Shown here: one piece after another, positions 1-64,000 of the stretch | How positions within the stretch are numbered: position 1 is the first letter of the stretch | Layout: the number at the start of each line of letters is the position of its first letter | Origin: Trichosphaerium sp. ATCC 40318 | Taxonomy: Eukaryota; Protista; Tubulinea | Assembly (NCBI GenBank): GCA_038496445.1 | Contig: JALMLS010000578.1 | Coordinates: 310,001 to 374,000, forward strand | Reading direction: 5' to 3' | DNA: 64,000 nucleotides | Program-made: the position numbers and the translations under genes | Notes under the pieces: generated by a model | The model's database searches: none | What the model was told of the DNA's origin: nothing | Seen by the model: only the letters and a program-made list of their open reading frames with translations

Positions 1-336
1 GAAAAAAATAATCACAAAACAAAAAAGCTATTTTTAGTACAGGTTCCACCACGTGTTTCTTATGGGTCTTCGTCTACGTATGTATTGTGGTGATGAAAAT
101 GCTCCAAAAATTATCTTCCTGTGCGGTAATGATTTGTTTCTTAGTTTAACAACGTGTGGAACTATTTTATCAACAAATTTAGGCATATCTGAGACTTTTG
201 AGACTTCCGAGGGTTCCGGAAGGCTGTTTTGCTGCTTGATTTGATTTTTTGGCTTTGCACTCATAATATTTACGAGAAACAAGATTATTATAATATTGTA
301 GAATAAAAGCCAATATGATTGCCAGAGTATTTGCAT
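1..336 (-). CDS. 5' part of a second GT31 galactosyltransferase paralog (continues off the left edge)
   Basis: ORF 34..336 is nearly identical to ORF 2707..3012 (signal anchor, then ...RRRPIRNTWW). An intron starts GTAC near position 40. Confidence 0.8.
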
Positions 337-1632
337 GGCCGTACAGTAAGGAATCTTGACAATTTATGACCATGATACTGATTGTTGAAAGATATCTAAG
401 ATGTATCTCGTTCTATCACTGTGGTAAAGACCTACAAATGTTATGTGGTTATGACGGATCCGGTCGTAATAGCTTGTTGGTGTAACAACAGTTAGCGAGA
501 TGACTCGAGGAATAGAGTTTTGTGAAAATTTGAAGTTCACGTGCTCTGTTATTAAATCGCTTTCTTGCAGTTGTATGACATCTCAATTTAGTATAGAACA
601 TAATAAATCAGTTAACAGATACGCCTTTTCCGTTACTTTTGGTTTCAGCCAAAATTAGCACACAGAATTGACGCGTAAGCTAAATTTTTTTATCGTAGCT
701 CATATTTCTGTATCACATCTGAAGATTGTCGTCTTAACTAATCCAATAATTTAGAAACAGTCCTGGTTGCAATATTCAAGCAGTCCATCTGAAGTTGCTA
801 TTTCGTAGTGGCCCACATTATGCCGAAATGCGAACAATGTAAAATCCTTGTCAATTCCTACCTAAAAAAAAAAAGGTTTAATGTCAGATGAGAAGAATTG
901 TAAGAAAATTCTCCTTTGCAACCAAATGTCTGTAGGGCTATGTACTTAACATGTTACTTAATATATAGTTTAGTTTCCATATACCCAACCTTCGTACCTT
1001 TACAATGTCGTTGTATTCTATTGTTGCGTTCTACTTTTGTTCATGTTCTCATCATCATAGGATGCTCGTATCCAGCTGAAAGACATCAATCGAGATGTTG
1101 AAACTAACGCCCTTCCGTTATGAATACAAGCAATATTCATATTCATTGTCCCGTAAGCCATACATATTCATGGGCGTTTGGTGAGTCAGGATGTTGAGGA
1201 GCTTTTGGTTTGTAGCACCTAGCGATGTTCCAAATGGATAGATTCAACAAGTTGCATAAAAAAAAAAATTCTCGGTTTTCTCTAGCTGTATTGTGAAACA
1301 AAACGGCACAAATTAAGCTAAATAGACAATTTTATTCTTTAATAGACTTACCGAGAGGTATACATAAGTTGTACGGATGTACAAGCACGTGTGATGGAGA
1401 AACTTTTATTTCAACAAACCAAGGTGTTTTCATTTATGTTGATGGAAAGAACACGCTAGAGAAGTTAAAGATACAAGTGAATGGTCATGTCAGAGCTATT
1501 TGTTTTAGTGAAGGTATAATGTATGATGTAGTAGAGAAGAATAACATTGATGGGAATAATGTAAGTTTATTTAAACTTGACTTGTAAGTCCACAATCAAC
1601 TTGGGGTTTTTTTTTCAAAATCAAGTGATTTT

Positions 1633-3012
1633 TTAATGATTCCAATCTTCTTGTCTTCTTTCCCACCACGACTTGCGTGGTTCCTCATGGCGAGAATATT
1701 TATGCCACCAGTACTTGTTTTCTCCTTCTCCACAGAAAGATTCAAAGTAGGTTCTGTGCAGTTCAGTGTACAAGTGTTTGAAAGCGTCTATCCTCACTTC
1801 CTGTGTTGTATTATTACTATGTTGTTTAGACACAAAACGTGATTGCACTTACTGGAATATAAGCAGTAGCACGATCGCAAGTATTCATAAACTGAGGTTG
1901 TATTTGAGTGAAGTGTAAATCAGCAAGCATAACAGCAGTACCAACATCTTCAAAGTAATTTAATTTTGGTCTTTGTTCTATTGGCTATTTTGTTCAAAGT
2001 ATTAGTTTTACCTCAACGTTGTTTCTAAGAAATGCTGATTTTGTACGCACAAGCATCCAGTAGCTATTATACATATGTAATGCAAGATCATGTGATAAGA
2101 TATAAGCTCCACCAATAGCATACTGCAGAGGAATATATTTTTGTGGTACCATAGAAGTTGAATCGTTGTATATTGCTGTCCGCCCGTAGTACACTCGCCT
2201 CTTTGGGAAGTACTTTGAATACTCTAAAATTTTGTTGGGAAGGAGCCATGTGTCATCATCACCTTTGGAAGTGTTAGATCAGATTGTTACTAGCAATTGT
2301 TTTTTACGAATGTTCAATATTGATAATGTACATTTTAGAATGTAGTCAAAGTTGTAAGTCTCAATCGCATATTTGATAAACAACATTGTCTTCATTGATA
2401 GGTCCTCGTATTTATCTTTTATTGGAAGTAGTTTAATATCTCCATACGTATCGTTCTCTATCAATATTAGCTGTAATTATCAAACCAAATTCCTTGCGAA
2501 CAAGATTGTACCTCTTTTAAGTTCCTTCATGATATCAGGACCTTTACCATCAATAAGTCATTAAAGTACTTTAAATTTAACAACCGTACGTATATGTTTA
2601 CCGCCCATTATCCAATATGCTTCGTACTCCTTACCTCGTGTATCTTTAGGGAATCTACCACAAAACGTTAATCACCTTAGAAAAAACCTACAAAAAAAAT
2701 CTATTTTTAGTTGTACAGGTTCCACCACGTGTTTCTTATGGGTCTTCTTCTACGTATGTATTGTGGTGACGAAAATGCTCCAAAAATTATCTTCCTGTGC
2801 GGTAACGATTTGTTTCTTAGTTTAACAACGTGTGGAACTATTTTATCAACAAATTTAGGCATATCTGAGACTTTTGAGACTTCCGAGGGTTCCGGAAGGC
2901 TGTTTTGCTTGATTTGATTTTTCGGCTTTGTACTCATAATATTTACGAGAAACAAGATTAATATAACATTGTAGAATAAAAGCCAATATGATTGCCAGAG
3001 TATCATTTGCAT
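1633..3012 (-). CDS. GT31 family beta-1,3-galactosyltransferase-like type II membrane protein (multi-exon)
   Basis: Exon peptides RRRPIRNTW, ENDTYGDIKLLPIKDKYEDLSMKT, FDYILK/GDDDTW (DxD), YAIGGAYILSHD and FEDVGT are GT31 motifs. There is an N-terminal TM anchor. Confidence 0.85.
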
Positions 3013-4323
3013 GACCTTACGCCAAGGAATCTTGACAATTTATGACCATGATACTGATTGTTGAAAGATTATCTGAGATGTATCTCGTTCTATCACTAAG
3101 GACAATGACCTACAAGTGCTATGTAGTTACGACGGATCCGGTTGTAGTAGCCTGTTGGTGTAACTACAGTTAGCGAGATGACTCGAAGAATAGATTTACT
3201 GAATATTTCTAGTTTTCACGTGCTCAAATACTTTGTTGTTACATCTCTATCTTGCGCTTGTGTGACGTCTAAGTTTTGTAACTCCATCTGTTATAACGCC
3301 AGTTATTTTTTTCGCTAACAGTGCTCCGCAATTCAGATAAAGTGCTTTCAGGAAAAATACAACTATTCCGTTACAGTTGGTATACTCTAAATTTGAGTAG
3401 TCTCATGTTGCGATATTCAAGCATTCTATCTGCAGTTACTATTTCGTAGTGGCCACATTTTGCCGAAAAGCGAACAAGTAAGAAAATTCTCCTTTACAAC
3501 CAAATGTCTGTAGCGCTATGTACTTAACATGTTACTTAATACATAGTTTAGTTTCCATATACCCAACCTTCGTACCCTTACAATGTCGTTGTATTCTATT
3601 GTTGCGTTCTACTTTTGTTCATGTTCTCATCATCAATACTTGGATCACGTGAATTGTATTTGGATTCAAGAATATTGAATTATCTATTGCATTCTTTTGT
3701 GTTGTTCCCAAAGAACGACATGACCTGTTGATGTCATTGCTCCACTTACAAACTCATTAGTTTGAATTTTTTCTTCGCATCAGACTTGCTCATTAGCATG
3801 TACTTATTCTCATAAAGTCAGGAGTAAGTATTTTCGTTTGGGTTCAACTTTTTTGGATCCCTTGGGTTGGTATTAATGACAAGTCTGTCCAGTACTCAAT
3901 AACATCAAGTCTCTCCAGCAACACAAATACCTGTTCAAAACATTGAAACCGATTGGGTGTCAGTATTGACAAGGTGGGTATCACAAGCGAAAGAGCAGAC
4001 AAGCTTGGATCATTGATAAATGCACTCGGTATCCAGCTGAAAAGACATTAATCAAGATGTGTTGAAACAACTTGGGTTCAGCCTGATAGAAACTATAAGC
4101 GGACAAAAGCAAAAAGAACTCCTTTAGCAATGATAGCAAACAATTAAACTGGTTTGCAACACCATAGTATAACACACTTGATTAGATCCAAGTCAAAAAA
4201 AAGGCTTTGACTGAACACGTGGTTTCTTCGAATTATAACTGGCGCCAAGTTTTCTGAAAACTATTCTTCAACGAAAATTCTACGTATCAAGTTTCTCAAC
4301 TGTTCTCGTTTTGTCTTCTATCT

Positions 4324-4985
4324 ATGGCATCAAAAAGTACTTTTCAACTAAAGGATACTTTACAAATCAAAGTAAGCCTGTGCTATTAACAGTTTAGCTA
4401 CCTGTACTTACAACTTTAAACAGGTCGAACATTTATTGGACCTTCATCTGTATATTATGGATATAGACTTTGAAGTGTATGTAAAGTGGCCTTGTTTATC
4501 TAAATACACAGCAATAAATACAAGATTTGATTCAGACATGAAAAAAAAAGGTAGATGGTTAAGAAAGCGATGGGTTGTGGCTACATCAAACATGTTACTA
4601 TCACTAAGTGTACTTCAAACTACATTTGATGAAAATAGAAAGAATGGTGAAGAGAAGGAGTGGTACGAAACCGGACAACTCAAACGACAAACTACATTTG
4701 TTGATGATAAAAGAAATGGAGAATCAAAGAAGTGGTATGAAAATGGACTGCTGGCTGAACAATTCTTCTTTGTAAACGATAAAAAGGAAGGAGAGCAAAA
4801 GATATGGTTTGAAAATGGCCACTTGAAGACACAATCAATTACGTCCATGGTAGACCACATGGGGAATACAAATGTTGGTACATAGACGGCACGATGTCTC
4901 AATGGGGATACTACATATCAATATTCAGCCAAAATGTGTCAGTAAACGGCTTCCTACAATCTGGGAATATAGCATCATTGAGTTA
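4324..4985 (+). pseudogene. F-box-like + MORN-variant (YwqK-like) repeat gene, probably decayed
   Basis: Exon 1 4324-4371 (MASKSTFQLKDTLQIK), phase-0 intron 4372-4423, then LLDL..IDFEVYVKWPCLSK..TRF..GRW and WYENG repeats. The F-box LPxE is missing. A frameshift near 4840 moves the repeat into another frame (YVHGRPHGEYKCWY). Confidence 0.65.
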
Positions 4986-5183
4986 AAGCTTATTGTAATA
5001 GTGTATAAATACTGCTTGAGACAAGCCAATAAAGTGTTACAATCAAACACGCAAAGCAGTACGAAGCAATGCTTTAGCAGGAATTGGGTATTACACTAAC
5101 ACGTGCTGCGCGTGCTTTTGGCATGTACAGCCTGAGAACTCAGAACGGAACAAAATATTGCGTGAAGTTTATTTTGACAAAGT

Positions 5184-6554
5184 TCAGAATTTAATAGTCG
5201 ATGCATCCACAAGAGAGCAAACCTTCATACTAGAAGATCCAGGTACTGTTACAGCAACACCGCTGGTGTATGGATTTACAGCAGACCACTAAATACAAAC
5301 ACGTCAGTACAAAAAATGTGGTTCAAACTCAAAAAAAAACCTAAAAAACAGCGACGACTCGTACATATTTAGCTCCTCTTGGAAATCCTGTTGCTTTGCA
5401 AGAAAACACTGCTTGATTAACAGGTGTACCTGAACTATCTTTAAAGTTTGAATGAGGATTTATACAATTATCGAGATATTCAGAAAGTAGCTTTGTTAAG
5501 GCAATATTGTTCGTCACTTGAGATATCTGCCAGTTAAACCATGTGTAACCAGGTTCATTACATGCGTCTATTACCATACCAGCTCCAACAGAGTTGAGGT
5601 AATCACCTATTAAGAACAAAATCAGAAAAAATGGCGAAATCACGTGAAACGTGTTGGTGAGCACGTGCCTATGAACTCAATAAAGGCTTCTGATTGAGTG
5701 CTTTGGTTGTTGTACGTTGTTGTCATAAGCGCTTCTAGATCCTTGAAGGCCTGAGAGTTGGTATCGTTGATGACTGTTGGAAGTCGTTTAACACTCCAGT
5801 ATGTTATTGTGTAGTTCCACAAGCCGTTCTTTAAGCCAATATAAGCATCATTGTATGACTGTGCCCTCACGACCAAGAACTGCTTCCATTCCAAGTTCTC
5901 GCGGTAGTGATTGTTTTGGGTGTTTGTTGAGAACTTTATGATGCTGTTTGCGATATTGAGTGTATCTACAATTAGTGGCCCTACATCTGGTAGCGCTGAT
6001 ATGATTTTAGTGAAGATTCCAAACAAAAATTTTCCGATATTGCTTTGTGGTGGTGGCGGTGGGTCCTGCTCAGACATGAGAGCTTGAAAAGCAATCATAT
6101 TTGCTGTATCAAAGTCGTATGATGATTTGAAAGGCTCCATGAAGAAATTAAAGAAAGTGTCAGCGTTTATCCCTCCGCCCTTCGCTTGTACTGCCATTCT
6201 ACTCTTTACACTGTACAATGACTGATCCCTGAGCTTAATCTCTGCTTGGTAACGTTTGGAAGCACGTGTACATTGTTTTTTCGAGAACGGGTATGAGCTG
6301 AGGAAATCGTACCTACCGCATACGCAATTGGCTACAGTTGTATTACAAGGTCCAGTACAGCTATCCTTGACACTCAGCATACCGGTACAGCACCGTTTAT
6401 GATCTGCATTACTAGGAGTGTTCCAAGATGTCATACAACCTTGTCCGCAAAGGAGAGTGCCGCAATAGTTCGCATCAGGTTTGGTTACGTTTAATTGTTG
6501 GAGTGCTGAGACAGCACAAAGCAGTGTAAATACGTAAACGAATACAAGTCTCAT
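5184..6554 (-). CDS. Secreted Cys-rich protein with amphipathic helical hairpin, copy A (3 exons, about 400 aa)
   Basis: Signal peptide MRLVFVYVFTLLCAVSA. ORFs 5640..6554 and 5341..5664 plus a last exon WSAVNPYTSG...TIKF*. Near-identical paralog at 26822. Confidence 0.85.
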
Positions 6555-6695
6555 AGTTTGGAAGACACTTTGAATGTTCTGTATTCGCTGTATGAATGAC
6601 CAATAATGACTTTACCCACTGACGCACATTCCTTGCGCTTTAGGAAGGCACATGTAACTAAGTTCTGTACAAGCCAAACAAACCTTAGTTTTTTT

Positions 6696-6932
6696 CCGGT
6701 GGTATTCAAGTTTATACCACTCGAGTGGATTTTGGTAACTAGTCACATATTAACCTGTGCTGCCATACCCACCAATGGATGACATTTTGTGAGCGAAGGT
6801 CGGGTTCTTGTCCCGAGCGAAGCGATGGGCCGACCTAAAGCGAACAGCTCTATATTAGCTTGCATTCGCTGTCCCATACTCGAATTGTATTCCGGTGGTA
6901 TTCAAGTTTATACCACTTGAGTGGATTTTGGT
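6696..6932. repeat. 41-bp direct repeat flanking a 155-bp hairpin-rich insert
   Basis: ccggtggtattcaagtttataccact(c/t)gagtggattttggt at 6696-6736 and 6892-6932. The insert has AGGTCGG...CCGACCT and GAGCGAAGCG. Confidence 0.8.
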
Positions 6933-7749
6933 GCATATTTTGTGGAAAATGTGTCGTCTGCTACCACTAGAACCTTACCTCCTCAAACTTGTATTTCAAT
7001 ACAAAAACGAGTTTCTTTAAACATAACCTCGCCTTTTCTCATAGACAATTAGAAAACGTCTTGCGAAACCAAAAAACTCTTTGTTCCAGGATTTGGTGTT
7101 TAAAGTTAACCTACCTTTTAATCCTGATTAATAGCCAGTACTACCTGCTCCTGCATTTGAATAAATACATCATATAAATACTGATGATGATGTGATAGCT
7201 TGTAGAGTCTAGCCGGGATACCTGTGTTCACAGTCATCTCAACAGATTAGGTTAAAGGGAGGGTAATCTAAGTGTAAAGAAAGGGGGCATTAGGCCCTTG
7301 AAGTAGATTAAGGCGCTCGGAGAATGGAATGACCATAGCCCTACGGGCATCTTCGGGCTTTAAACCCATCTAAAATCGCGTAAAATGCTGAAAAAATATG
7401 ATAGCGAACTGTGTAGATTGATTACTTGTTCAAAGCCCGAAATTTCATTTTTTTCTCACCTTTTTGACCTTATTTACACAGATTTGAAACAACTTTTAAA
7501 GCTATTTGTCCACTATTACACCACTTGGAGACGCATTTTAGGTGGTGTAGAGCAAATTCGTTTTTTTTTTCGCTTTCAAATTGAGACTTCTTTTTGAAAG
7601 TGTACCCATAGCATGTACTATGTGTGTAGATGCCATGGGTAGCGTTGTTTTGAATAAATGTGCTTTTAAACAGAAAGAATGAAAAAATGCAGTTGTTTAA
7701 AGAAAAAAACAAATTTGCAATAAAAAAGTGTCACAAATTTATTAGAAGG

Positions 7750-9047
7750 TTATTTTCCTGTCCCTGTGAGAAGCAATTCCATTGCAATTTCTTGTAAAAA
7801 CCCTCTGGGAGTAAGGGCTCCGTCTTGACACTTATACAGAATAAAAGCATTTGTGAGGGTGTAGTAAAACCAACCAACAAGAAGTGTCATGTTCCATTTT
7901 TTGAACCGCCTATCTGTACATAGGACTTGACCAGCAAATTGATCACTATTTCCCTTGGTGTCATCATTTTATTTTTGAACATACCTTTCTTGCTACTGTC
8001 AAATGAACTTTTGTCATCTGCACACAGTAGAGTGGTGACCAACTTTATGATTTCATTGTTATTTGTTGCATGGTGCCAATCTTGTGTATCCCACAGGCAC
8101 TTTTTTTGCAAGTGATTGCTTCAAGGCCACTGACAGTGGTTGGTATTACATGATACAATAGCGTCTAAGCCAAATTCCCCGGCTTGTTGAGATCCATGGC
8201 TGAACAAAAATTAGAGTCACTTGTAAAATAATGGCACCTTCCAATTGTTTTCGACCATTTTGCACATGACAGAAGGATTCATTTGGTGTGAGATGAGGTT
8301 ATATCAAAGCATTGATAGAGTCAATCAGATGTCTAGTTCGAATCATCGAGACACTTCAATTCTATGGCCCATGCGTATGGTTTCTTAATGTTGTGAGTTT
8401 TTTTACGGCAATTGAAATATTATGCTGGAATACAGATTTCATCAACACAAGTGAAATAACCTGGTACCATGTGGTGCTTAAAGACAATCACTAGAAATGA
8501 GTGTACCATGTTAGCATCAAATTTCATGTTGGCAGAGATGTTGAAGTAGTGATTAATTGGCAACAAACCTATTTTCCAGTAAATGAATTTTGTGCTTCAC
8601 CTGTGCTCCACAATGTGCGAATATTCCATATTCCAATAATCCCATGCCATATCACTATGCCAGAGAAGTTCGTCATATGGGTAGTGATCCCATTTTTTAG
8701 GTCAGTGTGATGTTGTTCATATGTGCTTGTGAATAACAAGTTTTAAAAATCTTATTAACCCACTTGAAGGTGAAAAATGCCATGGTGTCTTGGCTTTTCC
8801 AATACCAATAATGTAACGTTGTTTTTTAAGTTTAGTCCAAATGTCAAATACGGGATGTAAACGTAGGTAAATCCGTAAGGCTTCAATTCTGCTGTCAAAA
8901 TCGGAGCCCAAAGAAATATAGTTACCAGTATCGCAGATGTTATAAAGTACATACTGTATGGATTCTCTGTTTGACCGTTTCAACACGTGCTCCTTTGGGC
9001 GTTTGCCATAATACTTGGAAACGTCGTTGTTGCGACATTGGGGAGTT
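7750..9047 (-). mobile_element. Degenerate piggyBac-type DDD transposase remnant
   Basis: Frameshifted minus-strand peptides in the expected order: PGYFTCVDEICIP (D1), KKPYAWAIELKCLDD, HYFTSDSNFCS (D2), KGNSDQF...RRFKKWNMTLLVGWFYYTLTNAFILY (D3), FLQEIAMELL*. Many stops. Termini not established. Confidence 0.8.
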
Positions 9048-9109
9048 ACGTGTTCTTTATTGTGAAATCCACAATTCTTGGGTTTACAAAAGTTGTCAGA
9101 TGATGACTC

Positions 9110-9480
9110 GACATGCCATTTACCTTAGTGGTTGTGAACATTTAACAGACGAAGGTTTGAAAGCACTTACGGGTGTGCATACCATTTTCATTGATTGTAC
9201 AGGTGTAACAGACAAAGGCAGAAAAGCGCTTTCAGGGGTTCATACTATTAATCTCAACTTTACCGATGAAGGCATAAAAGCCCTAGCTGGCGTTCATGCC
9301 ATTTACCTTAGTAGTTGTGAATTGTTAACAGGTGAAAGCACTAGTAGGTGTTCATACATACCATTGACCTTTGCGGTTGTGAATCAGTCACATATGAAGC
9401 AGTGAAAGTACTTGCTGGTGCTGGTGCTCATACCATTTACATAGATGCAATTAAAATGACTGATGACAAAGAAATGAAAA
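9110..9480 (+). pseudogene. Orphan fragment of the 21-aa 'TDEGIKALxGVH' LRR family
   Basis: LTDEGLKALTGVHTIFIDCTG VTDKGRKALSGVHTINL FTDEGIKALAGVHAIYL, then frameshifts. No F-box or start seen. It abuts the piggyBac remnant. Confidence 0.8.
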
Positions 9481-10177
9481 ATCTTATTTGTGTATATACA
9501 ATATGACATATATACATAGTTAAAATTTTCGACGTGTCAACTTTGCATGCACACTGTGGACCATCTAAAACATAAATCATTTCCTTCACACTATATGCGA
9601 TTTACAAGACCTTTATACCCGTCTTTAAACATTAAAGAATTAAAAAAAATGAGGCTACTCTCTTTCCTTTCTTGCCAAATAAAAAATCAGAACAAAAAAA
9701 CACAAGTTGCCATTATAAATCAATATGTACACCACATTACCAGTAGTTTTTTTATTTTCATTGCGGTAATGAAAAAGTATATTTTCACGAAAGAGTAATA
9801 ATAATAAATAAACAAAAACAAGGTTAATACAAATGTATGAAAACCATTTATTCAAAAAAAAATAAAATGTTCAATGATTGTTAACAATTCGCCAACAAAT
9901 TCTTCACTGTTTGCTCCTTCTTATGGTTTTCTATGTTTATATCCAAGAGAAGCCAAATGTATAATGCTATACCATTTATCTGAAGAGTTAACTAGACTTA
10001 TAGCATCAGATCAGACCCAAAAAAAAAACTTCTAAACTATCTGGAGGTAAACAGAGATTTTTTTTTGTAGTCTCTTCAAGGTTGCTTTTTTTTTTGGTTT
10101 TTCTTCTCCTCTTCTTGTTGTTGTTTGGAGAAAAAACAGGGCAGTAATAACGGTCCAAAGCGCATGGCCTCATTTTT

Positions 10178-13100
10178 CTATGACACAAATGCGTTATTGG
10201 ATGTATTAGACGTTGAGCCCTGTTGACCTTGATAGACATTGTTGAATAACCCTGTACCAACAGATGCCATTGGTGCCGCCCTAGAAGTCAAGTAAGCACA
10301 AACTCATTACGCTCTCTATCATTATAATACTTACCCGTTCATATGTCCATGTAATTCACCAGGTTTACTAGTTGGATAAGCGCCGAAAGGTCTTTGAAAA
10401 CTCGAAGATCTGAACCAAAAAATAAGCAAGAAAAAAAAATAGGTTTAATAAAGCGTACGTATCAATTTGCTCTCGTACACTCCATTGTGCAGCGTGTTGA
10501 TCTGTAGTACTCTTTGGCTCAAACCCAGGAGGAGGTGCCATACCTACACCATGCATATTGCTGGTTTTGGCACCAAGACGATCAACAGATTGCATATACT
10601 GGTTTTGTCCACTATGCATTCGTGGTTGAACGTTTGATACAAAACTACCACCTTGATGACCTTGCGGTTGAGGACTTGGTGGTCCCCATACGCTGCCAGA
10701 CGGTTTATTGGTATTTGGTTGAGTTTGGAATGGATAAGAGAAGCTAGAGTATGCACTTGGATCCTGAGACTGCTTCTATGTAAAACAATTAGATGGATAA
10801 CATATTCTTTAAACAAAAAACGGTTTTTTTCTTGTTTTGAAGACAAGTTAGTTATATAAATTAACTCTCGTCAGTGGCATTAATAATCATTAGCCAAGGG
10901 ATATGACAAACAACTCAGTCGAGTTTTAACAATGGCTTTGAACGCCAAAAAAATAAGAAAAAAAAAAGAAAAAAAACGTACGGCAGGCTGTTGTGTGTTT
11001 GGATACGCCGAGTTATTCATAAAGAAAGAAGAAAATCCAGGTGGTTGGGATGGGTTACTACCACCTGGAGGTATCCTAGATTGATTTGCAAAAGGACGAT
11101 TGAGACCGCTATAAACAGAATTAGAAGCAAAAAAAAAAAAAAAACCTGTTCAACATACGCATTAACTGAAGATGGGCCCCAAGCAGAGCTGGTATTAGCA
11201 CGTGGCTGTTGACGTTCCTAAAACCAAAACTGTTAGTTTATATCCATCAAGGGAGGTCGAATACTCGTACATTTGTGGTAAAGACAGAAGGTACGTTAAA
11301 AAGCATTGAAGTGTTGTTTCGCGTTTCAACGTTCGTTGCACGTGGAGGTGGGTGTACAGAGCTTTCTTGACGATCACGGAACATTGATACATTTATACCT
11401 TGTGTATGTGCTCTTGATCGAGTTTGTTGAATACCACCAGGTGATAAAGAGTGCACTGGTTCCAAATGACTCTGATTCATTCCATTAGACTCAGTTTCAT
11501 CATTTAAAATAGATGGCAAGAGCATTCGTTGTTCCTCTTCTGCCATTTTTTCCATATCACTTTTTTGAGCTGAATTATGTCCTAACCATAACGGTTGACG
11601 TCCACTAATAATAAGCTTGTTAGGTTAAATAAAGTCACAAAAAACAAAGAACTAGCGATGAAAAATAACTGTACAACGATGGCGACAGGATTCGAACCTG
11701 CGAGCCACAAGGGCACTTGACCTCTAATCAAGCTGCTTTAACCAGCTGGCTACACCACCTTTCATTGGTTTAAACAGCCAGACGGTCGAGAAGCGGCATG
11801 GAGCAAGCAGTGCCACAACAGCGCTCAAAAAACAAAAAACAAAAAACACAAAAATGCTTAAAAACAAAAAAAAGGTGAAATAAAATCAAGTCCCACGAAC
11901 CTTCCTATGGCCTTTATCATGCCTGGCGCGCCTAGAGGGTCACTCCCCAATAGCGCATTTCCACGAACAATAGGAGCTTTAGGTGAGGAACCACGATTAG
12001 GGCGAAATAGAATGACCTCATCAGCTTCCATATCATTGGTAGCTGAAGAAGGTTCCAAAGAAGCAACTGGACCTTCTGCTGCAGCACGTGGAGAACGCAC
12101 AGGAGAAACAACACGTGTTGGAGAAGATACATGGTACGATTTCTGTGCTTCATTAAAGTGTAGATACTTAGATGCACCCTGTGATGTCAGGGAGAAGTAA
12201 CGCGAATAAACATCGTTTCGGACATCAACAGAAGGTTTCTGTGATGAAAATACACCGAAGCTTAATAGCTTGTCTATTCTGGCTTGAGCAGATTCTGTTG
12301 AATGATCATCAATTGGTTCTAGGTGATAATCGATGAACTTAAACGCAGAGGAAAGAGAATCAAAGCCATGAAGTTCAACCTGAGAAAAAAACGCATTAAC
12401 ATTCGTTTGGTTGTAATTAGATTTGTGTGCAAAAGGAGCAGGATCATCATTACCTCTTCTACTAAAGGTATTGTTCTCTTAACATTAAGTAGAGGTTGTT
12501 CGCTTGTTGATAAATTGGACTTTGTGGACACATTAAGAAGATCTTTAACTCCATTTCTTAAACTATCCCAACTAGCTCTCATCAAATCTTCGCTTGGTGG
12601 TGCTTGCATAAGCGCAGGATGAGCTCTGAACCAATCCAAAAATACAGTAGTCGAAGGGAGATACAATGGAGTTTCAGAAGAAGAAGACCTAACAAGAAAG
12701 GTTAAGCAATGAAGGCATCAACAAAGAGATATAAACGTACGACCATAGTTGATGAGTAGCACGAATAATGGCTGCAGCTGTCTCAAAAGTTAGTAATAAG
12801 GCTTGCTTCGATATCTCTTTCATAAACGGTTCTTGAGGTTGATCAGGAGATGCCGTCGAAGGAGGTCCAGCGACCAACTCTACTGCGATAATATTGATGC
12901 TAATCAACTTCAATACAATCATCTCAGGCAAAGCACCCGCCAGAAGCAATTTATTCATATCTTGGCGTATTGCTTGCCAATTAGGTTCGAATATTTGAGA
13001 ACTAGGAAAAAAATAAGAAACCTGGGGAAAAATATTTCTTTAACTGTTCGTTTCTTCGAAAATAGCTTCGAAACACGTGTTGACAGTAATAGGCATGTGG

Positions 13101-14890
13101 TAAACTGGTTTTAACAAAAAAAAAGCAAAATGAATACAGCACCCTACGTTCCCTGGTCCTCACGGACCCAAGTACTGGCAGGGCCATACCATGCTTATCT
13201 TCGCGGTTCGGAAAGAGACACGGAGTTTTCATGGTTGTATGGCCGTATCCATTAGTAATAGAGATAATTTAGATAGTGATTAGGTCGAAAATTTCAGTTT
13301 TCCGGCAAACTTAGGTTCAGTCTCCTGTACCTTTTTTTGTATAATACTCCATGCAAACGAACAAATTTAGCCAAAAATTGTGTTGTTTGATCACTCAAAC
13401 GTTTCTTATTTGGTGTAGGCGGTTTCGTCAGCCTTTGCATATTCTTGTTGAATAAAACAGCGAGGTTGTCTCTTTAAACTTGTTAACAAAAAATATGGCA
13501 AGAGAAAACAAAAAAACTTACTTTGCAGTGAGAAATGGGTTTTTTACAGCCAAACTTCTATAGTAGCGATAAACAGCATCAAACTCGTTCTCTCGGTATG
13601 TAGCAAGTACAGCGAGTTGGTTATGAGGGTTACCATTCTCTGGTAAAAGTCGTAGAGCCTTCTTGTAGTAGGTGGCTTAAACAAAGCAATCAATATCATT
13701 AACATGTGCTTATATGAAAAAAAAATTAAATAAAAGTCGTACCTGCTGTTTCCCAATTTTTAGAGTTATTAGCACGCACAAGATCTTTATGATACCTCGC
13801 TAAATCACCCAAGAAAATCAAGCATCTATGGCAACTGAAATAGCGTCTCAGATCTGGACCTGTAAGCGAGTTAACAAATAGAATCTTGTTGTGTAAAAAA
13901 ATCACAAAAAGCAATTGTTCCAACGTTCTAGAAGCAACACTAATAAAGAAAAAGACTCCATTAAGTAGTTACCACCAAAGAGAAAACGCAACAGTTTAGA
14001 TTAAAAAACAAAAGCGGGAAACAAAGTACGTACGTGCTAATTTACCAAGCTTCATTGGTGCATCCAACTTTAGTTTAAATTTGACTTGAAACTTGTCAAT
14101 CAACGAATGGTAGAATCCAGATGCCATTGCAAGAAAATTACGAAACCCAGTACATCTCCTCTTTAATTCTTCTATACAGCCACTTTCAGTAAAGTTGAAA
14201 AGAAATAGCAAACAAACTCTCTTCGCATTGAACGAAAACAGTTATGAAAAAAAAAAAAAATCGGTATAGCGAGAGGTACAGCTGAGAGAACTCGTGAAGG
14301 CCATTTGCCCCTTTTTTGATGGTTTTGGAAATTGAAGAAATGACAAATTCCGAAATATCGCACCTCTAGCACGTGCATAGTTCTTGCCCTTAGAACGAAC
14401 ATCTCTAGTACACTACTAAGAGTTAATTTTATGGAAGAACAACACAAGGGTACAACAGAAATTTCATGAACACAAATGCGTTTTAAACGCTATAGAGCTC
14501 GTAAAATGTTCTAATACTCCTTCCTTGAGTTAATGTATTATCTTACCTTTCTGATTTGCTTACGGTATTCCTCGATTACCCTATAGAACACTGACTTCCA
14601 TAGATTTTGCTCAACGTCGTTTGAGGCTGCTAACTCGTAATCCAAGAACAAGATCTCTTTATAGTCTTCTTTTAACCTGGAAAATTCGTTGATACACGCC
14701 CCCACACTTTTTACGATAATTTAACGTACTCATCCCTGATCTTGTTAAGAGAACTATCAAGAGCATTTGTCTTTCTCAAAAGCGCTCTCAGTTGTTTCTC
14801 TGCCTGAAAAGTACGTCTAGGAGGTGTTAAAACCTTATTACACGTTTTGCAGTACTGTAATCGCCGTTTCGCTTCACTACTATCTGTCAT
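10178..14890 (-). CDS. SMG7: SMG7/EST1-family NMD/telomerase factor (Est1 TPR region, low-complexity C-terminus, no PIN domain seen)
   Basis: Spliced peptides VEQNLWKSVFYRVIEEYRKQIRK, FRNFLAMASGFYHSLI, SCHRCLIFLGDLARY, GNPHNQLAVLATY...AVYRYYRSLAV, FVRLHGVL. ATG at 14890, TAG at 10178-10180. Confidence 0.85.
11677..11759 (-). tRNA. tRNA-Ser(AGA), intronic, slightly atypical
   Basis: GGTGGTG TA GCC AGCTGGTTAA AGC AG CTTGA TTAGAGG TCAAG TGCCCTTGTGGCTC GCAGG TTCGAAT CCTGT CGCCATC G. It has a 7-bp acceptor stem, long variable arm, G73, a B-box and a downstream T-run. Confidence 0.8.
13132..13250 (-). rRNA. 5S rRNA gene, intronic
   Basis: 119 nt, GGATACGGCCATAC...CCGAAC...GAAGATAAGC...AGTACTTGGGTCCGTGAGGACCAGGGAA...GCTGTATTC. 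Helices I, II, IV and V pair. Followed by an ATTTTGCTTTTTTTTT terminator. Confidence 0.95.
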
Positions 14891-15235
14891 GATGTGAACA
14901 TAGTCGGTTACGATATTAATAATCAAGAATAAAAACAACGGTGCCTGTTGGTCAATACGAATTTTTTTAAAACCCGCCAAAATGTCACTATTCAACTCAC
15001 TACGCACAAGAAACACATCCACATTACTTAATTTCAGTTTGTAACAAAATTATGTCATTTTTTTTTGTCAACGTTCAGTTTTATCGTCTGCTAGCCTATT
15101 GAAAAACAAATATAATAGGTAGCGACGGTCGCTCTGTGAGTGAGACGAAGTTATTTTTGCTCCGCAAAATTTTCACTGTGGCGTCCTTCAATTTTCGTAT
15201 TCTGCGTTGCTTTTTCTTGTACTAAACCTCGCATC

Positions 15236-17750
15236 ATGCTTTGCACACGTACGATTAATGAATAACCCCTAAAGCTTATCAGACTAGTTTCCGCTCAGAT
15301 CTGCGAGGAACCAGTTGTCACTCGAAATGGCGATATTTACGAGCGCAGGTTGATTGAGAAACATATAGAAACCACTGGGACTGATCCAATTACAAAAGAA
15401 GGCCTCCGCAAGGACGACCTAATTGCGATCAAGGGTAATATAATCACGCATTAAACAACTGATATAAGCCAGGTGCTAGTGCAAAGCCTCAACCGCGATC
15501 TACACAAACGACTAGCCTACCAGGCTTGCTATCAAAATTACAGGCTGAATGGGACGCTACCATGCTCGAAATGTTTGGTTTAAAACAACAATTGGAAGCA
15601 ACCCGCCAAGAACTCGCTCATACGTTATACCAACACGAAGCAGCATGCCGTGTTATTGCTAGAGTTGTCGAAGAGCGAGACGCTGCCAGAAAGTACGTAA
15701 TACACTATTATTGCTTTGGGTGTTACAAAAACACGCAAGTTGGCTTTGTCTATCCCTACACTACTTGTCAGCGTAAAACTTCCCTTTAGAACCGAAAAAA
15801 CACTGAAATTATTTTTTAATTTATTTCGCTCCATCACCGTTATAAATAGCGTACAGAGTAACAAAACCTTGTTTAATTTTCATCTGGCACATTGTTGGCG
15901 GCGTTCTATGTCTCTGGGAAAATATTTTGCCGTAGCAATCTAGATTGCCGAATAATCCGAAGAAAAGAAGCTCTAACTGTTACCTGTTAGGGAACTTGTC
16001 AATGCTCAAGCAAATCGTTCAACTGGTGATGCTATGGAAGTTGATGAGGCTGCCAACGCATTTCCTGGCATTTCAGAAGATCTTAACAGAAGAATCGCAG
16101 AGAAAGCAAAAGAGTACGCACATCACGATGATGTTTTGATTTTTTTTCTTTCTCCCTCTACGCGCGTAGCTGGTTTAATTTTTTTTTTGTATTCGCGTGC
16201 GCACATTACGGCTTCTTGGATGGCGCTCTACGGATTTTAAACGTAGTTCTTCCTTCTGCAGGAGCCAATATCGTTGTTTTTTGTCACCATTAGATGGTGT
16301 GTCCTTATGCTTTCTGTTAGACTCACAAAGAGGCGTAAAGTGCAAACACCAGAAGGTCAAGTTTCTGCAGAGGACATTGCAAAATACAAACTTCTCAGTT
16401 CAAAGCCTACACACAAGGCCAGTTCTCCTGGTATTTTGTGCGTAGACGTACACCCAAACAAGCCACAATTGATTCTCACTGGTGGTGTCGATAAAACCAC
16501 AGGTAAATTAAACCCTCAACTCGCTCTATTAAAAAAAAAAAGTGTTTTCTTGTTTGTTGTTTTGTAGTTTTTTATTAATTGGGTTTTTTCTAGTCGTTTT
16601 CGACCGCGTGGCAGGTAAGAAATTGGCTACATTGAGTGGTCATACCAAACCAGTTACATCCGTCATGTTTCATCCAAACGTACGCTAAAGACAACCGTTA
16701 AATTGAATTTAGGTTATTGGTTTTTGGTCTTTTTTTTCTTTCAAAATAGTTTCTTATCTTTGTTTGTAGGAGGATATTATTGCTTCTACTTCTCTTGATG
16801 GTACTGTCAGATTGTACGAATCTAATCCTTCTGGCCGCAACCCTTACAAACTCAAGGTTCGTGAGAAAGGGTTCCAATGTTATTTAATAGTTTTTGGTTA
16901 CATGTTTGTCTTGGTTTCTAATGTTGACGTTTTAGTGTAAATTTGCTCTTCACAGTTCTGGTATTGTAAAGGGATGCTTGCATCCTCTCGGTGAGCACAT
17001 TATCACTGTCAGCCGTGATCAAAGCTGGGCTATACATGATATTATTGCAGAGAAAACACTTGTACACGCAAAACCAGCCATCAAAGGAGGTAACAGAAAA
17101 AAAAACCAACAAAAAAAAATCAGGCAACTAATTTTCTTTCTTGTAGCCTTTACAGCTTGTCGTATACATCCAGATGGTGTCATTGTCGGTACTGGTACAG
17201 AAGAGAACTTGATTAGAATTTACACTGTTGGCACTCAGAAAAATATTGCTACCCTTGAAGGTCATAATGCACCTGTTACTGATATTGCCTTCTCTGAAAA
17301 TGGATATTATATGGCTACTGCTGGTCAAGATAATGTCATTAAATTGTGGGATTTGAGAAGACAAAAGAACCTCAATATCCATACAATTAATCTTGATAGT
17401 TCTGTAAGTGCTCTTGATTATGATTGCACTGGAAAACACCTCGCTGCTGCTATTGGTTCTGAGATTAGGTTCGTTTAGTTTTTAGTTTGAAAATTGTTTT
17501 TTTTTTTTTTTTTTTTTTTGATGACCTTCCTGATTTGTAATCGTTTTTATTCATTTTGTGGATAAGTTTAAAAGCGACGTTGTACTCATTTTTTTCTTCT
17601 TTTAGAGTCTTTGCCGGAAAAACTCTTCAACATGTTGTTACATGGGATGAACATAGCGGAGATGTTACAGACGTTAAGTTTGGTTCTGATGGTAAATTTT
17701 TGGCATCTACTAGTATGGACAGAACAGTCAAATTTTGGGGTCAAAAGTAA
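15236..17750 (+). CDS. PRP19: Pre-mRNA processing factor 19 (U-box, coiled coil, WD40)
   Basis: U-box [22 protein letters not shown]...DPIT, then [19 protein letters not shown]...[20 protein letters not shown], then WD40 repeats including [11 protein letters not shown]. Confidence 0.95.
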
Positions 17751-18032
17751 TTCAAAAAAAACAAACCAATTGTATTGTCTTTATTAATGCAAATAAATAT
17801 GCAAAAAAAAAAAAACCCAAACTGTCAAACGGCGTTTATGTTCTCCATTCGCGATTATTCTTGCTTGTGATCTGAGTATTCTAGTTTCATGATTTTACTT
17901 TTTTTCGGGCTACGTGAGTACAAACAAGTACAAGCAAGGTCAAGTGACGTCAAAACAATCTTGTTCGGAAGAAAAAAAATACACAAACACTCTGTTCCCA
18001 ACTCTGATTGTAGTACCCACTATCCTATCTAA

Positions 18033-19553
18033 ATGGCTGAAAAACAACAACAGGCGACACAAACACGTACAATCAACAAAAAAACAGCTTTTGCTCTGGC
18101 ACCTTTTGCCGCAGGAGCGGGCGCTGGTATAGTTGAAGCGTTAGCGTTACAACCGTTGGATGTGTTAAAGACTAGATTTCAATTACAGGCAGCTGTAAAC
18201 AAATCAGACCCGCTTTACTACACAGGCATATTAGATGCATTTAAAAAGATATCTAGCGTTGAAGGGTACAAAAAAAGCCTCTCAACTTTATTCTCGACAC
18301 TTGAGTGCGCTTGCGTTGAGTCTATCTCGCGCTTGACGTAATATGTGTAAAACAAACTATCTTGAGCGTAAAAACTAAGTTTAACGCGTTTTGGTGCCTT
18401 TTTTATCTAATTTTCTTTTTTTCAGGCCTCTGGCTCTTTGGAAGGGTATCGTTCCACCTTTACTGGCTTTAATACCTCAGAAGGCAGTGAAATTTGGCGC
18501 CTACGACTTATTTTTTCAACTAATGGACACGGATGGTAAAAAATATGTTGGACGCGATTCTGCTGTTGCCATGCTTGCTGGTATTATGGCTGGCCCGTTT
18601 GAAGGTAACGACAGATAAAATGTTCTTTCGCTTATTGTTACGCCTAGCGCTTGTTTTATGTCCCTTCGAAGTCATTAAAATCAACCTACAGTCTCAAGGA
18701 AGGACACCACCGGGTCAACAAGCGCTCTATTCCGGCACATCGGATGCAGCTGCCAAAATTTTTAAAAGAAATCCATATACACTATACTCAGGCCTGGCAC
18801 CGTTAGTATTGCGGCAATGCAGCTTTAACGTTGGTTATTTCTTGAGTTACATGAACATCAAAGCTGGTTTAAAACAATTACCTGCAGTGGTACGTACATA
18901 TGTGGTAGAAATACAACAGCTTTTTATCCTCCTTTGATAAAGCGAGAAAATACAAATGTTTTCGTACATTTTCGGCAAAACTGGCCGGATGAACACTGTT
19001 TTGTTTAATTTTGAGTTTATAGGGCCAACCTGAGTGGACTACAACAATGGTCGCTGGTAATCTCAGATTAGTTTTTTTTTTGTTGTTTGTTAACGATGAT
19101 GGTAGGTTTTGGCGCTGGTTGTGTTGCTACTACGTTAGCTAATCCGTGGGATGTTGTGCGTCCGTCTGTTATGATTTTTTTTTTTCCCTTCGTCCAGTGA
19201 TTGTTTGACAGTGCACTGTACTCATATTTGATTAGGTTAAGACACGCTTACAACAGCAAAGCAATTTACCATTTTTTGATGGGTCTCGCTACCGATCAAC
19301 ATTCCAAACTGTTACACAAGTATTCAAGGATGAAGGGTACGCAAGAGCTCGGTAGATTTTTTTTTGTAGAGTAGCAAACGTATACGACTTTCGTGGAATA
19401 CTCCTCCTCTAGTAGTTGGTTAGTGCTTATACAGTCGTTAGGCTATCTGGTTTTTACAAGGGATATTTGTCTCGCGTATTGCGCCTTGGAACGGGCGGTG
19501 CTATAGTTTTTACTGCTTATGAAGCCTTCTTGGGCTTTGCGCGCACCACGTAG
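18033..19553 (+). CDS. Mitochondrial carrier (SLC25), most like the 2-oxodicarboxylate/citrate carrier group
   Basis: Three PxDxxK-type motifs (QPLDVLKTRFQ, CPFEVIKINLQ, NPWDVVKTRLQ) and C-terminal RVLRLGTGGAIVFTAYE. Substrate is inferred. Confidence 0.88.
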
Positions 19554-20271
19554 AGGAAGCGATAAATCAAAAAATAGAAGAAACACTCCCAAACACAAGT
19601 TTACCTTTTTGTACTTCACCCGAATGCTTCTTTTTTGGACTGTACAAGTTTTATAATCTCTTCATCCTTATTGGCGACATGACGCGTTTTTCTTGCGTGA
19701 AAGAATATTGTAGACATTTTTTTTTTGATATTTTGTATTGTACCACTACTTGTTTAAAAGTAAACGGCATCAAAGATTAGAAAGGGATAAAATCTCGTAT
19801 CATAATTACATTTCTCTTCTTCTTAGTTTTTTCTTAATGTAGACAATCTTGTACCCTTTTAGGGGACCATGGTCGGGTCTCCTTGATTTCTTCTTTCGCT
19901 TGCTACTATGATAATTATGTAGCGGAGAGATAAGTACAGCTTCAGACAGGAGTATTTTTTACAATTGTTTTACTGTTATGCGTACATGTTATTGGTTATA
20001 TTTGTCTCTTCGACGGTTTAATTACGGATATGTTTTAGTTGTTTAGGCAATCATATTCTCCATTGCAGACGTAGAAACTGTTGAGACTCAAAAGTAGCTA
20101 TAGCCGTCTTAACATAGTAGTTATAGAGTTTAGCGATAGCCTCTGCGTCGTGGATACTAACTGAGCATATATAACGATGTATTGTAGCTTTTGTTACTTC
20201 TGACATTTCCTTGCAACAAAACAAGGATTCAAAGGCTTTCAGCTTTTCTGCAAAGACTTTATTTGTTTAAA

Positions 20272-22225
20272 TTACAGAAGTACAGCTGATAGAGTAATCA
20301 AGAAAAAGGTATAGTTCATGAACTGGTAGGTGTCGCTTCCACTGCTAGGAGCTATTGTTGAAGGCGATACAGTGGTTGGAGGCGTGGTACTCATAGGTGT
20401 TTCGGTAGCTGGCGGGTCTGTGGTTGGTTCTTCAGCTGGCTGTTGACCAACAGGAGGCTCAGTGCTTGGTTCTTCTGAGGGAGCACCAGTTGTTGGAGGC
20501 TCGGTTGGAGGTGGACATGTGAAAATGTTAAGGGATTCGTCAACAATAATATAAGATGCTGTTGAGTTACAGCCAACGGGCATTCGTTCTGTCTGAGTTA
20601 CAATCTAGCAAAAAAACTTAATACAAAAGAGGCTATATCAAACAGACGTTGAAGACTTACAACTCCTACTCCACACGAAGAAGGTCCTTGAAGCCATGCT
20701 ATACGAGGCAATATAGGTTCAATAAACATGTTGAATGGCAGAGGGCTATCAACTATTGATGATGACGATATAGCGACCATGTGTGTTGTATCAGATCCAT
20801 TTGTGTATGTTGCAACGAACGAACTTTCCGCTGAATATGATACATCAAGTGAGAAGTCAAAAAATTTACGCTCAAAATCCGAGGTTATGTTCATTGCGTC
20901 AATGATTGTAACTGTTGCATTAACCTCACATGTGGTAGTAAAGAGCAATAATTTGAGTTGAGTTCTACTAGAAGACCGTATTTCTCCATACAGCAAGCCA
21001 AAACGTTCTGATATTGGATCGTAAGCTAGTTCCATGTTTGCTGATACGTCGTTGGTGGTATTTAGGACGATATGTTCAAAAACAAACTAAGCAGTGTTAG
21101 GGAATGTAAAGTATAATGTGAAATGTTTTTGAGTTTTATTGCTTTTCACTTACTGTTTCGTTGCCTTTTATTGATGTTATTTGTACAATACCTGTCTCAA
21201 AATATGATTTTTTGAAAGTACATACAATACATCCATCTTTTCCCACAGTTGCATCGCTACCAGAAAGTCGAGATTTTGTGACTTCGAAGAAAGAGTTAGT
21301 AACTATTCAAATGTCATCGGTTTTTTTTTATCACGCACAGACAACAGCGTTTGGTTCATTTATTGGAAATCTGACATCCCTTGACACCGCATCAACGTAT
21401 ATAGGAGAAGCAGTTCCAGTGTTTTTAAACTCATTCACGATGACATACATGTTGGAAGCTAGTATCATACAAATTAGTACTTATCCAAAAAAAAAAGTAC
21501 ACTGCCGCACTTTGATCGTAAAAAAACCCATAAGTGAACGGAAGCACTACGTGTGAGAACATAAACTCAACTGGTTCTGATAACTCAAATATCTAACAAA
21601 ATAAGTAAGCCTAAAAGTCTAAATTGTTGCATCTATCACGTGATCAAAGAAAGGACTTTAGGCACAAAAAAAAAAAACCAACTCACTCCTGATTCGTTTG
21701 CATTTACAAATCTCATCCAACATTCTAATGGATTCAAACCACGGTTCTGATAAGGCTCTTGGCAATAAACCAATGCAAATTCATTACGCCCGTAGATAAC
21801 ACCATACGGTTTTTCTACATCCGCGAAGCGGAATACGACCGTTTTGTTAGAACCTAAACCTAACACAAGTTAGCCATAATTTCAAAGTAGATTTTGGGGC
21901 ATACTCAACACTACCACAGATATACCACTCGGTTCATCAGAGTTAAAGCGTTTGTCGGTAATTTGAATCGAAGATACTACACAAATCGTTTGGCCTTGAC
22001 CTACGATATCTCCAGCTGCAACGAAAGGGGTGAAGATTGCCTCATTGTCTACTAGAGTTTCTTCAACACCAAGTTCTCGTAGGTCACCCCACTCGTTTGC
22101 ACTTAGAGCGTACGCTATTAATTAGAATGTTAACAAGGTGCAAGATGTATATTCCAATGAGGACGATGGATAGTCATACCAGTACATAAAATTGAAGTTG
22201 CTATTAAAATAAGTATTGCGTTCAT
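20272..22225 (-). CDS. Secreted, probably GPI-anchored surface protein with P/T/E-rich stalk
   Basis: Signal peptide MNAILILIATSILCTA, ORFs 21636.. and 20598.., PPTEPPTT stalk and a hydrophobic C-terminal tail. Internal exon joins are uncertain. Confidence 0.7.
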
Positions 22226-22599
22226 GTTGTATCTGTGGTTGATTTTAAGAAGAATCAAAAGCAACAGTATTGTGTTATGTGATTTTAATAACGGCATGAT
22301 TGTAAACTGTTAAAGGAATACGACACAATTAGCGAATTGTTGCCTAAAAAAAACACAAAAAAAGCCAATAAGTGCGCTTTTGTATCAACTCAGATTAGAG
22401 GTACTATGAGAACACGTGACTTTTGAAATTTTTTTTTGCTTGTAAATAGTTCAGTGAATTAATTTAACGCATTAATGGAAGTTTCTGACAAGAAGTTTCT
22501 AAGCTCAATCGTCTGTGAGAATTGTTTTAGAAAAGGTCACTTGTGCAGGTTAAATATTGTCAGAGCAAATACCAAATGATACCTCACCTGACGAACATG

Positions 22600-22940
22600 C
22601 AATTAAAAAAATGTCCACAAGAGTATAACTTACAAATGTCAATGGTATAACACCTGCAAGTGTTTTCATCTTCATCTGTTACAAATTCAGAACCACTAAG
22701 GTAAATGGCATGAACGCCAGCAAGGGCTGCCACCCCATCAGCTACATCGGTGAATGCTAAGTCAATAGTGTGTACACCAGACAACGCTTTTATGCCTTCA
22801 TCTGTTACTTGTGTTATCAAGGGGAATGGTATGAACCTGCAAGTGCTTTACACCTTCATCTGTTACATCGCCACAACCACTAAGGTAAATGGCATGAACT
22901 CCAGCAAGTGCCTTCACTCCTTCATCTGTTACTTCCAGAG
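22600..22940 (-). pseudogene. Second orphan fragment of the 21-aa 'GVH' LRR family
   Basis: VTDEGIKALSGVHTIDLAFTD VADGVAALAGVHAIYLSGSEF VTDE, with frameshifts on both sides. Confidence 0.8.
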
Positions 22941-23432
22941 CTACTTATCCGAAATTACTTCAATAACTATTAACTAATATTTATTCAAACCAGCAGCTTT
23001 GAAAAATTGTTTTTGTATCAAGGAAAGAAAGACTTCTTTATTCAGTATCTGTCGTGTACAATATGAGAAATGAAAATGGTTTAGGTTGTGAGTTAGATGA
23101 AGGTTGAGATGGAGACAACGTCTTTGTGTCTCTAACACAACACAAGTAAGTGGTATCTCTTGAACATACATTTGTGAGTAACGACAAACTAAAAAACTGG
23201 AGTATCATCGCTTTTTTATCGATACTCCAGGTCACCTCCTTTGACGAAGATCGCAAATGTTCAAATACGGATAATGTGCTTTTTATACGATATCTGAACT
23301 TGGTCTGTTGCGTTCAAACGCCTGTGTACGTCGTCAGTCACAAACATGATATGATCAACCTGGTACATCACGAAACAAAGGGCAACAAGACAATTTATTT
23401 CTTTTAGGTGGAAAACAAGGCAGCATTCTGTT

Positions 23433-25751
23433 TTACAACTTTTTCCAGTTAGCAATGCTTTTACATTTGGGACATTGTGAACCAATCTTAATACCAGGCA
23501 CAAGATGACATGTTCTACAAACAGTAATAGTACATCCTCTCTTACTACAAAAAGCGATTATTCAGTACACAAAGCAACCAACCAAAAACAAAGAAAAACC
23601 TTTCTGTAACACGTGTCGTACCATTTAACGTAATAAGCCTTTGTTATCTTTCCATTGCATCCTGGACATCCCCCAGAACTACTACTGCTCTTTCCACTTG
23701 AAGAGCTTCCAGAGGAGTATGTTGATTTATCTACGACTAGGTTGACTCTTTTTCCTAATAAATCTTCCATCACTTGTTTACTAAAGTCCATAAACTTTAG
23801 TCGTGTATCCAATTGTTTTGGATCAACCTAAAAGTACCAAAGCTTAGATCGCTAGAGTTGTAGAAAAACCCAAAAAACTGGCATACCTGCATGCAGAACT
23901 CTCCGTCTTTAAAAGCAAAGCTCCAGTTTCCTGGTCCATCAAACGGTACTATACGGAATACACGTTTTGAGCATCTTTTAATAAACTCATTGGCTGCTTT
24001 TGAGTCTAAAATCAAGTTACAAAAACACCTGGTACTCGAATCTTCAAGAAATGCGAATGTCACAATTTGTATTTACGTTAAAGTATCGATATGACGTTTT
24101 ATAAGCGTAGAGAAAGTTGCGGTTTTAACACGTGGTAAAAATTGTTGCTCTAAATGCAGAAATTATCCATTTTTGGGATTGAGCAAGCCATTGGGAAAAC
24201 AAGTACCTTTTTTGATTATGCCTAACTCAGTTGATACCCCATCGTGTCCCCAGTGATCTATATGCTTTCCAAGTGAAGTTAAAAACTCGTCCTTAAATCT
24301 TGGATGATCGATGAAAGCTGTCCATTCAGCTTCTACCTTCCATGAACCGCCAAAATTGTTTTCTAAAGGTTGTGTAGCCCACTTGATATTAGGAGTCCAA
24401 TGCTCTGAAAAACAAACAAGTCAGCAGCGCTATCACTTAATTTTAGAGCGTATAGTACCTTTTATTCCTGGGAGTGCTTTAGCGTGCTTTGGATCCATGG
24501 ATTGATCAACGGCAACATTCAATGTGATATACTTTTTCATTGCTGGAATATTGGGTCCGCGAGTCACAAAGCCTGGGTGCACTTTGATAAGAAATTCTCC
24601 ATTAGTAAACTCAAACGCATTTAAGACTTTCTCTTCGTTTAATGTAATACGGATAGTCTTAGTACTGACTCGTTTAGCAAAGTCAGCTTTTTCTAAAGGA
24701 GAGTCAGTGGTTTTATGAAAACACAAAAAAAAGTTCAAGTATTTTTGTAAGGTAATTGTTACATCACGTGGCAAAAAGCGAGTTTTTTTAATAGGATAGT
24801 TACGAGCTTAGTGAAATTAATGTTCCGTACCTTGTATTTGGCGAACTGCATACGTCAAATAATCAGTTGTCCACTTTTTTAGATAGAACCCACAGTTATC
24901 CATATTGCTTTTGCTAAACGTTGAGTGTCCAACAACTTCTTGCCAGTCGATTACAATCTTCCAACCACTACCACCAAAGGTGGTGCCCATAAGGGCCTCA
25001 CATTTTGGCAAATCTTTTCCGATGGAGCTATCAATTGAAGCCTTGGCTTTCTTTAGATGTTCAGGAACGCTTTCACCAGCGGACTTTGTGGTAACTGTTG
25101 GTTTGACAGAAGGTTTTTGAGGGCTTCTTGTTGTTTGAACCTGCTTTTGCTGAGTTTTAACAACGGGTGCTGAGACTTTTGATTTTGTCGTATTAGCTGA
25201 CGTAGGTGCTGACGTAGGAGAAGCTGAGCTGCTTGCAGCATTTTCTTGGATATATTTGCACATTGCGTTACGATCAGGTTCTCTGTTGAAGTATTTTGGA
25301 CTGACTTTTACGTGGAACTCTCCATCAACAAAATCGAAAGCACTTACTACCTCTTCATCATTGACAACAACACGGATTACCTTTTTAGTAACTCTTTTCT
25401 TGAATTCTTCCTTATCTAAAGAAGACAAAGCGTCAAGAGTTATTCGGTAGAATTAAAAAAAAAAACTCCGGGAAAAAAACCCACCACCCCTAACATTGCT
25501 TCTACAAGCGTACTCTTGATGATGGGTATACAATAACGACCAAGATTAATAGTCCATCTACTGATATAAAAACCAAAGCTTCCATTATCACTCTTGTTGT
25601 ACTTTGGATGTTGTACAATATCAGCCCAGTTGGCCTTTATCTTCCATCCGCTATCACCAAAAGTTTTAGAGACACTATCCTCTACTTTAGGCAGTTGTTT
25701 CGCAGTAGCTTTATCAAACTTCTCCTTGAATTGCTTCAATTCTTCTTCCAT
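23433..25751 (-). CDS. Hypothetical protein: three tandem ~110-aa domains plus a C-terminal C4C4 RING-like zinc finger
   Basis: Recurrent FGxSGWKI..W...H and EFxKRV.K.IR...F.DGEF blocks. Spliced tail CPGC..YYVKC|KRGCTITVCRTC...QCPKC..WKKL*. Confidence 0.7.
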
Positions 25752-26821
25752 TGCTACGGTTGCTGTTATGTTGTGTTGTAAAAAGTTTGTGTCAGGTTAG
25801 GTGAAAGTTGAATTTTTTTAAAATCGGGTCTTACCCAAAACGTTTGTAAGTATGCTTTAATTTGAATAAATGAACGATTGGAAAACTTATTGGAGTTTCT
25901 TCATGTGAAATTATCCGACTGGTTTTGAAAACCGCAACCCGAAAGCTAAAAGGAAATTTGAACCGAATTTTCAAACGAAAACAGTTCTGGATAGCAACTT
26001 ATCGATTTACAAGCACATCTCGATTTGGGGTAGATTTTCTACAAGCCTAATGACGTGTTTTTGAGTCAGAATCGCATTGTTGTTGAGTTTTTAGCTCAAG
26101 GTACTAATATGTGGGAATAATTATAAAGTAAGGACTCCTTGTCGTAGCAGTTACATTATTTTCAACCTTGCTGTTGTTAAACTAGTTTCCACCGTTAGGC
26201 TCATACAGTAAAAAACGCTTATACTCACTGTGCTTGTGGTGTTACAATAACGGTAAAATTGATGGCTGTTGGAGCATTTTTTTGCAAAAGTAAACATATA
26301 AATGATCACGTGATGAAAAAAATTTGATTAACCCAAATGCATGCAGTTGTTTGACAGCGAGTGAGGGTTTTTTTGTGTTTAAACTCGTTTCCAATTGTGG
26401 ATTAGAAAAGGCGAGCTTGGGAAACACATGTCGACTTTTATTTAAAACATTTTTTGGACAAGGGCCAGTTTTCTTGGCCTACTATCTTCAACTCTGTTGT
26501 TGTGCTAAGAAATGGTGCGTAATTGGCTTACAGGACTTAGCCGACCAAATCGTCCCTCACTACAAGTTCGAAGCTCCAAATAAAAATGTTGGTACATGAA
26601 GGTTGACATAATTGAGGTAAAAACAAGGTTGTTGAGGTGCCTTAAGGTGTTGGTATAAACTTTAATACCGTGAAAAAAAAGTGGCAAGGTTTTTTGCTGG
26701 GCTTGTACAGAACCTAGTTAACCTTCCTAACATTATAAGATAGGAATGTGCGTCAGCGGTTAAAGTCATTATTGGTCATTCATACAGCGAATACAGAACA
26801 TTCAAAGTCGTCTTCCAAACT

Positions 26822-28155
26822 ATGAGATTTGTATTCGTTTACGTATTTACACTGCTTTGTGCTGTATCAGCACTCCAACAATTAAACGTAACCAAACCTG
26901 ATGCGAACTATTGCGGCACTCTGCTTTGCGGACAAGGTTGTATGACGTCTTGGAACACTCCTGGTAACGCAGATCATAAACGGTGCTGTAAAGGCGAGCT
27001 GAGTGTCAAGAATAGCTGCACTGGACCTTGTAGTACAACTATAGCAAACTGCGTATGCGGTAGGTACGATTTCCTCAGCTCATACCCGTTCTCGAAAAAA
27101 CAATGTACACGTGCTTCCAAACTTTACGAATCAGAGATTAAGCTCAGAGACCAATCACTGTACACCGTAAAGAGTAGAATGGCAGCACAAGCGAAGGGAG
27201 GAGGGATAAACGCTAACACTTTCTTTAATTTCTTCATTGAGCCTTTCAAATCATCATACGACTTTGATACAGCAAATATGGTTGCTTTCCAAGCTCTTAT
27301 GTCTGAGCAGGACCCACCGCCGCCACAAAACAAAAACATTGCCAATCTTTTGTTTGGTATCTTCACTACCGTCATATCTGCGTTGCCAAATGTCACAGCA
27401 GAAGTCAAAGCAGCGCTTAGTATCACAAACAGCGTCATAAGTTTCACAACAAACACTCAAAACAATCACTACCGCGAGAACTTACAATGGAAGCAGTTCT
27501 TGGTCGTCAAGGCGCAGTCATACAACGATGCTTATATTGGCTTAAAGAACGGGTTGTGGAACTACACAAGAACATACTGGAGTGTTAAACGACTACCAGC
27601 AGTCGTCAACGATACCAACTCTCAGGCCTTCAAGGATCTAGAAGCGCTTATGACAACAACTTACAACAACCAAAAACCTCAATCAGAAGCCTTTATTGAG
27701 TTCATAGGCACGTGTTTGCTGACACAATTTTTTTTCTGATTTTTTTCTTAATAGCCGATTACCTCAACTCTGTTGGAGCTGGCATGGTAATAGACGCATG
27801 TAATGAACCTGGTTACACATGGTTTAACTGGCAGATATCTCAAGTGACGAATAACATTGCCATAACAAAGCTACTTTCTGGGCATCTCGACAATTGCATT
27901 AATCCTCATTCAAACTTTAAAGGTAGTTCAGGTACACCTGTGAACCAAGCAGTGTTTTCTTGTAAGGCAACAGGATTTCCAAGAGGAGTTAAATACGTAT
28001 GTGTTCTTGTAGTGTTTTGTGTTTGGTACAACTGACGTGTTTGTATTTAGTGGTCAGCTGTTAATCCTTATACCAGTGGTGTTGCTGTAACAGTACCTGG
28101 ATCGTCTAGTATGAAGGTTTGCTCTCTCGTTGATGCATCGACTATTAAATTCTGA
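26822..28155 (+). CDS. Secreted Cys-rich protein with amphipathic helical hairpin, copy B
   Basis: Inverted paralog of 5184..6554 with the same three exons. Upstream homology extends about 400-500 bp. Confidence 0.85.
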
Positions 28156-28590
28156 TATTTGTCAATAAACTTCATTCAAGTTAATACTTTGTTAACACTT
28201 AATTTAAGTAATCCTTCAAGTTCAGTATTTACATGATATTTTTTTCTTTACTCAAACAAGATTAACGAAGTCTATCTGTTTCTTTCGTGCATTAGAGTGC
28301 CAAGCACTAATTCAAACAAGAATACAAAACGATAAAGACCTTTGTTTAAGCAGGTAGATCTGCTTTCACGACCACCCCAGTTTCTACAATTAAAAGCTCT
28401 TCCATCTTCAGACTACTGTAAGCTTTGTTGTAGATGCTACTGTATATCAAGATTGCATTTTTGCATCTTGTGGGAACACGTGAAAGTTGAAGGCGTTCAT
28501 TCAATTGAAAGGTGCGAGTAGTAAAAAGAGAATACTCAGAATTGTTTAAATGAATCAACCTGGAGTATACACAACAATTACTATCTTTAT

Positions 28591-29055
28591 TTATATTGGT
28601 TTCAAACAGTACTTAGGAAACACACCAGGAATATTAGTTTTGAAATGCAATTTATCACTAAGGCGTACACCTTTTGAGTAGAAAATGCTTTGACATAATT
28701 CACCAAACCGACCCCATCTTTGTCTTTCTCCATCTAGAAGACCATTGACGAAATAACATTCCTCTCTTTGTAGACCCAAACAATCCCATCTTTCCCATTT
28801 ACCTTGTCTGTTTAAACATAGGTTAAACCTAGTTGTAGTTGCTGCGTATTTTGATATACGAGGCCAAACAGTATATACGTCTTTGTCTTGATTGATTATT
28901 TTATATTGCAACTCCAATGGAAGTTGTAGCAATCGGCCACAAGGACTTGGCAGTGTAGTATTGTTTTCAGAAGAGGTGACTGTTAACTATTGTGTGTTAG
29001 GTCAGTACACAGTGTTTGAAAGTACTTGTACCTTTTGAGAAAAGTAAGCTTCCAT
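28591..29055 (-). CDS. Short F-box + MORN-variant repeat protein
   Basis: Exon 1 29032-29055 (MEAYFSQK), phase-0 intron 28987-29031, then LLQLPLELQYKII..WPRISK..TTRF..GKW and about 2 repeats. Confidence 0.7.
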
Positions 29056-29759
29056 ACTTCGATATCAATAAGCTTATCTGTTGCGATTGTTGTAGCGTGG
29101 CGGAATAAGGAGGACTTTTATTACGGGTGCTATTATTTCAATCAAATTCTGCGATGTAATTATTCAGTCGAGTTTTCGTATGAATATGAATGTAGAATAA
29201 ATCCCTCCAGTGGCTACAATCTACGACAACATCCTCCAAGGTTTTCCCTTATCTGACTTTTCTCAGAAAACCCCAGCGCAAAAACGCCCTCATTAATTAA
29301 TACGTGTAGTTCAATATAATATGCTCATTCATTAGATGCCAAATTTTTATGTCCGCGGGGACACTCTCAGTGCATTAATGGCAAAGCTTGCAGAGTTGCA
29401 CAAGCTTACCTATGTTCACAAACGATCCCGAAAAATCAGCCTATTAAGAATTAGCATTATTTCAGTTCAAACTTATAGTGCAAACCCCTAGTATGTTTGA
29501 AAGAGTAGGATTCTAGTCTAGCACACTAGTTTACTACTAATTAGTAAGAAACACGCCAAGCACAAGTCAAAATCTATCTTTTCTTAAGTACTAATACGAA
29601 ATGCGATATTTGTGATTCCTCAAAAGCGTTGCCATTTTTTTTTTTTTTTTTTGAGGTAAAGCTGGTTTATTAATAAAACCTCAGAATGCATTGGTAGGAC
29701 CAACAGCAACTAGCGGTGCTTGTACATTATTACAATATTACACTTTTTTTTCTTGTTTT

Positions 29760-31420
29760 TAGTTTTTGTGTTTGTGCTCTATTCCACATATGAGCTGAGC
29801 CATGCTGATCGGTTTCTTGTACGGACTGGTGTGGATGGCGCCAAAAGCGTTACTGCCAGCTTTGATGGTTGTTGTAATAACATTTGACTAATATCAATGC
29901 TTCTCATACACTCTGAAGATAATAGTGTTAATTCTCAAGGTAGTACACGTGAACAACTATTTTTATTGTCTAGGACTTCATTGCTTCGCTAATACAATAA
30001 TTTGCGTACATCTGATGTACAGGGTGCATACCTGAAGCCGATACCAACTGGTATTCACTTGGTATAGACCCTTGGTACTGCATAAGCTCCTTCCTTGATC
30101 AGAAATCAAAGAGTGGCCTTGCATCAACATCTGCTTTATGGTATACGTTCTTATGGTCTACTGGTATCTCCTCAACAATTACAATTCAAAACAGTGGCTC
30201 TCAATAATCTCATCAACAACTTCAGGTTCGTCAACAACGTAAAATGTGTGCACGTGTTAAACTCGCCAAAATACTTAGAAGCGTTTTTTACATGGGTACA
30301 AGTTAAGAAGGGCAGGCTTTGGGGTTTATTCTCGGAGAAAAAATCAGCTAAGATGGGTATGGCTTAAATCAAAATAGAAAAGCTACAAGTGTTCACAAAC
30401 ATTAACTATCTTTCATTGGGTATGGGTGTGACAAATGAATGAAGATGTGGAACATTTCAAGCGTTTGGTTGGACTGAACAAGACTGTCAATATCGAAGGA
30501 CACAATAGGAAACAACAACAACAATGGCGAGTAGCAATCAAAACATCCCTCACCCTCCCTAAAATCCTTTTTCTTTTTTTTTGTAAAAATTATTCTTTAT
30601 TTTTCCTTCAAACACATTTGCAATTCACACGAGTGTTCTTAAATGTAGAATAAATCCGCTCGTGTGGCTACGCTAGAGCCACCAAATACTGAGCGTCTTT
30701 CCTCCCAAGCGCGTCTCCCTTATATTGACAATGTTGTCCAATCTAACAATGGGTGAGAGAAATGTGCAAACTAACAACATTAACACGCCTTGATTTATTA
30801 GGTGGACAACAAGAAAGAAGACAACATACATCATATACAAGATATAACTATGTCAAGATTGATAGTTTGGTGCCTATTACAGCATTAACAAATTTGACCA
30901 AACTCAAACTTTTAGCTTGTAATGTTAATGACTTATTGATTCAACTCAAACATTTGGTTTCATTAGTATCTTTTCATCTTGAGCTACCACGTAAGTATGT
31001 AGGTTATATTTCAAAAGAAAGTAGCAGTGAACTTGGAAAGAGTTGGAAGCACTTAAAGTCCCTTAAACTATCAGGTTGGGATGCTGGAGACTTTTGTGTT
31101 GAGAATTTTACAGCTTTAGAAAAATTACAGTTTGTCACAACATGTCGAAAGTATAGTCAAACTCTAACTGCGGTACCATTGCTGACAAAGCTAAAGAAGC
31201 TTTGTCTCAAACATACAAACACAACAAACGACTTGCTTGAAAAGTTAACATCGCTAGTATTGTTGGAGCATTTGGATTTATCGTACTGCGTCGATATTTC
31301 TGATGACGGAATACGAAGCCTATCTTTTCTTTCAAGACTTTATACTTAAACTACATTGAGAAAGTTACACAATGTATACTGGAAACTCTTGGAAGTTTGA
31401 AAAAGTATCACGTGATCAAT
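29760..31420 (+). pseudogene. Decayed (F-box-)LRR gene of the RNI-like LRR class
   Basis: ORF 30753..31349 has LxxLxL repeats (LEHLDLSYCVDISDDGI). The upstream region is broken by stops and frameshifts. Confidence 0.6.
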
Positions 31421-32013
31421 TAAATGCCCTCAATAAGGCACTACCAGCTTTGACAATCGATGAATATGATTCAGGTATCCAGGGTGTCCACCTCTTACAA
31501 GTTTATTTTGATTGTAGTAGCAACGTGTCGTTGTGGTGAGAAAGCGATATAAATAAAGCATAAACAGTTTAACAAAAAAACTGGAAGCCATCTATCATAA
31601 TTTTGTGTTTGTCGTAACACCCAAATACAACCGTCTAAGAAAAATAAGGGAAAACTCCTACTTTTTTTGGCGTGATAGTAAGCTTTGGACCTTTGAATCG
31701 AACCCAAACTAATTCAGAGCCATTGAGAGCATGTAGAACTTAAAAAAGCATGTGGTGGCATGGTACAACACCAACAAAGTCTCAGATTTTGTTACTGAGT
31801 TTCTTAGCCGTCGGTTAACTGGGACCGGACCACGACCACCTCTAGACGCGAATTTTATTCAGGAAGGAGACGGAATTCTTGTAACTGCTGGTCTCGGTCA
31901 TTCAAGTCCCCGCCATTTTCCCCGACATAATACGTGTCACCAGTCTTTTCGTTTCTTCCTTGTTGGTCAACACAATTCTTCAAATTCTAACGAAGTAACG
32001 TTGTAAACATGAA

Positions 32014-32874
32014 ATGGAATTAAAACGCAAGGTAAAGAACGTGGCGTGAATCCAGAGTTATTTTCAATACCTATTAACTCGGAAATAGATAAATAGCTTG
32101 GAATCATTTAATTACTGTGTATTACACCTTCCAGTTGAGTTACAACTTGATATAATAGACCTAGACTTTGAAATGTATTTAAAATGGCCATTACTATCAA
32201 AACAAACAGCGACGACTACAAGGTTTAATACAGACTTAGAAAAACATGGTAAATGGATTAAAAAAAGACATATTTTTGGTTGTCTTACCACAACGTTACA
32301 GATTATTTGCCAAGAGTCTTGGATACATGGAAAACGTCATGGTATTCACAAAGAGTGGCATGAAAATGGTCAATTAAAGGAGCAGTATAATTACGTTGAT
32401 GATATAAGACATGGTAAGTATACATCTTATTATCAACATGGTCAGTTGGCTGTGGAGTGCAGTTATGTTAATGGGATACTTCAAGGAGAGCATAGAACGT
32501 TTTTTATGGATACTAGTAGTTTATGGCAAAGGAGTGTTTATATTGATGGTATACGTCATGGTGAGTATAAGCATTGGTATGATAATGGTAAATTAAAGGA
32601 ACATTGTAATTATAGTAATGGTAAACGAGAAGGCGAGTACAAGAAGTGGCATAAAAATGGTAAACTTGAAGAGAAATGTATTTATGATAATGGTAAACTT
32701 CAAGGGGAGTTTAATAAGTGGCATGATAATGGACAATTAAGAGAACAATGTCATTATGTAAATGATATACGTGAGGGAGAATATAAGCATTGGAATGATG
32801 ATGGTCATCTAATAGAGCGTTCTCACTATAAAAACAATACATGGGAAATAGTGAGTTCAGTTCTACCTTGTTGA
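32014..32874 (+). CDS. F-box + MORN-variant (YwqK-like) repeat protein, intact
   Basis: Exon 1 32014-32031 (MELKRK), phase-0 intron 32032-32088, VLHLPVELQLDII, and about seven 24-aa G..K.W..NG.L.E...Y repeats. Confidence 0.85.
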
Positions 32875-33594
32875 GTACATTTGTTCGGCTTGACTATTGG
32901 CATGGAACACCGAAACTGCTTGTTCGATAGCATAAGAAAATAGATCTATACAGTATTTTGTAACATTGTAAAAGAGTGTATCAAGAGTAGTATGTAAAAT
33001 AAAGAATACAAAATGGAGTTAATCGGCTTGTGCACTTATATGAAATACATTGTCTTTTCTGACGTTCATTTCCGTTGTCGTACCTGGCGGGGATAAGAAT
33101 CCGTGTAGAAGACAAAAAAGCGCCCGAGTTAGATACCCAGAGTATATTAATACTACGCAGGAAGTTCAATAGGGGAACAATTTACAACAAGGGTAAAATG
33201 GATAGTTACGGCGCTAGATGTTGGCACTCCTACCTTGCTGTAACACCTGTCAGTGCTTATTTAGAAATATCTGTCCTGTATCTGTACCATCTCAGGCTCA
33301 CGTTGTAAAACGCTTTTTTTTTTTCTTCTTCACAATAATAAACGTGGCGTCATCCCAAAAAATGGTGAAATTTCTGGAGTTTACCCGTGTTTTTGTCAAA
33401 TATTTTACCCGGTTAGGTGGTCTTTTTATTTATCCCTCGTTCGTTTAAAGTTGTATTGTACCATCTTAACAGTACCTACAAGTACTTCATACTCGTTTAC
33501 ACTCCTGTCAGTGCTTCAAATAAAACAACCGGCGGAAGAACTTAATTGTGCGGCCAGGAAACTCGCTTTTTTCAAATACTCACCTTGTAGTGAC

Positions 33595-36411
33595 ATGAGC
33601 TCTTCAGACGAATCAACTGAGAGCAATTATGAGCATACAGAAACAGATGTTGAAGAAACTGAAGATGAATACGAATCAGAAGCAGATCAATACGATGAAA
33701 AGAGCTCTCAGGACGATAAACAAGTAGAAAAGAAGCCAGCGCATAAGAAAAGGAAGAAATCAAAGTCAGCCGACGCAACAGAGAAGACAGAACCGATATC
33801 GGGTGGCGCTGTACATAAACTACCTGATTACGACGCAGATACGCTTCAATACGAGAAAGTAACTCTACAAGCAGACTTGAGATGGAAAGGAATCAATTTC
33901 CGTTCAGAACCAACAAAAAAGTTTATTTGGTGTGGCCCGGAGAAACCATCTCGATTGATTCTTGACAGTACGTCATAACGCGTTCAGTAAAAGTCTTATT
34001 TAACTCTTATCCGTGCAGACCTAGAAGGTGCTATACCAGCAGGTAGTCTTGTTGCTGTAATGGGTCCTTCTGGAGCTGGAAAAGTAAGTGAAAAGTAACT
34101 GTTTATTGTCTTTGTTGACGAGTTCGAACAAAATCTTAATCTCCGTTTTAGACTACGCTCATGGATATTCTTGCAACTAAACTTAAAGCATCTGATGGGA
34201 AAGTGGCTATAAATAATAAGTACGTACACAGGAGGTTTTTTGTAGTTTTGACTCTTCGTTATCACGTGCGTTTAACTAAAATTTTTTCAAAGGCTTGTTT
34301 CTCCAAACAGACCATTTGTTAGCCAGGCTTATGTTAAGCAAGAGGATGTACTAATGGATACACTATCTACAAAGGAACTGCTTCGATTTTCAGCAAGACT
34401 GAGACTTCCAAAGGACATGAGGCTCAGCGAGAAATATGCAAGAGTAAGGCTTTTCGAATGTACCTGTACGAAGTTTTAATCAGGCGGTAGGTTGATGCCG
34501 TTATTAAAGAACTTGGGTTGACGAAATGTCAAAAAACGAAGATAGGAAATAAAGCTGAAGGTAACGCTGGCCTCAGCGGTGGTGAACGGTACAAGCGTGA
34601 AGTGTTTTTTGTATTGCTGACCTGGTTTAGAAAACGTGCTTCTGTTGCGATTGAGCTATTGACAGATCCAAGTATTCTTTTCTTAGACGAACCTACAACA
34701 GGTCTTGACTCTGAGACGTCATACCACTTGATAAAAACGCTTGAGAAAATAGCAAAGTCAGGAAGAACTGTAATCAGTACAATCCACCAGGTACTTATCT
34801 TGATGTTTTTTTGGTTTTTGAAATGTGGCTAACTTAACTTCCTGAAGCCTTCTTCCGATACTTTTGCCGTATTCAATTATCTTCTCCTTATAGTAGACGG
34901 AAATATAGCTTTTCTTGGGAAACGAGAGGATGCAGTAGCACATTTTAATAGTTTGGGTTTCACTTGTCCGAAATACACAAACCCAGCTGATTTCTTCTGT
35001 ACGTAAACTTTGCAGTAGCGTCCAATTTTATTGAATCCGCGTGAAAATAGCATCTGTTATTTTACTTTATCCTCCTCACATAAACTTATAGTGAAGATTC
35101 TTCAAGAGGATGAAAAGAAACCAGTGATAATCAAAGCCTGGAAAAAGAAAGTAAAAAAACAACAAAAACAAAAAGACGAACCAATCAACATTGGCAGCGA
35201 TGGAAAGTGGCCAAAGAAGAAGAGTCATTACCAAGCATCAATGTTGACACAACTAAGGCTTTTGACATTCAGAGCTTTTGTTGGTAATATCAGAAATCCA
35301 TTAAAGACTGGAGCACGACTTGTTCAAATGGTTGTTTTGGGATTACTTTTTGGATTTGCTTACTTCCAGCTTGACAACGATCAAGCTAGTATTCAAGACC
35401 GGGTTGGTGTACTCACCTTCTCACTTATAACAGCTGTTATGTCAAGCATGATGAACTCTATTTATTCCTGTACGTCAGGCCACCGAACCGTTCTTTTTAC
35501 CAGAAACAGTTTTCTTGGATTTTTCTTAAGTTTTGTTTTCCTTAACTTGTATGTCTAGTCCCTCCAGAGAAGGAAATTTTAATAAGAGAGTACTCATCTA
35601 GTACTTACTCTTTATTCCCATACTTTGTTTCAAAAGTTATTGCTGACGCTCCGTTCACGATTGTATTCAATATAATCTACTTGCTTCTTTCTTATTTCGC
35701 AATCGGATTCCAGCTCGATGTCATCTCAATACTCTACTTTGGTGTACGTATTGCAATCAAACTCCATGATATCTCACGCTGTACATAGCTTACTATGATT
35801 ATTGTTGCTCTTATATCAGAGGGTATCGGTATATTCGCTGCATCTGCTACAGATGACGTCAATTTTGCTTCTTCTCTCGCTCCAATGCTAGTTATGCCTT
35901 TCAGTGCGTTTTTTTGTTTAAGAATTTCTCTGTGCGTTGTTGTTAACTAACGAACTTTCTTAGTACTATATGGTGGTCTTTTCCAAAACTCAGAGACAGC
36001 GCCTGTCTATTTTTCATGGATACAAGATATTTCTTACGTGAGATATGCGTTTGAGATTATAACAGTCCAAGGTACATTTTTTCTAAAACTCTATGACGCC
36101 TTCTTCTTCTTCTTGTATCTTACGTCTGTTTTTCACTTTAGAGTTCACTGGATTAACATTCACTTGTGATGATCCAATCATTACTATTGACAACACAACT
36201 TCTTGTCCTACAGATACAGGGTACGTTCCACAGAAATTGCAAAAAAAAACAACACAAAATTAACAATGTCAATAGTGAGCAAACAATTGCGTTTTATGGA
36301 TTCTCTACTGGAAATGAAGGAAGGAACTTTGGTATTCTAGTTGGTATTCTGATATTTTGGAGGCTAACAGCATTTTTATTACTCTGGAATAGAATGCGCA
36401 AAGTAAAGTAA
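33595..36411 (+). CDS. ABCG (White-like) half transporter
   Basis: Walker A GPSGAGK|T, LSGGE|RKRAS signature, ILFLDEPTTGLDS, STIHQ, NPADF, followed by an ABC2 membrane domain. Confidence 0.95.
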
Positions 36412-36499
36412 AAAACAATACAACAAACTGTACAAAACAAAATAAAAAACTATAATACTCTGATGTGTATGTAAACCTTGGCTTTTTTAGCCAGATATT

Positions 36500-37851
36500 C
36501 TATTTAGTGCTAGATGTACATACTATGTTTCCAAGTCTTGATAATATGGTGACATGTGCATCGATGTTTTTGATTGAGTAAGGAAGAGATGATAATTTCA
36601 TATGTTTTTATTGTTACAGCTGTTCTTCATACATGATGGGTAGGTTATCATGCAACCAATCAAATTCTCTTGTATGTTGTTGTTCCGCTTTAAATCGATC
36701 ACTTTCTTTTGAAAGACCAGAGCAGCGCACTAATAGATCATAATACTTTTGTTGGAAAGTGCAATGCTGGCAATGTTCGTCACCGCCGAACATTGATTCA
36801 TCGGGACAGCTGAGTTCTTCGATACTTGGTAGGTATTTGTTTATTGGCACTGGTTCCAACAGATTCAGCGGCGTAAAGGGGCTGCAGTCTGCTACAATAT
36901 CATTTTGATTGGATGTCATTTGATCGCTATAAGCTGTTTGTGTGCTATTAACATCACTCAATTGTGTAGCTGCCTCTACTTCCATGCATTTGGCGTCTAT
37001 TGTAGCAGTTTGAAATCCTAGAACTGATAAGAGGTAATGTTGTTATGCAGTTTTCCAACTGTTGTTAGTACCATTTATTGTATGTTGCCTAACTAAGCTG
37101 TATGTATAAGGATCAAAACATGACGTCATATCAGGTCCTTCTGGATGGAATATAACGAACTGATACAAACATTGGCGATCATGTAGTACTTTTTTGAACT
37201 TCATACGCTTTCCCTAAAAATAGGTAAAAAAAAGTAAAAACGCAGTTTTTGGAGTAAAGACTCACCGATATAGTAGACCGAATACAGAACTTGTATAGGT
37301 TTCTGATCATAGTATTTTTGTTTGTGTACATCCTCTCAAGTGTTTTGTAACTCTCATCGCTTATATAGACTATGTAGCCTTTTTTTTTGCATGATGTAAA
37401 ATGAACCTATTAAAACTATTAGAAAAAAACGTTTGTTGTGAGCAACAAAAAAGAAACACGTGCGCAACATTCTTTTGAAAGGTGCCTATAAGGTAATACC
37501 ATCTTCAAGAAGCGTACTAATATCGTCTCTTTCTTAGCTGTGTTGCTGAACATGTGGGATTGCTGTACTATGAGTTTTTCAAATAATACAACAAAGCAGA
37601 CCGCTTCCACTCTAACAACCAGAAACTGTATAATTTGCCGATTGTGTTTTTTGTGTTTGACCACAGATCAAAAAAATCTGCAACCACACACGTAGATATA
37701 AACACAAACACAACACGTAGCTTTTATTTTTAGTGCGTATACTTATGTTAGCGTCATATATGGTTGGAGCGAAATAGCTCACAAGAACGCGGAGTTGATA
37801 CAAAAAAAGTAAGAAATCACACTGTACTATTTTTCTTTCGTATATGAACAT
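36500..37851 (-). CDS. Hypothetical multi-exon protein
   Basis: ORFs 37612.., 37419.. and 36614.. are linked by plausible GT-AG introns. No recognisable domain and the ends are approximate. Confidence 0.4.
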
Positions 37852-38771
37852 GTTTCGTTGTGTTTGATCGCTGTGCGAAGCACTAATATGGACAGGAAGA
37901 ACAAATTTTGAGATGTATCTTAACTACGTAGCTTGTTATCATAATGGCGAGTATTGTAGTATTTTTTCACTCCTTCAAATCTAATCAGACACCACAGCCA
38001 CAGGAAAATGTACAATCTTCTCTAATTAAACTCCTACGCTATCTGTACAAGCCCTTTTTGAAATTACAAGCCTATGATTGTGCTTAAACATCACGTGACA
38101 ATTAAGTCGGTATTTTCCATAACCCCACACGGTCAAACGGAAATCGACTTAAATTGACTCTCTAGTTCTTGTTAGCGATACGTGATGATTCTATCCTTCC
38201 TTAATTAACGCGAGATGTCTCACGCCATTAAAAACTGCGCAGCAGAATTTACACTACATTTTATAGCGTCATTGGGTGTCACATTGGGTATCACCAAGTC
38301 TATTTGAAAAATTATTCTGGTGTATTGGTTAGCAGATCTCAACAGCATGCGACATCACTAAAGAATTTAACAAATACTCTACACGTGACTCTTACTCAGC
38401 AAATCGTTTAAAACGAGTTTGTCAATAGCTGACAAATCTTAGCAATGCAACTTTAAGGTCAATACTCAACTGAAAACATAGGCTAAAACAATATGAAAAA
38501 CCGACATTTATGGATTCGGTACTAGCCACTGAGCAATGGATTAACCATAAGCACGTTTGCTCAAGCATACTTGTTTGGTAATACCATACTACTGCGCTTC
38601 CTTCAGTATGGATAATTTTGATAGATGCTTATTGGTATAGAAAACATTAAACTACACTTGTTTCTTTCAATTGGTTTTTTTGTTTATACAATCGTGTTAC
38701 CCTTTACGATTGAACATAAAATACAGTGTACCAGTCCCACATATCCTCGGTTGAAAATGCACTTTGCTAGT

Positions 38772-40217
38772 TTAAGAGGACGTATCCTGAGGTATGATAA
38801 ATGTTTTCTTTGGTTCATCATCAAGGGAAACATTTGGTGAATTAGGTGTTGGTGAGTTGATATCCTGAACTTTTTTCCACGTCGTAGATGTCAAGCTCAT
38901 GCCAGCGCTCTTTAAAAAAAAATCACGTGTTAGTCACAAGACAAACGCTAAAAATCACGTGAAATATGTACCTCAAATTCTGCTTCAATGCCTGGGTATT
39001 TAGCTGTGTATGGAGAAAACACAATAGACTCAGCATGTTCGATTGTAGGTGGAGATAGAGTATGTACAAAAAATGTAGATGACTTTGCTGTTGTTACACG
39101 AATCTGACGTCCTGCTACACATATTGAAGATGAATCTATTGAACGCATCTAAGGAGGTTTTTAGATAAAAAATAGATTGATGGGACGGAAAAAAGAAAAA
39201 AAAAAAAGAAAGAAAATAATGAGATTTGTTCGTAATTCTTTGATGAGCACATAGATCTTTTATCTCCCGTAAATTCAATATAAAAACAACACTAATTTAA
39301 TCACCAAGTACTAAGAGAGCTCACGTGTAACGCGAAAAGAAGAGATCAATTTTTTGTGACACAAAAACAAAAATAAAAAAAAAACAGTTAAACGTACCAA
39401 CACAGCTCCACGAACCACCGTAGATACCACTGTCGAATTTGTTATATCTGTCATATTTACTGAAGAAGGATTCCCTGTAATATAAACAGTGCAACCCTTT
39501 ATATTCGTCAACCTAACTGCTCCTTGATCTTTACTCTTTACATGTAAAGTCTCATTTGTTTTATTGTCAATATGCGTTGATAGGCTGTTGTAAACAGGCG
39601 TGGCAGCCTTTGTCTCGTTTTCTTTGGTATCTGTTGTAGTCTTTGGTTCGCTGGACGCCGGTTTTGCATTACGACGCTAGGCATGAGTTACTGGACAATA
39701 GAGGCGAAAGAAGTGGTAAAAAACAGTTTAACTCAACAGTAGATTCATTAAAGAATATTTTGACGCAGTAGAAGTGTTTTAGCTGTTAGTTTGTACCTTT
39801 AAACCACTTTTGAATGAAAATTTTGCTCGTTTACTTTTGACAGCAACACTGACGCGTTCTTCGATATCACGTATGGTCTACGCGTACTATTAATATGTTT
39901 TCCTATTTGTAGTTGACTAAAAAGTACTCTTTGGCTTTTTTGGCGATCGTAAGCTGCTAGATTAGGCGTCCAATAGTTTAATAATTCTTTTACATCGTTT
40001 AGATGCTTTTTAGCTCCATCTGTTACAATAATGAATTACAATGAACTACAACACTATAATTATTAACGCACCAACGTCACGAGGCTTTTTATCTGTTGAC
40101 CCGTCTTCAGGCGCCAAACACGTCTCAATCGCTACATAATGTCAAAATAATAAGCGTAATGGTATTACCATCAATGTGCGCTTTAAATTCTGTATCGTAT
40201 GTCTTTGTATTACTCAT
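38772..40217 (-). CDS. TBCC: Tubulin-specific chaperone C
   Basis: N-terminal YDRQ...KRAKFSFK, beta-helix with GAVL, AGRQIRV, SPPTIEHAESIVFSPY, WKKVQDINSP. Confidence 0.85.
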
Positions 40218-40316
40218 TGGTACAACGTGGTGTGAAAGTGAAGAGTTGACTGATCGGGAGGGAAAATACGCCACAAAATATTCAAAACTTGGCAAAAACG
40301 CGGGAACATACAACCA

Positions 40317-43197
40317 ATGACGGATACCTCAGATTTGGCCGCGAATCGTTTCGCACACCTACTACAACCCCTTAGGTTATTATTTAAATTGTTTTTAAAA
40401 ATCCAACAAAAAATTGTAGGGATCTTGGTGAAAATTGGAATATTGACATTGCAAAAGAGCTTGGCGAGTATTTAGAGGAACTTGAAGACATTTCGATAAA
40501 TCTTGACGGCGTTCAAAAGTCGTTAAACTTTGCTGAGGCTGCACTGTTAATACAAGGGTCAGCATGCATATACAGCAAAAAAGTAGAGTATTTATACGCT
40601 CTTATCTACCAAACATTGGATTTTCTAATGGATAAAGGGTACGTGTATTAATACACGCTCAAGGAGGTATTTACAGACGTATTTAGTAATAAAAAGAAAA
40701 AGAACGGCCAATTGCCTTCTTCCATCCAAGACGGACAAGATGCGGATATAATACAAGACGAATACGCGAACCTAGTGTTTTTAGACGATCAACTACAAGG
40801 TACAGTCCCAAAAAACCGTTTGACGCTGAAAACCTTCCTTATTTGCACAACGAGTACCTAAGCCCCTAAACTATGCGTACATAATACCCCTTATTAATAT
40901 TATATAGAATGCGAAGATATTGACTTAGATGACATTGACATGCCGTCCACACGCCGACAGTCGTCCATGTCTTTTATGAATCCAACGCTAGGTTTATCAC
41001 ATAATACATACGGCGTAAGCATTCGTTTTTAGATTTTTGTTTAAAGGAAGAAATCGAAGTTTCGTCATTTTCTCTGCTTGATTTTTTTTTCTTTGTTTGA
41101 AAATCTCGTTTGGAAATTAATTAGCTCGCTTGTATTCACTCTACAACTTTAGATAAATAGCTGTAATATATCATTACAAGGTGCTCTTATGCTTGGATCA
41201 ACGTCTACAGCGTCAATGATGGAAGAAGGAAGCCCGTTTAGACAAATCGAACCATCAACCATTGTAGGTGGTATTGATATACAAATGGGTAGGCAAAACA
41301 GTTTTATTAATATACCAGTATTCAATATACGCAGTTTCCAAGCAGATTGCAAATGACAATACAAGAAAACATCTTGTCTTTTTTTTTTTTCGGTTTTTTT
41401 TTTGGTTTTTTTTCTTACATCTTTTTGTCTGATTGTGAGTACTCATTATATCTTAGATGATAGGCGTAGAGAGACTATAGACCCAAATACAGGCGTTGTC
41501 CTTCCTCAAACAAACAATGAGAATGAACAACGTATGGATTGCGATAATATTTGATTTTTGAAAAAAACTTTAGTTAATTTGATGTTCTTATAGTTTTTTT
41601 GTAGGTACAGGTATTGAGAATGCTACAGGCGGTATGGCTATAGATCTATCCAATGGGTTCGCACACAGCGGTGGCGGTGTTGTATACAATAATGATGGAC
41701 CAATAAATGACTACCAAGTCGTACAAGTTGACCCTTGGGCAAGTCACGATCCAGATGAGCCTCCTAAGCAGAAGGGTCGCCCTCTTCGTGTTGGAAAAAC
41801 ATTTAGAGCACCTAAGAAGGGTCCAAGGTCTTCTGATGATATCACAAAAAGCGTATTTGAAGGAAACTTCATCAACAAGAGTTTTTATAATGAGTTTACG
41901 TATTTGTATAAACAAGAACTTTCAAGGCGGCGAAAAATTCGAAAAGAACAAAAAGAACAGCGTCTACGTGCAGCAGAAGAAAATTTACCAGTACACATGG
42001 CAGCCGAGGTGAGTTTTGTAGTTATTTTGCACCTAAAATGGGTCTTGGGATAGTGTGACGACATATTCAAGAACTACAATTTCTGTTTTCTGTTGGATTT
42101 TTTTTCTTACTTGTTTCTTGTTAAGATTGCAAACGTTGGTGATGATTATGAAGCCATGATGGATATGATAGGTTCTGCTGGTAATGTTAATGAGGAGGAA
42201 GAAGACGATGGTGATATCGGTATAGATTTACCTCCAGTTAATATAGACGTACGATATCAACCAAAAAGGCGGTTGTTTTCTTATTTTTTTCTTAAAGGGA
42301 CCAATAAATTATGATGGTATGGAGGCTCCAGAGCACTCTTATCAAGACCTCTGTAGACAACATATCGAGCAATATATGAACAGTAGTGCTGCTTTTGCTG
42401 AAGAGAGTGCATTAGCTAGTCGTGTTAGATCATGGGAGAACAAAGTTGCACCTCTACTGAAAGTACAATTTGATAGACCAAAGTTCGATATTGAAGTCCA
42501 AGCAGTACGCTTGCTTGATGTATTCGATGATCCAGATGATGATCCAGTTGATTTTTCACATGTTGTTAAAAAGTGTAATGGTCTATACGATGTACCTAGG
42601 CATTTTGTAGCCATGTTAGAGCTGGTACGGTTTTGGTTACTTGGATTTATTTTTTTAGTTAGTTTCGAGAAATTTTCATTTATTAACCTTACTGGCAGGC
42701 AAATAGAGGTAATTTGGATATAATTCAACATGGTAATGGCATAGCAGATTTTGAGCTTAGTCTACTCACAAAACAATCACAGTACGTCAAGTTTTTTGCT
42801 GGAAAAAATACGATCTGTTTCTTCAATTTTTCTGACACGCACTAGATACAATGACCAACGTGAAGCACTTGGTGAAGGGCGTGAGAGTGCAGCTGATGAA
42901 GAGCTTGGTTTTGCAGAAGATTTTGCAGACCGTGCCGTATTACAAGGAGTACAAGCACTTAACCAAAAAAGTAATAATGAAGAAATGGAAGATTTTGTGG
43001 ACCGTGCCGTATTACAACCAGTTCAGGCACTGACCAAACGCGTAGTACGAAAAAAAAAACCACAACCTTGAAAATACCTTTTTAAAACGTGTTTTATCAC
43101 GTGATATTAATCAATTAATCTCAAATAGGCTACGAAGAAAAGAAAGCTTAGAAAGAAGGTATCAAGGCGATCACAAGAAGAAAACACGCCACCGTAG
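40317..43197 (+). CDS. NCAPH2: Condensin II kleisin subunit H2
   Basis: RFAHLLQPL|[50 protein letters not shown]...RVRSWE...[20 protein letters not shown]. Confidence 0.95.
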
Positions 43198-43902
43198 ATT
43201 AGGTAACGTTTTTTTAAAAAAAACATGTAAATTGCGTTGGGTTGTACGATAGAAAAAAAAATAAGCCATTTTATGCAAAAAAATGCCTCTGTGTTGGAGT
43301 ATGCGCGTATATTCTACTATTGGTGGTTTCCGCTAGTGATATAAAGTTTTAAGCGACAACCTTCCCATTAGCTGCAATAGTACTCCCATTACCTATTAAT
43401 GTCGCTGTATAACCCGATCACGACAATAAATACGAGTGGGAAGCGTTAGCCGTTTATTATGTCGGTAGTAAACGTTTTGGCTTGTCAACAACCAACGATA
43501 GGTATCCCTACCCGATAGGAGCTTATTAATCACGGTGATTTATCACGCCAAAATCGTTGATTTTCCCAAACCAAACGCTGATTGGCAATCTCATAAAGTA
43601 GCTCGAGTCGACTTTAGACTATATTTAAGCTTAATCGTAGTGGATGTATGCTCGTAAGTGCTCTTTAATTTTACAACAACTCCGAACAATCCCAAGGAGC
43701 GAATACCTTGCTTTAGCGCACTGTACACGTTATTATTGCGTTCTAATGCAATATTATCGCTTTCAGCGCCAAAACGATCGGATTCTTTGTAATTTTAAGC
43801 ACAAGTATTTGTAGCGCAAAGAAAACTCGTTTAACCAGCGGCCTATGATCTTTTCACAATGTAGTTGTTAAAAATGTGACAGGACGCACAAATACGATAG
43901 CG

Positions 43903-44954
43903 ATGGGCTCCAGGTTGTTTAAAGTGGTCATGGCAATACTACTCCTTGCTGTTCAAATTGGTGTAAGTTTTTTCCGCATTTTACATCTAAAACTACTAAC
44001 AGCCGTCTACAGTGCCAACCAATAGCGCCAGTACCGGTGGCACCTACAACAGAGGCACCCACAGCTCCTCCAACAACGGCAGCACCTACAGTAGCGCCCA
44101 CAGCTCCTCCAACAACAGTAGCACCTACGGCTCCTCCAACGACGGTCGCGCCTACCCTAGAGCCAACAACTATTGCACCTACAACAGAGGCACCCACGGC
44201 TCCTCCAACAACGGCAGCACCAACAACAACAGTGCCAGTAGCGCCAACAGCGCCTATAGCTCCAGTTGTTGCACCAGTCAGCCCTCCTGTAGCACCAGTG
44301 GCGCCAGCAAATGTACCTTCTTTAGCGCCTACTGCAGCACCTGTTGTCCCTACAACTGCAGCGCCGACGGCACCTGCAGCACCTACAGCACCAGTGAGTA
44401 GATTAGGTATGTTGACATGTTTATTTTCTTATTTTTTTTTGGTTAACTGAGTTTTCTGTTCCAGGATTACCTGAGGGCACTATTGTTGGTATTAGTGTTG
44501 GTGTATTGGCTGTATTGATTATTTTAAATGCTATTGTTATTTATATTGTAAAGAAGGATAAGCGTGGGTCTTCTGAGAGACTACAGTTGGATAATCAGAT
44601 GGTACCCTTTTTATTTTATTTTTTTTTCTTACATTTTAGCTGTTTTTTTTTTCTCTCGCTTACATTGTCTTTTAGGCCATGCGTTTGACTGCGGCTTATA
44701 TGGATGAAAGTTCTGGGAAACAGGTAAGACTTTATTTAAACGATTAGAATAACATATCTCATCAAATGTCTGACATCAGTTTTGGTTGTGTTGCTTTTTA
44801 TTATTTTTTTTTTTTTGTTGTTGAACCATTGGATGAGTTTGTTGTTTGCTGATTATTATATTAGCCTGCTAGTAAAGATGAAGTTTCTGATAGTGATGAT
44901 GATAGTGATTTTGATGATAAATCTGGTGGAGAGAGCAGTAGCTCTTCATATTAA
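43903..44954 (+). CDS. Mucin-like type I membrane protein (APTTxAPT repeats)
   Basis: Signal peptide, P/T/A repeat stalk, TM GTIVGISVGVLAVLIILNAIVIYIVKK and an acidic tail. Confidence 0.8.
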
Positions 44955-45350
44955 TGACGAAAGGAAATATAATTTGATATTGTCCGTTCAAAAAAAGGAA
45001 ACAAAAAAAAAGAGTACAACTCAAACAACAAATTGTAAAAAAGACCATTTTATTTAATTGCATTATTAATGAACCCTCTACGCTTATATTCTCATTATGA
45101 GTCACACAAAACAAAAAATGGATATAATCACAAAGTTTGTAGAAAGGTTTGGTTTTTTTTATTGAACATCTTTTTTTTGTTGGTTGGTCATTTGTTCTGT
45201 TCATTATTTCGATCAACGAAACATAATTACACAACTTCACAAAGATAACAACTACGTTATTCTAACTTTCTAAGCAGTGGATATTTATTGTTGCTTCGCC
45301 TTGAATTTGAAAGTAGCAAGAGGTTTTTTTTTGTTGCATTAAAATAAGTG

Positions 45351-46152
45351 TCAGTTTTCTTTCGCCCTATTTTCAACAATGCCCATTACTACAAGTATGG
45401 AACCAATAATTAATGAAATAGATACGCCCAAAATAATACCAAATACAATTGATATTGGATATACTTGCCAAGGTTCATTCCAATCTACACAAAGAATTAG
45501 AAAGTTTTTATTCATTGAATGAAAGGATAAAATCCAATAATGACACATGTCATGTTTCTAAAATTTTAATTAAAATTGGCTTACCAAGAGGTATAGCTAT
45601 AGCGCCTACCCAAGCACCAATTAAAGCGCCATAACCTTGTACAAAGCTGTAAAACTCTGTGACATTTTGAAATTTGGCTTCCAAAAAAATCTGTTTGACG
45701 TTTTGGTTCTCTGTGACACCTGTATAATTACAATTACGCCCAGGAACACCACTACCAATTATGGATCGTACCAATAGGAATAAACGTAAAAGCTGCCAAT
45801 AAAACAGAAACGTACAATGTTCGATCTGTGGCTCTGTTTTCGGTTATTTACGCGTAGGTAATGCTATAATTAAAAGCGTACGTAAAGAGAGGAGCTCCAA
45901 AGAGTATGAGAAGTATAAATGAAGCTACAGTACCAAAACACGCGTATTTACAACCGCTTATGAGTCTGTAGACGATCTATAACAAAATAAGCGATTTGAC
46001 GTGTATTTAGCCACGTTGCGTACTTTTGTCTTAACTTGTTGCTTTTCTTGAGCCAATAGAGCGTAAGCCAGTAATTGTAGAACAACAACGGCAAAGTCTA
46101 ACGCCATAATGGCAGTAGTCGTTTCATTGTAAAACAACTCTAGTAATTGCAT
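45351..46152 (-). CDS. PIGF: GPI biosynthesis protein PIG-F
   Basis: LILFGAP, GALIGAWVGAIAIPL|DWNEPWQVYPI. Start codon uncertain (46152 or about 46109). Confidence 0.9.
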
Positions 46153-46675
46153 GAATTAGACTGGAGTGCTTTGATTACGGCTACTGTTAGGTTTGTGTTG
46201 ACTTCACCTTTTCTATTTCAACGAAAACTGCTTCTAACGCCTTGCCCTACTGGCAGGATTTGAAGATCCAGGGTGCTATATTGTGAGGCCTTTCAAAATT
46301 AGTAAAGTAGCTACGGACACGTGACAAGAAGCGGTTGACTTATTCAAAAAAACCATGCACATAAATTTAATTGGCAAGTGCCTGAACGTGCAACCTACGA
46401 CTTAACAGGCAGAACACATCATAGGGAGCTTGAAATGTTGCAGAGAGTGCTATGTTGTTCTTCTCTTGACATTACACTAGCTTGGAGGCCTTATAATGGT
46501 ATTTATAAGTTAAATTTTATGTCTTGTGTCCGAAAATGACACTTGAGAAGAAATGCCAAACAAATAGTCTGTAAGTAACTCCAGAGAAAGGCAGAACATA
46601 TTGCATTGAGCTTGTAGACATTGTAGTGTATACCTTACTATTCTTGTTAGACACAACGTATTTACAGGTTAAATT

Positions 46676-47746
46676 TTATGTCTTGTACAGAGTAAGGTTT
46701 ACAATATTACTATTAACCAATGAACAATGTCCAAACACTTCCTCAGTACCCAGTTCATGGCGCTCCTTTAATGTGTATATTTTTGCGAATATTTCCAGAG
46801 GAAATACATGTGGGGTTTTGGCATCTGCAAGAAAGATGTGACGTAGCTTTCCTTGAAGTGATAGGGTGTCACGACACATTTCTTTTTTTTCAACTTTGCC
46901 AATGCGCCACAAATTCCTTTCGGGTTTTGCCTTTGCTGTGTCAAAGAGCATAGGTATTTTATACTCATGTATTTCTCCTGGGTTAACTGTAACACTAAAA
47001 TCCATCATACCTAACAAGTAATGAAACACGTGATAGAAACAAAAAAAAGAATAAAATAAAGCATCCTTTTGCATACCTGTACCACAGTCATAATACCTTC
47101 CATGATACTCCTTCTTATTACTGAGATATCCATCAAGATCTTTAACGTGAGGATTCAAAATATTAACAGCAGATCCACCTTCAATACGATTACAGTCACT
47201 AAGACGGAACCCATGACCAAGGAATACTTTTTCTGGTATTTTACCAATATTTTGTAGTGCGAGGTTTAATGTTACTGTCTCGCCTTTGTGAACATGTTTC
47301 TTGTCACAACTCAACTCTGATATGATACATGGAACAAGTCTATTTCGGTATTTTTCTTTCCACGTGATTGCTTTCATGTTGTATAGAGTTGATGGCTTTG
47401 CATATGTTTCTGTTTCATCAAACCACTTTTCTGGAGAAAGACATGTTGTATGCCATGTCTGAGTTAACTGTTTGTTTATCTCATCTTCAATACTTGCATG
47501 GTCAATGATTTCAATATCTTGAGCATTCTTGCCCCATTTTCTATGGTATAAATGACGATAAATGTAATCAGAGTCGTTTTGTATTATTTCGCAGAGATAA
47601 CGGTTTGATTGTTGTAGTAACGCTAAATCTTGCCATGTAAAGTCGTTTTTGATGATAATACTAAAAAGTACCTCAACAGGTATCGAAAACAAGTCTGTTG
47701 CATCGTTTGTGCATCTGTTATTTGATATGCTGCGTTTTGTTGCCAT
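46676..47746 (-). CDS. F-box protein with a beta-rich C-terminal region
   Basis: LFSIPVEVLFSII...DLALLQQSNRYLCEI...WKEKY. Probable 66-nt in-frame intron at 47011-47076. Confidence 0.75.
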   Translation of the reverse strand: MATKRSISNNRCTNDATDLFSIPVEVLFSIIIKNDFTWQDLALLQQSNRYLCEIIQNDSDYIYRHLYHRKWGKNAQDIEIIDHASIEDEINKQLTQTWHTTCLSPEKWFDETETYAKPSTLYNMKAITWKEKYRNRLVPCIISELSCDKKHVHKGETVTLNLALQNIGKIPEKVFLGHGFRLSDCNRIEGGSAVNILNPHVKDLDGYLSNKKEYHGRYYDCGTGMQKDALFYSFFCFYHVFHYLLGMMDFSVTVNPGEIHEYKIPMLFDTAKAKPERNLWRIGKVEKKEMCRDTLSLQGKLRHIFLADAKTPHVFPLEIFAKIYTLKERHELGTEEVFGHCSLVNSNIVNLTLYKT

Positions 47747-48977
47747 TTGTCTTCTTTGATCATTGGCAAGCTTGCAACAATTCTGTGAATGCGTCTTCTT
47801 TGCTTATGGTCAGTTTAAACGCAGTTTCTATTCTTACTTTTTTCAACAAACACAACTCGAATTAGAAGTTTACAATTGACAACCCTTCGCCAGTAGTCTC
47901 ACAACATGCCACATGGTATTGTACAGTGTGAAAGCTAAAACACGAGCGTGTACTTAAGTCAATAGGTATTTCTCAATAATTTACAGTGCAGTGCCACTTT
48001 TGCACTGTGTTTGTTTTTCACTATTTTGTTAGTTTGACTAAACGTGTTTAGGCTGGTTGTTGCAATGATTGGATTTTTAGGTTCCTTTGCACAACAACAA
48101 TAACTAATGTTCTAATAAAGTCAATTAAAATACATGTTTAATTCATTCTTTAAGGGCTTAAAGCAAAACTAACAAAGTTCTAAGTGAATTAATACGGTAG
48201 CCACTGAGTATGAGGTTATTAGTGAAAATTAAGTTAGACAACATTGGAGGCTAGAAATGAAGGGTCGCGAGACGGGGAACTGTACATCGAACAACACTTA
48301 ATTACAGTGTATGTATATTGGTGTTTATTAGTTAGTGTCCACTTCAGTTTACAAAATACTGAACGTTACAGTAGTAAACAAGTAAACCAGAAAAACCACC
48401 GGTTTGGCAACAGCTGTTGATGGTGCAAATGAACATAGTGGAGATTTTTAGGAGCAGTTGGTTGTAGAGTTGAAATGGTTATTGGAAATGTTGGAGCGTT
48501 TACAGGTACTTCTGTTGGCGAGGTTGTAGGAAGTGTTGGTGGTAGTGTTGTAGGAGGCAAGGTTGTTGATACTAAAATGTCAAAAAAAAAGTCGAACAAA
48601 TGTCGAAGTGATATTGAACTGTTCGCCACAAAGGGAGACAATTGGGTTATGGCGCTCAGTCGCCGCTAGGCTCTGCCCCCCCCAAAACCCTAAGGCTTTT
48701 TAAATAGGTCCTATGGCATAATATAGACTTTTTTTTGACAAAATTCTACATATTTGGGCTTCTGGACAACAACGAACCCATTATGAAGTAACTTCCCTAA
48801 TTAAAGTATACAAGTACGTGAACTACAACCACCAATGTAATAGCCTTTTGTTATTTGGTTTAGTGCTTCTTAGTTAACTTGCTCGAAAATACATTTTTGA
48901 GCATCTTCACGTGACATGTCATGGAAATCCCAAAAAAAAGAAACAATACAAAATTGTAATGAGTGGCTTTTGATTAT

Positions 48978-50334
48978 TTACAATAAAGCAAATACAAGTA
49001 ATGACAATAGAATGGCGACAAAAGCTATTGTGTGTGAAGAACCAGAAGTATCATCCTCAAGGCGTGCCCCAAGAGTTGGATCATATGTGATGAGATCAGC
49101 GCCTGCAGCAAAAGCAACATCTACTTTTCTTGTTTCCCAATTTCCTTTGAACTTTGATACCAATTTTGCTTTCAAACCCAAGTTGTTGCCAAAAGCGGCC
49201 TCAAAATCGACTTCCTTAAATGTAGAAATGACAACCTAGGTGTGATTAGAACTGAGGACAATGATAGGAGGAAACACGTACTGGTTTAGTCTCAGCAGCA
49301 TATACGGCGTCACCAGCAAGTCTGAAATACACTGGATTATCAGTTGTTTGTTGAACAACTGCGCCTACTTCTCCTTCCCAGAGTGCACTTCCAGAAGCGA
49401 CACCCATAGATAGAACCAAGTTATTGGCACTGTCATCGTACTTCCATCCAGAAATTTGGATGACACTCTCCTGTAGACGGAGTCAACACACATCGGTGTT
49501 TCCGAAGAATGTATTTGTCGTACCAGGGTTGTTGGGCTAACGAGGGTGTCGAAGTTAACCTTGCCATTGCCGTCAGATATCAAAAACGTAATAGCGATAT
49601 CACCAACAGGGTTAAGATCAAGGATGTTCTTTTTTATTTTTGCCGTGTATGTAGCCCACTTTAGTTGACCTGAAGATCCAACAGTAGAGAGTTTGTAATT
49701 ATTTTCCTAAACAAGCGAATTAGCAAGCTTTGTATAACGTGATTCTTTTCAAAAAAAAAAGATCGTGCATTTAATCTGTATGTTTTTATGACACTTCCAG
49801 AAGGATCCAACTCTTGAATTTGGAAGAATGAAGTTGCCATGAATCCAGCAGCAATATCAACTTCGAGTTTGAAAGGCTTGAAACACAAAATGGTTAGAAA
49901 ATTGTTTAACGTTTGATTACACTTTGACAAACTTACATCATCTTGTGTAGGTTCCTCAAAAGATACTTGAGCACCAAAATAACCAAGCGTTGCTGCTGGG
50001 TAGGTTGCTAATCCTGAACCAATAATTGGAGCTGCAGAAGCTATTGAAGAGTATTAGATGGTTTGAAATAAAACTAATAATGACAAAGTGAGTGCATACC
50101 TCCAGCAATGTAATTCAGTTGTCCATTTTGTTTATCAGCGTTTACTTCAAGAGAAGAATACCATAATCCGTTAAAAAATCTTTTTAACGAGGTAACGCGC
50201 AAGTTACCACCGTTATTATCAGCAGTCAGTGACCAGTCCGTGTCTGATGTTATCTTTTGTTCTGTTGAAGCAAGTGACAAGCAAAAGAAAGCGAAAAGGA
50301 TTAACGAAACGGTGAGAATACTTTGGAATTTCAT
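48978..50334 (-). CDS. Secreted cell-surface protein with hydrophobic C-terminal anchor (multi-exon)
   Basis: Signal peptide MKFQSILTVSLILFAFFCLSLA and C-terminus ITYDPTLG...SSHTIAFVAILLSLLVFALL*. Confidence 0.75.
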
Positions 50335-52083
50335 CACGTGATGAGGTGCTTCTGTTGGAGAGTGTTGATTTTGAATTAAGTTGTTTTCGTGTTGACTTTT
50401 TTGTGGGTTTTTTATCGGTTTTTATGGAGCTAGCGCTAGCCAAACCAATTAATCTTATATTGCTACAAATGTTAGTGGTACACTACAACTAAAGTAAAAC
50501 TCTGAGAATATCATCTTCCCAACAATTTACGGGTATTCGAAATTATTGCGTTTTCAATGTCAGGTCCTTTGTACGACCCTGAAACTTCCTTTGTGCCCAA
50601 TGACTAACCTAAAACAAGTTTTTTGTTGAAAAGACAGCTTTCTTGTTTCTCGTCAATTATTGCCGAGGTTGACTACAGAACAGGTCACGTGACAACTTGT
50701 AAGAAGTAATTTTTTACAATGTGAACAAGTACTATTAGCTCAAATTCTTGGCCTTTTTTTACACCACGACGGCTTGAAAATAATACTATAGTTTTTATAA
50801 GCGAAATATAAGTGGCTGAAAAAAAGTCGGACATTCGTAGATATTATTGTCCGGCGCAAGCAAGTGAGAAACTATAGGGCAAATATTTGAAGAAATGTAG
50901 GAATTCTACTACAACTAGCAAGTTCTTGGGAGATTTGTCATTTGAAAAAAGTTGTGATAGACCTAAAGGAACAGCGGTAAACACTACTCATTCACGCACT
51001 TGGGTTGACAATAAGGTGCTTACCTCACTTTGGTTTTTTTTTCGTGGCACTGCAAACTAGGATTCTGTTGATTAGTTTTGTTTTCAATACCATACGGTTA
51101 CACGTGGTAATAAGCGCCCCTGTAAGCTGGCATTGGTAAAAATTTTAATGTTATTCGACGTGCTATAACACGTTAGAGTAAACAATGGCGTCAAAGACTA
51201 ATATCAGGGCGTGTAAGGTGGGTTTTTGCTTTATACCTTTCTTTCGTATTTGCTGTAGACGTCGCTTTTTATTGCTATAATTTAAAACGTGTAGTACCTG
51301 CGCACCGGAATAAAGAGGGTAGCTACATAGGCCACTTTGAAAAAGTGTAAAGGTACCGTATTGAAACATGGCTCAATGAATTACACCTGAATCTTGGAAT
51401 CTATTTATGAGTGATTTGTATCCGTCAATTTTGGAGTGATTTTATTAAGATCGAAAGTGATTAAAACAACATATCAAGTCTGATTGAGGCTGTTATCCTT
51501 ACGGTGACTAGGGTTTCAAACTTAAAACAGTTGTACAATAAATTACATGATTTAGTTGACATTCATCATCCTTCAGTCATTTCGCAATTATTACACTTTA
51601 CAGTCATTTTATAAAATACTTATGCTCAAATCAGAACGATCACTCAAGCAACTGTTCTCGTATTGACAGTCTATAATCAATCACCTCGTTGTTGTTAATT
51701 GTTCTTCATCACTTTTTGCTCTTAATACTCAATCACGTGCATTTTCACATGAATTTGTACAATTCATCTAGCTGGGGCAAATAATGGTCTATACAAATGC
51801 AAAAAGAGGTAATACCATCTGGGTTTTTTCACTCAATACTGATTGAGATAACCGATATTCTCAATCAAAAAAAAAACGGTTTAGTGTTCAATCCCAAATA
51901 TGTTTGTATTGAGTGGATATACCGCAAATGAAGCAAATGTTAGCGCATCACATTTATCAGGAACTATGCTAGCAGGATTTTAAGTGCAAATGATTGATTG
52001 AAAGGTTACAAAATCAATCAGACAAAAATGCATTATTTATCAACCACAACAACACACGCATCAACTCCTTAATACTACAAACA

Positions 52084-52521
52084 ATGACAGACAATACTTT
52101 AAACAAAGAAGTCCGTCTACAAAAGTTAACCCAAGTGCTATCACCAAAGATGAACGATATGCTATGCAAAGTTCTAAAAAAAACTTCAAAAGCAATCCGC
52201 CTAGTACCAAAAAGCAATAAACAAATCACTTGGCCAAAACCAAATGCATGGCATCTTGTACAGGATGAGGCTAAACACAAGTCAATTATGGTATCCTTTG
52301 CATGTCGTGAGTATCGCCAAAATATAGAGGCTGGGCTTGAAACGAACGTGGATATAGCAGAGCTTGTTCAGTACATTGTATCGATCTATGAACATTACGT
52401 AGAAATGTGCTCAACGATTGAGGGAAGAGCATTCCCAGCACGAAGATTTTTCCCTGAGTGTTCTTGTATAGGATACACTAATTATGTTGTGAACTTAGTA
52501 ATCGAGGAACAAAACAGATGA
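52084..52521 (+). CDS. Hypothetical intronless protein
   Basis: Open 145-aa frame from the ATG at 52084 after an A-rich leader. No recognised domain. Confidence 0.45.
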   Translation: MTDNTLNKEVRLQKLTQVLSPKMNDMLCKVLKKTSKAIRLVPKSNKQITWPKPNAWHLVQDEAKHKSIMVSFACREYRQNIEAGLETNVDIAELVQYIVSIYEHYVEMCSTIEGRAFPARRFFPECSCIGYTNYVVNLVIEEQNR

Positions 52522-52531
52522 CAACAATGAC

Positions 52532-53228
52532 TCAATGTTTACATCCCAATAACAATACATGACCTCTTATCCACCTGGTGCAAGTTTCTTCAAGCATCAC
52601 CAACGAGATTCGCCTTATTGTAGTTAACTGTTTAGAACCTACTGCATCAACCTTTGAGTTCACCGTTTTGTTTATCATCAACCCAGAAACTCTATGTCTT
52701 GAGTTGTCCATTTTCGTGCCATTCTTTGCCTTCACCGTTACGTTTACCATTGGCCCACATGGTTTGTTCTTTAAGTTGCCCGTTTTCATACCAGATTTTG
52801 CCTTCACCATCTGGTTTACCATCAACTATCACACAATGACATAACATGTCCAGTTTCATACCACTCTTTAATAGCACCATGTTGTTCACCATTGACCCAC
52901 ATGGCTTGTTCTTTAAGTTGCCCGTTTTCATACCAGATCTTGCCTTCACCATCTGGCTTACCGTCAACCATCATACACAATGACCCAAGTTGCCCATTAT
53001 CAAACCAGCTCTTAAATAAACCAGTCTTTGCATATTTATGGGTACATTACCACTTTTATGCCATCTAATCCATTTTCCTTTCCGTTGTAGTGATTCATCA
53101 AAATGTGTATTAATTGCTGCTCTCCTCGACAGTGTATGGAACTTTGTGAATGCTTCAGTGTTAAAAGTACAGATGTACTGTTGGATATCACAGGAAAGAT
53201 CCAAAAGAGTCACAGGAGAAGAAGACAT
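52532..53228 (-). pseudogene. F-box + MORN-variant repeat pseudogene
   Basis: LLDLSCDIQQYI..LSRRAAINTHF..KGKW, then frameshifted DGKPDGEGKIWYENGQLKEQ repeats with an internal near-exact DNA duplication. Confidence 0.8.
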
Positions 53229-54168
53229 GGTGATAACCTAACGAAAAAAGATAAGAAGACAGAATTGTTACAGTTGTTTTTGCGTTGTGAGTTTATTGTT
53301 TTGTAGAAACTAGAGCGTCTAAGCAATATCTTAGAGCTTCAGCCTTCTTTTCTATTCAGATGTGAGAGTTAGGAATAAGTAGCTACATATACACTGTAGC
53401 GGGTGTGACGCCTTGAATAAAGCAAGGCTAGTGACATCTCCAAAGAGTACAAATTTCATAAGTTTGGAAACAATACTTGTTCACCGTTTATATGCTCAGT
53501 GCTACCCTTTGAATAGCCGCAATTTAGAAGGATTTAAAAAAGAATATCATGGTAACAAATGCCCTTTTCACTAGAGAAATAACTAGCTTCACTGATGAAT
53601 GTGTTTCACGAGTCATCTCTAAACAAAAGGATTCGAATGTGTCCTAATTTCACGAGGAACCACCCAAGGCAATGTTTGTAAAAAAATCACGTGCTGATTT
53701 GTGTGGAGAAACTTGTTCATGTGACATCTTACCTCTTGTTTTTTTAACAACTATACGCAATAGTAAATAGATAAATAAGATGCGTGTAGTGAAGTGTGCA
53801 CAATGTAGTATTACGGAAGTTTTTAGCTGTATTCAACAAAAAATCACTAATTAACAAAACAACAATCAACATCTCAATGACAGCACATCTCTTATTTTAC
53901 TTTTTAGTTAGTTATCACTGGCGTATATTATGCTACAACTGGTACTGATAAGCGAATGTTGTTATTTCTAACATCTGCAACAATGATATGATAGCAGTTT
54001 CCTTGAAGTAGTAAAGGTGCTGAGGTATTTCAATTTTTTCGTTTTCATGACTTTTACAATTTACTAAACGTGCTCTACCTTTAAGTGTTTACAATAGTTT
54101 ACTATGTACTATCTATTTGCCGTAGATGTTTGTTTACATATTTATGCGATTTATTACCTTTCTCTATT

Positions 54169-55283
54169 CTACTCTTTATCAAAAAAATGATGCCTATTCA
54201 CTCCAAGTTCGTCAAATGTAACAATCTGTACATCTTTTAGTGCATCTAAACATTCATTTGTAATATCAGTATCATCAGTATCACCAATATCAAGTATGTG
54301 AAGATCATTGTCTTCACAAAGAGCTTTAATACCCTCATCTGTAACCACGGTGTTGTAAATGTTAATCTCATGGACTCCCTTTAATGCTTTCACACCTTCG
54401 TCTGTCACTGAAGTACCACCAAGTTGAATGGCATGAACACCTTTGAGCGCTTTAATGCCTTCATCTGTTACATAAGTGCCACCAAGGTGAATGGTATGAA
54501 CACCTGCAAGTGCTTTGACACCTTTATCTGTCACTTTAGTATTTTCAAGATGAATGGTATGAACACCTGCCAATGCCTTTACTCCTTTATCTGTAATCGT
54601 TCTACACCAACGAAGCTTAATCCGATGTACACCAGCAAGCTCTTCCAAATCATTATCAGTTATGTCAATATTAGATGATGATGCAACATCAATGTTGCAA
54701 CACCCAGACAACAATGAATATAGAGTGTAGGAATTGTCCATGTTTGTAAGTGTGATTATACTGTTATTCATGACGCCCTTGTACTCTCTAATCTTTAAAA
54801 TATCTGGAATACGTTTGAGATAGACTCTTTTGTATCCAACAATGTCATGTATGATATCAGCCATCAAATGACATGATTGAGCAACATTGAATCTTGATTT
54901 GGCTTCTGTATGGTGTAAGACAGTCGAAATAACCTCTGGTGGAAAATAAAGAATGTTTGTAACTCTGTGCGGTTGTATCTGTTTCGAAAAAAATTAATAA
55001 ACCAACTGTACTGATAACGTACTGTTTTTCGACTGATTTTTGACTTCGTAAGGGACTCAGAGAGATCCATATTATCGTCTGTTGTTTCGTCGATGGTTTC
55101 GGTGTATTTGAAAAGAAGTTTATCAAGTTTTTGAAGATAACACGTGTTTTCGACGTTTAACATACTTTCAACTTGTTTTACGAATGTTTCATGTTGTTTT
55201 CCTTTGATCTTATTGAATTTTTGCTTATGTGCCTCGTGGTAGTATGCGATCGCTTGTTCAACTGAAACACCTGCGAAATTCAT
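54169..55283 (-). CDS. N-terminal domain + F-box + 21-aa LRR protein, short copy (5 GVH repeats)
   Basis: A 44-nt phase-0 intron at 54979-55022 (GTACGT...CAG) joins ORF 54864..55283 to the LRR frame through an F-box. Confidence 0.85.
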
Positions 55284-55774
55284 TATTTTTGTAACGGTCC
55301 AGTTGTGAAGTATTTGCTAACTAATTTATTATCTTCTATACAAGACTTAGACGTCATCCAAACGTCATATAATCGCTAGATAGCGATATAATCACGGAGT
55401 CTCTGATCAGTGAATACTCTGAGTATTCCGCTTCGGTTTTCAGAGAAGAGTAACTGTAAAACTGATAATTCAATGAATCCAATCCTCGAGACTTCTCGTC
55501 TAACATATCGTTACAGTTTTGGTTGCGGTCGCGGGATAAAAATGACTTGAGACTGTTTTGGTCTTTAGAAATCACGTGAAAAGTAGCTGTCAAATGATAA
55601 ACCATCGATGACGAACACTTGTCAGTGGGGGTGAGCAACAACGTTTTATTCATGTGAGCTTGTCAACAGTTCATTTATAGCTTATCATTCATTCTGATTA
55701 AAAATACTTGCGCCCTATGAACAGACGGTTTTAAAAAAGATTTTATTATTTATTTGACACTGAATCTTTTGAAT

Positions 55775-58301
55775 CTAGCTTCCGCGTAATAACACGTTAA
55801 CCACGTGCTTTACATTTAATGTGCGTATATCAGTATACCTCTGTCCAACACCTATGAATACTATAGGTTGACCTGTAGTGTAAACCATTGATATAGCTGC
55901 ACCGACTTTCTCATCAACTGTGTCGAATTTAGTTAAAATAATACCATCTATGAGTCTTGGCGTTTTGGCTTGACTGTAATGCTCAATTGCTCTATTGAAC
56001 CCTCTCAATTGATCTACGGAGTCATTTCCTACTAGGGCCTCGCCAACGAATAATGTCAAGTCAGGATCGTTGACACGAATCAACTAAAACAAGAAATGAG
56101 TAAAAACGGATAACAAAAAAAACAGGAGAAAAAAAAAGAGGTTCTAACTTTGACGTTGTTTTACCTTTGCTAATGATCTCATGAGCTTCTCGTTATCCTG
56201 CATACGTCCAGCAGTATCGATAAGCACAACATCAAACCCTTTATTCTTTGCATCGATTATAGCATGTTGAGCAATGCTTGCTGCATCACCACCGTATCCT
56301 TGACTATATATTGGCACTTTAAGCTTATTTGCATGGACTTCTAATTGTTCGATAGCACCGGAACGGAAGGTATCACAGGCAGCGATCATAACACGAAGTT
56401 TTTGTTGAAGGAGCCATAGACAGACTAAATAGAACGTGAGTATCAACAAAAAACAAGCACTTCAAAAATCCCGTAATTTACTGAAATAAAAAAAACAAGA
56501 ACAAAAGTTCCTGGCACATGAGTGCGTCATCGTATTTTTTCGTTATTATTAATATGTGCGTACCTTTAGATAAGGATGTAGACTTTCCTACACCATTAAC
56601 GCCAATAAAAACAATAGACATTGGTCGATCTTGCTCTTTTGCTTTTTGTATCATATGAAGAATATCTATTGTTCTCTTTGGTGTCAATATACGTGTTAAA
56701 GCTTCTTCCATAGCATCTCTAACTGTTGTACTTAATCTTGTAAATGAGCTTATTGTCTTTCCTTGTATAGACTTGCTGACTGATTCACATAGTTGTTCTG
56801 CTATTTCGACAGCAACATTTTTTTTAATAAAGTGATCTTTAAATTTATCAAGAACAGGTTTTAGTGCCTAATAGAATAACGTAAGATTAACAAGAAGCTT
56901 TGAGTATGAGCTATAGTAAAGTAGAAAACACGGATAGACGTTTTGGGGTTATTTAAATAATGAGATAACACGTACTGCTGCGTCAAGTTTTCTGTTTGTT
57001 AAATTTTGCATGTACGAAAAGAATCCGGAGTTTGCTGATGCTGTTGCTTCCTAAGGCGATATTCGTTTAGAAAACCATTGCCCACACGTGTTTCGTTCAA
57101 ATACGATTGTTTTACGTACTAGCTGTGGATCAAGTTCAATGTTAGCGTTCAAGTCTATCTTTTCTGAAGTTGACCCGTATATATCTTCTCTTTCCACTCT
57201 TGGTTTTGATTGGCCTTTACCTTCGTCATCAAGATAAACCCTTAATTTTTCTGCTTCTTCTTTCGTAGGTGCTTGGTTACCCTATAAAAAATAGAGTTAG
57301 CCATCACATTGTAAATAAGACAGTTCAAAAGAAACAGAAACCGAAGACTTGGAATGTTTTTTTTTGGATTTTTTTTGGCGAAGTATCACGTGATTTATCC
57401 AGGTACGTACCCATTTCTTGGCTTTTTTCTTTGTTGGTTTATTCTCTGTGTTCTCTTTCTTTTTCTTCTTTTTTGGAACATACGCGCCGGGTTTCTTTCC
57501 TTTAGTTGCTGTCTTTAAGAATTGAGGTGACTTTTCTTGTGGTTTTTCTTCTGGTACTTCAATACCTTTCATTTGTTTTTTATCCTATTTCTCAATTATT
57601 AGAGGTCAAAATGCGAGATTACTTTGGGATTAACTAGCATACATACTAGGGTACAACATATAAAAGTATAAAATCGAAACGTTATCTAGGTACCGAGAAA
57701 ACAACTGTTTTTTTTGTTTCTCGGCGATTTTTAACAGCGAGAAAAAGTTTATCTCGTACCTTTACTTCTAGACCTTTTTCTGTTGCGAAGAATTGACGTG
57801 GCTTAGAGACGGCGTTCTTTTTCGCTTTGTATTCTTTTTCTGTAGTTCTCAACGCTGTAGAGAAGGATTTATCAAAATCGAACGCTGTTGTGAAGTTTAA
57901 GACGCTTTTTAGAGCGCTACTGTATGTATTGCAGAATATCGATTTAACTCTTGTAAGAAGGTCTGGGATGTATTTTATCTGCATTTCTTTGCGATATACA
58001 GCCTATAGAAGTAATTAATTAGCGTTTACCGAAGTTTGCTGGTGTACCAGAAAAATAATGTCTAAAGTGTTTTCCATTATCCATTCTAGCTTATAGCGGT
58101 CTCCTGCGAACGACTTTGATCCACCTCGTTCCTTTTGAAGATTAATAACCTTAAAACCGAGCTATTTAGGCGTACTTCAAGTAGTACAGTCTTAATAAGC
58201 GTATTTACAGGACTTCCGGTGATAGTCCCGCTTCTAGCTTTTGTAGACCATAAAACAACGCCTCCCTTTGTGAAAACGAGAAAAGCATCTAACAGTGACA
58301 T
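55775..58301 (-). CDS. SRPRA: Signal recognition particle receptor alpha subunit
   Basis: [18 protein letters not shown] longin domain, [48 protein letters not shown]. Confidence 0.97.
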
Positions 58302-58580
58302 TGCTAGCTGTGTAGTAAATGTTTACAGAAAGTGCTTACGTAACTTCAGAATTGACTTGACATTGACCATTATCACGTTTTTCTTTGAATGGGCGAGTGA
58401 CGTTTTTAGTAATTTAGGGTAGTCACAGTAATTTTACTGGAAACGTGCTCGTACACAAACCGCGAAGGTGCTAATTCGGTCTTTGGTCTTCACATTATTG
58501 TACGAGTCAAGCGAAAACCTAAAGTCGTTCAAATTCTCTATAAAAACATTTTCAAGTATCCACTAACCGCAACCAAAACA

Positions 58581-60217
58581 ATGAGTTTCGCAGGTGTTTC
58601 AGTTGAACAAGCGATCGCATACTACCACGAGGCACACAAACAGACATTCAATAAGATCAAAGGAAACCAACATGAAACATTTGTAAAACAAGTTGAAAGT
58701 ATGTTAAACGTCGAAAACACGTGTTTTCTTCAAAAACTTGATAAACTTCTTTTCAAATACACCGAAGCCATCGACGAAACAACAGACGATAATATGGATC
58801 TCTTTGAGTCCCTTACGAAGTCAAAAATCAGTCGAAAAATAGTACGTTCTCAGTACAGTTGGTTTACTAATTTTTTTCGAAACAGATACAACCGCACAGA
58901 GTTACAAATATTCTTGATTTTCCACCAGAGGTTATTTCGACTGTCTTACACCATACAGAAGCCAAATCAAGATTCAATATTGCTCAATCATGCCATTTGA
59001 TGGCTGATATCATACATGACATTGTTGGATACAAAAGAGTCTATCTCAAACGTATTCCAGATATTTTAAAGATTAGAGAGTACAAGGGCGTCATGAATAA
59101 CAGTATAATCACACTTACAAACATGGACAATTCTTACACTCTATATTCATTGTTGTCTGGGTGTTGCAACATTGATGTTGCATCATCATCTAATATTGAC
59201 ATAACTGATAATGATTTGGAAGAGCTTGCTGGTGTACATCGAATTAATCTTCGTTGGTGTAGAACAATTACGGATAAAGGAGTAAAGGCATTGGCAGGTG
59301 TTCATACCATTCACCTTGGAGAAACTATAGTGACAGATGAAGGCATTAAAGCGCTCAAAGGTGTTCATACCATCACCCTTGATGGCGTTGCAGTAACAGA
59401 TGAAGGCATTAAAGCGCTTGGAGGCGTACATATTATTCATCTTGACAATACTGAAGTGACAGATAAAGGTGTCAAAGCACTTGCAGGTGTTCATACCATC
59501 ACCCTTGATGGCACTTCAGTAACAGATGTAGGCATTAAAGCACTCAAAGGTGTTCACACCATCCACCTTGAACGTACTACAGTGACAGATGAAGGTGTAA
59601 AAGAACTTGCAGGTGTACATAAAATTGACTTAGCTCGTACCTCAGTAACCGATGATGCCATCAAAGCATTAAAAGGTGTGCATGCTATCAATCTCGCATA
59701 TACCAAAGTTTCAGATGAAAGTATAAAGATGTTGGAAGGTGTTCATGTTATCACCCTTGATGGCACTTCAGTAACAGATGAAGGCATTAAGGCACTTGAA
59801 GGTGTTCATACTATTCATCTTGACAATACTAAAGTGACAGATAAAGGTGTCAAAGCACTTGCAGGTGTTCATACCATCACCCTTGATGGCACTTCAGTAA
59901 CAGATGAAGGCATTAAAGCGCTCAAAGGTGTTCATGCCATTCACCTTGGTGGTACTTCAGTGACAGACGTAGGTGTGAAAGCATTAAAGGGAGTCCATGA
60001 GATTAACATTTACAACACCATGGTTACAGATGAGGGTATTAAAGCTCTTTGTGAAGACAATGATCTTCGCATACTTGATATTGGTGATATTGGTGATACT
60101 AATATTACAAATACATTTTTAGATGTATTAAAATATGTAAAGATTGTGGTATTTGAACAATTTGGAAAGCAAGATGAGTATTGGAGTAACAGGCATCATT
60201 TTTTTGATAAAGAGTAG
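58581..60217 (+). CDS. N-terminal domain + F-box + 21-aa LRR protein, long copy (13 GVH repeats)
   Basis: A 44-nt phase-0 intron at 58842-58885 (GTACGT..CTAAT..CAG). The spliced frame reads IQPHRVTNILDFPPEVISTVLHHTEAKSRFNIAQSCHLMADII (F-box) into ORF 58997..60217. Confidence 0.9.
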
Positions 60218-61520
60218 AATAGAGAAGGGTAATAAATCTCCATTATGTAAACAAACATCTATGGTAAATAGATAGTACATAGTAAATGTAAACACTTGAA
60301 ATTAGAACACTTGTTTAATAGGCTTAATATGATACACATGTTATAGGTCTTTATACAGCATTACATCTCTGTGTGACAGATTTTATTGTTACAATTAATC
60401 CAGGAGAAATACATATTTATAAAATATCTAGGCTCATTGGCACATCAAAGCCAAAACCATTAAGATCAAGACTTACAAATGTAAAATGAAAAAAAATGAA
60501 ATAGCTTGTGACAAAGGGCTTTCAAGGTTTTGTATTATACGAAGGAAGGCATTGTATACATTTACGAGCAAATGCAATATTTGTTCTGAAATCAATTATA
60601 ACATGATCATACAGAATATCCATAACTTTAACACATCTGTCATGTAACAAAGAGTGAGTATGGGCTCTTGTAATATCACTAGTGGAACTTGGGTCTAATA
60701 GCACTACATTGAATGAACGCAAGATAAGGAAGAATAAGGCCTTTATTCGAAAAAAAACCGAAAAGCAGCTAGCGATTATGTTTCTTACCTGCTGGCGTAT
60801 AAGCCATAGATTCCACTGGTTAGTGCTATGATGGTAAAATGACGGACCATAACCTAGTAAAATAGTAAATCAAGCATGACATTAATTCGAGCCCAATAGA
60901 CGAAAACACTGTACTCTTTTACAAAACTCTTTTTTTTTTCCCAAGTGTAGGTGTCAAGATTGAGCACCCAGGATTACCACGTCCATTGTTGACTGTCCGC
61001 TTGGACATCAAAGGTAACTTGAGTCCATATTTCACCTACCCCAGGCGTAGCAAACAGCATTTTGATGCTCACAACTTAAAAGTAGGTCCACGTTCAAAAG
61101 AAAATGTGTGAAACAGTTCTAAAGCAAGACTTAATGATTGCCAAACAGTGGTGGTTCCCCCAGTACGTTTGTAAAGTTTCTAGGGTTGTTCTGATTAAGC
61201 GCTCATTTTGATCGCATAAGTTCTGATAAATAGCGCCAATGTAAGCTGTTGTGACATGGAAAGTTTCTACCATTACGCTGCAAACGTGCTTGATAAGCCA
61301 GAAACTCCTGTAGTGGAGGAAGCCAGTACAGAATCTTCTTCTGAGCACGAATCAATGTACGAATCATTGTAACATAGTATTCAGAGCAAAACATACGCGC
61401 TTCGTAGTGTTTTTGGGCAGTTTTAACTTATTTGTTGTATTTTGCTGCGGAACACGGCTAATACATCGTAGAAACATACCGCCTCCACTTAGACAACACT
61501 TGCAAGGCCTCGGAAAATTA

Positions 61521-64000
61521 ATGGTTAAAAGTGCGTTCACTTTGCCAAAAGCATTATAATACGCTCGCAGTGGCAGTATTATCGCTAAAAATACACTCTG
61601 TTATTACTCTGTTATTGTTTAATTAAATCCTAAAAAGGCTTTTAGTAGTTAATGGTTCTGGTTGTTTTTTGACAAGAAGAGGGCGTGAGTCAACTGGTAA
61701 TGCTTATTGTGTACTCTCAATAGAAGGACAAGAGTATAAGACATTATCAAGATCATGTGTATCTCCAACATGGAACGAGGAAGCAATTTTGTGCGTCTTT
61801 CGCAAGCAATTTTTTTGTTGTTGCAAGAAAACTACAATGTGACACTTTCTCGTATTTCTTTCTCTGACAGCCTGTTACTTACTTGTATCTTTAGTAATAT
61901 TTCTGGTACTCATATATCTAAACTCCATTTAAGCGTGTACAATAACGATTCAAGTGCGTGGGATTTTGATTATTTCTGTTACTTTGCAAATTTCCTTTTA
62001 ATTCTTGTTTCTTTCGGTTTGGTTCACCATTTATTTATCATTTTTTACCAAGGGACATTAGTTGGTCACGCAGATATTCTAATTTCAGAGTACGATGATG
62101 GTACTATTCATAGGATTAATAGGCTTCTTCAGGGTATTTTTTTTTCAGTTGTCATTTCACACGTGATTTTTCGTTTTGCTCAATTTCTTACCTTCTACTA
62201 GCGGGTAACAAAGCTAAAGAAGTCCCTAAAGAACCTATGGAAAAATTAAATAGTGTACAGGATATGAGAAGGATAGGACAATCCTTTAAGTATATCACAA
62301 ATCGTATAAAAGCTAGTCGCTCTTTTGGTAGAGAAAAAAGAGAATTACAAAGAAGTAATTACTCGAATGATGATAGCCAGTCATGTAATGCGACTGTAAC
62401 ACTAAAGTTACAATTTTTCAGTTATACTCCATTTTTGGAGGTACGTTTTTTGGTTGTTGTCACGTGGTAAAAAGCTGTCGTAGTAATATTACAACTAGAG
62501 AATTTTTTCAAACAAGATGAAGTTCTTGCAATCTCTTGGGAATTTATACCCATCTGATGAACTAGCAACAACTCTAGTAATATTATCAACAGAAAATGGT
62601 GTACATATGCCTTTAATACAAGGTCTTATCCTAGATGAGGTCGCACAAACAAGTACGTCAAAACTAAATGTGTTGGCTTTTTTTTCCTCATTATATTTTT
62701 GTGCTTTAGAACAAGCTACTACGCTTTTTCGTTTGAATAGTATAGCTACCAAGATGATGAAAGCATATAGCGCACACTTTGGAAGAGATTGGTTAAAACA
62801 AGTACTTGAACGCCCTATTAAGGGCACTATAGCACGCGAAGGTTGTTATGAAGTAAACCCAAAACGTGTTCCAGATAATGAAGATGTTTCAAAGAATATA
62901 TTGAATGTTCGAACAGAAATGTACCTATACCTAAACGCTATACTCGCAGGAGCTGGTACAGTACCATAGTAAGATAAATCCAATGATAACCAATTATTTA
63001 ATAACATGTTTTGTGTAGTGTAATGCGTGCTATAGCTGCTCAGTTGCGTGTGACAGTTTCTGATAAATTCGGTGAAGAGACTGGTTTAAGAGCTGTTTTT
63101 AGTTGGTTGTTTCTAAGGGAGATTTGCCCTGCTATTATTAGCCCACATGTGTATGGTATAGTTGATGGTACGTTGCATGTTGAACGAAATGAGGGCTTTG
63201 TTCTGAATTTTTTCTTATTTTTTTTAACAGTCTCTGTTTTACCTTACTTACTTGTTTTTTGTAATAATAGAGGTACCAGATAGTGACAGTTCAAGGTACT
63301 TGCTGCTTATTGCTAAGATAATTCAAAATATTTCAAATGGCGCATTGTTTGGTACCAATCATCTTTTTCTCTTTAGTTTACTTTTTCTTACTCTGTGTCA
63401 AAGGTATTAAAGAACCATTCATGAAACCATTTAATTCACTTGCATCTCAAGGCATGGAGTGCCTTGATACTTTTGCAAGACAAATCTCCGTAAGTGGGAA
63501 AGCGATTTGAAGTTTTTTTGGGATTTTCTTTTTCCTCAAATTTATGTATTGTTTCTTTGCTTACTCGCTGCATAAGGATGTAAAATACTGTACAGCTAGC
63601 TTGAAAACAGAAAAGAATCATGTTCCTCAGAATGTATTATTTGAACATACAGGTGAGCAACAAAAGGAAAATCAAAAGAAAATTATTCCAAAAATTTTTT
63701 TATTTTATTTAAGCAGGCCGCTCATACTGGCTTTCAGATATTTTTTTTTAACTCTTACATTCATTAATAGATTTTCTCATAAAGTTAATACTCAAATATA
63801 AAGAAAATATTAGAAAACACGTTACAGACAAGCAGGTATTTTAGCAACAAAGTAACTATTATTTATTCATTCTTTATGTAGATGTTCACATCCCTTGTTG
63901 CTTGGCTTTCTATGGCTTTCGAGCCTCTTATTGACACCCAAATAGAATCTCAAAGTACTTCATCAGGGCGGTAACACAAAATGTGGTATCACGTGATAAA
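61521..64000 (+). CDS. C2-domain RasGAP protein (runs off the right edge)
   Basis: TTLFRLNSIATKMM, YEVNP, SWLFLREICPAIISP, LLLIAKIIQNISN, with a C2-like N-terminus. Confidence 0.88.

What the first reader, a model, noticed from the sequence alone, without database searches (positions are those of the whole stretch)
11605..13330. Two different Pol III genes (5S rRNA and tRNA-Ser) nested sense-strand in separate introns of the SMG7/EST1-like gene
Seen: intron 13002-13330 (329 nt) holds a complete, well-pairing 5S rRNA gene with a T-terminator. Intron 11605-11900 (296 nt) holds a tRNA-Ser(AGA). Both splice models restore the SMG7 frame, and typical introns here are only 40-70 nt. Known: 5S and tRNA genes use internal Pol III promoters, and 5S genes are usually arrayed or linked to other repeats. 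Inference: this compact genome may store dispersed Pol III units in introns, and Pol III occupancy or intron processing could couple an NMD factor to ribosome/tRNA synthesis.
Basis: partly seen in the sequence, partly recalled or inferred. Interest (0 to 1): 0.8.

Follow-up and report, generated by a model that had tools for sequence, protein, structure and literature searches.

The report
5S and tRNA genes inside introns
In this marine amoeba (Trichosphaerium), an intact 5S ribosomal RNA gene and an odd-looking serine tRNA gene sit, in the host gene's own direction, inside two oversized introns of one SMG7-like mRNA-surveillance gene; for 5S this placement is not described in the literature searched, but nothing here shows a regulatory link to the host.

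Summary
Rfam finds a full-length 5S rRNA at 13131-13250 (-) with 93.7 bits. ARAGORN and Rfam find tRNA-Ser(AGA) at 11677-11759 (-). They are the only RNA-family hits in 64 kb. Both lie on the strand of an EST1/SMG7-like gene (ATG 14890, stop 10178).

The 5S intron (13330-13002, 329 nt) is secure. It splits the EST1_DNA_bind domain between profile positions about 106 and 112.

The tRNA intron (11900-11605, 296 nt) has GT-AG ends and restores the frame. It lies in a low-complexity tail and has no transcript support (about 75% real).

The tRNA has an atypical D arm and scores 33 bits, against 56.8 for E. coli serV.

The other modelled introns are 49-74 nt, plus one of 206 nt. The organism is Trichosphaerium sp., shown by a 96% match to an MMETSP0405 transcript.

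Best reading: these are autonomous Pol III genes lodged co-directionally in introns. Unchecked scan notes list at least 26 similar sense-nested cases in this genome, so this looks like a genome habit and not an NMD-specific device.

The parts
10178..14890 (-). Host gene, SMG7/EST1-like (SMG5/6/7 family, no PIN domain found). ATG at 14890, stop at 10180-10178. The N-terminal exons between 14676 and 13860 are only roughly modelled.
   Evidence: Pfam EST1 and EST1_DNA_bind hits on exon pieces. PDB hits to SMG6/EST1A 4um2 (1e-12) and SMG7 1ya0 (2.7e-9). An 800-codon frame stays open from 13860 to the stop through 11 GT-AG introns.
13002..13330 (-). Spliceosomal intron of 329 nt that carries the 5S gene (donor GTACAG, acceptor CTAG, phase 2).
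   Evidence: The upstream exon 13471-13331 matches EST1_DNA_bind profile 53-104/106. The transcript-derived P0001, which starts inside the downstream exon, matches profile 139-281. The frame is restored.
13131..13250 (-). 5S rRNA gene, full length, 53% GC within 32-34% GC intron flanks.
   Evidence: RF00001 at 93.7 bits, model 1-120/120, with two non-canonical pairs. Composition.
13116..13130 (-). T4 then T9 runs directly after the 5S 3' end; a Pol III terminator-like site.
   Evidence: T>=4 runs start at about 0.022 per nt in this gene's introns, so a run starting exactly at +1 has a chance of about 2-6%.
11605..11900 (-). Probable spliceosomal intron of 296 nt that carries the tRNA (donor GTTCGT, the only donor in the gene without A at +3; acceptor TTAG; phase 2).
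   Evidence: Frame restored, KAIG|S|GRQPLW. Five further short canonical introns and 367 codons follow in frame. No transcript evidence.
11677..11759 (-). tRNA-Ser(AGA), class II, with a long variable arm, G73 and a perfect B box (GGTTCGAATCC). The D arm is atypical: G14, C15, a C12.A23 mismatch. Anticodon loop positions 37 and 38 are both G.
   Evidence: ARAGORN. RF00005 at 33 bits against a gathering score of 29. E. coli serV scores 56.8 bits with the same model.
11661..11665 (-). First T5 run downstream of the tRNA, at +12 to +16; a possible Pol III terminator.
   Evidence: Not beyond chance (about 0.23 for a run within 12 nt).
12689..12740 (-). Ordinary 52-nt intron, transcript-verified.
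   Evidence: P0001 (an MMETSP0405 transcript product) reads HQLW|SSSSSE across it.
12380..12453 (-). Ordinary 74-nt intron, transcript-verified.
   Evidence: P0001 reads PLVEE|VELHGF across it.
10776..10981 (-). Third long intron (206 nt) of the same gene, with no recognised RNA gene.
   Evidence: Model. No Rfam hit at E<=1. The core folds with z -1.82.

Best explanation
Two autonomous RNA polymerase III transcription units sit inside enlarged spliceosomal introns of a Trichosphaerium SMG7-like gene, in the same direction as the host. One is a type-1 5S rRNA gene and the other a type-2 tRNA-Ser gene. Pol III would read each from its internal promoter (the 5S internal control region; the tRNA A and B boxes) and stop at the T runs inside the intron. 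Pol II would read through, and the spliceosome would remove both units with the introns, so the host mRNA is unaffected. Each intron gives about 80-140 nt upstream and 70-130 nt downstream of the RNA gene, which is room for TFIIIB and a terminator. The arrangement is best seen as one instance of a genome-wide habit of this amoeba. The co-directional bias is inferred to come from selection against head-on Pol II/Pol III encounters, or against pre-mRNA carrying sequence antisense to very abundant RNAs. Shown here: the genes, their strand, the intron signals, frame restoration, and the domain split by the 5S intron. Inferred: Pol III usage, expression, and the reason for the orientation.
For: 5S is full length at 93.7 bits, and a T4+T9 run begins at its first downstream base. 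The tRNA cloverleaf has intact acceptor, anticodon, variable and T arms and a perfect B box. The 5S intron splits one Pfam domain: profile 53-106 upstream and 139-281 from 27 residues into the downstream exon. An 800-codon frame stays open through 11 GT-AG introns. Two neighbouring introns are confirmed by a transcript-derived protein, 96% identical over the matched stretch of the query exon. The intron flanks are AT-rich and unstructured (z about 0), so they carry no further processing scaffold. These are the only two RNA-family hits in 64 kb, and neither lies in any of the 10 or more ORF-free gaps of 700-1570 nt. Using the genome paper's figures, about 23% of random non-coding placements would be sense-intronic. 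Intronic tRNA genes transcribed by Pol III are established in C. elegans (PMC4999229).
Against: The tRNA's A box is weakened by G14 and C15, and its score is 24 bits below a canonical Ser tRNA, so it may be weakly active or decaying. Its T run is no better than chance. Under independent Pol III transcription, C. elegans shows only 56% sense orientation. If the apparently uniform sense orientation in this genome is real (unchecked and subject to reporting bias), plain autonomy does not predict it.
Confidence: 0.6

Rival explanations
1. The RNAs are made from the host's Pol II transcript. The excised intron or the pre-mRNA would be the precursor. The tRNA would be cut out by RNase P and RNase Z. 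The 5S would be trimmed to its protein-protected core, as intron-encoded snoRNAs are. Host transcription would then set their output.
For: Both genes are sense-oriented. Scan notes report only sense-nested 5S, tRNA and even U4 genes in this genome, with no antisense or intergenic 5S note (all unchecked). Strict sense orientation is the hallmark of intron-processed RNAs. The authors of PMC4999229 raise this possibility for tRNAs.
Against: A canonical Pol III terminator sits exactly at the 5S 3' end. The 5S internal region and the tRNA B box are intact. The flanks show no structure that could guide processing. No precedent for an intron-derived 5S was found: a search for 'intronic 5S' gave 0 papers. 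First-stage notes favour striking sense cases, so the bias may be an artefact of reporting.
Confidence: 0.15
2. The tRNA is not intronic. The SMG7-like gene would end at the in-frame stop at about 11860 after read-through of the proposed donor (...KAIGRFVGLDFISPFFCF*). A separate gene for a low-complexity protein would start at ATG 11555, leaving the tRNA in a 305-nt intergenic spacer. Only the 5S would be nested.
For: The downstream ORF has an ATG at 11555. The donor GTTCGT is the only one of 12 without A at +3. Nothing beyond 11901 matches any Pfam family or database protein. P0001 ends before the junction.
Against: The frame is open for 23 codons upstream of that ATG, reaching past the AG acceptor, and the splice joins in phase. 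Both sides share the same S/P/Q-rich composition expected of an SMG7 C-terminal tail. The total length of about 1050 aa suits SMG7. The scan notes report the same nesting pattern at many other loci.
Confidence: 0.2
3. The two long introns were created, or greatly enlarged, by insertion of mobile or repair-captured DNA that carried a Pol III gene (introner-like or SINE-like). The orientation and the clustering in one gene would reflect insertion history, not function.
For: Each intron holds about 210 nt beyond the RNA gene (329-120 = 209; 296-83 = 213), far more than an ordinary 50-nt intron. A third intron of 206 nt lies in the same gene. The scan notes also report several RNA genes in separate introns of a single host gene, such as eIF4G.
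Against: There are no target-site duplications at either boundary (read). The flanks do not repeat anywhere in the 64-kb window beyond A/T runs. The two introns share no flank similarity with each other.
Confidence: 0.05

Closest known systems
Intronic tRNA genes of Caenorhabditis elegans (PMC4999229)
   Same: Pol III tRNA genes lie inside introns of protein-coding genes. The host promoter influences tRNA output, and tRNA-host pairs are conserved between species.
   Different: In the worm, 44% of tRNA genes are intronic, which matches chance, and only 56% are sense. Worm 5S genes are not reported as intronic. Here a 5S gene is nested, and by unchecked notes the nesting is uniformly sense.
Intron-encoded snoRNAs (processed from host introns)
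   Same: A small structured RNA, always in sense, inside an intron of a Pol II gene. The hosts are often translation-related genes.
   Different: snoRNAs have no promoter or terminator of their own. Here the 5S gene has a T4+T9 terminator at its 3' end, and the tRNA has a B box. Processing from the intron is untested.
Dispersed 5S rRNA genes of fungi (Schizosaccharomyces, Yarrowia, including tRNA-5S dicistrons; mentioned in PMC2911113)
   Same: 5S genes are scattered as single copies instead of sitting in arrays or in the rDNA unit.
   Different: Those copies are described as intergenic or fused to tRNA genes, not as cargo of spliceosomal introns.
5S and tRNA organisation in other Amoebozoa (Entamoeba tRNA/5S tandem arrays, PMC2652664; Dictyostelium extrachromosomal rDNA element as a Pol III complex binding site, PMC5391098)
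   Same: The same supergroup, with unusual solutions for placing Pol III genes.
   Different: Those are arrays or an extrachromosomal element. Here the genes are single copies inside the introns of single-copy genes.

Membership tests
5S rRNA (Rfam RF00001) | Full-length match to the covariance model above the gathering score, with helices I-V paired | tested here: met
   93.7 bits against 38, model 1-120/120, only two non-canonical pairs.
5S rRNA (Rfam RF00001) | Pol III terminator (T run) at the 3' end | tested here: met
   T4 at +1 and T9 at +7.
5S rRNA (Rfam RF00001) | Expressed and incorporated into ribosomes | not testable with these tools
tRNA-Ser, class II (Rfam RF00005) | Cloverleaf with a long variable arm, discriminator G73, and the T-loop GTTCGAATC | tested here: met
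   ARAGORN structure. RF00005 at 33 bits, above the gathering score of 29.
tRNA-Ser, class II (Rfam RF00005) | Near-universal A14 and R15, and a 3-bp D stem (which also forms the A-box promoter) | tested here: not met
   G14, C15 and a C12.A23 mismatch. The score is 24 bits below E. coli serV.
SMG5/6/7 (EST1) family, host gene | EST1 (PF10374) followed by EST1_DNA_bind (PF10373), forming a 14-3-3-like TPR domain | tested here: met
   Exon pieces hit both families in order. The best hit is 85.5 bits, E 6e-24. P0001 hits PF10373 at 29 bits. PDB hits to SMG6 and SMG7.
SMG5/6/7 (EST1) family, host gene | C-terminal PIN domain (present in SMG6 and SMG5, absent in SMG7) | tested here: not met
   No Pfam hit on the three long C-terminal exon pieces. 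The gene is therefore SMG7-like. The short exons were not scanned.
Spliceosomal intron (the two focal intervals) | GT-AG ends, and removal restores one reading frame and one protein | tested here: met
   For the 5S intron, the same Pfam domain also continues across the gap.
Spliceosomal intron (the two focal intervals) | Spliced junction seen in transcripts | not testable with these tools
The only transcript-derived protein, P0001, lies between the two introns.
Intron-processed small RNA (snoRNA-like mode) | Sense orientation together with the absence of own promoter and terminator signals | tested here: inconclusive
   Sense orientation is met. A terminator is present at the 5S gene, and B-box and internal promoter regions are present.

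The most novel reading that the evidence does not exclude
In Trichosphaerium, small-RNA genes (5S rRNA, tRNAs, perhaps snRNAs) are as a rule housed co-directionally in introns of Pol II genes. Their output depends on the host transcript: either they are matured directly from the intron (a Pol II-derived 5S rRNA), or Pol III is licensed only when Pol II opens the locus. That would make ribosome and tRNA supply a read-out of housekeeping mRNA transcription.
Probability: 0.12. Interest if true: 0.9.

Novelty: new variant of a known kind. Interest (0 to 1): 0.58.

Why it matters
Pol III genes nested in introns are known for tRNAs. An intact 5S rRNA gene carried as the cargo of a spliceosomal intron was not found in the searched literature: 'intronic 5S' gave 0 papers, and the Trichosphaerium genome paper mentions neither tRNA nor rRNA genes. 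If the uniform sense orientation noted across this genome proves real, it would be a natural system for two questions. The first is how Pol II and Pol III share one template. The second is whether 5S or tRNA can be produced from, or licensed by, Pol II transcription. It also matters for annotation, because long introns in this genome may flag unannotated small-RNA genes.

Tried and rejected
No junction or expression evidence was obtained. That stretch was excluded or masked in every later search or scan.
- Transcript-derived proteins spanning the focal junctions: the representative search found only P0001, which lies between the two introns. Word searches with the exons 11274-11603 and 10461-10775 and with P0001 itself found nothing more. 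P0001 is not on record in assemblies.
- PDB phmmer with the two exons that flank the 5S intron: no hits. Pfam profile coordinates were used instead.
- Mobile-element idea: no repeats of the intron flanks within the window, and no target-site duplications.
- Extra structured RNA in the intron flanks: z-scores about 0.
- Other small RNAs in the window: none at Rfam E<=1.
- Related 5S loci in metagenomes: an exact 25-mer gave 0 hits.
- Literature on intronic 5S: nothing relevant.
- The joined (spliced) protein was assembled only inside a local script, to check the frame and print 8-9 residues at each junction.
Full report
**What is there**

A gathering-threshold Rfam scan of the whole 64-kb window gives exactly two hits.
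- A full-length 5S rRNA at 13131-13250 on the minus strand: RF00001, 93.7 bits against a gathering score of 38, E 5.6e-19, model 1-120/120, two non-canonical pairs.
- A tRNA at 11677-11759 on the minus strand: RF00005, 33 bits against a gathering score of 29.

ARAGORN independently calls the second one tRNA-Ser(AGA). Permissive Rfam scans (E<=1) of 1-11820 and 11864-64000 add nothing. These are therefore the only recognisable small-RNA genes in the window.

**The organism**

Exon 12379-11903 matches one library protein, P0001, at 96% identity. P0001 is a peptide from the MMETSP0405 transcriptome of Trichosphaerium sp. ATCC 40318, Amoebozoa, Discosea. The published Trichosphaerium draft genome is 70.9 Mb, 37.69% GC, with a mean intron of 75.4 bp (PMC10521059). 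That fits the window's 34-40% GC. The paper contains no mention of tRNA or rRNA genes.

**The host gene**

On the minus strand an ATG at 14890 opens a gene. Its exon pieces hit Pfam EST1 and then EST1_DNA_bind, in order. The best piece is 13676-13521, at 85.5 bits and E 6e-24. That same exon hits the solved structures of SMG6/EST1A (4um2, 1e-12) and SMG7 (1ya0, 2.7e-9). No PIN domain was found on the long C-terminal pieces, so the gene is SMG7-like.

I modelled the gene by hand from 13860 onward. Eleven GT-AG introns keep an 800-codon frame open to a stop at 10180-10178. Their lengths are 67, 50, 329, 52, 74, 296, 53, 50, 206, 49 and 54 nt. Together with the 53-nt first intron, 11 of the 12 donors have A at +3 (GTACGT, GTAAGT, GTACGA and similar).

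P0001 aligns collinearly to three exons and skips introns 12740-12689 and 12453-12380. Those two small introns are therefore transcript-verified.

The joined model was built only inside a local script, and only the junction contexts were printed.

**The 5S intron (13330-13002, 329 nt)**

- The upstream exon (13471-13331) matches EST1_DNA_bind profile positions 53-104/106.
- P0001 begins 19 residues into the downstream exon. From its residue 8 it matches profile 139-281.
- The exon that starts at 13001 therefore begins at about profile position 112.
- One Pfam domain thus continues without loss across the 329-nt gap. The junction reads LHGVLYKK|SSQIFEPNW, in phase 2.

I take this intron as secure (at least 95%). 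Inside it the 5S gene has 80 nt upstream and 129 nt downstream. A T4 run starts at the first base after the gene and a T9 run at +7. T>=4 runs start at about 0.022 per nt in this gene's introns, so an exact hit at +1 has a chance of about 2-6%. The flanks are 32-34% GC against 53% for the gene, and they fold no better than shuffles (z 0.06 and 0.01).

**The tRNA intron (11900-11605, 296 nt)**

Splicing AAG|GTTCGT...TTATTAG|T joins KAIG-S-GRQPLW in phase 2. Five more short canonical introns and 367 in-frame codons follow.

This part of the protein is a low-complexity S/P/Q-rich tail. It has no Pfam or database match. The donor is the only one in the gene with T at +3. An ATG at 11555 would allow a separate downstream gene. 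No transcript evidence could be obtained. I put the intron reading at about 75%.

**The tRNA itself**

It has intact acceptor (7 bp, two G.U pairs), anticodon, variable (3 bp) and T arms. It also has G73 and a perfect B box, GGTTCGAATCC.

Its D arm deviates from near-universal positions: G14 in place of A14, C15 in place of a purine, and a C12.A23 mismatch. The anticodon loop reads UUAGAGG, so positions 37 and 38 are both G.

With the same model, a canonical class II tRNA-Ser (E. coli serV) scores 56.8 bits, which is 24 bits more. The stems are kept while the D arm and A box are off. This points to an atypical or weakened gene, not a long-dead pseudogene, but function is not shown. Its first T run (T5) is at +12, which is no better than chance.

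**Is the placement more than chance?**

From the genome paper's figures, my arithmetic gives introns about 25% of the genome, exons 46% and the rest 29%. A random non-coding site is then sense-intronic about 23% of the time, and two such sites about 5%. Landing in the same gene is far rarer.

The window is not short of intergenic DNA. At least ten gaps of 700-1570 nt lack any ORF of 70 codons or more. Both RNA genes nonetheless sit in introns that are four to six times the usual length.

Unchecked first-stage notes for the same genome list 17 findings for '5S rRNA intron' and 9 for 'tRNA intron nested'. All those shown are sense-oriented. Their hosts include UPF2, eIF4G (one 5S and two tRNA-Trp in three introns), ABCE1, NMD3, SIN1, GCN1, a CTD phosphatase, ACOT9 and a sirtuin, and there is also a U4 snRNA case. 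Searches for antisense or intergenic cases returned none. These notes are leads only, and they are liable to reporting bias. Taken at face value, they make this locus one instance of a genome habit. They argue against a device specific to NMD.

**Mechanism**

The most economical reading is that these are autonomous Pol III units, using internal promoters and terminating at T runs inside the intron. They would be tolerated in introns because splicing removes them.

The co-directional bias is inferred to reflect one of two pressures. One is avoidance of head-on polymerase encounters. The other is avoidance of pre-mRNA that carries sequence antisense to very abundant RNAs.

The main rival is snoRNA-like or RNase P/Z maturation from the host intron. 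It would explain a strict sense rule and would be new for 5S. The terminator sitting exactly at the 5S end and the retained promoter elements speak against it. An insertion or introner-like origin finds no support: there are no repeated flanks and no target-site duplications.

**Comparison with known cases**

In C. elegans, 44% of 609 tRNA genes are intronic, which matches chance, and 56% are sense. The host promoter modulates them (PMC4999229).

For 5S, the literature searches found dispersed genes and tRNA-5S fusions in yeasts, arrays in Entamoeba, and work on the extrachromosomal rDNA element in Dictyostelium. They found nothing on intronic 5S genes.

**Limits**

The runs found hold only 16-35% of the stretch's words, as contigs, and none is on record as RNA.

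Noticed in passing
window 10776-10981 (-): A third long intron (206 nt) of the same host gene. After a 35-nt T-rich head, a stretch of about 125 nt starts with GGCG and ends at a T6 run. It contains CUGA twice and AUGAUUA. Rfam finds nothing at E<=1, and the core folds with z -1.82 (9 of 200 shuffles fold as well). It could be an unrecognised small RNA, or an intron that lost its cargo.
   Followed up: partly
window 11760-11820 (-): The 61 nt directly upstream of the tRNA are 51% GC, against 26-34% in the other intron flanks. The stretch is unstructured (z +0.45). Its meaning is unknown; it could be an upstream promoter element or a relic.
   Followed up: partly
window 11605-11900, 13002-13330, 10776-10981: After subtracting the RNA genes, the two cargo introns are 213 and 209 nt, close to the 206 nt of the cargo-less long intron. 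This may be coincidence or a preferred spacing.
   Followed up: no
P0001 against window 12002-12943: The MMETSP0405 peptide carries an internal 22-residue duplication (EFRAHPALMQAPPSEDLMRASW) and a small indel (LLASVYFQ against LLSFGVFSSQK) relative to the window. This is either strain divergence or an assembly artefact.
   Followed up: no
window 583-1296, 3040-4375, 50422-51993 and seven more: At least ten gaps of 700-1570 nt lack any ORF of 70 codons or more, so the genome has real intergenic space. None of these gaps holds a recognisable RNA gene.
   Followed up: partly
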